Assembly (NCBI RefSeq): GCF_963921235.1
Contig: NC_086097.1
Location: 72,046,001-72,110,000, forward strand
Direction of reading: 5' to 3'
Source: Mobula hypostoma
Lineage: Eukaryota
DNA length: 64,000 bases
The translations under genes and the position numbers were made by a program. How positions within the stretch are numbered: the first letter of the stretch is position 1; every line of letters starts with the position of its first letter. The notes beneath the pieces were generated by a model, which ran no database searches, was not told the origin of the DNA, and worked only from the letters and a program-made list of their open reading frames with translations. Positions 1 to 64,000 of the stretch are shown here, piece after piece.

Positions 1-75
1 TAGAAACAGTCAGAACAAAGACTCAAAATGTGGACTGATGTGCAAACTGCTGTTCAACTTCTGCTGGGTCCATTA

Positions 76-410
76 TATTACGGGATCCTTCTGTCAGTGT
101 GCGTTAGCAATGATGGACTCCAAGTGCGGAGAAAAGACAGACTCCAACGTATAGACAGCAAACAGAGTTTATACATAGAATTTCCAACAGAAAAGCGATA
201 CTGTACCGAGTAACACTGCAAGACAAAATATTCTCAAAACTAGGACCCCACAATAAGCACTAAGGAATGTCCTGAGTCTATTGAAATCAACTTAGCAAAG
301 TTAAGCAGTTATGATAGTAGTTTAACAACAATTAAACATTTAAGGTGCTCTAGAAACCTTGGAGCCAGACACTCTCTAGCTCCCCATACAGGCCTGGAGA
401 GCTCATTACA
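76..410 (-). mobile_element. Possible solo LTR (degenerate)
   Basis: Minus strand begins TGTAATGAG and ends ...GATCCCGTAATA (like the GTAACA end of Gypsy-type LTRs), with an ATAAA-like signal about 95 nt before the end. No clean TSD. Confidence 0.35.
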
Positions 411-550
411 AGAATGGAGCACCCAGATAAAAGCCATACATTCCGGGGGAGACGTACGGACTCCATACAGATGACACTGGAATTAATCTCTGAACTACAA
501 TGCCCTGAGCTATTCAAGTGTCGTGTTAACCACTACACTACCATGGTGCC
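411..550 (-). mobile_element. tRNA-derived SINE 5' fragment
   Basis: Reverse complement (GGGCACCATGGTAGTGTAGTGG...GGGTGCTCCA) resembles the SINE heads at 23195 and 26604. Confidence 0.6.
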
Positions 551-611
551 CAATATTGTACATAATAACTATAGACACTGGAATAATCTGTGATGCTAAT
601 GTTTCAGTCCT

Positions 612-745
612 GGGCACCACAGTGGCACAGTTGGTGACTCACAGTTTGAGCACAAGGAGTCTGATCCCACTTTATGTTTGGAGTTTGCAAGTTCTCTCTC
701 TGACCACATAGACTTCCGCCAGGTGCTCCTGTTTCCTCCAAAGGT
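612..745 (+). mobile_element. tRNA-derived SINE fragment (HE1/V-SINE-like)
   Basis: GGCACCACAGTGGCACAG head and TGGAGTTTGCAAGTTCTC...GGTGCTCCTGTTTCCTCC core typical of fish and shark V-SINE/HE1 elements. Confidence 0.6.
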
Positions 746-764
746 TAGAGTCATGGATTCTTAC

Positions 765-2780
765 AGTGATAGAGAAGTACAGAACAGAAACTAACCTTCG
801 ACCCATCTAGTCCATGCCATACTCATTTAGACTGCCTACCCCCATCAACTTGCCTATCTCTCCGTACCCCGACTATCCATCTACCTACCCAAGCTTCTCA
901 TAAACTTTGGAATTGAGCTTGCATGCACAACTTGTGCTGACAGCTCATTCCACACTCTAATGACCCTCTGAGTGAAGAAGTTTCCCCTTATGTTTCCTTT
1001 ATACGTCTCACCTTTCATCCTTAACCCATGACCTCTAGTTGTAGTCCCATCCAACCTCAGTAGTAAAAGCCCGCTTATACTTACCTCTCATGACTGGGTA
1101 TATTTCTATCAAATCTCCTCTCAATCTTTTACATATATACGGTCCTAACTTATTCAATCTTTCCTTATAACTCGGGTCTCCAGACCCAGCAACATCCTTG
1201 TAAATGTTCTCTGTACTCTTTCAACCTTGTTTACATCTTTCCTTGTAGATACGTGACCAAAACTGCATACAGTACTCCTAATTAGGCCTCAGCAATATCT
1301 TATAGAACTCCAACATAACATCCCATCTCATGTACTCATTTGATTTATGAAGGCCAATGTGCCAAAAGTTTTATTTAGGACCCTATCAACCTGTGATGCC
1401 CCTTTCAATGAATTATGAACCTGTATTCCCAGATCCTTAGTTCTGCCCTACCGTTCACTGTGTAAGTCCTACCCTGGTTGATCTTACCAAAGTGCAAATC
1501 CTTGCACTTGTCTGCATTAAATTCCATCTGCCATTTTTTCAGCTGATGGAAATTTGTCTGCAAGCCATGATAGCATTTCTCACTGTCAACTACACCCCCA
1601 ATCTTGGTGTCATCCGCAAATTTGTTGATCCAGTTAACCACGTTATCATTCAGATCATTGATGTGGATGACAAACAACAAAAGATCCAGCTCTGATCCCT
1701 GTGCCACACCACTAGTCGCAGGCCTCCAGTCAGAAAGGCAATCCTCTACTACCACTCTCTGGCTTCTCCCACAAAGCCAACGTCTAACTCCATTCACAAC
1801 CTCATCCTGAATGCCAGGTGAATGAACCTTCTTGATCAGCATTCCATTCAGGATCTTGTCAAATATCTTACTAAAGTCCATGTAAACAACATCCACTGCC
1901 TTGTCTTCATCCACTTTCCTTGTAACTTCCTCTAAAAACTCTGTAAGATTAGTTAGACTTGATCTACCTCAGACAAAGCTATGCTGACTATCATTAATCA
2001 GTCCATGTCTATTCAAATAATTATATATCTGGTCCATTAGAATACCTTCCAAAACTTCCGACAACTGATGTCAGACTCACCAGCCCATAACTTCCTAGTT
2101 TCTATTTAGAGTCTTTTTTAAACAGCAGAACAACATTGGCTACCCTCCAATCTTCCGGCACCTCTCCTGTTGCTAAGTATAATTTACATATCTCCGCCAG
2201 AGCCCCGGTAATTTCTACATTTGCCTTTCATAGAATCCAAGGGAAAGCCTTGTCAGGCCCCAGAGATTTATCCATCTTGATTTGCCTCAGGGTAGCAAAC
2301 ACCTCCTCCTCCTCTGTAATCTGTGCAGGGTCCATGAAGTTGATGCCGCTTTGCCTCACTTCTATAGACCCTGTGTCCATCTCCTGAGTAAATACAGATG
2401 CAAAGAATTCATTATGATCTCCTCATATGTTTTGGCTCCACACATGGATTAGCATTCTGGTTTTCCAGAGGGCCAGTTTTTTCTCTTGCAATCCTTTTGC
2501 TCTTAACATGTCTGTAGAATCCCTTAGAATTGTCCTTCATCTTGTCTGCTTTTAGCCTTCCTGGTTTCTTTGCTAAGTGCTTTCTTGTATTTCTTCTACT
2601 CCATAAGCACCTCATTTGTTCCTACTTACCTATATCTGCTAAGAAACTCCTTTTTTCTCTTAACTAGTGCCATAGTATCTCTTAAAAACCAAGGTTCCCT
2701 ACACTTGTTATCTTTACCTTTTATTCTGACTGACACATCCAAGCTTTGTACTCTCAAAGTTTTGTTTTTGAAGGCTCCCA
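765..2780 (-). mobile_element. CR1-type LINE, 5'-truncated, degenerate ORF2 (RT)
   Basis: ORF 1405-1914 has VDVVYMDFSK, SGVAQGS, KFADDTKIGG and WQMEFNADKC. A CR1-type 3'UTR lies near 770-830. Confidence 0.92.
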
Positions 2781-2782
2781 CT

Positions 2783-3320
2783 TCAGAATCAGATTTTTTT
2801 CAGAATCAGTATCAGGATTAATATCACCAGCATATGTCATGAAATTGCAGCAGTACATTGCAATACATAATATAGAAATAAAATTAAATAAGTCAATTAC
2901 AGTAGGTATATATGTATATTAAATAGCAAAATTAAAGAAGTTGCAATAACAGAAATAATATATATTGAGAAAGTGAGGTAGTGTTCATGGGTTCCATGTC
3001 CATTTAGGAATTGGATGGCAGGGGGGAAGAAACTGTTCCTGAATCACAGAGAGTGTCCTTCAGGCTTCTGTACCTCCTTCCTGATTGTAACAATGAGAAG
3101 AGGTCACGTCCTGGGTGTTGGGGGTTTTAATGATTAGCACTGTCTTTTTGAGGCACCAACCCTTGAAGATGTCTTGGATACTTCAGAGACTAGTACCCAA
3201 GATGGAGCTAACTGGTTTTACAACTTTTTGTAGCTTCTTTTGATCCTGTACATTTGCCACACAACAACCACCACACCGCCAACACACCCCCCCCCCGCCC
3301 CATACCAGACTGTGATGCAG
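2783..3320 (-). mobile_element. Rex1/Babar-like LINE 3' fragment
   Basis: CAGAATCAG-type tail and body similar to the copy at 48632-49490. Confidence 0.65.
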
Positions 3321-3552
3321 CCTCTTCCAGGGTGCCTTCAAAAGTGCAAACTGATGACGGAGCAGCTCGATGGATGTGATTAAATATTCCTGTGCTGAGA
3401 ATCACAACTGCATCCAAAGTCTGTACAGTTAATAAAGATGCTTGACAGTGATTGAGCAATCTATTGCTGCTGAAAACCGATGAAAACAATGCCGACTATG
3501 CCACTCATCAAGTACACTTTTGCCAGAAAACAGCCTGTCCTGATCCACACTT

Positions 3553-3750
3553 GTCAGATCCTTTCTGATACCATCAAAATTGGCCTTTCCCCAGTTTAGA
3601 ATCTCAACCTGCTAACCAGACCTATCCTCCTGCATATTTACTTTGAAACTAATGGCATTGTGATCATTGGATGCAAAGTGTTCCCCTACACAAACATCTG
3701 TCACCTGCCTAGTCTCATGCCTTAATAGCAGAACCAGTATCCCAAGCTCT
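3553..3750 (-). mobile_element. CR1 LINE fragment (endonuclease region)
   Basis: Translation VTDVCVGEHFASNDHNAISFK matches the C-terminal SDH-type motif of the CR1 APE domain. Confidence 0.75.
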
Positions 3751-4604
3751 CTGGAATATGAACTGGCTGCTCTAAATTGCCTGTGGTAGGCAAGGGCAAT
3801 AGCAGAGGTATAACTGGCGAGGCAAGAAGTTGGTTCTGCTGGGAATGTGTGAGAATCAAACAGGATAAGTGTCAAAGGTTTGTTCAGACTCAGCGGACTA
3901 AAGGTCCTGTGAAAATGCTGCAGGATTCTTTGATCAACACTGATACAGTGATATACTGTTCAAGAGTTACAAAGTCCAATCAAGAGATTACAAGTTCCTC
4001 CATATCAGATATAAATATATTACAAAGACTGGTGCAGTCGAGGGAGGCTAAACTAGCTAAGGAAGTCAACAGACAAATTGAATCTGTAACACTTGTATAT
4101 GATCACAAAAGATGTTTATAGAAAGTTCCCTCAAAGAGATGAATCAATGTCAGTTAAGTGATTATGTCAAATGATCAGAAGACATCGTGACATCAGGGGA
4201 GATTGTGACATCACTGTGTGTATTAGGTAAACTGCAAACTTCATGTGCAGTGAGAGTTTCTTTACATTAGAGTTAAAATGAATAGTTTTGCTGGAAGCTA
4301 CTCAGCCCAGTTCTTTACCTGAACCACCAGAAGTATCTTAAGGTCCATTTGAAAGTGAATTAGAGTAAAACTTGACAAAGTTTGTAAATGTTTGATCATA
4401 ACCTCAAGTCCCTCCTTCAGATGCAAAATCTATGCTGGAAATGATGAAATATCCCCCACAGGCTGGTGAACATCTATAACATTAAATTGTTACACCTTAC
4501 GAATAATTAGCACAAGCTGCAGAACAATATTAACCTTGCTTTAATAACTAACACAGTGGGGGCAATTGCAAAGTGTGGCACATAATTCAAATTTAAATGA
4601 GCAT

Positions 4605-4840
4605 ACCAACTGGACATTTTGTGCAACACAGGTCCTAAAGAGACATTGGATTGCACAGATGGAGAGAGAATTTAAAAAGTGCGAGTAGGGGCAGCTGGCA
4701 CGTTTTGTGTGCCACAGTTCCAGAGGAGACATTGGTTTGCATAGACTAGAGGGCGAGAGTTTAAAAGAAGCAAGTGGGGGCAGTCGGCACATTTTTGTGC
4801 ACTGTGTTTCCAAAGGAGACATTGGTTTGTACAAAATTAG
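4605..4840 (+). repeat. Imperfect tandem repeat, ~86-90 bp unit, ~3 copies, in the CR1 5'UTR
   Basis: GACATTGG recurs at 4642, 4728 and 4818 with similar flanks. Confidence 0.8.
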
Positions 4841-7424
4841 GCACTTGGCAAGATTCATTAAAAAGAAGTTAGGTTCAAGTGGAACGGCCACTGTGGGAGT
4901 GGCTAATATGTGAGTGGGCCAGTGTTAGAGTGGGGAGTTGAGGCTTTGGTTCATCAAGGCATTGGCAGGGAGAGGTGTAAGCAGTAGATGGATTTTTTTC
5001 TTTATTTATTCTTCCTTTCTTATTTCACATTTAGAGTAGTGGGGGTGCCAGGCAGGATAGTTGAATGCTCCTTTTACGTGATGTGGGAAAGCACAGAGAC
5101 CTTCAGTGTCCCTGACTACACCTGCAAGAAGTGCATCCAGCTGCAGCTTTTAACAGACTGTGTTAAGAAGATGGAGCTGGATGAACCTTAAATTGTACAG
5201 GTGGTTGAGGGGTTGATAGACAGGATATATGAGGAAGTAGTTACACCCAAGGCGCAGAACACAGTTAACAGCATGACCAACAGGAGCAGGAAAGGTAGGA
5301 GGGGTGATGATGTCCTGCAAAGTGAGTTCAGGCAGTTAGGCGTTAAATTAAAGGACAGGACCTCCAGGCTTGTGATCTCAGGATTGCTACCTGTGCCATG
5401 TACCAGTGAGACCAGAAACAGGAAGATCATACAGATTAACATGTAGCTACGGGGATGGTACAGGAGGGAGGGCTTTGTATTTTTGGGTCATTGTGCTCTG
5501 TTCCAGGAAAAGTGAAAACTATACCAAAGGGATGGTTTGTAGCTGAACTGGAAGGGGACTAATATCCTAGCAGGAAGGTTTGCTAGTTTGCTAGTGCTGC
5601 ACAGACAAGGGGTGGGTGGTGTCAGTTTGTGCGCAGGGTTTCAACTAGAGTTGCAAGGAGATGAGAACCAGAGTGCCAGAACAGATAGTGGAGTGGTTGT
5701 GAAGAAGGATGTTGTTAATCCCACATACAATATCAGGAATTCAAAAGTTTTAGCATGGTGGGATTAATGCTCTGAGCTGTGTATATTCCAATGCAATGAG
5801 TATTGTAGGAAAGAAGGATTAGTTTAGGGCATAGATTAGCCTGTGGAATTATGACATTACAGCCATCAGTGAGACTTGGCTGCCGGACTTGACATGATAA
5901 AGTCGGAAGGATTAAAGGGGGAGGGGTGGCATTAGTAGTTGGGGAAAATGTCACAGTAGTGCTCAGATGGGACAGATTGAATAACTCGTCCAGTGAAGCT
6001 TTATGGATAGAACTGGAAATGCAAAAGAAAGGTATGATCATCTTATTGGAATTATATTAGAGACCACCCAACAGTCAGGAACGTTTCTTTTATCAGTACA
6101 TAGAAGTCCAGAATAGAGAGAGTGTGATACTAGATCTCCTATTGGGGAATGAGGCAGGAGAGATGGCAGAAGTTTTTGTTGGTGAATAATTTGCATCTAC
6201 TGATTATGATGCCATTAGTTTCAAGGTAGTTATGGAAAAGGATAGGTCTGGTCCTCAGATTGAGATTTTAAATTGGAGAAGGGCAGCAAGTGGATTGTGA
6301 CAGGTAGTTTTCTGGCAAAGGTGTACTTGAAAAGTGGGAGGCGTTCAAAAGTAAATATTAAGTGTTTATAAAGTTTTTTATGATCCTTCAGAATAAAAAA
6401 TAAGGCTAACAGGTTTAGACAACCTTGATTATAAACAGATATTGGGGCCTTGGTTTAGAAAAACAAGGAGGTGCATAGCAGGTACAGACAGGTAGGAACA
6501 AATGAGGTACAAAAGAAATACAAGAGAATACTCAAGGAAGAAATCAAAAGTGCTAAAAGAACTCCATAGAGCTTCTACAGATATATTAAAAGCAAAAGGA
6601 TAGCAAAGTTAGTCCTCTAGAAGATCATAGTGGTTAACTATGAATAGAGCTGAAAAAGTTGGTGGAAATCTTAAATGGATTTTTTTCATCTGTATTTTAT
6701 TCAAGAGAGGTACACAGAGTCTGTAGGTGTGAGGGAAAGCAGCAGTGAGGTCATGGACAGATTACAGAAGAGGAGGTGTCTGCTGTCTGGAGACAAATTA
6801 GGGTGATTAAATTCCCAGGACCTGACAAGGTGTTCCCTTGAACCCTGTGGGAGGCTCGTGCACATATTGCAAGAGCCCTAACAGAGATATTTAAAACATC
6901 CTTAGCCATTGGTGTGGTGCTGGAGAATTGGAGGGAAGTTAATGTTGCTTCACTGTTTAAGAAAGTCTTGAAGAATAAGTCAGGAAGTTGTAGTGGTGAG
7001 CCTGAGATCAGTGGTGGGAACGTCACTGAAAGGTATTCTAAGAGACCAGATATGTAAGTGTTTAGATAAACAGTCACAGGTTAAAGATATTCAACATGGT
7101 TTTGTGCATGGTAGGTCATGTCTAAACAATCTTATAGATTTTTTTTCAAGGAAGTTACCAGGAAAGTTGATGAAGGCAAGGCAGTGGATATTGTCTACAT
7201 ACACTTAGCAAGGTCTTTTACAAGGTTCCACAAGGGTGGTTGGTCAAGAAGATTCAGTCACTTGGCATTCATGAGGAGGTAGTATAAACTGGAAATTGGA
7301 TGAGATATTGGTTTCATGGGGAAAGCCAGAGAGTGGTAGTAGATGGTTGCTTCTCTGACTGGAGTCATGTGCCACAGGGATCAGTGTTAGGTCTGTTATT
7401 GTTTGTCATCTATATCAACAATTC

Positions 7425-7620
7425 AAATTTTTGAAGATTCAGGGTCCATTTATTATCAAAGTGTGCCTGGAATATACAACCCTGAGATTGTTCTTCCCCA
7501 CAGACAGCCATGAAACAAAGAAAACCATGGAAATGATTCAAAGAAACCCTCCACATGCAAAAAAAAATGCACAAATGGCAATAAAAGTCGAGTGGAAAGT
7601 GAGGAACATGATCAAAGCTT
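7425..7620 (-). mobile_element. Short retroposon 3' tail inserted in the CR1 RT region
   Basis: Interrupts CR1 after ...GTCATCTATATCAACAA. Its reverse complement resembles the tail at 34215-34325. Confidence 0.65.
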
Positions 7621-8679
7621 GCGGTGGTATCTGGACAAGCTGAAAATTGGCAGATGGAACTTAATGCAGACAAGTGTGAGTTGTTGCACTTTGGGAGGAC
7701 AAGGCAGGGTAGGACTTACACAGTGATTCTAATGAGGGCACTGAGGAATGTGGTGGAACAGAGGGATCTGAGAATACAGGTCCATAATTCCTTGAAAGTG
7801 GTGTCACAGGTAGATAGGATCTTAAAGAAAGCTTTTGGCACATTGGCCTTCATAAGTCAAAGTACTGAATATAGAGTTGGGATGTTATGTTGAAATTGTA
7901 TAAGATGTTGGTGAGGCCTAATTTGGAGTACTGAGTGCAGTTTTGGTCACCTACCTGCAGGAAAGGTGTAAATAAGATTGATCGAGTGCAGAGAAAACTT
8001 ACAAGGATGTTGCTGAGAGTGAAGGACCTGAGTTATAATGAAAGATTGAACAGGTTAGGATTTCATTCCCTAGAACACAAAAGATTGAGTGGAGATTTGA
8101 TAGAGGTATACAAAATTATGAAGGGTTTAAATAGGATAAATGCAAGCTGGCTTTTCCCACTGAAGTTGGGTGAGACCACAGTACAACTAGAGGTCATGGG
8201 TTAAGGGTGAAAGGTGAAATGCTTAAGGGGAACGTAAGGGGAAACTTCTTCACTCAGTGGTTGGTGATAGTGGGGAATGAGTTGCCAGCGCAAGTGGAGG
8301 ATGCGGGTTCAATTTCAACATTTAAGATGAATTTGATGGGTACATAGATGGGAGAGGTATAGAGGGCTACGGTATGGTCTGGGTGCAGGTTGATGGGAGC
8401 GGGCAGATTAATGGTTTGGTATGGACTAGACAGTCCAAAAAGCCTGTTTCTATGTTGTAATGTTCTAAGACTCTATGACTTGATTCAGGATGAGCAAATA
8501 TTTAAATCCATTTCAGATTTTTTTGAGTCTTTGACAAGTCTCTGGATGGAAAGATAGTGCATGCCAGTGTGAACAGGGACCCCACATGAAACTTTGAAAT
8601 AGATTCTGGTTAAATGATAACGTATCACAGCATCTGATCTTATTTAATGATGCACAAGTTGTTATGAGGTGAGCAGTTA

Positions 8680-9665
8680 TAAGCTGCTATTGGCAAGATG
8701 CTGGAGTCAATAATCAAAGGAAAGATGGATAATCATTTAGGAAAGTTAAATATAACTAAATGTAGTCACTATGGTTTCATGAAAGTAAATAATGTTTGAA
8801 GAATTTGCTTGATGGGATCTAATGGGGAGAGTTGGTCGAGGGGAACCTGCAGATGTAGGTGCATTTGATAAGGTGCTGGATAGGAAGCTGATGCATCAAT
8901 TAAAATAGACAGAAAGACTGGCAATTAGAGTTTTATGCAAATAAGGGAAATCAAAAGGTAGTTGATTTTCTAGATGGAGAAAGAATGCAAGTGAGTGAAG
9001 TACAGAGGAATGTAAGAGTTACAGAATCACAAAAATCAAGCAGGCAGGCAGATTCTACAAGCACTTTCAAAGGCAAATGGCCTTTTGGCATTCAGTACGA
9101 AGGAGCTGGGACTAGGAAGATTTTAATGGAATTGTACAGTGTGTTGGTGAGGTTTCACCTGGAATACTGTACACAGTTTTGGTCCCTGTACCCAAAAAAA
9201 AATTGTAACACTGGAGACAGACAAAAGGAGATTCAGAGGCTAATTCCTAGGATGGGATTTGTCCTGCTCAGAGAGACTATATAGTTTGGGCCTATATTAC
9301 CTATAGTTTAAAAGAATGAGGATAACCTTATGCAAACAGAGAAAATCTGAAGGGGTTTGACAAAGTAGATGTTGGAACGTTTGCTAGTGGTGGGAAAGTC
9401 TCAAACAAGGGGATAACTGCAAGAGAAGGGGCCAGTTATTTGAAACAGAATGTCTAGAATTCTCTGCCCTAGTAGGTGCTGGAAGCGGGTTCATTAGAAG
9501 TATTAGAAGTGGAGGTGAATAAACTTCTGACAGATGGAAAAATAGAGACGTTGGGAGAAATGACATTGAACTTGAGTTGAGATCAGCATCGATCCTCTTT
9601 GATTATGTTGGGAAGGGCTTGAAGGGCTTGGTAGTCTATTCCTGCTCCTACTTTCTTGTGTTCTT
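8680..9665 (+). mobile_element. Old CR1-type LINE fragment with internal deletions
   Basis: LYSVLVRFHLEYCTQFWS motif (8985-9284) and a CR1-type 3'UTR ending CCTGCTCCTACTTTCTTGTGTTCTT. Confidence 0.82.
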
Positions 9666-11519
9666 GACAGTGGCAGAGAGTGCTGCTGTTTGACACTGGA
9701 GGACAAATGTCCTCAGAGACAGTAGTGCACCTTGCCTGTCAGGAGATGGCAGCAAGGTTCAGTAGTCTGTTTACACATTGGTACAATCTGTAATTGTCTG
9801 CATCAGTTGTAATAACTGTACACATGAATTCATAATTCAAGCCTCACATTTAGCCTTGCAAAACCAGCTAATTTGCAAGAGGACTGTATGTTGTTTATCC
9901 CCTAAACTCAAAATAATGAGGTTCAAAAAAAATCATGGACAAGAGAAACCTTGATCTTGACTGTATTCCAAACAATGTTTAATCTTAATCTTTCAATAGA
10001 GAAGAAAGATCAGGGTTTATAAATGTCCTCTGAGCAGTTATTTGCCAATGAAAAGGACATAAATCTGTCACAATGCACAAAATAGTTTTTCCCAGTCTGT
10101 TCCTCTCCATCAATTTTTCAGCATCAAATGACTGAAAATACTTGATAGAAATACTGCAAATCTGGCTTTCTACAGTATACTTGGAATTATGCAATAGATC
10201 AGTTGAGCACAGTTCGAGTTTGATGTGTTCATCTCTGTACAATGAATCCTGGCCGGATTATTAACATTGTCTGTTTGATCAGTTATATTTTCAAAACACT
10301 CAAGAGAAATTCAAGCCTATCTTTCCTTGTTGCATTAAGGAACTATCATGACCACAATCTATCACTGAAATTTGGATGTCTTGTCTATCGCAGATCTTTT
10401 TCAGAACTAAGTTAGAATAAGGTAAAATGTTCCTAGCTCCTCATCTCCTCTTCACCCCAAATAACAATCTGAAGTTGAACTGATGGTCTTCAGAGACCTT
10501 GTTTAAATCATGCCATGAACTACCTTGGTTTGGGAAGCTAGGTTAATGGTTAAATATCTGCAAGATCTTAAGTGACTGGGCTGTGTTGCTACCTATGTTA
10601 GTGGTCATTCACCTATGTGGAGAAAAGGAATAACTCCTATATAAGAACATTAGGAAGCTATTTGTTGTATTATCTGGTGCAAGGATTTCCAAGTAACTAT
10701 TCACTATGTCAAAGTATAAAATATATTGTTTCATGCCAACTGGAATAAACAGATATTCATTTGATTCCTAAATGAGTATAATTGTAAATGTGGCACACTC
10801 TGAAAATCTAGAATATAATCTTAGTTATTGGCAATAGTTTAATGCAGATGATACTGGTTTGAACTAGATGATTTTAATGAAAAGGAAAATTGGGAAAGAT
10901 AGAAAATGAGCAGCCGATCTATTATCACCCATTTTGCACCATTGTTCAGAGTTAAAATTATCTTGTTGATGCTGTAGGATATAAATGTTGCATGATTACT
11001 CAAACTGTGCATAAACAAAACGTAAGAAACTATGGTAATTGGATCTGCAGGAAGAACAACTTTCAGTATGAAATGAATTTGTTTTTTGAATTATCATCTG
11101 AGCATTGTACAGTTGGGCCTCACCTCTTTGTGGAATTTATTTTCAGGCATGCTGTATGATAATGAATAGGGGATGAGGTTTCTTCAAGCAGGATATTAGC
11201 TATTATATCAATTACATGTGTTTGAAGTAAAATACAATTTGTCCACATGCAGAATATTCTAAACCAAATTACCAAATAAGTCATAAATACACTGGCAATA
11301 TCTTAGAGTACTGACATGGATGATTTTTTTCCCAATGTAATTTTTAACCCATTGAGTTTGGTGAGTTGCATCAGTAGCTCATAAAGTTGGCAACATACAC
11401 CCAGTGCCACTTTATTAGGTACACCTGTACACCTGCTCATTAATGCAAATATTTAATCAGACAATCATGTGGCAGCAACTGAATGTATAAATATATGCAG
11501 ATATAGTCAAGAGGGCTGA

Positions 11520-14500
11520 AATCACTGCAAGAAGTCACTTGTTGATGATGCACTGCGAGGTTTAAAAAGAGCTCCGGTATTTTTGGCTCTTTTTGGTGGG
11601 CTGAAATCATCACTTTGGATACTGTTATGGGGGGGGGGGGCGACCAACTCAGGGGAGCCACAGTGACCATCTCTTTGCTTCTGTGGCTCAGAAGGGTAGG
11701 GGAGAGAAGAGGAGTGCAGTAGAGATGGGAGATTCCAGAGGAACAGAATGCAGGTTCTGTGGATGTGAAAGAGACACACAGATGGTATCTTGCCTCCAAG
11801 ATGCCAAGGTCAGAGAAGTCTCAGACTGGGTCTAAGGCATTCTAAAGGGGAAGAGTGAACAGCCAGAAGTCATGGTACATATTGATACCAATGGCATAGG
11901 TAGAAAAAAGGAGGAAGTACTGAAGAGAGAATATAGGGAGTTAGGCAGAAAACTGAAAAGGAGGACCTCCACAGGACTAATCTCTGATTTGATGCTTGTA
12001 CCACGTACAAGTGATGGCAAGAATAGGATGAACTGGTAAATGAATTTGTGGCAAAAGAATTGGTGCAAGGGGCAGGGTTTCAGATTTCTGTTCATTGCAA
12101 TCTCTTCTGGGGAAGGTATGACCTGTACAAAAAGGACGAGTTATACCCAAGCCCAAGAGGGATCCAATATTCTTGAGGGAAGGTTTGCAGGAGATGTTGG
12201 GGAGGGTTTAAGCTAATTTGGCAGGGGGGAAGAGAATTGGAGAGGTAGGGGAAAAGATGGGGCAGTTGGTATACAACTAGAGCAGTGTGTAGTGAGACTG
12301 TGAAGAAGGACAGACAGGTGTTAGGGCAAAATTGCAGTCAGCACAATGAGTTAAAGTGTAACACGGAGCCAAAATCAAAAAGGGTGATGAACACAGGACT
12401 GAAGGTGTTATTTTTGAATGCTTGAGGTGTATTGAATAAGGTAGATGAACTTGTAGCACAGTTAGAAATTGGCAGGAATGATGTTGTGGGCATCTCTGAG
12501 TCATGGCTGAGAGAATATCATAGTTGGGAGCTTCACATTCAATGATACACATTGTATTGAAAGGACAAGCAGGTAGGGAGAGGAGGTGGGGTGGCTCTCT
12601 TGCTAAATAATGAAATCAAAGCCTTAGAAGGAGGTGACAAAGAATTGGAAGATATAGAATCCTTGTGGGTAGAGTTATGAAACTGCAACGGTACAAAACC
12701 CTGATAGAAGTTATATACAGGCCCCTGAACAGTAGTCAGGATATCAGATATAAATTTCAACAGGAAATAGAAAAGGCATTTAAAAAGGGCAATGCTGTGA
12801 TAATTATGGGGGATATCAATATGCAGGCAGAATGAAAAAATCAGGTTAGTGCTGGCTCCCAAGAGAAGGAATCTTTAGAAAGCCAACAAGATGGCATTTT
12901 AAAGCAGCTTGTTATAACCCAGATTTGATTAGGGAGCTTTAGGTAAAGAAACCCTTAGGAGTCAGTGATCATAATATGATAGGATTTACCCTGAAATTTG
13001 AGAAGGAGAGCAAAACTTAGATGTATCAGTATTACAGTGGAGTAAAGAGAATTATGGAAGCATAAGAGAAAAACTGGCCAATGTTGATTGGAAGGAAACA
13101 CTCGCAGGGATGATGGCAGAACAGTAATGGCTTGTATTTCTGAGGGAAATTCAAAAGGTACAGGAAAGATACATCCCAAAGATGAAGAAGTATTTTAAAG
13201 GGAGGATGAAGCAACTATGGCTGTCAAGTAAACTCAAAGACAGCATTAAAGCAGAAGAGGGGGTATTAGTATTGCAAAAATTAGTGTGAATGTAACGGAT
13301 TGGGAAGTTATTAAAAAATCAACAGAAGGCAACAAAAAAGCCATAAAGAGAGAAAAGATGAAATATGAAGGTAAACAGACTGCTGGAAAATGATGCTGGA
13401 GAGGTAGTAATTGAGGACAAAGAAATGGCAGGCAAATTTAATAAGTATTTTGTGTCCGTCTTCACTGTGGAAAACTCTAGCAGAATGCTAGAAATGTGAG
13501 GGTGTCAGGGAGCAGACTACCAGAAATGTGGGAGTATCAGGGGCAGAAGTGAGTGTTGCTGCTATTACTCAGGAGAAAGTGCATGGGAAGCTGAAAAGTC
13601 TAAAGGTAGATAGGTCAACTGGACCAGATGGACTACACCCCAGCATTCTGAAAGAAATAGTTGAAGAGATTTAAGAGGCATTAGTAAACATCTTTCAAGA
13701 ATCACTAGATTCTGGAATTCTTCCAGAGGGCTAGACATTGAAAATGTCACTCCATTCTTTGAGAAGCAAGGGAGACTGAAGAAAGGAAATGCTAGGCCAG
13801 TTAGCTTGACTTCAATGTTTGGAAAGATGTTGAGGTCTATTATTAAGGTGAGGTTTTGGGATAATTTGAGGCATATGATAAAGAAGGCCAAAGTCATTTG
13901 GGTTTCTAAAGGAGAAACCTTGCCTGAAAAAACTGTTGCAATTCTTTGAGGAAATAAAAGGCAGGATAGACAAATGAGAGCCAATAGATGTTGTTTATTT
14001 GGATTTTCAGAAGGTATTTGACAAGGTGCCACACTTTAGGCAACTCATCAACATAAGAGCTCAAGGTATTGCAGGGTAAGTCTTAGAATGGACAAAAGAT
14101 TGGCTGACCTGCTGGAGGCTAACAGTGGGAATAAAGGAGGCTTTTTCTAGTTGGCTGCCAGTGACTAGTGGCGTTCTACAAGGTTCAGTGTTGGAACTAC
14201 TTCTTTTCCTATTATATGTCAATAATTTGGATGAAGGAATTGATGGCTTTGTGGCCATATTTGCTGACTATATGAAGATAGGTGCATGGGCAGGTAGTGT
14301 TGAGGAAGCAGGGTGTCTGCAGATGGATTTTTGGGGGAATGGGCAAAGAAGTAGCAGATAGAATATAGAGTTACCAACTGCATGATCAGGCACTTTGGCA
14401 GAAGGAATAAAGGGATTAAACTATTTCTAAATGTGGAGAAAATTCAATATTTAGGGATGTAGAGGGTCTGGGTGTCCCTAAAGGTTAATGTCCAGGTTGA

Positions 14501-15020
14501 GTCAGTGGTAAGAAAGGCAAATGCAATGGTAGCATTAATTTCGAGAGGACTAGAATACAAGATCAAATCCAAATGAGATTCCCAAGCATGAAACCAGGAC
14601 TGAAAGGATTAACCTGTGAGGAACGTACGATGTCCGTGAGTTTATACATGCTGGTGTTCAGAAGAATGATGGGTATCTCATTGAAACCTATCAAATATTG
14701 AAGGCCAGGATAGATGGGATGTGAAGGAGATGTTTCCTATAGTGGGAGAGTCTTGGACCAGATGGCACACTCATAATTAAGGGACTTCCAGCTATAACAG
14801 AGATGAGATAATATTTCTTTAGCTACGGTAGCCGCGCAAGCCAAGTCAATGGCTGTTTTTAAACTGGATGTTGATAGATTCTTGATTAATCAGTTTCTAA
14901 AATGTTACTAGAGGGCAGAAGAATGGGATTGAGAGGGATAATAAATCAGCCATAATGGAATAGTGGAGCAGGCTTGATCAGCCAAATGGCCTAATTATGC
15001 TCTTATGACTTACGGCCTTA
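11520..15020 (+). mobile_element. CR1-type LINE (ORF1 esterase, ORF2 APE-RT), degenerate
   Basis: Esterase-like EVMVHIDTNGIG near 11870, APE start near 12400, and RT motifs VTSGVLQGSVL and FADYMKIG. 3' tail at about 15000-15020. Confidence 0.9.
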
Positions 15021-15196
15021 AGTTGATCTCTAATTCATTTGGTTTGGCACAATATTGTTGACCAAAGGGCCTGTTGTTGTTCAAGCTATACATCAGAATG
15101 AGGAAGAAATGTGATCTAAGTGATGTTGACAGTGGAATGATTGTTAGTGCCAGACAGGGTGGTCTGAGTATTTCAGAAACTGCTGAATCCCAAAAA

Positions 15197-16665
15197 CATG
15201 GAACATAGAACTGTACAGCACAACACGGGCCCTTTGGCCAACAATGTTGTGCTGAACCAAATGAATTAGAAATCGAGTCACTAACCAAACTAATCACTTA
15301 TGCCTACACAATGACCATATCCCTCCATTTTCCTTATATCTATGTGCCAATTTAAATGTCTCTTAACTATCCAAATATATCTGCCTCTACCACCATCCCA
15401 GGTAGTGCATTCCAGGCATCCACCATTCTCCTGTAAAAACATACCTCTCACATCTCTAAAATTACCTCTTCTCTCCTCAAAGGCATGCCTTCTGGTATTA
15501 GATATTTCAACCCTGGGGAAAACATCCTGTCTCTCTACTCTATCTACGCCTCTCATCATCTTATAAATTTCTATCAGATCTACTTTCATCCTTCCCTGCT
15601 CCAGAGAAAACAACACAAGTTTGTCCAATCTCTCATTATAGCATGTGCCTTCTCATCCAGGCAGTATCCTGGTTAGTATTTTCTGCACCCTCTTCAAAGC
15701 CTTGACATTGTTCCAATAATGGGGAGACCAGAACTGTATGCATTACTCCAGATGCAGCCTAACTAAAGCCTTATAAAACTGCAACATAACTAACTGATTT
15801 TTTAAATCAATGCCTCAACTAATAAAGGCAAGCATGCCATATGCCTTCTTAACCACCCTGGAAACCAGTTTAGCCACATTCAGGGAGCTATGATCCTGGA
15901 CCTCAAGATCCCTCTGCTCACCAGCACTGTTAAGAGTGTTGCCCTTGACAGTGTACTGTCTCTTTATCTTTGAACTACTAAAATTCAACAGTTTACATTT
16001 AGCTGGTTTTAACTGTATCTGCTATTTCTCTGCCCATATCTACAACTGACTGATATCCTGTTGTATTCTTTACCAGTCTTCTATGCAATCCACAACACCA
16101 CCAATCTTTCTCTCATCTGAAAGCTTATTACCCCCCACCCTCATGTACATCTTCATCCAGGTCATGTATATACATCACAAAAAGCAAAGTTCCCAGTACA
16201 GATCCCTGTGGAATACTGCTAATCACGGACCTCCAGCTAGAATAAGTACCTTCAACTACCACAATGTATCTGCAATGGCCAAGACAGTTCTGAATCCAAA
16301 TGGGCAAATCACCATTAATCCCATGCATCTCAATCTTCTGGATGAGCCTTCCATGAGGGACCTTGTCAAGCACCTTACTTAAATTCATGTCAACTGTATC
16401 CACAGCTCTTTCTATTTCAATCACCCTCGTTACCTCATCAAATAACTCAATCAAGTTCGTAAGACATGACTTGCCCTGCACAAAGCCATAATGGCTCTCC
16501 TAGTTAGGCCATGGATCCTCATAAATCCAAATGCTCATAAATCCTAAATGCTCATAAATCCTATTTGTAAGAATTCTCTCAATTAGCTTGCTTACTGCTG
16601 ACCGGTCTACGGTTTTCAGGATAATCTCTGGTTCCCATCTTGAACAACGGAACAACGTTAGCTAC
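15197..16665 (-). mobile_element. CR1-type LINE 3' part (RT and 3'UTR)
   Basis: GKSCLTNLIELFDEVT and SSIPQGSVLG (16128-16481). 3'UTR at 15197-15300. Appears to continue at 18755-19090. Confidence 0.9.
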
Positions 16666-18755
16666 TTTATGATAGAAACTCAAGCATAACTCACGTGTAC
16701 CTGTATCACACTAGAAAAAAGGGAATTACAGGGCATAAGAGAGGAGCTTGCCTACGTGGATTGGAGGAAAGTACTGGTGGGGATGCCAGCAGAGCAGAGA
16801 TGGCTGAAGTTCCTGGGAATAGTTCACAAGGCACAGGATAGATATGTCCCACAGAGAAAGAAGTTTTCAAATGGCAGGGGTAGGCAACCATGGCTGAAAA
16901 AGGAAGTTAACAACTGCATAAAAGCCAAGGAAAGGGCATATATAGCAAAAGTGAGTGGGAAGTTGGATGATTGAGAAGCTTTTAAAATCCAATAAATGGC
17001 AACTAAAAAAGCTATAAGAAGGGAAAAGATGAAAAATGAGGACACACTAGCCTATAATATAAAGTAGGATACTAAAAGTTCTCTTCAGTTATATAGCGAG
17101 TAAAAGTGAGGTAAGAGTTGATATTGGACCACAGGTAAATGATGCTGGTGAGGTATAGTGGAGGGCAAAGAAATGGCAGATGAACTTAATGGGTACTTTG
17201 CATCAGTTTTCACAGTGGAAGACGCTAGCAGAGTGCTGGTGATCCATGAATGTTATTGCTATTCCAAAGGAAAAAGGGCTGGGCAAACTCAAAGGTCTTA
17301 AGGTGGTTAAGTCACCTGGACAAGATGGACTACATCCCAGAGTCCTGAGAGAGGTTGCTGACGAGATAACATTGTTCATGAGCTGGAAGATTGCAAATGT
17401 CACTCTACTCTTTAAAAAGGGAGGAAGGCAGAAGAAAGGAAATTATAGGCCAGTTAGCCTAAACTCAGTGGCTGGGAAAGTGTTGGAGCCTATTATTAAA
17501 GATGAGGTTTCGGGGTACTTGGAGACTAATGATAAAATAAGTTAAAGTCAGCATGGTTTCTGTAAAAGGAAATCTTGCCTGACAAATCTGTTCGAGTTCT
17601 TCGAGGAAGTAACAAGCAGGGTGGACAAAGGAGAGGCAGTGGATATCATTTACTTAGATTTTCAGAAGGCGTTTGATAAGGTGCAACACATGAGGCTGCT
17701 TAACAGGAAAAAATCCTATGACATTACAGGAAAGATACTGGCATAGATATCAAAATGGCTGATAGGCAGGAGGCAGTGTGTGGGAATAAAAGTAGTCTTT
17801 TATCAGTATTGGGACTGCTACTTTTACATTGCTTGTCAATTATTTAGATAACAGAATTGATGGCTTTGTGACAAAGTCTGCGGATGATACATAGACAGGA
17901 AGAGTGGTAGGTAGTGCTGAGGAAGCAACACGATTGCAGTAGGAATTAGACAAATTGGTAGAATGGGCAAAAAAGTGGCAGATGGATTACAGTGTTGGGA
18001 AATGTATGAAAATGCATTTTAGTAAAAGGAACAATAGTGAGCACTATTCTCTAAATGGGGAGAAGGTTCAAACATCAGAGGTGCAGAGGGACTGAGGAGT
18101 CCTTGTGCAAGACTCCCAGAAGGTTAATTTACAGGTTGAATGTTGAGTGTGTTGTAAAACAGGCAAATGAAATATTGGCAGTTATTTTAAGGGGAATAAA
18201 ATATAAAGGCGAGGGATAATGTTGAGCCTTTATAAGACACTAGTCAGGCCACACTTAGAGTATTGTCAACAGTTTTGGGCCCCATACCTCAGAAAGGATA
18301 TGTTGTCATTGGAGAGAATCCAGAGAAGGACCACAAGGATGATTCTGGGAATGATGGGTTAACATACAAGGAATGTTTGGCAACTTTGGGTCTGTACTCA
18401 TTGGAATTTAGAGTAACCTGAGAGGATCTCAGTGCAACTTACCAACTGTTGAAAGGACCAGATAGAGTGGATGGGAGAGGAAGTTTCCTCTGGTGAGGGT
18501 ATCCAGAACAAGGAGGCACAGCCTCAAAATTGAGGTGTGACTCTTTAGAATAGAGGTAAGGAGGATTTTTTTTTGCCAGAGAGTAGTAGATCTGTGGAAT
18601 GCTCTGCCACAGACAGCAGTGGAGACCAAGTACATGGGCATATTTAAGGTGGAAACTTATCATTTCCTGATTGGTCAGGGCATCGAAGGATATGGCGGGA
18701 AGGCAGGTTTATGGGGTTGTGTGAGATCTTAGTTCACCCATGATGGAATGGTGGA
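16666..18755 (+). mobile_element. CR1-type LINE (ORF2 fragment) nested in the minus-strand CR1
   Basis: KSPGQDGLHPRVL and GNYRPVSL (17246-17545), with the RT and 3' end at about 18750. Confidence 0.9.
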
Positions 18756-19099
18756 GCCTCTCTCAGAAACATGGGGTACATTCCATCAGGGGAATTATCC
18801 AGCTTCATGGTCTTTAAGAGACCAAACTTTACCTCCTCATTTATTTTCGAAAATCCCTGGGATACTAATACTTTTGGCACTGATCGCCGTATCCTCCACA
18901 TTCTTCTCCTGGTAAAAACTGATGTGAAGTTCTCATTAAGGACCTCACTCACATCCTTCGCATCCAAACATATGTTCCCCCCTCCTTCAATAGTCCCACC
19001 CTCTCCTAGTTATCCTTTTGCTCTTGATGTATGTATAGAATGCTTTGGAATTCTCATTAATCCCACTTGCCAAAGACTTTTCAGTTTCTTTCGTTCAAC

Positions 19100-20235
19100 A
19101 TAATGTAGTGCCTTTAATGCCATGACCAATCAAGAACCTATCCATCTCTGCTTTAAATACACCCAACGACGTGGCCTCCACAGCTGCATGTGGCAACAAA
19201 TTCCACAAATTCACCGCCCTTTGATTAAAGACATTTCTCCGCATCTCTGTTTTGAAAAGGCACCCCTCTATCCTGAGGCTGTGCCCTCTTGTCCTAGACC
19301 CTCCCACCATGGAAAACATCCTTTCCACATCTAATCGTTCCAGGCCTTTCAACATTTAAATGGTTTCAATGACATCCCCCCTCATCCTTCTGAATTCCAG
19401 CGACTACAGACCCAGAGCCATCAAACATTCCTCGTATGATAACCCTTTCATTCCTGGAATCATCCTTGTGAACCTCCTCTGGATCCTCTCCAATGCCAGC
19501 ACATCTTTTCTAAGATGAGGGGCCCAAAACTGTTCACAATACTCAAGATGAGGCCTCACCAGTGTCTTATAAAGCCTCAGCATCACATCCTTGCTTTTGT
19601 ATTCTAGACCTCTTGAAATTAATCCTAACATGGCGTTTGCCTTCCTCACCACTGACTCAACCTGCAATTTAACCTTTAGGGTGTTCTGCACAAGGACTCC
19701 AAAGTCCCTTTGAATCTCAGATTTTTGGATTTTCTCCCCGTTTAGAAAATAGCCTGCATATTTATTTCTACTACCAAAGTGCATGACCATGCATTTTCCA
19801 ACATTGTATTTTATTTGCCACTTTCTTACCCTTTCTCCTAATCTGTCTAAATCCTTCTGCATCCTACCTGTTTCCTCAACACTACCTGCCCTTCCACCAC
19901 TCTTTGTACCTTCTGCAAACTTGGCAACAAAGCCATCTATTCCATCATCTAAATCGATAGACAGCATAAAAAGAAGTGGTTCCAACACTGACCCCTAGTC
20001 ACTGGCAGCCAACCAGAAAAGCATCCTTTTATTCTGACTCATTGTCTCCTACCAATCAGTAAATGCTCTAACCATGTTAATAACTTTCCTGTAATACCAT
20101 GGGCTCTTAACTTGGTACGCAGCCTCATGTGTGGCACCTTGTCAAAGGCCTTCTGAAAATCCAAATATACAACATCCACTATATCCCCTTTATCTATCCT
20201 ACTTGTAATCTCCTTAAAGAATTCCAACAGGATCA
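19100..20235 (-). mobile_element. CR1-type LINE RT C-terminal fragment (relatively young)
   Basis: 194-aa ORF 19404-19988 with LYKTLVRPHLEYCEQFWAP, plus YLDFQKAFDKVPH (20039-20239). Confidence 0.92.
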
Positions 20236-22030
20236 TCATTTTTCTCCTTCATTAATCCAACACCTGCTTCAACATCCAAGGTTCTATTACCATGCCATCC
20301 TTGCCCTTCCTTCTGACTGATGTATACCAGTCTTGTACTCTGTGCAGTTAATCTTTAAACACCCTTCACATGTCAGCTGTGGACTTCCCCAAAAACAGCT
20401 GTTCTCAGTTAACTCTCCCTAATTCCTGCCTAATTCTCTCATAATTTTCCTTGTTCCAGGTTAATACTCTTCCACTAGCTCCATGCTTATCCTTATCTGT
20501 AGCTACCTTCAATTTTAAGGAGTTGTGTTCACTGTTTCCTCACTACTCACCCACTGAAATGTCAGTTGCCTGGCCAGGCTCATTACCAGCACCAGATCCA
20601 GTACCGTGCCTCCTCTTGTTTGATATCTATGTATTGATTTAAGAAACCCTTCTGAATTCTGCCCCATCTAAACCAATTGCACTAAGAAGATCCCAGTTTA
20701 TATTAGGGTAGTTCAAGACCGCGCCCCCCCCCATGGCAACAACGCTATTATTTTTACACCTTTCCTTAATTTGCCTGCAAATCTGTTTTTCAATATCCCA
20801 GTGGCTACTAGGGATCTGTAGTATAATCCCATTACAATGATTGCACCCTTCCTCTTTCTGAGTTCCACTCATATAGACTCAGTGGACAAGTGCTCCATTA
20901 TGTCCCCTCTGAGGACAGTTGTGATATTGTCCCTGTTTTATAGTGCAACTCCACACCCACCCCCTCTTTTACCTCCCTCTCTACGTCACAACATTAAAGC
21001 TCCATGTATTGATCCATGCTCTAAGTTCTTCACCTTTACCCATCATCCTCCAAGCATTAAACTACACACACTTCAAGCTATTCAATCTATCATATCTATT
21101 ACTTCACTCCTGCATATGTTTATTGGCCCTGACATCTACCTTCCTCTGCATGTCTCTACTCTCTGACCTGGTGCTTTGGATCCCATCCCTCTGCCAAACT
21201 AGTTTAAACCATCTTGAGCAGCACTAGTGAACCTCACAGTCAATGTTCCTCCTCCAGTTTCGGTGCAAGCCTCCTGTACAGGTCATCCCTGCCTCAGAGG
21301 ATGTTCCAATGATCCAGAAACCTGAAAACCAGCCCCTTGCGCCAGTTCCTCAGTTACTCATTCATCTCTACTACCATCCTATTCCTGCCCATGGTACCAG
21401 GAAAAATCCAGAGATCACTGCACTTCAGTCTCTTACCTAACTCCCTTTATGTTCTGCACAGGACTTCTTCTCCTTTTCTACCTATGTCATTAGTGTCAAT
21501 ATGCACCATGACCTGTGACTGCTCACCCTCCCCCTTCAGAATATCCTGAAGCTGCTCCGAGACAACCTGGACACTAACACATGGGCGGCAACATGCCATT
21601 CTGGTGTCTTTTTCTCAGCCACAGAATCTGTCCGCCCCTCTAATTGTTGAGTCCTGAGTACTTCCAGCTCTAGCTCCAGTTTCTTGAATGTGTCAGCCAG
21701 GAGCTGAAGTTGGGTACACTTGCTGCAGACCTAGTCATCAGGGAGACTGTAAGGCAGCCAGAAATCCCACGTCTCACAGGAAGAGTATTTCACCACATTA
21801 AACATCCTGCCTACACTTGAACTAAGAACTAAAGATTTACAGACAATAAAAAGGCTTATCTGTTCTTTCCTGTGCCTCCTCTCTGAAACCTTTGAGTTTC
21901 AAACTCACGTAGGTCACTTACTCAGCCTCTTTCATCGAGCTTGTTATATCTTTGATTCCAACTTCTCAAGCCCAAGTTCCACAATCAAAACACCCACCAT
22001 GGCCGCTCTGCTTACACCTCGCTTCTTTTT
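20236..22030 (-). mobile_element. CR1-type LINE 5' part (5'UTR, ORF1 esterase, APE)
   Basis: APE-like LNYPNINW (20639-20872), esterase-like VMVHIDTNDIG near 21480-21515, and a zinc-finger remnant near 21730. Confidence 0.8.
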
Positions 22031-22159
22031 ATTGACTCAAATAACACTCACTCGCAATAAAACTTGTTCTTTTCAAATGGCTTTCATCCTGCAAAGATGC
22101 CACTCTCTCACATGCTAATTCAAAGAATATCCTGGGATTTTCATGCACAACAGTCTCTA

Positions 22160-23064
22160 GGATTTCCAGTGGAATCAAGAAGCAGCTCGGAAACTCAAGA
22201 TCTTCTGATGTGGGAAGAAGCTTTAACACCATCCGACTCCAATTTATCTGGGCGTGACACTGGATAGGACGCTCTTATTTGCCACCCACATCCAAAACCT
22301 CTGAGGGCAAGTTGGTTCTTTCAATTCTCTCTTGAAAAAATTAGCAGGCACAAAATGGGGAGCTAATGCTCACACACTTAGATCAATTGCTCTAGCACTC
22401 TGCTATGCACCTGCAGAACACTGTGCACCTGTGTGGGGCAGATCAGCCCATGCGAAGAAAATAGACCCGTTGCTTAACGAAGCCTGCCGACTAATCACGG
22501 GCACACTGCGCCTCACACCCACTAACATCATTTACAGACTTGCAGGCATTGCTCCCCCAGAAATCCAAAGACACACTACAACAAAAATTGAAAAAGGTAA
22601 GCAGAACACAGATCCATGGCAGCCACTGCATCACCATGTGCCAGTTTCCAACCGCCTAAAATCGAGGAAAAACTTTGCTACAATGGAGGAACTACCGCAT
22701 GGAACATCCCCCCAAACATACAGGATTGACCTCTGGCAACAAACAGAAGCTAGAAACCCACCAAACAATACAGTGCAAGACCCCACAGAAATGTTACCAG
22801 ACGGGGCACTGCTTGACAGACGGAAGTGGTGCACTGTCAACAGAGCGAGAGCGGGAGTTTGTAGGATGGGAGACAATATGGTGAAGTGGGGTTTAGAGAC
22901 CAGAAAATCCTGTGAGTGTGGTGAAAGGGTGCAGAACATTGAACACATTCTGCGCAACTTCCCACTCCCACCTGATTTAGCTGACACTGACCTGCTCAAT
23001 ATCAACCAAACAACACTAGAGTGGCTGGCTGTCTGGTGTGACAAGCTATGATGATGATATGATG
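22160..23064 (+). mobile_element. Vingi/Ingi-like non-LTR retrotransposon 3' fragment
   Basis: YLGVTLDRTL upstream of the 239-aa ORF 22332-23051, which has LAGTKWGA, ALALCYAPAEHCAPVW, IAPPEI and a CECG...HI zinc finger. (TGA)n tail follows the stop codon. Confidence 0.8.
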
Positions 23065-23194
23065 AGTGTGGAAAAAAGCAAAAAAAAACATCCAGTGAGC
23101 AGCAGTTCTGTGGGTGAAATGGTGTGTCTATGAGGGAGGTCAGTGGAGAATGGCCAGGCTGTTTCAAGCTGACAGGAAGGCGACCATAACTGAA

Positions 23195-23478
23195 CGCCAT
23201 GGTAGCATAGCAGCTAGAGCAACAGTATTACAGTCTGGGGTGTTCTGGAGTTGGGAGTTCAACTCTGACGCCATTCTGTAAGGAGCCTCTGTGTGTCCCC
23301 ATGGAACGCATGGGTTTTCCACAGGTGCTCCAGTTTCCTCCCACAGTCCGAAGCTGAACTGGGTAGGCTAGTTGGTCATTGTAACATCCCATGATTAGGT
23401 TAGGGTTAGTTGGGGTTGTGGGGTTGCTGGGGCAGTGTGGCTCACACTGTATCACTAAGTAAATAAAATAAAATAAAT
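23195..23478 (+). mobile_element. tRNA-derived SINE with A-rich tail
   Basis: GGTGCTCCAGTTTCCTCCCACAGTCC core and (TAAAA)n tail. TSD TAACTGAA (23187-23194) / TAACTCAA (23479-23486). Confidence 0.85.
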
Positions 23479-23799
23479 TAACTCAAATAACCAGCTCTTA
23501 CAACAGTGGTGTGCTGAAAAACATCTCTAAATGCAGAACACATAGAACCTTGAAGTGGATCAACTACAGTAGCAGAAGACCACAAGCATGCACTTAGTGG
23601 CCACTTTATTAGGTACAGGAGGTACTAATAGCGTGCCCGGTGTATGTTGGAGCCATCCCCAGCAGATGATAATTTCCGTGGAAGAAAGGTTTCAAGAGAC
23701 AGATGCAGAAAATTCACGGGGCAGCAAGATACAGAGTGCAAAGAGATGTATCTTGTATTGATGCATAATTATGGGTAGTTTGACATCTCTGTTCTTGTT

Positions 23800-24093
23800 C
23801 AGATGATGGCACTCACATTCCCGAGTTGCAAGACTTTGCGTTCAAAATGAACATTCAGATCCTGTGGCATTACTTAAACTGGAGTCTAGGTATCCTCCCC
23901 AGTGTTGTGGCCTATATTCGTTTTGCTACCAACACCTAAAATTGATCATTTAGGTCACTGAATCCTTTACTCTGCACTGTGGCTGTCCCACTTATTGCAT
24001 TACAATCATGGCTTTACTTCAAAAAGGCTTCATTAGCTTTCAAGTTCTTTAGAATTGCAAACAGTCAGGAAATGCACCTTATAAATGCAAGTG
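23800..24093 (+). mobile_element. Ancient Deu-domain SINE (SacSINE1/AmnSINE-like), degenerate
   Basis: GATCCTGTGGCATTA, CATTACAA...CTTCAAAAAGG...TTCATTAGC and terminal TATAAATGCAAGT resemble the DeuSINE consensus as I recall it. Confidence 0.6.
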
Positions 24094-24739
24094 CATTCAA
24101 CTGAATTCAAAATTCATTGTTCATTGGAGTTCCTTACTAATAATCTGCTTATGTAAGCAGGCACTTAATCATGTCAATACATATTACTGTGATCTGAAAA
24201 AAATTGACAGCTTTGATCAAAGGAATTGTGATGAACACTTCTAGGAAGTATTCCCAATGCCAAGCTTGTGCTTCGCTACTCTTCCAGCCCAGGATTCACC
24301 TGTCTAATCGATACTTGTACTTTCATCTCATTCCTTTTGCCCCCATTTTATCAATTTCATCTCTTTTTAGTCATAGTTTGGGTCTGCACATCTTGTCTGT
24401 CCATCTCCTTAAGCAATAACTATACTTTTTTCAATTCCCCTTCCCAGTCAACACATTTAAAACTGAAAGGCTTTTTTTCCACATCATTCTTTCTGTTAAA
24501 CTTCCCATTTGCTTGCAGTGTATAACTTGATGTGCTGCTGGTACAACTCATAATGTTTCTGTACAAAGACATCGCCAGTAAGTTACTCTCTTCATTTTCA
24601 CTTTTAAAAAAATTTCTAAACAGTCATATAAAAAATGAGAGCACAGTTAGCAAAATAAACTCCCTTCTTGCATGTTGGACTTCAGAAATTTCTCCATTGT
24701 ATCTAGCTTTTCATTATTTCCAAGGTGCTGCGTGTAGGA

Positions 24740-26170
24740 CCTGCGGTGTAAGGAAGCTAGAAGAGAACTCAAGAGGGTTAAGAAAACCAAGAGTTGCCAA
24801 AAAAATTCCTTGGCAAAGAGGATTAAAAAGAATAATCCTGGAAATCATAAATTGCTCTGTCTCATGTCACTGACAGGAAAGCTGTTGCAGAAGGTTCTTA
24901 AAGATGGTACCAATGAACATTTGGAAAACCATGGTCTAATTAGGTTCAGTCAAAGTCAGCATGGCTTTGACAGGACAAGCCACATCTTGCTAAGTTGCCT
25001 GACTTTTTGTGGAACTGTTGAAGGATATTATCGAGGGTAGAACTGTGGATGTTGTCCAATTGGATTTTAGTCAGGTGCTTACGCAGGACCCTTATGATAG
25101 GCTCATCAGGAAGATTAAGATGCATGGGATCTATGGCAAATTGTCCATTTAGATTCAGAATTGGTTTGGCCATAGAAGACAGAGACTAGTACCGATGGGA
25201 CTAATTCTGGCTGGAAGTTCGTGACTAGTGCTGTTCCACAGGGAACCAGACGGGGAGCTCTGCTACTCAGATGAAAACAATGATGGTGTGTGCAGATGTC
25301 ACGTTGATCAGTGGTGTTGTGGATGGCGTAGAAGGTTGCCAAAAAATAAATTGGGTTACAGATCAGTTGCAGGTATGGGCAGATAAATAGCAATCGGAAC
25401 TTAATCCAATCGCTATGAGTTACTTCGCATTAAGAGATCAAATGTAAAGGGTCAGTAGACATTTAATGGCAAGACCCTTAACAGTGTTGATGTACAGGAG
25501 AATCTTGGTTTGCAGGCCCATAGCATTACAGTGACACTACAGGTTGATAAGATGGTAAAGATGATGTATGGCATGCTTGACTCTATTAGTCAAGGCATTG
25601 AATTTAAGAATCAGGAAGTTAAGTTGCAGCTTTATGAAACTCTAGTTAGGCCACAGCTACAATACTGCTTTCAACTCTGGTTACCCATTATCAGAAAGAT
25701 GTGGAGACATTGTAGAGGGAACAGAAGATGTTTACTAGGATACTGCCTGGATTAGCGTGCATGTGCTGTAAGGAGAGGTTGAACAGTTGGGGTGTTTTCT
25801 TTTATGTAATGAGGGCTGTGGAGAGATGTGACTGAAGTTTTTTAAATTATCAGAAGTGTCTTATTATCTTATTAGCTACTATCTTATTCTCAAGGTCAAA
25901 GTGCATTTTAGGTGAGGGGGTTAAGTCAGTGGAGATGGTTGTGGCGAATACTTTGTTACAAAGAGTGGTTGATATCTAGTATGTGCTGTCAGGAGAGGGA
26001 GGTACAAGTAATAGAAGTGCTTAAAAAGCTTTTAGATAGGCACATTAATGCTGAAAGAATGGAGGGATGTGAACCTTGTAAACAGAATGGATTAGCTTAG
26101 TTAGGCATTTCATCATTACATCATGGGCCAAAGGACTTGTTCCTGAGCTGTACTTATCTGTGTTCTCCCT
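24740..26170 (+). mobile_element. Old CR1-type LINE fragment
   Basis: SQHGF and LYETLVRPQLQYCFQLW motifs, with a CR1-type 3'UTR. Confidence 0.85.
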
Positions 26171-26506
26171 AAAATGTTATTTTGAAATGATGCATCAGGT
26201 GTACTGGATGGGAATTACATTATGTTGGCCTGTTCAGTTCTTTTACATCTCATGCTAACTTAATCACAGGTTTGGAAGGGAAACTGAAGTCCGTCAATTT
26301 ATGTTACTAGCTAGCCAAGATCAGTGCTGAAAAATGTTTACTATAGTGTATTTGGAGTGCTATGGGACTGAGCTGGGAAACACCTCTGGGCTTGTAAATG
26401 ATATCTCTATTCCATGCACATCCCATTGTCCTAATGCTATAAATAAAGATTAACACAAGAGAGTCTGCAGATGTTGGAAACCTTTGGCAACACATGCGCC
26501 CGCGTG

Positions 26507-26530
26507 CACACACACACACACACACACACA
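26507..26530. repeat. (CA)n microsatellite
   Basis: About 12 CA units, directly after a Penelope terminal-repeat-like stub (TCTGCAGATGTTGGAAAC). Confidence 0.95.
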
Positions 26531-26603
26531 GTTGCAAGACAACAACATATTGTTATCTTGCAACTGGGAAATTCTGCAAAGCAATCCAATTATCATTAAT
26601 GAT

Positions 26604-26775
26604 GCATGGTAGTGTAGTGGTAAGCACAACGTTTTACAGTACCAGAGACACTATTTGGTCATTGTAAATTGTCCCGTGATTAGGCTAAGGTTAAAATTGG
26701 GGGACTGCTGAGTGGCTTGGCTCGAAGGGCCTGAAGAGCTTACTCCATGTTGTATCTCAATAACTAAATAAATAC
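26604..26775 (+). mobile_element. Internally deleted SINE (family of 23195-23478)
   Basis: Shares the head and TTGGTCATTGTAA...GATTAGG...TGTATCTC with that copy and has an A-rich tail. Confidence 0.7.
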
Positions 26776-28159
26776 AATAAATATTAATTTCATTCCTAAA
26801 GCATTAGAACCACTAGGTATTTGCTTGGACAGGTAAGACCTTAGGAAAAGATCACCATCATTTTATTTTCTTTATGGACGTAATCAGAGTTCTATTAATA
26901 TAATTTTATCATAGTGGTTCTACGGTGGTAAATATACTCAAAGACAGAAAATGTCACTGCATTCAATTTCAAATCCTTTCAGAGTGCTGCATAATATGTT
27001 TGATCTACTTCGCAGCAAGAGGAGAAATATTAGCCTAATTACAAAGTCGTAATTAGTTCAATTTATTTTTATTGCTTCCTACATTTGATTTTTTTCTCTC
27101 TATGAATGTGATAGATGAATTTAATCAAAAGAGGGCTGGCTTTTTTTTTGAAAATACAATGCTGGCTACCAGCCACTGACCGCTGGCGTAGTGCCACTGT
27201 GTGAATCTGTGAGGTGGAATTCTGCAGAGAGTCAGGGAAAAGCAAAGTCAAATCCATTTATCATGAAAGTACCCATGTGCTGTGATATATTAGAGGAAAG
27301 GGTTTGCCAAAGTGGAGCTCCTTCTTTTATACTCCCTTTGTTAAAATCAAAACTACACAATTAGAATTAGAATAAATAAATGCCCTCAGGATGTGCAGGT
27401 GATAACAGTAAGGCAAGTGTTACAGAGTATATAGGACCTTCCTGTAAATGGAACAGGCAGAAGATTGGCTTCCTTTAATATCTAGGAAAAGTGCATAAAA
27501 ATGATACTAGGCAGGGAGACCGTTAGTTTTTGTAGAAGGCAGTAATATGCTGAATGCCGATGGTGAAAGGATGACAGATGGGCTTTGTAGAGGAAAATGC
27601 ACATATAGATAGATCTATCCCCTGTAAGATATTCCACTGTGGAGCTGACTGAGGAATCTACACAAGCCATGTCATTTTGATGGTGAATCAAGTCAAGTTA
27701 GGGCTGCAGATTAGGCAGGCATTGGATCTGGAGCCAGATCGGGTCACAGCAAAGTTCGCAGGATATGCAATGGCAAGAGGGTTATCAGAGCAGGGACCAG
27801 GAAGCATGAGACTGTGAACACCAATGGGTAGGGTAGGGAGGTTTAGCCTTTGACCATATCTCTTAAGAACATGATTAGCCAGAAGGGGAAAGCCGAAAAA
27901 ACAACAAGCAAAGTTCTTGTGGGCCTACCTACCAGAAGATCAACACTGAGTTTCCTCAGTAGGACTCACTCCTCTGACTAACACAGAGAAAGGCCTCCAT
28001 TAAGGGTTGCATCCATGTGACTGACCTGTGAATTCTATCATCTGGGTTCATATGAACTTTGCACAACTAATGTCAATTTATTAATTTTAAGCCATTTGAT
28101 ATCACAGCAGCCCAATAGTTTCCACGTGCATGCTCTTTATATTCGGAGTTTATCTAGAA

Positions 28160-28312
28160 AATCAAAAGAACTGAAGAAGCTGAAAATCTAAAATCAAAGT
28201 CAATGCTGGAAACACTCAGGTCAGGCCACATCTACAGAAAGAGAAACAATTATGTTAATTTCCCATGGATGAAGCCTGACCAGCTTAGTATTTCCAGCAT
28301 TTTCTCTTTTTA
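28160..28312. repeat. Short palindromic element derived from a Penelope terminal repeat
   Basis: AATGCTGGAAACACTCAGGTCAGG ... CCTGACCAGCTTAGTATTTCCAGCATT inverted arms. Confidence 0.55.
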
Positions 28313-30169
28313 CCGTACCTGGAACATATTCAAACAAATGGACACAGTCTGACAGTGCAGAAGGAATTTCTCCCACGGTTGACTTCTTAACCAGTGAATA
28401 TAAAATAGCAATCTAAGGAAGCGTAGTAAACGACAATAGGTGAATTCAGAATCCGACCAGGTAATGAAAGATGCTAACTGGGTAGATACAATCCAATCTG
28501 ATCTGAGACTTTGTGGCTTGGATTAAAGGATGTCAGGAGCAGCCACAAAGGAAAGCATTAAACTGCACAACCTACATATTTGCAGTTTATGAGTTTGAGC
28601 ATCACTGATCATGGTCTGTATTGCTATCTCACAAAACCAAGTCCCCAGTGGGATTCAAAAGGCAATAACCCTGGATAACAGTCAGCCTTATACCACACCA
28701 ATGTCCACAACTGAATGAGATCCCTTGTGGCCAGTTTAATTTTCAAATTAATGTTCAAATGCAGTGTCAGAATTTTGCTATTCTAATCGATTAAGTGTGA
28801 CTGACAAATCAGCCATTCTTTTGTTGTGGCAACTCAAAATTTGCAAGGCGTCTCTTCCTTACCTCAGTTGCCTGCCAATTTGTGTAAGTATTAGTAACGG
28901 CATAGATCATACTGAAAAGCTAGACCACATTAGATGCTGACACTGTATCTTGAAAGGATTCCACTTAATCACAAAACACAGAGCCAGCCAGGACTGAAGG
29001 AACCAAAATTCCTTGCATTCGGAAACAGGATTAGCAAGTCTCTAGTTATCCAAGTAAACCCAGTTCACTGTAAGGGAGGAGAAAGTAATGGAGCCCTGTA
29101 TTTTAATATTGTATTATTTTTCTCTCCTATTAAATTTAATTGGTTTTACTTTGCATATTTTAATTAGTTAAAGCAATTGATCTACGCAAAAAAAATCCCA
29201 GTCTGTTTTCAATGGAAATTAATATTTTTCAAATGTACAAAGCTCAGTTTTTCAGATGCGTAGTTCCACAATCCTTATTCACGTGTTTGTCAAAGCAAAT
29301 GCTAATTTCTTATTTTTATTTAATTGGATCAATTTAGCAATTCCATTTTCAATTTTCACTGGAGTGAATACATAGAAGTTCTGTATGAACTGCAAAATTA
29401 CCGGTAAGAAATGTTGTTCTTACAGACACAGTCGATTATTCTGGTACCATCCTCATTTGTCTCATATTCCTTAAAAATTTACCAGTGAATTCTTACTAAT
29501 GAATAACTTAATATGTAGGCTTGCCCTTCCTTATTTCTGATGTAACTTTGTTAACCATGCTTTTCCAAAGAACTTTACTGTACCTAAGGCAAATAAGGCT
29601 TCTACTGTAATGAGGACACTGGGGAGAATAGTCATGTGCAGAATGTGTAAGCCTTGTGGATTCATCAAATCAATATCTAACACAATTGGCTCAGTTCACG
29701 GTGGTGCCAAGACTGCCTAATTTATTGACTGAAGCTGTCCTATTTGATAAAAGGGGAGCCAACCCATGCTTTACTTTGTTATCTTTGAATCAACAGATGG
29801 CACAGGCAGAATGAAACCACTTAGGAGATTTGTGGGAAAGAAGAAGCAAACCATTTGTTATCCTTTCCTTGCCCTAGCCTTGCAAGATTTCCTCATTTAA
29901 AAAAAAGCAACCTGCATCATTTTAGAAGTTACTGCTTTCCCCCTTTTCAGACAGACTATTCTGATAACAAGTTGCTGTATTGTACAACGTAAATAAACAT
30001 GTACACTTCTTTATCAAATGTTTTAATGCTTAACAACTCTTCAAAACTCTAGATTATTTTGAGCAGCTCTTATAAATCTAACATCAATCCTTTGCAGTGC
30101 AGGAGTGATTCCAATATATTTAAACTCTCCATGTAATCCAGACTCTTCATTTCTGGTGTATTTTCTCAA

Positions 30170-30500
30170 TGATTAAAACCAAAGAGCAAAACAGCACAGA
30201 AACAGGCCTTTCACCCCAGAGTGCACATCAACATCAACCATCCATTTACACTCCTCCTACGTTAACCCAATTTTTATTCTGCCTTCAGTTTCTGGCATTC
30301 ACCTGCACAGTAGCAGCAAGTAGCCATCTACAGTTAGCAATTAACCTATCAACCTACACATCTTTGGGATGTGGGAGGAAATACTAATACAAGAAATGAA
30401 TCCATATCATCACAGGGAAAACTTGAAAATAACACACACAGGGCACCTGAGGTCTATGGCACCATGAGGCAGTAACTCTACCAATTGTGCCACTACCACC
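30170..30500 (-). mobile_element. CR1-type 3' end plus HE1-like SINE fragment
   Basis: ACAGCACAGAAACAGGCCTTTC tail, followed by TCTTTGGGATGTGGGAGGAAA...CACAGGGAAAAC SINE core. Confidence 0.6.
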
Positions 30501-31579
30501 ATCTTGACATCTTTCCAAAGGTCCACATGAGGTCCGATTATACACAGGTCGGGTTCCAGCGGAGGCTTTCCATCCATTCTAAACAATGTATTTGCAAAGG
30601 TGTCAAGAAGTTATAGTTTCAAACATTGAATAAAATGTCCATGTGTGTACTTCATTGTTCTGCTAATGGATCCGTGACCCTCTGCACAATTTTAAAGGCC
30701 TTCTCAGCTTGTCCTGCCACCTTTCAAAATTTTGCTTTCATTCCCAGTTCGTTCTGTTCCTGCCCCACTCTCAAGCTGTATCATTTCTACTACACTGCCT
30801 CTCTTCATTCTTCTTATAAAGTCATAGCACTCCATCAAATTATATCTGCCAGGTACCTGGCCATATCAGTAATGAGACTTTGTTAACCAATTAATACTGA
30901 TTAAAATTTACTTCTTTAAGGTCAACAGTATAAGAAATCAAGTAACTCTAATACATAAAAACTCAAAGGAAACACTATTATTTATATGAACAACCATAAT
31001 GTATGAAATAGGACATTCTGTTTGTTAAATAATCCCAATCATTTTTGCTTATTTATCTCCAGGTTTTAATGTTACTAGCAAGCAAGTTATTTCATCAATT
31101 CTATGCAGCAGCTCGTGCACAAGGTTATTAGTAGAATACGGTTGTGGGCCGTTCAAAAATTTTTGCCTCTCACTCATGGGATTGAGGTTTGTGGTTCATT
31201 GGGAGTGAAGTGGGTTGCTTAGCTCTTGAATAAAACGAGTAGGATGCTAGAAATATTCCCCTGTCTCTGCAATATTTGTAACTGTGGGGCTGGAAAACAG
31301 CATGATACCTACCAAATAAGTGTTCTTTTTAAATGGTGCATCTTAATCATGATGATGGAGATCAGAGTCATGTTGCCATTATTATCTAGCCTCACAGACA
31401 GCAGATGGCAATTAGTGGTGGGCAAAATCAAAAGCAGAAGCAGCTGGGAGATTTCACCAGTCTGATCAAGTTTGGTGCAGAAGATGGAATTACAGATGAA
31501 AATATTTTTTTTAAATTAAAGGGGTATGTATACGATGAGAGCAGTGGTACTCAGAGAGAGGTACCTCAGCACAAACGTG

Positions 31580-31752
31580 ATCCTTCCCCCTTGCCCGGCT
31601 TCACCTATCACCTCCCAGCTTGTACTCCTTTCCCCACTAGCCACCTATCCTACTTTCTTCCCCCTTCCTTTCCAGTCCTGATGAAGGATCTTGGCCTGAA
31701 ACATTGACGGCTCATTCCTCTCCATAGATGCTGACTGGTCTTCTGAGTTCCA
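31580..31752 (+). mobile_element. Penelope terminal-repeat fragment, interrupted by CR1 and resuming at ~32710-32740
   Basis: CCAGTCCTGATGAAGGATCTTGGCCTGAAAC...GATGCTG...GAGTTCC, then CAGTTCCTCCAGCGTCTTGTGTG after the CR1. Confidence 0.75.
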
Positions 31753-31764
31753 TATAATGACTAT

Positions 31765-32705
31765 GTACAGTAACCATATAACAATTACAGCACAGAAACA
31801 GGCCATCTCGGCCCTTCTAGTCCGTGCCGAACGCTTACTCTCACCTAGCCCCACCGACCTGCACTCAACCCATAACCCTCCATTCCTTTCCTGTCCATAT
31901 ATCTACCCAATTTTACTTTAAATGATAATATTGAACCTTCCTCAACCACTTCTGCTGGAAGCTCGTTCCACACAGCTACCACTCTCTGAGTAAAGAAGTT
32001 CCCCCTCATATTACCCCTAAACTTGGAAAAAGCCTATCCACGCCAACTCTATCTATACCCCTCATAATTTTAAATACCTCTATCAAGTCCCTCCTCAACC
32101 TTCTACGCTCCAAAGAATAAAGACCCAACTTGTTCAACCTTTCTCTGTAACTTAGGTGATGACACCCAGGTAACATTCTGGTAAATCTTCTCTGTACTCT
32201 CTCTATTTTGTTGACATCTTTCCTATAATTCGGTGACCAGAACTGTACACAATACTCCAAATTTGGCCTTACCAATGCTTTGTACGATTTTAATCCCAAC
32301 TCCTATACTCAATGCTCTGATTTATAAAGGCCAGCATACCAAGAGCTTTCTTCACTATCCACATGAGATTCCACCTTCAGGGAACTGTGCACTGTTATTC
32401 CTAGATCCCTCTGTTCTACTGCATTCTTCAATGCCCTACCATTTGCTATGTATGTCCTATTTTGGTTAGTCCTACCAAAATGTAGCACCTCACATTTATC
32501 AGCATTAAACTCCATCTGCCATCTTTCAGCCCACTCTTCTGACTGGCCTAAATCTCTCTGCAAGCTTTGAAAACCTACTTCATTATGCACAACTCCGCCT
32601 ATCTAAGTATCGTCTGCATACTTACTCATCCAATTTACCACCCCATCATCCAGATCATTAATGTATATGACAAACAATCCAGATCATTAATGCATATGAC
32701 AAACA
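31765..32705 (-). mobile_element. CR1-type LINE 3' fragment (young)
   Basis: LVRPNLEYCVQFWSP and WQMEFNADKCEVLHFG. 29-bp tandem duplication at the 5' truncation point. Confidence 0.92.
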
Positions 32706-33099
32706 AATCCAGTTCCTCCAGCGTCTTGTGTGTTACCCTGCATATTACCAAATTTAGCCTAAATCTCTTTTCTGGTTTTCTTTTTTTTTTCTGAAGAGGA
32801 AGTGGCAGCTGAAGTAATAAGCCTGTTGGAAAGATAAACTGTTGTTTTTTTGAAATTTTATTTGATTTCATCGCAGCATCAGTATAGGAGGCCAAAATTA
32901 CAGTGTAAATTGAAGGGGAGTAGCAAGGTGTTTTTGCAAGTTTGAAAGATCTGGGATAGCATGATAACTAACAATTAAGTCTGCATTTGTCTTCTGTATG
33001 TAAGATGCCGGAAAATATATAACTTCCAATATCAGCTCAGTATTTTCAGCTATGCTACTTAAAAGGCTGGTGCACAGGGTGCAGCTTATTGTCATATGA

Positions 33100-33530
33100 C
33101 CATAAAACATATGAGCAGAATTAGTCTGCTCCAGTCATTCATCCTCAACTCCATTCTCCTGCCTTTTCCCAGTAATATTTGATGCCTTGACTAATCAAGA
33201 ACCTATCAACCAAATACACCCAATGAATTGGCCTTCATAGCCATCTGGGGCAATGAATTCTACAAATTCACTACCCTCTGGCTAAAGAAAATTCCTCCTT
33301 AACTCTGTGTTAAATGGATGTCTCTCTGTTCTGAGGTTGTGTCCTCCCTCACTACAAGAAACATCCTCCACATATTCACTCTATCTAGGCCTTTCAATAT
33401 ACCCAGAGCCAGCAAAAGTTCCTCATACGTTAACCCAATCATTCCTGGAATCATTCTCACGAACTTCCTCTGTACCCTCTCCAATGCCAGTATGTCTTTT
33501 TTAGATAAGGATCCCAAAACTCTTGAATTT
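33100..33530 (-). mobile_element. CR1-type LINE 3' fragment with deletions
   Basis: KDILALERVQRKFVRMIPG motif and 3'UTR. Confidence 0.82.
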
Positions 33531-33659
33531 CTGAGATCACTTCCCATTAAGAAGGCACCAGCAAACTATGATTCCACAAGTGACATCTTCCAGATAGTCA
33601 AACACTTCAGCTTTTCGTTATCTTCTGCTTATTCTTTTTATCTTAATTTTGGCTTTGAA

Positions 33660-34328
33660 ACTGTTGGAGCCTGTGCCTTACAGTCTGTAGTTTGCCCGAG
33701 TAAGCTAGCGCTCTACTGTCCCCGAGAAATCTCCAGGAGAGAAATGCGAGTGTGAGTTACCATGAGGAAAGGCTCAGAAACAAGTTGAGAGGCCATGTTC
33801 AACTACATTTCTTGCTGATTATAGCGTCGGGGTAGTTCGAAAAGCAGAGCAAGCGGTTCTTGGAGAGGCATTGTTTTGAGTCATTTTTGTCACTTTGGTT
33901 CAAGTTGCTTTCCATGGAGGGCCGCTGGATTAAGTAACTGCCTTCAGAGGGGCCACTGGGTCCTGACGCTCTTGGAGCTCTGATCGAAATTCTGAGATTT
34001 ATGGATTGGAATGTACTTGATATTGGCTTCTTTCAGTTCTGTGTGTTTTTTTAGTGTTCTGGCATATTCTTTCTTGTTGCCAATTGGCGGGCTGGGGTTT
34101 TGGGTGATCTGTTAGTTTTTGTGCGAGGGAGGAGTTGGGGGTGTTTGAGGTTTGCAGGTTTTGTTTATTTTTCTTTTCATGCGGGGGTAGGGATTGATAT
34201 CTTTCTTTCCACTACTTACATGGTTTTTTGAATTCTATGGCTATCTAGAGAAGACAAATTTCAGAGTTATAGTCTACATAGATACTTTGATAAAAAAAAT
34301 GAACCTTTGAACCTTTGAACCTTTAACC
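33660..34328 (+). mobile_element. Unclassified non-autonomous retroposon with (GAACCTTT)n tail
   Basis: CpG-containing head, GT-rich body and three tail repeats. The 3' end is shared with 7425-7620. Confidence 0.5.
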
Positions 34329-34329
34329 T

Positions 34330-36430
34330 CTTCCACAAATACTTAATTATTTTATCCACCATTTCTTTCTTCCCCCACTACTCCCTCACCTCTCTTTTAC
34401 TCCTTATATATCTGAAAATAAAACTTTTACCATTTTCCTTTATATCATTGGCTAGCTTACCTTCATATTTCAGTTTTTCTCTCCTTATGGCTTCTTAGTT
34501 GCTTTCTGTGGTTTTTGAAAGCTTCCCAATCTCCTAACTTCCCACTAATTTTTGCTATATTGTATGCCCTCTGTATTGTAAGATCCTCCCTTTAGAATAC
34601 TCTTCATCTTTGGGATGTTTCTATCCCAAGCCTTCTGAATTGCTCCCAGAAACTCCTGCTACTGCTGATCTGCCATCATCTTGTTAGTGTCCCCTTCCAA
34701 CCAACTTTGGCCGGCTCCTCTCCCATGCCTTTGTAATTCCATCTACTCCACTGTAATACTAATACGTCCGCCTTTATCTTCTCCCTCTCAAACTGCAGGG
34801 TGAATTCTACCATAGTATGATCACTGCCTCCTATGTCACATCTTTTTTAATAATAGTCAAGAACAAACATAACGCCACGGCAATCACTGTAAACAGTATA
34901 GCATGGGAACAGGCCCTTCAGCTGATCTAATTAAATTTAATTAAGCGCCAAACTGAACTAATCCCTTCTGTCTACACAAGTTTCATATCCATCTATTTTC
35001 TGCACATTTATATGCCAACCTAAGTGGCTCTTACTAGTAGCAACATTATAATATTTACCACCACAATCACTTCTGGAAGTGATTTTCAGACACTATTCTG
35101 TTTTTCTTTTTTTCAGAAAGATCTTGCCTGGCACACCTCCTTTGATCTTGCCCTCTCACTTAAAATGCATGCCCTCTTATATGGGACAACTCTGGGGGAA
35201 AAACAAAGGCTGTCTATTCTACCAGTGACTCTCATTCTATTATAAACTTCTGTCAGTCATCCTCTGTCACTTCAAAGAACACAACCCAAGTTTATCCAAT
35301 CTCTCCCAATAGCATGTGCCCTCTAATCCAGGTAATCCTAGTAAAACTCTTTGGCATGTTCTCCAAAGCCTCAAAATACTTCCATTCATGAGGCAAACAA
35401 AATTGAATGCAATACTCCAGATTTTGTCTAACTAAAATTTTATAAGGCTGCAACATAACTTCCTGACTCTTGAATTCAATGTTTCAGGTAATAAAGACAG
35501 GCATGCTAATATGCCTTCTTTACCACGCTAGCAACCTGTGTAGCCTCTTTCAGGGAGCTATAGACTTGTACCTCATGTTTCCTCTGTACATCAGTAATAT
35601 TAAGGGACCTGATATTAACAGTATGTTGTTCCCTTACATTTGATCTTCCAAAATACAACACCTCAGACCTGGCCAGATTAAATTCCATCTGCCATTTCTT
35701 CACCCATATCTGCAACTGATATGCTTCTACACTATCCACAATCCCACCAATCTTTTGTGTTATCCGCAAAATTGGTAACCCACCCATCTGTCCAGGTATA
35801 TCACAAACAACAGAAGTCACAGTATATATTCCTGCAGGACATTACTAATCAAAGACATCCAGCTAGAATAAATTCTATGAATCACGACCCTCTATATTCT
35901 ATGATCAAGCCAGTTCTGAACACAAATGGCCAATTCACTGTGGGTCCCATGCACTTAATCTTGTGGATGAGGATACCATGTGAGACTTTGCAAATGTCTT
36001 ATTAAATTCATGCAGAGAATAAGCACAGCTTGACCATCTTCAACTTCTTGAAAAGCTCAGTCTAGTTAGTAAGACATGACCTGCCTTGCTTGAAGCCATT
36101 TTGACTGTCCCAAATTAGGCCATGGTTTTCCAAATGCTCAATATTTGTTCCCAAGTATGCTAATTCTTAATCTATTCCTAATAGCCTCCCTACCACTGCA
36201 ATTTGACAGAAATCTGCAGTTTCCAGGATTATCCCTTCTTGAATAATGGAACAACATTATTATGGGCCAGTCCTCTAGAACCTCACCCATGACTAGAGAG
36301 GACTCTAAAGTATTAGACAAAGCCCAGTATTCCCAGCTGTTGTCTCTCTCAGTAATCCAGGTTATATTCTACCCGATTCTGAGGAATTATCCAACTTAAT
36401 GTTCTTTAAGAGACCCAACCCTTCCTCCTT
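34330..36430 (-). mobile_element. CR1-type LINE fragments (two pieces, junction ~34830-34880)
   Basis: KIGGIVDS and WQMEFN (35506-35820), with DNPGNCR upstream. Confidence 0.82.
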
Positions 36431-36454
36431 TATTTCAAAATGCCTATTCTATTA

Positions 36455-37530
36455 TTTGACAGACTGCTCATTCTACACGGGTAGGTGTAGAATGTTAATT
36501 GGCTCAGTTCAAGGCTTCTGTGAACTGCAGGCTCCATGTTCCCTGCCACATTTGAAATTTTCGCAATAAACCCAACAAAAATATAAGTTGTTGCTCTATT
36601 TTTTCTTTTCTTCACTTAGCAAAGACTATGAACTTCAACTATGTACTTGATCTCTCTTGACCCACCTCCTAATCTTTACTTGCATCAGATGATCACTGTC
36701 ACTTCTGATCTATTCCCTTAGGCACTGAATAATTTGGTTTAATCAAAGGTCAGATTCATCCTCCTTTGCCCTCACCCTCAAAAGAGATTTGGTACATGAG
36801 CAGTGCCTCAACGTCCTTTATTTCCACACCAGTGGTTAAAAAGCCATTATACTGCAATCCAAGGGATGCTAGGCAGTCCTACGTGTACAAAGGAGCAAGC
36901 AAGAATTCTGCTTTGATGAGACCAGAAATGGAACAAGAATAGCAAAGAGGCAAAAACACAACTAAATGTGAACAGACACAATTATACAACAGAGGACCAA
37001 AGACATGTTACTGCTGAGATTTGGAGAAACAGGGAGGATATAGTTCACATGGAAGACAGTAGAGACTCGACCCACATCATGCACCTGATCAAACAAGGTC
37101 ATTGTGGAGCAAGTACTTCCATTCTGGAGGAACAGGCACCTACCTCATCAGGGAACACAACAGAGAGGCTTGCTGGATTAAAGCAGATCTGAAGATGCCA
37201 GAGGATATGCCATTTGCCCTGAAGAGTGAGGCCACCACTGTTTGGAAAAGGGGCCTAGGAAAACCACAAAGTATGGTGAAAAAGACACTCAAGTTAAGCT
37301 TGGGAGGAAGGATGGGGATTATGTCAAGAGCGGTTGACTGTGAATTGTTGAAGTTCCTGGCCACAGCAAAGAAAAGAGAAGAAAAATGGAGCAACAACTT
37401 GTATTTTAAGTTTATTGCTAAAACTTCAACTGAGGCAGGGAATATGAGAGTGTGAGGGAGTGACTGAAATAGAATGAGCTGGTGGTGTTAAACTGACCTC
37501 AATTAACATCCTAGACCCACCAGTAATAAT
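36455..37530. mobile_element. Putative non-autonomous DNA transposon with ~170-bp degenerate terminal inverted repeats
   Basis: The reverse complement of 36460-36640 (GTTGAAGTTC...GAGCAACAACTTATATTT...GTTTATTGCGAAAATTTCAAATGTGGCAGGGAACATG...CAATTAACATTCTACACC) matches 37346-37530. Confidence 0.7.
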
Positions 37531-39464
37531 GCATTGCCATCTCAGTGAGTGCATTTTGCAAATGCAAAAGGAAAAGATCACAGGGTAAAGGCCTGGAAGC
37601 AATGTTGTTAAATCATGTGTTGAAACGGTTCCTCAAAATACTCCTCCTGTGAAAGCAGAATATCAAAATGGTTCAATATTGGATGAGTTGCAAGACACCA
37701 CATTCATGTAAATAAGGCCTTGAAAGAAAATGTTCCAATTTCACAGATGTTTTCCCTCAGTGGCACTGTGACCCAATTTAACCAGCACAAAATAAAGTTA
37801 TGAGCAGCAAGGAAGATCTGTTCTAAAGCTGTAAGCCAGTTGTGCAGTGGCAGAGAATGATCTCTGGATTAGCGCTGGTTTGGAGTTAACTTACGGAGAA
37901 GGAACTGAAAGAGATAAAATTGGAGAGCAGAAATAGGAATAGTCAAGGCAACATTCTCATCAGTCTGTTCTGCACCCTCTCCAACTTGACAAATATCAAT
38001 AGAAAAGTAAATTGGAATTCCAACCAATATTACAAAGGGCTGAGCTGATAAAACAAGGAAGAAAAACAGCCATCTCTTCCTCAAGAATGGATATGCAAAC
38101 AGAGGACTGCTGGAATCAAGAAAACATGTATTTTTGGGATGTTAATTTAGTGGCTCAAACATTTTCACAGAGAAAGTACATCAGCAACTTTCTCATGGAT
38201 TGGCTGTCTTTGATCTCTGTAAGAGATAAGCAGCTGCTGATGTACTTTATCTCCTGGAATGAGCACTGAGTTTAGCAGCAAAATACACACACACACGGGA
38301 AGTGAGAGGCTGGAGGGATGGACTTGCCAAATGGCACCTTGGCTTCACAGCAGCCATTAATCTTAACTAAAAGGTTAGCGCAGACATGTGGTTTACATAT
38401 CTTGTTTTTTTTTACTTCATGTTTTAATTAAGTTTTCATAGCTCAAGTGTTCAAGGTAAATTGATCTTTAATTTTTTTTCTTGAATAATTTTTCAATGTT
38501 TTCATTTTTCAGAGATGTGTAAAAGTAGTTCTTTGCAGTAGGGAGCTGGTACAATGTACAATGCCACAAGGAGGCACAGGCTGAAGCTGAGTTACCACTT
38601 GCAGACGACAGGCCTTGAGCTCAATTGGTCTTTTAAAGGCATAAAATGTAAGTGCGCAGAGCAAAGCACACAGGGATTGATTGAGTCCAGAGGATTGGAT
38701 TGTGCACAACACAAAGGCTTGATATTTGAAATAATTGGTGAGGATTAAAATGGTTTTGCCATTTACTTTGTTTACAATCTTTCATAAAATTTTAGAGTAC
38801 TTCTCAGTATAGATATTTGGTTATCTCTCAATCAGTTTGAATTCAGCAGCCTCTCTGGAATCTGGGAGCAACAAGCAATGCAAGGGGTTAGGAGCTGAAG
38901 AGCAAGGACTCTATCAGAGGCCCCTCGAGATGACAGCATTTCAGCATGGGCCGAAAATATGGTCAGCGTGGGGAAGGATGTTTGTTTTTGTGGGTGAGGG
39001 TTGGGATGGATAATGAAAGAGACATGAAACCTCAGAGCATGGGAGGCTTAGGCAATGCATGAAAGTAGAAGAAGGTGTGCCAGAGACTGACACCATGTTC
39101 TTGCAGAAGGGAGCTGGATTGACATTGGATTTGTTACTAGGGCTGAGAGTGAAGCATCAGACCAGCATATCAATCTTATGGGGAAGGTGACTGGAACATG
39201 TATGTGATTGTGGAGTTGGGACAGGAGTTGGTTGGTACTTGGTTATTGTGGGGGAGGGGAGAACGAAGGCTGTCAGATGTTCTTGGAAGGAAAAGGCCAT
39301 GAATAACGTGCATGATGTGCATGATGTTGATTAGTACAGTTAGCATCAGAATGGTGGCTGGGCATAGGAGGCAAATGGAAATGATGTCACAAGAGATTCT
39401 GCAGATGCTGCAAATTATGAGCCGCAAGTGGAGGAACTTGGGAAGTCAGGCAGCATCTGTGAAT

Positions 39465-41520
39465 GGAAATCAAAGTACATGTGTATCACCGTATACAATT
39501 CTGAGATTCACTTTCTTGCGGGCATACTTAGTAAATCCAGTAGAAACAATGAAAGACTGCACCCAATAGGACTGACAACCAACCAATGTGCAAAAGACAA
39601 CAAACCGTGCAAGTACAAAAAAAAAAGCAATAAATATTGAGAATATGAAATGAAGAGTCCTTGAAAGTGGGTCCATAGTTTGTGGGAACAGTTCAGTGAT
39701 GGGGCGAGTGAAGTTGAGGGAAGTTATCTCCTCTAGTTCAGGACCCTAATGGTTGAGGTGTAATAGCTGTTCCTAATGGTGTGAGTCCTGAGGTGCCTGT
39801 ACCTTCTTCTTGTTGGCAGCAGCGAGAAGAAAACATTGCCTGACTGTTGGAGATGCCTGCTGTTTTCCTGCGAAAATGCTTAGTGTAAATGTGGGGAAGG
39901 CTTTACACTTGATGGACTGGGCCATATCCATTACTTTTTGGAGAATTTTCTGTTCAAGAGCATTGGTGTTTCCAAACCAGACTGTGATACAACCAGCCAG
40001 TAAACTCTCCACCACACATCTATAGAGGTTGGTCAAAGTTTTAGATGTCATACCAAATCTTTGCAAGCTTCTAAAGAAGTTCAGGAATGACTGTACTTTC
40101 TTTATAATGGCACTAGATAGGTACTCTGAAATGATAACACCAAATAATTTAAAATTGCTAACCCTCTCCACCTCTGATAACCTGACGAGCACTGGCTCAT
40201 GGACCCCCAGTTTCATTGTCCTGAGGTCAAAAATCATCTCCTTGATTTTGCTGCCTTTGAGTGAGAGGTGGTTGTTATGGCACCACTCATCCAGATTTTG
40301 ATTTTCCCTCCTGTATCCTAATTCCTCACCACCACCAGATTCAGTCTGTGACAGTGGTGTTGTCGGCAAACTTAAATATAACATTGGAGCTGTGCTTAGC
40401 CATACAGACATAAATGTATAACTATAAAGTGAGTAGAACAGAGGGCTAAGCACACTACCTTTTAGTGTACCTGTGCTATTGGTGATTGCAGAGGAGCTGT
40501 TGTTGTCTATCTAAACTGACATAGGTGTGCCTGTGAGGAAATTGAGGATCCAATTGCACAAGGAGATATTGAGGCTTACTGATTAGTTTTGAGGGGGTGA
40601 TAGTATTGAATGCCAAGCTGTAGTCGATAAAGAGTATTCTGATGTATGCACCTTTGCATAGGGACTTAGGAGTCCTCATGCAAGACTCCCAGAAGGTTAA
40701 TTTACAAGTTGAGTCTGTGGTAAAGGCGGCAAATGCAATGTTGCATTTATTTCAAGGGGAATAGAATATAAAAGCAAGGGGATAATGCTTAGCCTTTATA
40801 AGACACTACTCAAGCCACACTTGAAGTATTGTCAACAAATTTTGGCCCCATATCTCAGAAAGGATGTATTGTCATTGGAGGGAGTCCAGAGGAGATTCAG
40901 GAAAATAACTCTGGAAATGAAAGGGTTAACATATGAGGAGTGTTTGGCAGATTTGGGTCTGTACTCACTGGAATTTAGAAGAATCTGAGGGGATCTCATT
41001 GAAACCTACCAAATGTTGAAAGGACTAGACAAGGCAGATGTGGAGAGGATGTTTCCTGTGTGGGGGTATCCACAACTGGAGGGCACAGCCTCAGGACTCA
41101 GAATGCCATCTGAGCTGGATGTTTTCTGTGGGTTCAGCCTCATGACAGATGCTCTCATGTTGGCCTCAAAGACTGAAATCACAGGGTCAACAGGGGCTGT
41201 GGGAGTTTGTGAAGGTTCCTGAATGTTTTGACAGTCAAAGTGAACATAGAAGGAATTGAGCCCATCTAGGACTGAAGCCTTGTTGTCACCTTATGTCACT
41301 TGGTTTCACTTTATAAGAGGTAATATTATTCAAGCCCTGCCACAGCTGTTGAGTATCCTTCAATGATTTAAATTTGGTCCAGAATTTCTACTTCACACGT
41401 GAGATGGCTTTCCGAAGATCATACCTGGACCTCTTGTATCTTACTTGGTCACCAGACCTGAAAGCCACTGATCTGGCCCACAGAAGATTGCACCTCTCAT
41501 CATTCATCCAGGACTTCTGA
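39465..41520 (-). mobile_element. Rex1/Babar-like LINE (RT), interrupted by CR1
   Basis: IRILFIDYSLAFNTI (40476-40679) and YRCVVESLLAGCITVWFG (39773-40453). The upstream part resumes at about 41100-41520. Confidence 0.82.
40660..41100 (+). mobile_element. CR1-type LINE fragment
   Basis: LYKTLLKPHLKYCQQILAP and LGLYSLEFRR motifs. Confidence 0.85.
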
Positions 41521-41945
41521 CTTCTGGAATTGTCCAACTTCCGGTAATTCCCTCCCCCTCCCTTCCCCTATCCCTATGTCACTCTGTCCCCTCCCCCAGC
41601 TGCCTATCACCTCCCTCATGGTTCCGCCTCCTTCTACTACCCATTGTGTTTTCCCCTATTCTTTCTTCACCTTTCCTGCCTATCACCTCCCTGCTTCCCC
41701 TCCCCCACCCCTTTATCTTTCCCCTTACTGGTTTTTCACCTGGAACCTACCAGCCTTCTCCTTCCCTCCCTCCCCCCACCTTCTTTATAGGGCCTCTGCC
41801 CTTCCATCTACAGTCCTGATGAAGGGTTCTGGCCCGAAACGTCGACCGATCTTTTCCACGGATGCTGCCCAACCTGCTGAGTTCCTCCAGTGTGTTGTGA
41901 GTGTTGCTTTGACCCCAGCATCTGCAGATTATTTTGTGTTTGGGA
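41521..41945 (+). mobile_element. Penelope-like element 3' end / pseudo-LTR
   Basis: TCCAACTTCCGGTAA (ORF end, as at 50540), pyrimidine-rich tract, HHR motif and CCAGCATCTGCAGA terminus. Confidence 0.85.
41811..41848 (+). ncRNA. Minimal type I hammerhead ribozyme motif
   Basis: CAGTC-CTGATGA-AGGGTTCTGGCCC-GAAA-CGTC-GACCG: intact core boxes, GGG/CCC stem II, GUC cleavage triplet and stem I with 4 of 5 pairs. Confidence 0.75.
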
Positions 41946-42203
41946 AATAAACAGTTGACTTCATTTTCCACAGAATTATTGTCAGGACTGGAAAGGAAGG
42001 TGAACAAGAATAACAGTAAGAAGTGGGAGGAGTACAAGCTAGCAGGTGATAAGTGAGAACAGATGAGGGGATTGGTGGGTGTGTGGAGGAGAGTAAATGA
42101 TGTGAAAAGCTTGAAAGTAATAGGTGAATGAAGTTAAGAGCTAGAGAAGAAAGAATCTAATAGGAAAGGCTAGTGGAATAAAAGGAAGGAGGTGGGATAT
42201 CAG

Positions 42204-45200
42204 TGCTAACATTCAAACAACAAAGACTAGATTGTCTTTTGTTTTAACAACTTTAATTTCTCTGTTAATGCTTAATACACTAGGCTGCCATTTTTTCCCA
42301 CAATTCCCCCGACCATCCTTGTGCCATGCCCATAACAGGAAATGTCAAGATCCCAATTCAATGCTTTCATAGCCCAAAGGAAGAGAACTCAATAATCTTC
42401 CATCCTTTTTATGCAAATTTTAAAAAGAATGCATGTCCATTGGTTCAGATGTATTACTTTTAATTTATTGTTAGGCCTAATAAATTTCTTAAGATACCCT
42501 ATACCCTCACTTAGTGCCTTCACAGTACTAAAAAAATTATATATGCAGTAACTTAAATGTCCTTTAGGATATGAGAATTAATTTCATCACTTGAATGTCC
42601 TTTAGGATATGGGGATTAATTCTAACCCTTGATGTTGATACAGTTCTTAAGGTACCGAATGCCTTCAGCAGCATAGGAGCTGATGCGTCCTTCTTTGTGA
42701 GACAGCCAGCTAGTTTCTCCTTTGTAGTTGACCATGGCACATGATGAATTTTCTGTGCTTGGGCAAGTTTCTTGATGCTGTTTATCTCTGGATGAAGCCT
42801 CTTGTCTGTGACTGACTTGGAGAATTTGATGCTATCAACCAGAGAGAAGTTGTCTGTGACACAAGTTATTTGTAGACTGCTCTTCTCAGGGTCACAAACT
42901 CAGAATTGAGTGTGGCCAGATAAAGAGCATTGTCAACACCTTCAGACATTGCCAGCATTTCTCCTGCCAGTGTACTATGTACAACTCCTTGGTTTCTTTT
43001 TGATTGCCAATAGCGAGGTGAAATCTTCCGTCTTCTCCCATCAGTACAATAAAATGCCCCCCCCTTGAGTACCCCTATCAGGGAGATTTCCAAGAAAGGC
43101 ATCACTGAAGACAACGAGCCTTAGTGAGTATCTTTTCCAAGCTGTTGAAACTTCCAGACTACTTCTTCAGATTGAATTCTTCACACTATCTTGTTTGCCT
43201 CATGTAAAGTTTGTACTTGTACTGTGGTGTTTTTTGTGCTGGATGCCAAGTTGCAGTCTTCAAACATAATGTCAGATGTGCTCTGTCTTTCCACCCATAG
43301 AATCTGACCCATCTTTCACCTAAGCTGCTCAGCTTCAGCTTCAATCCTGCTGTACGGCACATGAGGATTCCAAGTGTATTGTCTGGAGATTCCTGAAGTA
43401 GCTTTCCTGGTGCAGTTGTACTGTTCCATCAACAGCAAGGATATCCGTTGCTACAGAGCAGAATCTGTTGTGTTCCTCACATCCAACCTGAAAGTCTGAC
43501 TTACTGAGGGATGACTGATATGGCAAAGTTTTGTGAGTGAGTCTCCCCATATGAAGGCATCTACATGACAGGCAGGTATTCCACTCACATGGTATCCTGA
43601 ATCTTACCAGTAAAACACAGCGGGATCCACTTGTGACATCTTTCCACCTGCTTTTAACATTATTTCCTTGACTTTTTTTATACAAGTAGTGTGATGCATC
43701 TGCTAGACCACACTTATACCTTTTGTGTTTCCACAGTGTTCCCTCACTTCTGGCTTCAGGCAGGGGTTTAATGTAAATGTCATGTGAAAGCTCCATTCCC
43801 TGTAAGAATGCAGATTTTATGTCCATGGAATGAGGTGGCAAATGCTTTTGACATATCACTGAGAGAATTAGTCAGAAAGACTCTGATGCACATGTTGGTG
43901 AGTCTTTTTTGAGTTCTTTTATGTTCAGTTCCTCAAAACCTCTAGCCACCAGGTGTGCTTTTGGTATAATTCCTGTCCGGGTTTCTTTTAGGGTGCAAGC
44001 CCATTTTGTAGACATTGTCTTTTGGCCAATGTCTCTGACTTCCTCAAACACTCCATTATTTCTTCAACTACTGATTTCGTATTGTTTTGCAGATTCAAAT
44101 GACAGCTCTTTAGTTACTAGGACATCTTCATCTTGACATTTCTCAGATGGCCCCGCCTGATTGAAAGCTGGTTCCGTATGAAGTCTGTCTGCATGTGACA
44201 TGTCAACTGACCCTGCAGTGCCGGTGACTGTGACTGGTTCTAGGTAATTCAAGTCGTACCAACTTTTGTTTCTCCCAGTGGCTTTGCCTGCTCATCCTAA
44301 GACTTCAGTATGAGATACAAGACTTTGTATGAGAAACCAATGTCTTGGTCTACAAATCTCAGAATTTGTCGTGTTTTAAGACTCAAACTTACAAGTTGTC
44401 TTTGCACCTGTGATGATTTCTGTTCAGGGAAGTCTGTTGAATACCCCACTGCACTCTCCTCAGCACCATCAGTGCCGCTATTGAGCAACTCTGTTGGGTC
44501 CTCGGCTGTACTCTCCACGGCACTGTCTGTGCTATGTGACACTGTATCAGGTAAGTGCTTTTCATTTTTTTTATATCAGTCTCCATGGCATTCTGATCTT
44601 TGAAGTGCCCTCAGTGCTCTTCAAATTCTCTCTGAGCAGTCTGGTTCAGTAATCCCTCCTTGATGTATGCAATCTAAAATATGTTTCCCAATTCATTCAC
44701 TCCTTGGAGAGCCCTCTCAAGAAGGTGGCCAGTCAACTAGTACAGAGGAATGGATGAAGCTTTTTACTATCTCTGAGGTGTTATTTGTGTTCACAATGCT
44801 AGCAGCATTAAAACATGTGAATTCATCAATGATGTGATGGTACCACACTCCTTGCTCAAGTTCATGTAGGTCTACGACTTCTATTTCATTGTATTCAGAT
44901 GCCAGCAGATGACCGAACCACAGGCTTGAGTTCAGACTTTCCAAAATGTTGGTACATCTCACAGATATCTACTATCTGCTTCAGAATGGATAAGCAGTCT
45001 GCATCTTTGTTTCCTGGACTGCTGAGCAGTTTCTGAAGTCTATCAGTTGAGGCTTGTGAAGCTTGAGCAACGCGTTACGTTCTTCATCCAGGGTCATGTT
45101 CACTATGACAGTTAATACTTCATTCTCACATTGATTCTCAGTAACGCCTTTATCTAGAATGCTCACACAGTAATGCCCAGAGCTGAAGAGCTCAAGAGAC

Positions 45201-47065
45201 TCTGGCTGTTGAAAAATCGTTGCTTTTGATAGGGAAGTTTCACTCTAGACTAATGGAATATTTACTGATATCACTTCTGTTTCGATGTAACGTTCGGTCT
45301 GCCCTACTTTTGTGGGAATTTTCACTCTTTTTTGGAGAATGGATAATCTTTCCATCTCCAAATTTGAATGCTTTGTAACTGGGTGTATCTGTGTTCACCA
45401 GTTTCTGCACTTCATTCTGGCTTATTTCACTTACATAGCTTTCAAGCCATTTTTCTCCACACACTGCGTGTGTACAGACTGTATCAATAACAGCATATCC
45501 TAGAGATTCTATCATCAAAATACCTGCATCAGATATCTCTGCACTACTGTGATTCCTTTGCAAACAATGTTATATGCTACTCTTCTACATCTTCAGATTT
45601 GTTATTTTGTTTTGTTAGCTTAACTTGTTTGGTTCTATGCAGACCGTTTTTTGCCTAAGTGGTAAGTACTTTGACAAACAGCACATTTCGACCTGCCGTA
45701 CTTGTTTAGTAAATTTGTGCCAGGTAATGGTGCCCTCATCTGGGACCTACAGTTGCTACTCTCTTGTTTCTGCTCAGTGAAGTATGCCATTTCCAAACTC
45801 AAACTAATTCCGACTGTTGTCTTGGAGGTCTTTCTAGGACTGCTAGAAAATGAGGCTGTGGAAATAATAATGAGGGACAAGGAGATGGCAGATGAACTAA
45901 CTGAATATGTTGCAACAGTCTTCACTGTGAAAGACACTAACAGTGTGCCAGATGTTGAAGGGTGTTAGGGAACAGAAGTGAGTGCAGTTACTATTACAAT
46001 GGAGACGGTGATCAAAAAGCTGAAAGACCTGAAGGTATATAAGTCACCTAGACCAAATGAATTACATCCTAGGGTTCTGAAAGAGGTAGCAGTAGAAATT
46101 GTGGAGACATTAGTAATGAACTTTCAAAAATCACTGGACTCTGGCATGGTTCTGGAGGACTGGAAAAATGCAAATATCACTGTCTGCAGAGAAAGGAGAG
46201 AGGCAACAGAAAGGAAATTATAGACCAGTTAGCCTGGCCTCAATGGTTGGGAAGATGTTAGAGTCAATGTTTAAGGATGAGGTTATGGAGTACTTGGTGA
46301 CACAGGACAAGATAGGACAAAGTCAGCATGGTTTCCTTAAGGAAAAATCTTGCCTGACAAAGCTGTTGGAATACTTTGAAGAGATTACAAGTAGGATGAA
46401 TAAAGGGGATATAGAGGGTGTTAAACATTTAGATTTTCGGAAGGCCTTTGACATGGTGCCATGCATGAGATTGCTTACCAAGTTAAGAGCCCATGGTATA
46501 ACAGGAAAGTTACTAGCATGGCTAGAGCATTGGTTGATTGGTAGGAGGCAGTGAGTGGGAATAAAAGGATCCTCTTCTGGTTGACTACCAGTCACTGGTA
46601 GTGTCCAACAGAGGTTGGTATTGGGACCACTTCTTTTCATGCTGTATATCAATGATTTGGAGCAGACTCCATAGACCATAAGGAATTCTATTCCTATGTC
46701 TTAAGGTCTTCAAGTCTTTCCTCTCACTCTTCATGAAAGCCCCTGTACAACTGAAAGGGCCTTCTTCTTCTTGAGCTTCATAACATGAATCCATATTCCA
46801 ATTCCATTTTTCCAGCTTTCATATGGCTTGCTCTCGTCGAATGCTGGTGGGATCCTATAATTGGAAACAATCCTTTGCTATCAATGTTAATGTTCAAACA
46901 ATAAAGACGAGAACAGCTTTACTTTCCCCATTCACGTTTAGTACACTAAGCTGCCATTTCCTTACCCCCAATTCCCCCCCAACACCCTTGTGCAGTTACC
47001 AATAACAGGGAAAAGTGAGCATTCCAACTCAATGCTTAAATAGCCCAAATGAACAGAACTCAACA
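42204..47065 (-). mobile_element. Ty1/copia LTR retrotransposon (probably GalEa clade), full span, degenerate
   Basis: LTRs at 46885-47065 (5') and 42204-42394 (3'). TSD ATCAG/ACCAG. PBS TGATAGCAAAGGATTGTTTC (~tRNA-iMet) and PPT AAAAAGGATGGAAGAT. Domain order gag (CAVCQSTYH), PR (VIDTVC), INT (IIDEFT), RT (KAHLVARGFEE, DIKSAFLQG), RH (WQSKR, STLAGEMLA). Confidence 0.92.
45836..46665 (+). mobile_element. CR1-type LINE fragment inserted in the copia gag region
   Basis: GNYRPVSL, SQHGFLK and LDFRKAFD motifs (45978-46554). Confidence 0.9.
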
Positions 47066-48631
47066 ACCAGATGGAGGTGATGGGCAGATCATAAGGGTGA
47101 AGAAAGAGAAGAAAAAGAATGAGAAGGCCACCAGAATGGGGGAAACAAAAAAAGGGGGAGGAGAAACCGAGAGAAGTAAAATTGTAGTCAGGATGTTATA
47201 GTTCAGGGCCAAGGGCATGAGTGATCATAGAGTCAGGATTGTCCTCTCAATTGAGGAGAGACAGATAGGAATTCAGTACAGAACTGGATACTGAATTGCT
47301 TCAAGACATATCTTCATGGCAAGTCCCCCTGTATAGTACAGAGATGCTTAGATGGTTGTGTGCAAGGTATAACTGATAACAATAACTCTGGAGAAATGAA
47401 GTCTAAGTCATTTACAATGCTCCAAAATCAAGGCTACACAAAATGCATTATTGCAAGTGGTTCCAGCATGGACTTCTCATCAGTGGCATAAAGGATGACT
47501 TGGGCTTGAAAATCTCCACTTTGTATTAGAGAGTGAAATAGCCCCAAAGTGGTCATTGCTATGTTTTACTTCAGGAAAATATATTTTAATTATATTAGGC
47601 TTTAAAAATATGCAGTTCTATTTTAAGGCAGGTAGCTACCCAATTCATAGATTACCTACTTCATTCTTCACCATTTTTCCACAATTTAGATGATTAGTAA
47701 ATTACTTCTCTTAGACTGATTGCTCTCTGCTTATCTTTTATCACAATCCATGTGTATTCTATTCATTCATCTACTGTATGTTTCTAAAAGTGTAAGTGGG
47801 TTCATATGCCATTAATATGTCAAATATTTGCAGGAAACCCTAAGCCTTTATATTTCACTATGAATATTTTTATACAATTACCTTTCCTAGATGATTTCAG
47901 AATGATCCTTTTGGTAAAATATGGCTGTGGAAATATTTTGTAGAATGCATAAGCAGAAAAGGTTCACAATGAAAAATCACAATGCTGGTCAATACTACAA
48001 CATGCTGTTGCTTGTAATGATTTTGAGCAGATAGCTTCCTACTCCCACCCCTTCCCTGAAACCAACATTCTCACATCATAAACCCTTCAAAGTGTGATCT
48101 AGGATTCACTTACGTGTCTAATGAAATTCGCTGTTTCATTTCATTCATTTTGTAATGCCATTTCATCTCCAGAAAATAACAAACCAAAACATGAAACAAG
48201 TGGAGAATCTGAATATGATGTACTGAATAATTATGCAGAATCATTTTTGTTCCTTTAAACGATCACACTCTGTTAGGATGCTATTTCAATCTATTTTAAT
48301 TTTATTTGTTTCTTTTAGCTCTTTGTGAAATCTCTTTCTAAAGTCCTGCCTTTCTCACCATTCTCGCTGAACAACAGTAAGGAGACAAAGGCTTATTCAG
48401 TGTATTATTTAATAAATCAGAATGTAACTTGCAAAATTGATGTAAAATAATCTAATAACATCTTGAACGTGACTTTCTGCAGTATTTCATCCATATAACC
48501 TGCTTCCATGACCAGGCCAGAGTTGACTGGCACTGTGCCCTATGGTGGCATAGACAGCAAACCGGATAGTGAAGTAGGGAAGCTATCACTCTTAACTGCC
48601 TTACTTTTTCTTGTTGCTCCAGATGAGCATT

Positions 48632-49490
48632 GCAGAATCAGTTTTGTTATCACTAGCATTTGCTGTGAAATCTATTGTTTTGCTGCAGCAGTACTCTGCA
48701 ATATGTGGATAATAATAAAAACAGTAATTGCAATAAGTATATATAAAGAAGAAAATTAAATTAAATAAGTCGTGCAGAAAGAGAAGGAAAACAGATGCTG
48801 AGGTAGCGTTCATTGATTGATTGTCCATTGCAAAATGCAGTGGCAGAGGAGAAGAAGCTGTTTCTGAAATGATACGTGTGTGTCTTCAGACACCTGTACC
48901 ACCTCCTTGATCTTAGCAATGAGCAAAAAGCACGTCCTGGGTGATGGGGGTCATTAATGATGAATGTGGCTTTTTTGAGGCATTGCCTTTGGAATATATT
49001 TTGGATGTTAGGGAGGCTAATGTCCATGTTGGATCTGACAGAGTTTACAAATTTCTGCAGCTTTTTTCCGATCCTGTGCGGTGGTCCCTCTGTACCAGAG
49101 AGTGATGCAACCAGTAGTAATGTTTTCCATAGTACACATGTAGAAACTTGTGAGTGTCTTTGGTGACATACCGATTCTCCCCAAACTCCCAATGAAATAT
49201 AGTCACTGTCATGCCTTCTTTGTAATTCAATCAATATATTGGGCCAAAGATAGATCCTGAGAGAAGCTGACACACAGTAGCCTGACACTACTTGTCTTTT
49301 TCACTGCTGATTCCTTGGTGAGGACTGATGTGTGTTCCCTCAACTTCCACTTCCTGAAGTTCACATTCAATTCTTTGGTGTTACTGATGTTGAGTGTAAG
49401 TTTGTTGCTATACCACTCAACCAGCTGATCTGAACTTTTGTATCTCAATCTTATACATCTCCCTACCCCTATCTGAAATTTGCCAGTGTC
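48632..49490 (-). mobile_element. Rex1/Babar-like LINE 3' fragment
   Basis: LNISNTKEL, IINDPHHPG and FRNSFF motifs, with a CAGAATCAG tail. Confidence 0.8.
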
Positions 49491-49669
49491 ATGTGAAGGA
49501 TTGTTTTATTTGCCAGTCTAAAGCCACTTCTGGTGTGTTGATCATTGATTGGCCCAATCAAAGATGCAGTAGCTCTTTCCTATTGATTGCCTTGGCTGCC
49601 GCAGCACAAGTTTCGAGTTCTGATGCCTTAAGGTGTATAAGAATAGCACATGCAAGAGTCTCACTCTCT

Positions 49670-50105
49670 TTCCATAAGATCATAAGATATAGGAGCAGAA
49701 TTAGGCCATTCGTCCCGTCGAGGCTGCTGTGCCATTTCATCATCCTGATCCAATTTTCTTCTCAGTCCCAAACTCCTGCCATTGCTCCATATGCCCTGAC
49801 CAACAAGAATCTACCTACTTCTGCCTTAAATGTAAACAATGACTTGGCCTCCACTGCTGCCTGTGGCAATGGATTCCACAGATTTACCACTCTCTGGAGA
49901 AAGAAATTCCTCCTCATTTTCATTCTAAAAGGACACCCCTCTGTTTTGAAATTGTGAGGAAAGATCTTCTCCACATCCACTCTATCAAGGCCTTTCCCCA
50001 TTAGATAGGTTTCAATTAGGTCACCCATCATTCTTCTGCCTTCCAGTGAATACAGGTCCAGAGCCATCAAACACTCTTCAAAAGACAAGCCATTTAATCC
50101 TGGAA
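49670..50105 (-). mobile_element. CR1-type LINE 3' end (continues at 53534-53780)
   Basis: LYSLEGRRM and RNFFLQRVVNLWN motifs. The sequence is broken at CCTGGAA^TCA by the Penelope insertion. Confidence 0.88.
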
Positions 50106-53100
50106 ACAACAGGAATTCTGCAGATGCTGGAAATTCAAGCAACACGCATAAAAGTTGCTGGTGAACGCAGCAGGCCAGGCAGCATCTCTAGGAAAAGGTG
50201 CAGTCGACGTTTCAGGCCGAGACTCTTTGTCAGGACTAACTGAAGGAAGAGTGAGTAAGAGATTTGAAAGCTGGAGGGGGAGGGGGAGATCCAAAATGAT
50301 AGGAGAAGACAGGAGGGGGAGGGATGGAGCCAAGAGCTGGACAGGTGATTGGCAAAAGGGATACGAGAGGATCATGGGACAGGAGGTCCGGGAAGAAAGA
50401 CCGGGGGGGGGGTGAGGAACCCAGAGGATGGGCAAGGGGTATATTCAGAGGGACAGAGGGAGAAAAAGGAGAGTGAGAGAAAGAATGTGTGTATAAAAAT
50501 AAGTAACAGATGGGGTACCAGGGGGAGGTGGGGCATTAGCGGAAGTTAGAGAAGTCGATGTTCATGCCATCAGGTTGGAGGCTACCCAGACAGAATATAA
50601 GGTGTTGTTCCTCCAACCTGAGTGTGGCTTCATCTTTACAGTAGAGGAGGCTGTGGATAGACATGTCAGAATGGGAATGGGATGTGGAATTAAAATGCGT
50701 GGCCACTGGGAGATCCTGCTTTCTCTGGCGGACAGAGCGTAGGTGTTCAGCAAAGCGGTCTCACAGTCTGCGTCGGGTCTCGCCAATATATAAAAGGCCA
50801 CATCGGGAGCACCGGACGCAGTATATCACCCCAGTCAACTCACAGGTGAAGTGTTGCCTCACCTGGAAGGACTGTTTGGGGCCCCGAATGGTGGTAAAGG
50901 AGGAAGTGTAAGGGCATGTGTAGCACTTGTTCCACTTACACAGATAAATGCCAGGAGAGAGATCAGTGAGGAGGGATGGGGGGGACGAATGGACAAGGGA
51001 GTCGAGTAGGGCGCGATCCCTGCGGAAAGCAGAAGGGGTGGGGAGGGAAAGATGTGCTTAGTGGTGGGATCCTGTTGGAAGTGGCAGAAGTTACGGAGAA
51101 TAATATGTTGGACCCGGAGGCTGGTGGGGTGGTAGGTGAGGACCAGGGGAACTCTATCCCTAGTGGGGTGGTGGGAGGATGGAGTGAGAACAGATGTACG
51201 TGAAATGGGGGAGATGCGTTTAAGAGCAGAGTTGATAGTGGAGGAAGGGAAGCCCCTTTCTTTAAAAAAGGAGGACATCTCCCTCGTCCTAGAATGAAAA
51301 GCCTCATCCTGAGAGCAGATGCGGCAGAGACGGAGGAATTGCGAGAAGGGGATGGCGTTTTTTGCAAGAGACAGGGTGAGAAGAGGAATAGTCCAGATAG
51401 CTGTGAGAGTCAGTAGGCTCATAGTAGACATCAGTGGATAAGCTGTCTCCAGAGACAGAGACAGAAAGATCTAGAAAGGGGAGGGAGGTGTCAGAAATGG
51501 ACCAGGTAAACTTGAGGGCAGGGTGAAAGTTGAAGGCAAAGTCAATAAAGTCAACGAGCTCTGCATGCGTGCAGGAAGCAGCGCCAATGCAGTCGTCAAT
51601 GTAGCGAAGGAAAAGTGGGGGACAGATACCAGAATAGGTACGGAACATAGATTGTTCCACAAAGCCAACAAAAAGGCAGGCATAGCTAGGACCCATACGG
51701 GTGCCCATAGCTACACCTTTAGTTTGGTGGAAGTGGGAGGAGCCAAAGGAGAAATTATTAAGAGTAAGAACTAATTCCGCTAGACGGAGCAGAGTGGTGG
51801 TAGAGGGGAACTGATTAGGTCTGGAATCCAAAAAGAAGCGTAGAGCTTTGAGACCTTCCTGATGGGGGATGGAAGTATACAGGGACTGGACATCCATGGT
51901 GAAAATAAAGCGATGGGGGCCAGGGAACTTAAAATCATCGAAAAGTTTAAGAGCGTGAGAAGTGTCACGAACATAGGTCGGAAGGGATTGAACAAGGGGG
52001 GATAAAACCGTGTCGAGGTATGCAGAAATGAGTTTGGTTGGGCAGGAGCAAGCTGAGACAATAGGTCGGCCAGGACAGGCAGGTTTGTGGATCTTGGGTA
52101 GGAGGTAGAAACGGGAAGTGCGAGGTGTGGGAACTATAAAGTTGGTAGCAATGGATGGGAGATCCCCTGAGCGGATAAAGTCGGTGATGGTGTGGGAGAC
52201 ATTGGCCTGGTGCTCCTTAGTGGGGTCACGATCGAGGGGTAAGTAAGAGGAGGTATCCACGAGTTGTCACTGTGCCTCGGCAAGGTGGAGGACAGTACAC
52301 CAGACTACAACAGCACCCCCCTTATCGGCGGGTTTAATAATAAGGTTAGGATTAGTGCAGAGGGAATGGAGAGCAGAGCGTTCCGAAGGAGTGAGGTTGG
52401 AATGGGGACAAGGTGCGGTGAAGTCGAGACGGTTGATGTCCTGTTGGCAGTTAGCGATAAAGAGATCCAGAGCAGGCAGAAGACCAGAGCGGGCTGTCCA
52501 TGAAGAAGAGGAGGGTTGAAGACGGGAGAAGGGGTCATCGGTGGGGGTGGAAGAGTCCCTGCTGAAGAAGTAGGCTCGGAGACGGAGACGGCGGAAGAAG
52601 AGTTCCGCATCATGGCGAATGCAGAACTCGCTGAGGTGTGGGCGAATGGGGACAAAGGTGAGGCCCTTACTGAGGGCAGAGTGTTCTGCCTCCAACAGTT
52701 GAAGGTCGGAGGGGATGGTAAAGACCCGGCACGGATGAGAGCTGGGATCAGAGGCGGGAGGGGGGAGGCTGGGGGTGTCAATGGAGAGGGGAGGGTTGGA
52801 GTGAGAGGAAGATGGAGCCTCTGAGTACCCAGGAGCTGACGATGGGATCTGAAGGAGACGGGATTGCAGAGTATTGGTGGGGGAAGGGGAAATGGGAGTC
52901 ACAATAGCAGCACATAAAGACCCGGCCTGCAGTTCAAGGCTGGAGTCGCAGTTGGTGGTTGCGCAATTGCTTTGAAGGTGTCCATGGTCGTTGCTGGAGT
53001 CCGGGTTTTGAATATGCCCTGAGGTGTTGGAGCCGCCGAGATCAATGGCAGAGGCAATCTGAAGTTCATGCCTGCTAGTTTCGTGGCCAGCAGGCTCTGG

Positions 53101-53533
53101 AGTCCGTAGACGTAGGATCTTGCGATCTTTGCCTAACATGACAAAGTCAAAAAAACGGCGATTGCAGGCGTGAATCCGACGGAGGATGAAATAACGGGCA
53201 GGACCATTACAGATGGCGAAGAAAGTGTCCCGAAGGTGTGGAAGGGTCTGGGATAGGGACACCAAGTACCTCCTCATGGCGGAGAGAGTCGCCTTCAGAG
53301 CTTGACGGGAGAAGCGGCGAGAGGCAGAGTCAATAAAATGTGAATACCTGGGATCCTCAGAAGGTCCAAATTGAGAGGCTTGGAAACGAATCCTAAAGCC
53401 AACTGGAGTAAGTTGGCGACGGAGGCACATTCCAAGAAAGGATATATGGCTGTGATAGCGAGTCTGAGTCAAAATGTGGTCGAAAAGTTGAAGAGCCGAA
53501 GAAATTACAGATGGGGAGCAGTGAGAGATGGTT
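50106..53533 (-). mobile_element. Penelope-like element (Neptune-type), young and nearly intact: RT, Cys linker, GIY-YIG endonuclease, pseudo-LTR
   Basis: IKPADKGGAVV, FYLLPKIHK, GRPIVS, MDVQSLYTSI, GVAMGTRMGPSYA, RYIDD, then CKWNKCYTC and VIYCVRCSRCGLLYIGET. Terminal repeat at 50106-50540. Confidence 0.95.
50540..53533 (-). pseudogene. Penelope RT/GIY-YIG ORF with few lesions
   Basis: ORFs 52267-53610 and 51304-52260 are in frame across a single TGA. Frameshifts occur near 51360 and 51040, and there is one stop in the EN domain. Confidence 0.88.
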
Positions 53534-55800
53534 TCAATTTCATGAACCTCCTTTGAACCCTCTTCTGCTTCAACACATCCTTTCTGAGACAAAGGGCCCA
53601 AAACACTCATAATACACCAAGTGAGGCCTCACCAGTGCTTTATAAAGTCTCAGCATTACATCCTTGATTTTATATTCTAGTCCTCTTGAAATTATTGCTA
53701 CCATTGCATTTGCCTTCCTCGTTTCAGACTCAACCTGCAAATCAACCTTTAACGAATCCTGCACAAGGACTACCAACTGTTCTTTTCCAATCATTTCTGG
53801 CCAACTCCTCTCTCATGCCTCTGCAATTCCCTTTACTCCATTGTAATACTGATATATCTGACTTTAGCTTCTCCTTCTTAAATTTCAGGGTGGATTTTAT
53901 CATATTATGTTCACTGCCCCTTAGGGTTCTTCTACCTTAAGCTCTCTAATCAATTCTAGTTCATTACATAACAGCCAATCCAGTATAGCTGATCACCTGG
54001 TGGTCTCAACCAAGAGTTGCTGTAAAAAGCCATCTTGTAGGCATCCTAGAAATTCTCCCTCTTGGAATCCAGCACCATCCTGCGATTTCCTGCATAGTGA
54101 AATCCCCTTTTTTGGCATGCATTTTCTATCTCCCATAATAACTTGTATAGCACATCCTTACTACTGTTTGGAGGGGGTCTGTATATAGTTCTCATCAGGG
54201 TCTTTTTATCCTTGCAGTCCCTTAGCTCTATCCACAATGACTCAACACCTTCACCTGTTATGTCATTTCTTTCTAATGACTTGATTTCATTTTTTACCAG
54301 CTGAACCATGCCACCCCTCTGCCTTCCTGCCTGTCCTTTCAGTACAAAGTGTGTCCTCGGACATTAAGCTCCCAGCTATTATTTTCTTTCAGCCATGATT
54401 CAGGAATGCCTACAATATCATACCTGCCATTCTGTAATTGTCCTACAAGTTCATCAACCTTATTCTCTACATTATATATATATATAAAACACCTTGAGTC
54501 CTCTATTCATCACCCTTTTCGATTTTGTCCACTTTTTACGTTGCAACTGATCCTGGTGACTGCTATTTTTCCCTGTCATCGGCCTCTCCTTGCTAGGAGC
54601 CTCACTACACATTGTCTCGGTATGTAAACCAACTACCTTACCTTCATCATTATCATTCTGGTTCCCATACCCCTGCCAAATTAGTGTAAAACCACCTGAA
54701 CAACTGTGGCCAACCTGTCCACAAGGATATTGGATCTGCTTGGGTTCAGGTATAACCCATCCCTTTTGTACGGGTCAAACCTTCCCCAGAGGAGATCTCA
54801 ATGATCCGGAAATCTGAACCTCTGCCCCCTGCACCAATTTCTCAGCCATGCATTCACCTGCCAAATCATCCTATTCTTACCCTCACCAGCATGTGGCACA
54901 GGCATCAATCCAAAGATGACTACCCTGCAGGTCCTGTTTCTCAGCTTTCTACATAGCTCCCTACAATCCCTCTTCTGGACTACCTCACCTTGTCTGCCTA
55001 TATCATTGGTGCCGATATGGACCAAGACTTCTGGCTGCTCACCCTCACCCTTGAAAATGCCATGGACACAATCTGAGTCAACCCTGATTCTGGCATCAGG
55101 GAGGCAATGTACTATCCCAGTGTCTCTATCGCGGCCACAGAACTTCATGTTCCTCTGACTAAGGAATCTCTATCAACACTGCAGTCCTCTTCACCTCTCT
55201 ACTCTTCAAAGCCACAGCACAGACTCAGTGTCAGAGACTGTGACTCCACCCTGGTAGCTTGACCACGCCCCCTGCCCCCCATCAGTAGCATCTAAAGTTA
55301 TTAGATTATTACTGAGGGGAATGGCCACAAATGTACCCTGCACTGACTGTGCATTTCCCCTCCTTCTCCTCACAGTCACCCAGTTACCTATCACCTGCAA
55401 CCAAGGGGTAACTACCTCCCTGTAGCTCCTGTCCATCACTTCTTCACTCTCCCATATGAGCTGAAGGTCATTGAGCTGCAGCTTCAGTCCCTTAATACGT
55501 TCTCTCAGGAGCTGCAACTCAGTGTGCCTGGTGCAAATGTGTGTATCTGGGAGACTGGAGGTTTCCCAGACTTCCCACCTCCCACACAGGGTACAAAACA
55601 TTGCCCTTGGAGCCATTCTCACTAAACTACCATGCCCTAATAGATGAGGAATGAACAAATAAATATGGAGAAAGAGTAACTTACAAGACAATTTACCTTA
55701 TCCAAGCCTGATCGTGCCTCAGCCTGATGAGCCAAAACCACTCTGAAGGCTGGCACGTTCAAACAGTGGCCACTCCAAGAATGGTCATTCCACCGCACAT
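53534..55800 (-). mobile_element. CR1-type LINE pieces including ORF1 (zinc finger and SGNH esterase) and APE
   Basis: CTLCGRWE...CTRH (55206-55691), VLVHIGTNDIG (54798-55148), ESLWIEL...IYRPP (54046-54309) and LYKALVRPHL (53570-53794). Confidence 0.9.
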
Positions 55801-55804
55801 TTTG

Positions 55805-56173
55805 TTTTGTCTCCAGGGCCCACTTCAGGCTGAAGTCGCGAGCAGCACTGAAGGACCATCGAGAAAGAGCATTCCAGCCATAGGCATTCCTCCCGTGTTT
55901 ATTTAGTTAAGTATTCATTTGTAACATGATTAGTTCTGCAGTTTTATAACCTGGGGAGATTTAATGGAGTATCCATTAAGTTAAAGGGGTTACTGAATGT
56001 TTAGTATTGTAGTTCTATGTAGTCTAGGGTCGTTTAGACAAGCACTTCTTTCGCTAGATGCCCAGGTTAGTATTTTGTGGTTCACTTATAAATAAATAGA
56101 TATTGTACTCATTTGAAATCTGTGCCTTCTGTTTCACTCACTTCCAGAGCCTTGAATCCGTTTCCATGTAACA
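55805..56173 (+). mobile_element. Probable LTR fragment
   Basis: AATAAA near 56091 and a TGTAACA terminus at 56173 that abuts a LINE. The 5' end is unclear. Confidence 0.45.
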
Positions 56174-56730
56174 GCCAGCGATAGTAGTGTCAGCTGCAAT
56201 TTTATAGATGGCCCTTGAGCTGTGCCTAGCTACACAACTGTGGGTGTAGAGAGAGTAAAACAATAGGCTAAGCACATATCCCTGAGTTGTGCCAGTATTG
56301 ATTGCCAGCAAGGAGGAGATGTTATCTCCAATCCATACAGACTGTGGTCTCCCAGTGAGGAAGTCAAGGATCCAGTTGCAGAGGGAGGTACAAGAGGCCC
56401 AGGTTTGGGAACTTGTTGATTAGAAGTGAGGATATGATTGAGTTGAATGCTGAGCTGTAGTCAATAAACAGCAGCCTGACATGGGTATTGTTATTTTCCA
56501 GGTGATCCAAGGCCAAGTGGAGAACCAGGGAGATTGCATCCGCTGCAGCCCTGTTGTGGCAATCGGCAAATTGCAGTAGGTCCAAGTTGCTGCTTAGGCA
56601 GGAGTTGATTCTAGCATGACCAACCTCTCAAAACACTTCATTACAGAAGATGTGAGTGCCACTGGGCGATAGTCATTGAGGGAGCTCACTCTGCTCTTCT
56701 TTGCCACTGGTATGATTGTTGCCTTTTTGA
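56174..56730 (-). mobile_element. Rex1/Babar-like LINE RT fragment
   Basis: DLLQFA...DAISLVLH...VRLLFIDYSSAFNSI (56364-56585). Confidence 0.85.
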
Positions 56731-57567
56731 AACACTTATCCTTCAGTGTTCCCCACACCTGAGTATCCAGACTGAGGTACAGGTCAGATTGCTGTTCTGC
56801 ACCCAGAAATGTCGATGCTCAGAGTGGTCCTTGCACTTTGATTCTACTAGCTGCAAGCAGATCTCCAGCCAACCTTCACCAAAGTCACAGCCCTGCCCTT
56901 AGTTCTTATTGATGAGGCTGCTCTGAACGTTCGTGTGTCCGGATTTTTTGATACTGTCACTACTAACAGTGGGAATACAAGCAGAATCAGTCTAAGGTTG
57001 TAAGACATCTATCAAGTCAAACAACAGGCGTGAAACATTTCAGAGTTGAATTATTTGCTCAGATCATAATTTATCATCTTTCTCATGGCCAAGAGTGGCC
57101 TGTGTAATGTCAGAGAATGGCAGGACATGCAAAGGTCAGGAGAATATTGATTACACCTCAATGATCCATTCCATCATGCCAGTACCTATGTGAATTACAA
57201 AGGGTTCGGCTTAATGCTCAGCTATGCTGTAATTACCAATGCAGACCATATTTCCATAGGTGTAGAAATTGGGCAAGCGGTCTCTTGATTTCCTAGGCAG
57301 CCTCAAGTTCTTAGCAGCAGGTTGCCGAAGTGACTGTGATTAGCCTAAGCAGCCATTTAAATAGTGTAGGATTACTGCACGGCTTTCCATAAATTGGCTC
57401 CAGTGTTTACAAGCACACAGCAACATATCTTCCAGTTTCCAGACTCACATCTTGCAGTCCAGGCTATTATACTTATTGCTTTTACATGGTACTTGGTTTG
57501 ATTATATTTTCATTTTATGTTATATATCAAAATTGCGATATAAATTCATTTGCTCTTCTAAGTGTAT

Positions 57568-58777
57568 TGTGATGGTATTGTGTTTGCTGACCACAAGGTT
57601 GTAAACTCAAAGGCCTTAAGTCCCATCCGCTATAAATAGCCACAAGTACTCTCACTACAGTGAGATGATATTGGGGAGTATAACTGGTTGACTGGCCCAG
57701 AAGGCCTGTAACCTCCTCACATTCTGAAGTAGCCACGATGGAATTCCCTCAGCATCAGCTGTGTGCTGCATACTGCCTGCAAAATCTGAATAGTCAAAGT
57801 TCCAAAAACCTGACAGAATGTTTATGCTGGGGAAGCTCCAGTAGCTTCCTGAACAGGAGCCTATCCCTGTACTCTTTTCCTGGTAATAGTCAATCTTTTT
57901 AGTAATTCTAGTGCAGGTTCCCAAGCATTGATTCTCCAGGCTTTATTAGTACCTCTAGGGTTTACTGGTGTGGGCGCTATCTCAAGTGTGTCTGGAAGGA
58001 ATACATGGTATCCCAATGTGTCAAGTTTAAGATACGTGTCACCAAGTTCTAACACATAAATATGTGGTCCCCACTCAGGTGCTTTGTTTCTATCTAAAAA
58101 GGGGCTAACTTGTTGTCTCCAGGTATGAATTATTGCTGCAGAGCTGGGGTCTGGTACAAATTGCAATGGTCTGGGTTCTGCAGGTTGTACAGCGAGGTTT
58201 GGTCTGTCTAATCTGCATCCTATTCGATGCCCTATCCCTTCATCATTCCAGTCTCTGACTTGAAGGATCAAATATTCATCATGCTCAGTTTGAGGAGCAG
58301 TTTGGGGCATTATCAAGTATTTCTGCAATACTATTAACACATTCATGATATTGACTAGCATTTCTGCTGGAAACCAGGATGTCGTCCATTTTATAGCATT
58401 AGGTGAAGTCCCTTTGCTCTTACTGAGCACACCTTGAGTTGGACTACTGTTAAATAATAATTCTTTCTAAAATAATACTTCTGGTATAACGTGACCATGT
58501 TGGGCACCAACTGTGATGGTATTGGATTTGCTGATCACAAAGTTCTAAACTCAAGCAAAGACCTTAAGTTCTATCCGATGTAAATAACCACAAGTACTGT
58601 CTGTAAAGGGAGATTATACTGAAACTACCCAATTGTCAAAGACTAGTTCTTTTCCCTGTTTATTCTCCACAGTGAGCTCCACTACTTGAGTGGTGGGTCC
58701 ACCCACCCTACCAAGGAGGAGATACTTCCAGCTAACAAAATAGTTTAAAACACAGTTCATTTATTTTCAGTGATACA
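57568..58777 (-). mobile_element. Short LTR element with tRNA-Lys PBS; candidate foamy-like endogenous retrovirus remnant
   Basis: Direct repeats start TGTGATGGTATTG at 57568 and 58512 (about 110 bp clearly similar). Minus-strand TGGTGCCCAACATGG follows the 58512 repeat. An internal ORF is present. Possible TSD TGTAT/TGTTT. Confidence 0.6.
57861..58430 (-). CDS. Putative retroviral Gag N-terminal-like ORF (first in-frame ATG at 58361)
   Basis: 189-codon open frame just downstream of the PBS, unrelated to the LINE motifs in this window. Spaced motifs HDE, LILQ, LDRP, WGP and GDTY recall spumavirus Gag. Confidence 0.4.
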   Translation of the reverse strand: MLSKSKGTSPNAIKWTTSWFPAEMLVNIMNVLIVLQKYLIMPQTAPQTEHDEYLILQVRDWNDEGIGHRIGCRLDRPNLAVQPAEPRPLQFVPDPSSAAIIHTWRQQVSPFLDRNKAPEWGPHIYVLELGDTYLKLDTLGYHVFLPDTLEIAPTPVNPRGTNKAWRINAWEPALELLKRLTITRKRVQG

Positions 58778-59653
58778 TGTTTAAATCTGAACAACATTCT
58801 TAAAATACATTTAAAACTCACAGATGATTTCTACTTTATAAAACATTTCCAAGTTGCAAACCATTTCTGAAACATTCCAGAGCACAGGTATAAATCTTGC
58901 AAACTAACAAGGCATACCAACGAAGCAGATGAATAAATCGTCTATTGCAGAAACAGAAGTTGGAGGAATGGATTCTAATTCACTCCATTTTTCTTTCATG
59001 CTTCTTGATGTTCCTTATCTCATTCCCAATAAGCCTGAACTCCTCTCTATACTTATGCGGTTTCTTTGCCATTTGTGTGACTTCGCACTTGTATGATATT
59101 CCCTCAGATACCCTTTTTACACAAAAGGTCTAAAAGATTTTTGGAGACATAGTTTCCAACTACCCACAATTAATGCTGTAACACCATCTTCTCTGAGTAC
59201 ATAAAAGTACCAACTTATTAACAGATCAGTTATTGATATGCTAAGTGATTTGTTTCCACCTGGTTTGCAAGCTTCCTTGACCGAAGCAACAGGGTCAGTG
59301 TCGTCTATTTTGAAACAAGCCAAAGTAAATAACCTATTATCTTATGCTGCACCTTTTGAGCAGCAGTAAACCAGATGCAGTGTGCTAGCAATCTGCTCTA
59401 TAGACAGTGCTTCGTTTTAACTTCAAACTGATTACATGCTTGTCATTTACATTTTAAGAACTGTAGATGGCTCCTGTTTCTTGTCAACTGTAGCTAGTAG
59501 TGTTTGATTTCATATCTATGGTTTGTCATGGCAAGATGAGCTGAATGAAAGCTTCAGATCTAAAACTGAAAATGTTGATCTATATGGAGGTCGGACAGAG
59601 TCTACACAAAGAGATCGGAAACAGTATTTCTGCTCAATGATCTGGCCTGAATA

Positions 59654-59967
59654 GTTCCCCCCCCCCTTGTCTTTCTTCCCGGACCTCCTGTCCCATGATC
59701 CTCTCATATCCCCTTTGCCAATCACCTGTCCAGCTCTTGGTTCTATCCCTCCCCCTCCTGTCTTCTCCTATCATTTTGGATCTCCCCCTCCCCCTCCCAC
59801 TTTCAAATCCCCTACTCACTCTTCCTTCAGTTAGTCCTGACGAAGGGTCTTGGCCCTAAACGTCGACTGTACCTCTTCCTAGAGATGCTGCCTGGCCTGC
59901 TGCGTTCACCAGCAACTTTGATGTGCGTTGCTTAAATTTCCAGCATCTGCAGATTTCCTGTTGTTTA
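59654..59967 (+). mobile_element. Penelope pseudo-LTR copy (same young family as 50106-50410)
   Basis: Close reverse complement of 50106-50410. Contains an HHR-like motif at 59832-59869. Confidence 0.92.
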
Positions 59968-60071
59968 CAGAGTCAAACATTATATTGCCTTTCTTAACCA
60001 ATGTTATTTGAGCACCTTATTGACAAAGAAAGGTTTCTGATTGAGATGAAGATAAAAGGATCTATTTCATT

Positions 60072-62270
60072 AAGACCATAAATCATATAAGCAGAATTAG
60101 GCCACTTGGCCCATCAAGTGTGACATGCCATTTGATCATGGCTGATTTATTTTCCCTGTCAGTCTCATTCTTCTGCCGCCTCCCCACAACCTCTGATGTC
60201 CTTACTCATCAAGAACCTGTCAACCTCCACTTTAAATACACCCAATGACTTGGCCTCATTAGCTGTCTGTGGTTAAGGGTTTCACAGATTCATCACCCTC
60301 TGACTAAAGAAATCCTTTAAATCTCTGTTCTAAAGGGATGTCTTTCTATTCTGTGCTGTGCCTTTTGGTCCAAGAACCTTCCACTCCACGTACACTCTAT
60401 CTAGGCCTTATAACATTCAGTAGGTTATGAGAGATCCCATTCATGCTTCTGCACTCCAGCGAGTACAGGCCAAGGGCCATCAAGTACTCTTTATATGTTA
60501 ACCTTTCATTTCTGGGAATTTTCTCATGAACTTCCTCTAGATTCTCTCCAATGCCAGCACATCATTCCTTAGTTATGGGACCCAAAACTGATTGCAGTAC
60601 TCTGAATGTGGTCTGGCCAACGTGTTATAAAGCCTCAGCATTTATAATCAAGTCTTCTTGAAATGGATGCTATCATTATATTTGTCTTCCTTCCTGCTGA
60701 CTCAACCTGAAAGTTTACCTTCAGAGAATCCTGTGCTAGAACTTCCCAAGTCCCTTTGCACCTCTGATTTCTGAACTCACTCCCTCTTCAGAAAATAGTC
60801 TATGCCTTTTCTCCTTCTACCAAAGTGTGTGACCATACAGTTCCCTACAGTGTATATTCCATTTGCCACTCTATTCCTCATTTTCCTAATTTGTCCAGGT
60901 TCATCTACAGACCCGCTGCTTCCCCTACACTACCTTGCCCTGCACCTATCTCTGCATCATCCACAAATGTGGCTACAAAGCCACCAATTCTGTCATGAAG
61001 ATTGTTAACACATAATGTACCAAGTAACAGTCTTACGTTGATCCCTGCTGAACACCATTAGTCACCAGCAGCCAACCAGAAAGGGTCCCTACTATTCACT
61101 CTCTTTAGCATCTGCCAGTCAGCCAATCTTATGTCCATACTACTATCTTTCCCATAATGCTGTGGGCTCTTATACTGTGGAGGAGACTCACATGTAGCAT
61201 CTTGTCAAAGGCCTTCTGAAAATCGAAGTAAACAACATCCACTGACACAAACACGAGGAAATCTGCAGATGCTGGAATTTCAAGCAACACACATAAAAGT
61301 TGCTCCCTGGCCTGCTGCGTTCACCAACGTCCATTGACTTTCCTTTGTCTATCCTTCCTGTTATTTTCTCAAAGAATTCCAACTGATTTGTTTGGTGAGA
61401 TTTCCCCTTAAGGAAAGTATGCTGACTTCAGCCTATTTTATCATGGACTCCAAGTACTCAGAATCTTCATCTTTTATAATGGACTCCAACATCTGACCAA
61501 CTACTGAAGTCAGTCTAACTAGCCTACCATTTCCTGTCTTTTGCCTCTCGCCCTTTCTAAAGAGTGTAGTGACATTTGTGATTCTTGAAATATCACTAGT
61601 AATACCTCTACAATCTCTTCAGCCACCACTTTCAGAAACTTGCGGTGTAATCCATCTAATGCAAGTGACTTATCTACCTTCAAATCTTTCTATCATCGTC
61701 CCTTCTAATGTGGCCTTCTAATCAAATCCGGCCAGCTCCTCTCTCATGCCTCTATAGTTACCTTTACTGAACTGCAATACCAATTCATCTGATTTTAGCT
61801 TCTCCCTCTCAAACTCCAGGGCGCTTTCTATCATATTTACTTTAAGCTCCCTAATAAAATCTGGTTCATTGCACAATACTCAATCCAGATTTGTCTTTTC
61901 CTTAGTAGGCTTGATCTGCTCTGAAATGCTATCACTAGGTATTCTACATATTTCTTCTCTTGGGGTCCAGTACCAACCTGAAATCCCCCATGGCCATTCT
62001 AACATTCTCCCTTTTACATGGCTTTTCAATCTCTCTTTGTAATTTCAATCCACCAGAGTTCTGCATATAACTCCCATCAGGCTCTTTTTACCCTTGAAGT
62101 TTCTTAACTCTATCCACAAGGATTCTACATCTTCTGATTCTATGTCACTTCTTTCAATGGATTTGATTTCATTTTTTACCAACAGAGCCATTCCACCCCC
62201 TCTACTTAGGTGTCTGTCCTTTCGACGCCATGTGTACCCTTGGATGTTAAGCTCCCAGCTTCTTTCAGCC
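60072..62270 (-). mobile_element. CR1-type LINE, internally deleted
   Basis: 3'UTR at about 60075-60140, RT region, and APE-like GGGMALLVK...ESLWIEL (62045-62317). Confidence 0.85.
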
Positions 62271-62610
62271 ATGACTGTGAGAACAGCTGAGAGGATCATA
62301 GGGGACATCGGGGACATTTATCAGGAGCGCTGCATATGCAAGGCCCGTAGTATTACTAAGGATCCCACCCATCCACCCATCTATCCAGCATCCTCCTTGA
62401 CTTTCTACCATCAGGCAGGAGACTACAATGCATAAAATCAAGAACGGTCAGGATGAGAAACAGTTTCTTCTCCCAGGCTATTAGGCTTCAGGACTCCCAG
62501 CCACATCATATTCAAAGTGTCACTGGCTAATCTATTACGTACCTTACAATATTTAATATTAATGCATTTCAGTTTGTTATTTATATGTGATTCATCTGTA
62601 GATTCAATCC
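62271..62610 (+). mobile_element. Rex1/Babar-like LINE 3' fragment
   Basis: VRTAERIIG...KARSITKDPTHP and a RMRNSFF-like segment. Confidence 0.75.
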
Positions 62611-62627
62611 TTCCCTTCATAAATTAT

Positions 62628-64000
62628 CATGTGTTTCGCCATGTATTCAACCTGAGCCTGAGGCTCCGGAGGGTTCCTGTGCTGTGGAAGACGTCCTGCC
62701 TCGTCCCTGTGCCGAAGACGCCGCACCCCAGCGGCCTCAATGACTACAGACCGGTGGCATTGACCTCCCACATCATGAAGACCCTGGAGAGACTTGTTCT
62801 GGAGTTGCTCCGGCCTGTAGTCAGGCCACACTTAGATCCCCTCCAGTTCGCCTACCAGCCCCGACTAGGAGTTGAGGATGCCATCGTCTACCTGCTGAAC
62901 CATGTCTACGCCCACATAGACAAGCCAGCGAGCACTGTGAGGGTCATGTTTTTTGACTTCTCTAGTGCGTTCAACACCATCCGCCCTGCTCTGCTGGGGG
63001 AGAAGCTGACAGCGATGCAGGTGGATGCTTTCCTGGTGTCATGGATTCTTGATTACCTGACCAGCAGACCACAGTACATGTGCTTGTAACACTGTGTGTC
63101 CGACAGAGTGATCAGCAGCACTGGGGCTCCACAGGGGACTGTCTTGTCTCCCTTTATCTTCACCATTTACACCTTGAACTTCAACTACTGCACAGAGTCT
63201 TGTCATCTTCAGAAGTTTTCTGATGACTGCCATAGTTGGATGCATCAGCAAGGGAGATGAGGCTGAGTACAGGGCTGCGGTAGGAAACTTTGTCACATGG
63301 TGTGAGCAGAATTATCTGCAGCTTAATGTGAAAAAGACTAAGGAGCTGGTGGTAGACCTGAGGAGAGTTAAGGTACCGGTGACCCCTGTTTCCATCCAGG
63401 GGGTCAGTGTGGACATGGTGAAGGATTACAAATACCTGGGGATACGAATTGACAATAAACTGGACTGGTCAAAGAACACTGAGGCTGCCTACAAGAAGGG
63501 TCAGAGCCGTCTCAATTTCCTGAGGAGACTGAGGTCCTTTAACATCTGCCGGACAATGCTGAGGATGTTCTACGAGTCTGTGGTGGCCAGTGCTATCATG
63601 TTTGCTGTTGTGTGCTGGGGCAGCAGGCTGAGGGTAGCAGACACCAACAGAATCAACAAACTCATTCGTAAGGCCAGTGATGTTGTGGGGATGGAACAGG
63701 ACTCTCTGACGGTGGTGTCTGAAAAGAGGATGCTGTCCAAGTTGCATGCCATCTTGGTCAATGTCTCCCATCCACTACATAATGTACTGGGTGGGCACAG
63801 GAGTACATTCAGCCAGAGACTCATTCCACCGAGATGCAACACAGATCATCATAGGAAGTCATTCCTGCCTATGGCCATCAAACCTTACAACTCCTCTCTT
63901 GGAGGGTTGGACACCCTGAGCCAATAGGCTGGTCCTGGACTTATTTCCTGGCATAATTTACATATTGCTATTTAATTATTTATAGTTTTATTCCTATTTA
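62628..64000 (+). mobile_element. Rex1/Babar-like LINE, 5'-truncated, young (RT)
   Basis: [44 protein letters not shown] and YKYLG. Only one stop (63089) and one frameshift (about 63225) are visible. Confidence 0.93.

Follow-up and report, generated by a model that had tools for sequence, protein, structure and literature searches.

What kind of element underlies a stretch of about 1.2 kb in the genome of the cartilaginous fish Mobula hypostoma was the question raised by this locus. The window, that is, the whole stretch of DNA that was analysed, comprises 64,000 nt (NC_086097.1, positions 72,046,001 to 72,110,000). The original prediction, made from the letters of the window, described positions 57568 to 58777 on the minus strand as a compact, gag-only, non-autonomous foamy-like element with LTRs of about 266 nt, a lysine-type primer-binding site (PBS) and an open frame resembling foamy virus Gag. 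Our analysis indicates that the window from about 59479 to 57568 (minus strand) is very probably a fossil, internally deleted provirus from a class III endogenous retrovirus (ERV) family of foamy-like, spumavirus-related character. The features of this copy are listed in Table 1.

The basic layout was confirmed when the window was read directly. On the minus strand, a repeat terminates in ...CCATCACA at 58512, a PBS begins two bases further on, an open frame follows, and a second copy of the repeat ends with the same ...CCATCACA terminus at 57568. The AATAAA expected in the upstream repeat was present, not once but twice (Table 1). The proposed length of the LTRs did not hold. The repeated stretch is limited to 58621-58512 and 57673-57568, about 106-110 nt with 80% identity (80.0% over 110 columns). 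The remainder of the proposed 266-nt pair (58777-58622 against about 57830-57674) gave no convincing alignment, and it found no counterpart upstream of 57673.

Table 1. Features of the foamy-like ERV copy, in coordinates of the 64-kb window
Feature	Position	Strand	Remark
5' LTR	58512..59479	-	Recognisable part about 970 nt; the unit 59479-58513 recurs in the genome
AATAAA, candidate polyadenylation signal	58659..58664	-	About 150 nt before the LTR end; R/U5 region inferred
Second AATAAA	58765-58760	-	Read from the sequence
PBS, tRNA-Lys(CUU) (Lys1,2) type	58492..58509	-	13 of the first 15 positions match; last 3 nt mismatch
Open frame, 189 codons, GTG start	57861..58430	-	Remnant of the gag N-terminal part; premature stop at its end
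Start of spumavirus Gag central domain homology	57689..57795	-	About the first 35 residues; frame differs from that of the ORF; cut by the deletion
Deletion junction	57674..57688	-	About 15 nt from the end of gag homology to the start of the LTR fragment
Terminal ~106 nt of LTR (U5 end, ...CCATCACA)	57568..57673	-	3' LTR remnant of the same provirus or piece of another copy

The LTR is considerably longer than the repeated stretch. When the unit 59479-58513 was used to search the genome, homology ran to 59479-59460 in 27 of 39 non-self places, and 26 of the 39 reached the 3' end. None of these 39 places could be extended against the window 5' of 59479; other family copies share about 90-130 nt more on the 5' side of their LTRs. 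From these alignments, the LTR of the family is about 1.0-1.1 kb long. The true 5' edge of the window's 5' LTR lies somewhere within 59480-59656, where the sequence is too diverged or truncated for placement. The AATAAA at 58664-58659 was kept in 17 of 31 aligned copies and the one at 58765-58760 in 16 of 31. Because family homology continues to 59479, 58777 is not an LTR boundary, and the target-site duplication proposed next to it (TGTAT/TGTTT) is therefore void. No target-site duplication can be read in the window copy since the 5' edge of its 5' LTR is not placeable. An intact provirus has two full LTRs and a target-site duplication; in the window copy, the 3' LTR is down to about 106 nt. 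Directly upstream of the element, at 59657-59966, lies a repeat of about 310 nt that is 90-93% identical in three of the genomic loci compared (L002, L009 and L011). This repeat, far younger than the ERV family, is probably of SINE or LINE-tail type; it gave no Rfam match, nor did any other part of the window from 54000 to 64000.

The PBS was also as predicted. Two bases past the LTR end, TGGTGCCCAACATGG at 58509-58495 matches the 15-mer of the Lys1,2 PBS at 13 of 15 positions, and both mismatches are CpG transitions (CpG to TpG or CpA). It is the only site with two or fewer mismatches in the 64-kb window, against a chance expectation of 0.04, and four of 100 shuffled sequences gave one such site. 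The host genome contains 18 exact sites for the 15-mer complementary to the PBS, compared to one for the reversed control, and the four loci examined (4/4) were all tRNA-Lys(ctt) genes ending in that sequence. The site could be aligned in 34 of 45 distinct family loci, with variation concentrated at the CpG positions. By sequence complementarity, the PBS fits the 3' end of the host's own tRNA-Lys(CTT). One genomic region (G000:C12:116457380-116527296) carries nine exact tRNA-Lys(CTT)-type 3' ends within 70 kb and is presumably a tRNA gene array; one of the nine was confirmed by ARAGORN.

A search of the 3.48-Gb assembly with the 1210-nt stretch containing the LTR end and gag gave 3538 first-look candidates, and the 40 places that were scored were 72-81% identical and spread over many contigs; the identity of family copies to the window was typically given by the range 72-77%. 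First-look candidates numbered 4641 with the LTR as query and 2106 with the integrase (IN) region, for which each of the 150 places scored was significant. In no case among the 40 matches scored for the 1210-nt stretch did the alignment continue collinearly beyond the junction to 57673-57568. Of the 19 loci compared, 15 had their main alignment to the window end precisely at 57689, one of them with a further alignment reaching 57668, and in a sixteenth it ended at 57668. It is possible, from these few alignments to 57668, that there is microhomology at the deletion junction. All 19 loci stay mutually similar past the window breakpoint, through the gag-central region, pol and further sequence, and seven 10-kb loci have a further 4-6 kb in common. 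In one family copy (L025), about 1 kb around the gag-pol boundary is duplicated in tandem (2625-3581 and 3654-4633, 75% identity).

Since all 19 compared loci continue beyond the breakpoint, the window copy lost its interior by a private deletion and does not represent a gag-only design. A compact element of about 1.2 kb, with LTRs of about 266 nt and spreading as such, would account for a direct repeat whose two copies end in the same ...CCATCACA, at 58512 and at 57568, and for the PBS and ORF that they enclose. This explanation is very improbable given that the repeat covers only about 106-110 nt, the LTR extends to at least 59479, no scored match crosses the junction and every locus compared continues into sequence absent from the window. 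Of the original description as a gag-only, non-autonomous foamy-like element, the foamy-like character thus stood at the family level (see below), and the gag-only design, which the other scored copies lack, did not.

Another possible explanation is that two unrelated fragments were juxtaposed by rearrangement or by nested insertion and loss: a 3'-truncated provirus ending at 57689 and the last ~106 nt of the LTR of another copy. Identity between the 3' fragment and the 5' LTR end of the window copy is 80.0%, hardly more than the 79.6% that the fragment reaches with the closest of 24 other copies (median 75.2%), and the 5' LTR segment is closer to some other copies (up to 82.7%), which would fit two fragments, as does the lack of an available target-site duplication. 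However, in an old burst, the divergence of an LTR pair is expected to be about the same as that between copies. The two pieces also share their orientation and stand in the correct order, the 3' fragment stops exactly at the LTR terminus, and the possible microhomology seen in the alignments to 57668 fits a single deletion. We consider such a juxtaposition unlikely, although it carries more weight than the compact element. We infer that both LTR pieces come from one provirus, which is the simpler reading.

The family is old. The LTR pairs of two other copies were 78% and 75% identical. With substitution rates of about 1-2.5 × 10^-9 per site per year, as given in PMC10699275, an LTR-pair divergence of 20-25% suggests an age in the order of 50-150 million years (roughly 10^8), a rough figure that is inflated by CpG decay. 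None of the loci retrieved contained a complete provirus with two LTRs: the 3' LTRs of L025 and L023 are truncated, and that of the copy on contig C40 is interrupted.

The open frame between the two LTR pieces was examined as a possible gene. Searching the genome with its protein gave 374 first-look candidates, and all 150 scored places were significant (34-73% identity), nearly all of them with in-frame stops. A domesticated, gag-derived host gene under selection would explain why the window frame is open over the full 189-codon query, unlike other places that span most of it: among the 149 other scored places, those spanning most of the frame carry stops, and the longest stop-free alignment covers about 148 of 189 codons. 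Several features of the frame make this hardly credible. Its stop falls where sister copies read on, and there is another stop and a frame change before the breakpoint. Over residues 23-42, approximately, six or seven other copies use another frame. The GTG start corresponds to an ATG in only one of six copies, so the start is not conserved. The frame is 63-68% identical in amino acids to its closest relatives at best, which is about the divergence among those relatives themselves. In addition, with thousands of copies, some frames would be expected to stay open by chance. The 189-codon frame is a chance survivor and not a working gene, and the window copy is dead, as is evident from CpG decay, the premature stop and the frame shifts.

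The resemblance of this ORF to the N-terminal domain of prototype foamy virus (PFV) Gag, which the original prediction drew from short motifs, found no support in any of the searches. Pfam scanning of the ORF returned no families at E<=10, and the search of the genome with the foamy Gag N-terminal profile (PF03276, Gag_spuma_N) gave no matches from three candidates. With phmmer, the ORF had only chance-level matches to PDB sequences. A profile built from 20 Gag N-terminal sequences of the family retrieved no Gag from the PDB sequences and nothing from the longer proteins among 5.8 billion. Against 1.84 billion representatives, it gave two matches only, P0002 (4739 aa, with 15 matching stretches) and P0003 (95 aa), and neither linked it to a foamy Gag. 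P0002 is a predicted protein whose gene model probably strings together many ERV fragments. The AlphaFold2 model made from the same 20 sequences was of low confidence (pLDDT 49.6), and Foldseek found nothing at E<=0.001 for it in the PDB or BFVD.

The foamy affinity of the family was seen in the parts of gag and pol that the window copy has mostly lost. The profile of the foamy Gag central domain (PF20672, Gag_FV_central) matched three places in the genome above its 30-bit cut-off (37.7, 35.8 and 30.1 bits) and none in 14 control genomes, and all three places are copies of the window element's family. In one long copy (L058), of which positions 1-1605 align with window positions 59309-57691, the PF20672 match begins at 1501, about 100 nt before the point that matches the window breakpoint. 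Pfam scans of single sequences detected PF20672 in 4 of 16 aligned members and no other family (best 38.8 bits, E 9.3e-10). A profile made from the 16 Gag-central sequences did not retrieve PFV Gag from the PDB, and a single-sequence match to 5m1h reached only E 0.63.

The strongest matches came from Pol. The reverse transcriptase (RT) fragment of the C40 copy (L061), with X placed at stops, matched the foamy protease-RT structure 7o0h with 89.6 bits (E 2.3e-24) and the foamy entry 7ksf with 78.8 bits (E 4.6e-21). The next matches were gammaretroviral RTs (MLV/XMRV) at 24 bits, a foamy preference of 65 bits, and no Ty3/Gypsy RT appeared among the matches at E<=1. This assignment is a comparison of bit scores on a sister copy of the window element, not a phylogeny, and ERV-L references are absent from the PDB. 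Within these terms, the RT sided with foamy viruses and not with Gypsy or another non-spuma group, and the class proposed in the original prediction stood. For the same copy, all five matches of the RT fingers were to foamy viruses, and all five matches of RNase H (23 bits) were to foamy-virus entries, as judged by molecule names or shared entries. The IN core of another copy (L021) matched PFV integrase with 34.3 bits (E 1.8e-7), with HTLV-2 next at E 0.35. The retroviral integrase C-terminal SH3 domain (SH3_11, PF18103) was seen in L027 with E 2.9e-4, below its cut-off. A search of 5.8 billion proteins yielded a single long one, the nearest relative, which has both the foamy protease family (PF03539, Spuma_A9PTase) and PF18103.

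Other searches for foamy domains were negative. Pfam found no families in the RT-bearing fragments with X at stops, despite their strong matches to PDB sequences. The genome had no matches to the foamy A9 protease (PF03539) and none to foamy Env (PF03408), the latter in a search whose first look was stricter and may miss weak matches. The ~2.7 kb located 3' of IN in the C40 copy, which is common to other copies, had no Pfam match. The expectation that longer copies would carry pol and env was therefore met for pol and not, at the level of the foamy Env profile, for env. In the seven long loci, 88 open frames reach 70 aa or more; among these, where decayed frames could hide a knuckle, zf-CCHC was detected only at L026:6266-8503, which belongs to a younger inserted element. 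This element occupies L026 4606-9531 (G000:C45), inside a family copy, and has 849-nt LTRs that are 97.4% identical. Its 746-aa open frame shows zf-CCHC at E 1.1e-5 together with a weak SCAN-like match, and the element has no relationship to the foamy-like family.

The absence of foamy Env, protease and Gag N-terminal profile matches in the genome could mean that the family is not strictly foamy-like but another class III (ERV-L-like) ERV, or a Ty3/Gypsy element with convergent weak matches, and an RT comparison by scores and not by a tree, against a PDB that has no ERV-L, leaves some room for this. Even so, this alternative is improbable. Gag_FV_central exceeds its curated cut-off in three copies and in none of the controls, the RT prefers foamy viruses by 65 bits over the next genus with no Ty3 at E<=1, the IN prefers PFV, the Lys1,2 PBS is typical of foamy viruses and the spumavirus protease family is present in the closest Pol of the databases. 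Taken at the family level, that is, from Gag-central, RT, RNase H and IN sequences of sister copies, the foamy-like affinity is supported.

The long copies differ in how much of pol they retain. Among seven distinct copies that still have the RT motif preceding the palm, six have lost the same stretch of about 73 residues, which contains the catalytic palm. L021, L025, L026, L027 and L060 lack about 880 nt that are present in the C40 copy and that encode the RT fingers and palm; this stretch matches foamy RT residues 121-214 and 254 onward. The C40 copy (L059/L061) is the best-preserved pol copy. In its RT/connection region, at about 650-1800 of L061 in the orientation of the element, there is an insertion that looks like a non-LTR retrotransposon, with open frames resembling a LINE-type RT. 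The commonest form of the family seems to be a non-autonomous, RT-deleted derivative, which was presumably copied in trans.

These findings can be combined with the Gag results into a broader account that we offer tentatively and regard as somewhat less probable than its converse. A spumavirus-related lineage may have become an abundant intragenomic retroelement mainly as a derivative from which the fingers and palm of the RT and part of the protease region were missing; it would have depended for copying in trans on less common autonomous relatives, of which C40 would be one. Its Gag would combine a foamy-type central domain with an N-terminal domain that has no detectable relative and that might be a new fold for the Env-contacting part of Gag.

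For the window copy itself, the preferred reading of a deleted provirus implies the following history, in which the replication steps are modelled on those of foamy viruses. In the active virus, the host's tRNA-Lys(CUU) would have primed minus-strand DNA synthesis at the PBS after the ~1-kb LTR. Its Gag would have contained a central (capsid-like) domain of foamy type, and its Pol would have comprised RT, RNase H and an integrase resembling that of PFV. Copies of the virus would have been inserted throughout the genome. In the window copy, most of the 5' LTR, the PBS and gag sequence equivalent to the first ~250 codons are still present. The rest of gag, pol and all but the last ~106 nt of the 3' LTR would have been lost later, in a deletion of several kilobases private to this copy.

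The origin of retroviruses is dated with the help of foamy-like ERVs from basal vertebrates. Where the shark elements, as far as their published descriptions go, have been classified on Pol alone, the present family, with its many copies, its Lys1,2 PBS and its recognisable foamy Gag central domain, contributes characters at the level of Gag. For genome annotation, an apparent 189-aa ORF becomes a retroviral relic, and attention is drawn to a large repeat family in which an RT-deleted subfamily predominates.

ERV-L and other class III elements are a spuma-related pol lineage that was amplified inside genomes. The window family is like them in having no env detectable here and differs in its foamy-type Gag central domain. 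Compared to the prototype and simian foamy viruses (Spumaretrovirinae), the scores for RT (89.6 bits), IN (34), RNase H (23) and Gag central (38.8) point to foamy proteins, and the family shares their tRNA-Lys1,2 PBS and long (about 1 kb) LTR. In contrast to these viruses, the family is endogenous, high-copy and decayed, and it shows no profile matches for the Gag N-terminal domain, protease or Env; no accessory genes or internal promoter were recognised in it.

The closest comparison is with elements already reported from cartilaginous fish. Foamy-like ERVs of the elephant shark (CmiFLERVs), defined by RT, have been published (Aiewsakun and Katzourakis 2017, PMC5512871) and are also treated in Han 2015 (PMC4422223). 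Lys-type PBSs are reported for fish foamy-like ERVs and most mammalian foamy viruses (PMC5512871), and spuma-type ERVs in Chondrichthyes include ERV-Spuma.0-Sca of the small-spotted catshark (PMC10699275). By their published descriptions, the CmiFLERVs and ERV-Spuma.0-Sca are like the window family in having a Pol (RT/IN) closest to that of foamy viruses and ancient, defective copies in a large vertebrate genome. The family is a further foamy-like ERV of this kind, which makes it a sound annotation and no surprise; it differs from these relatives in that its Gag central domain passes the Pfam cut-off and that most of the copies examined carry a common protease-RT deletion.
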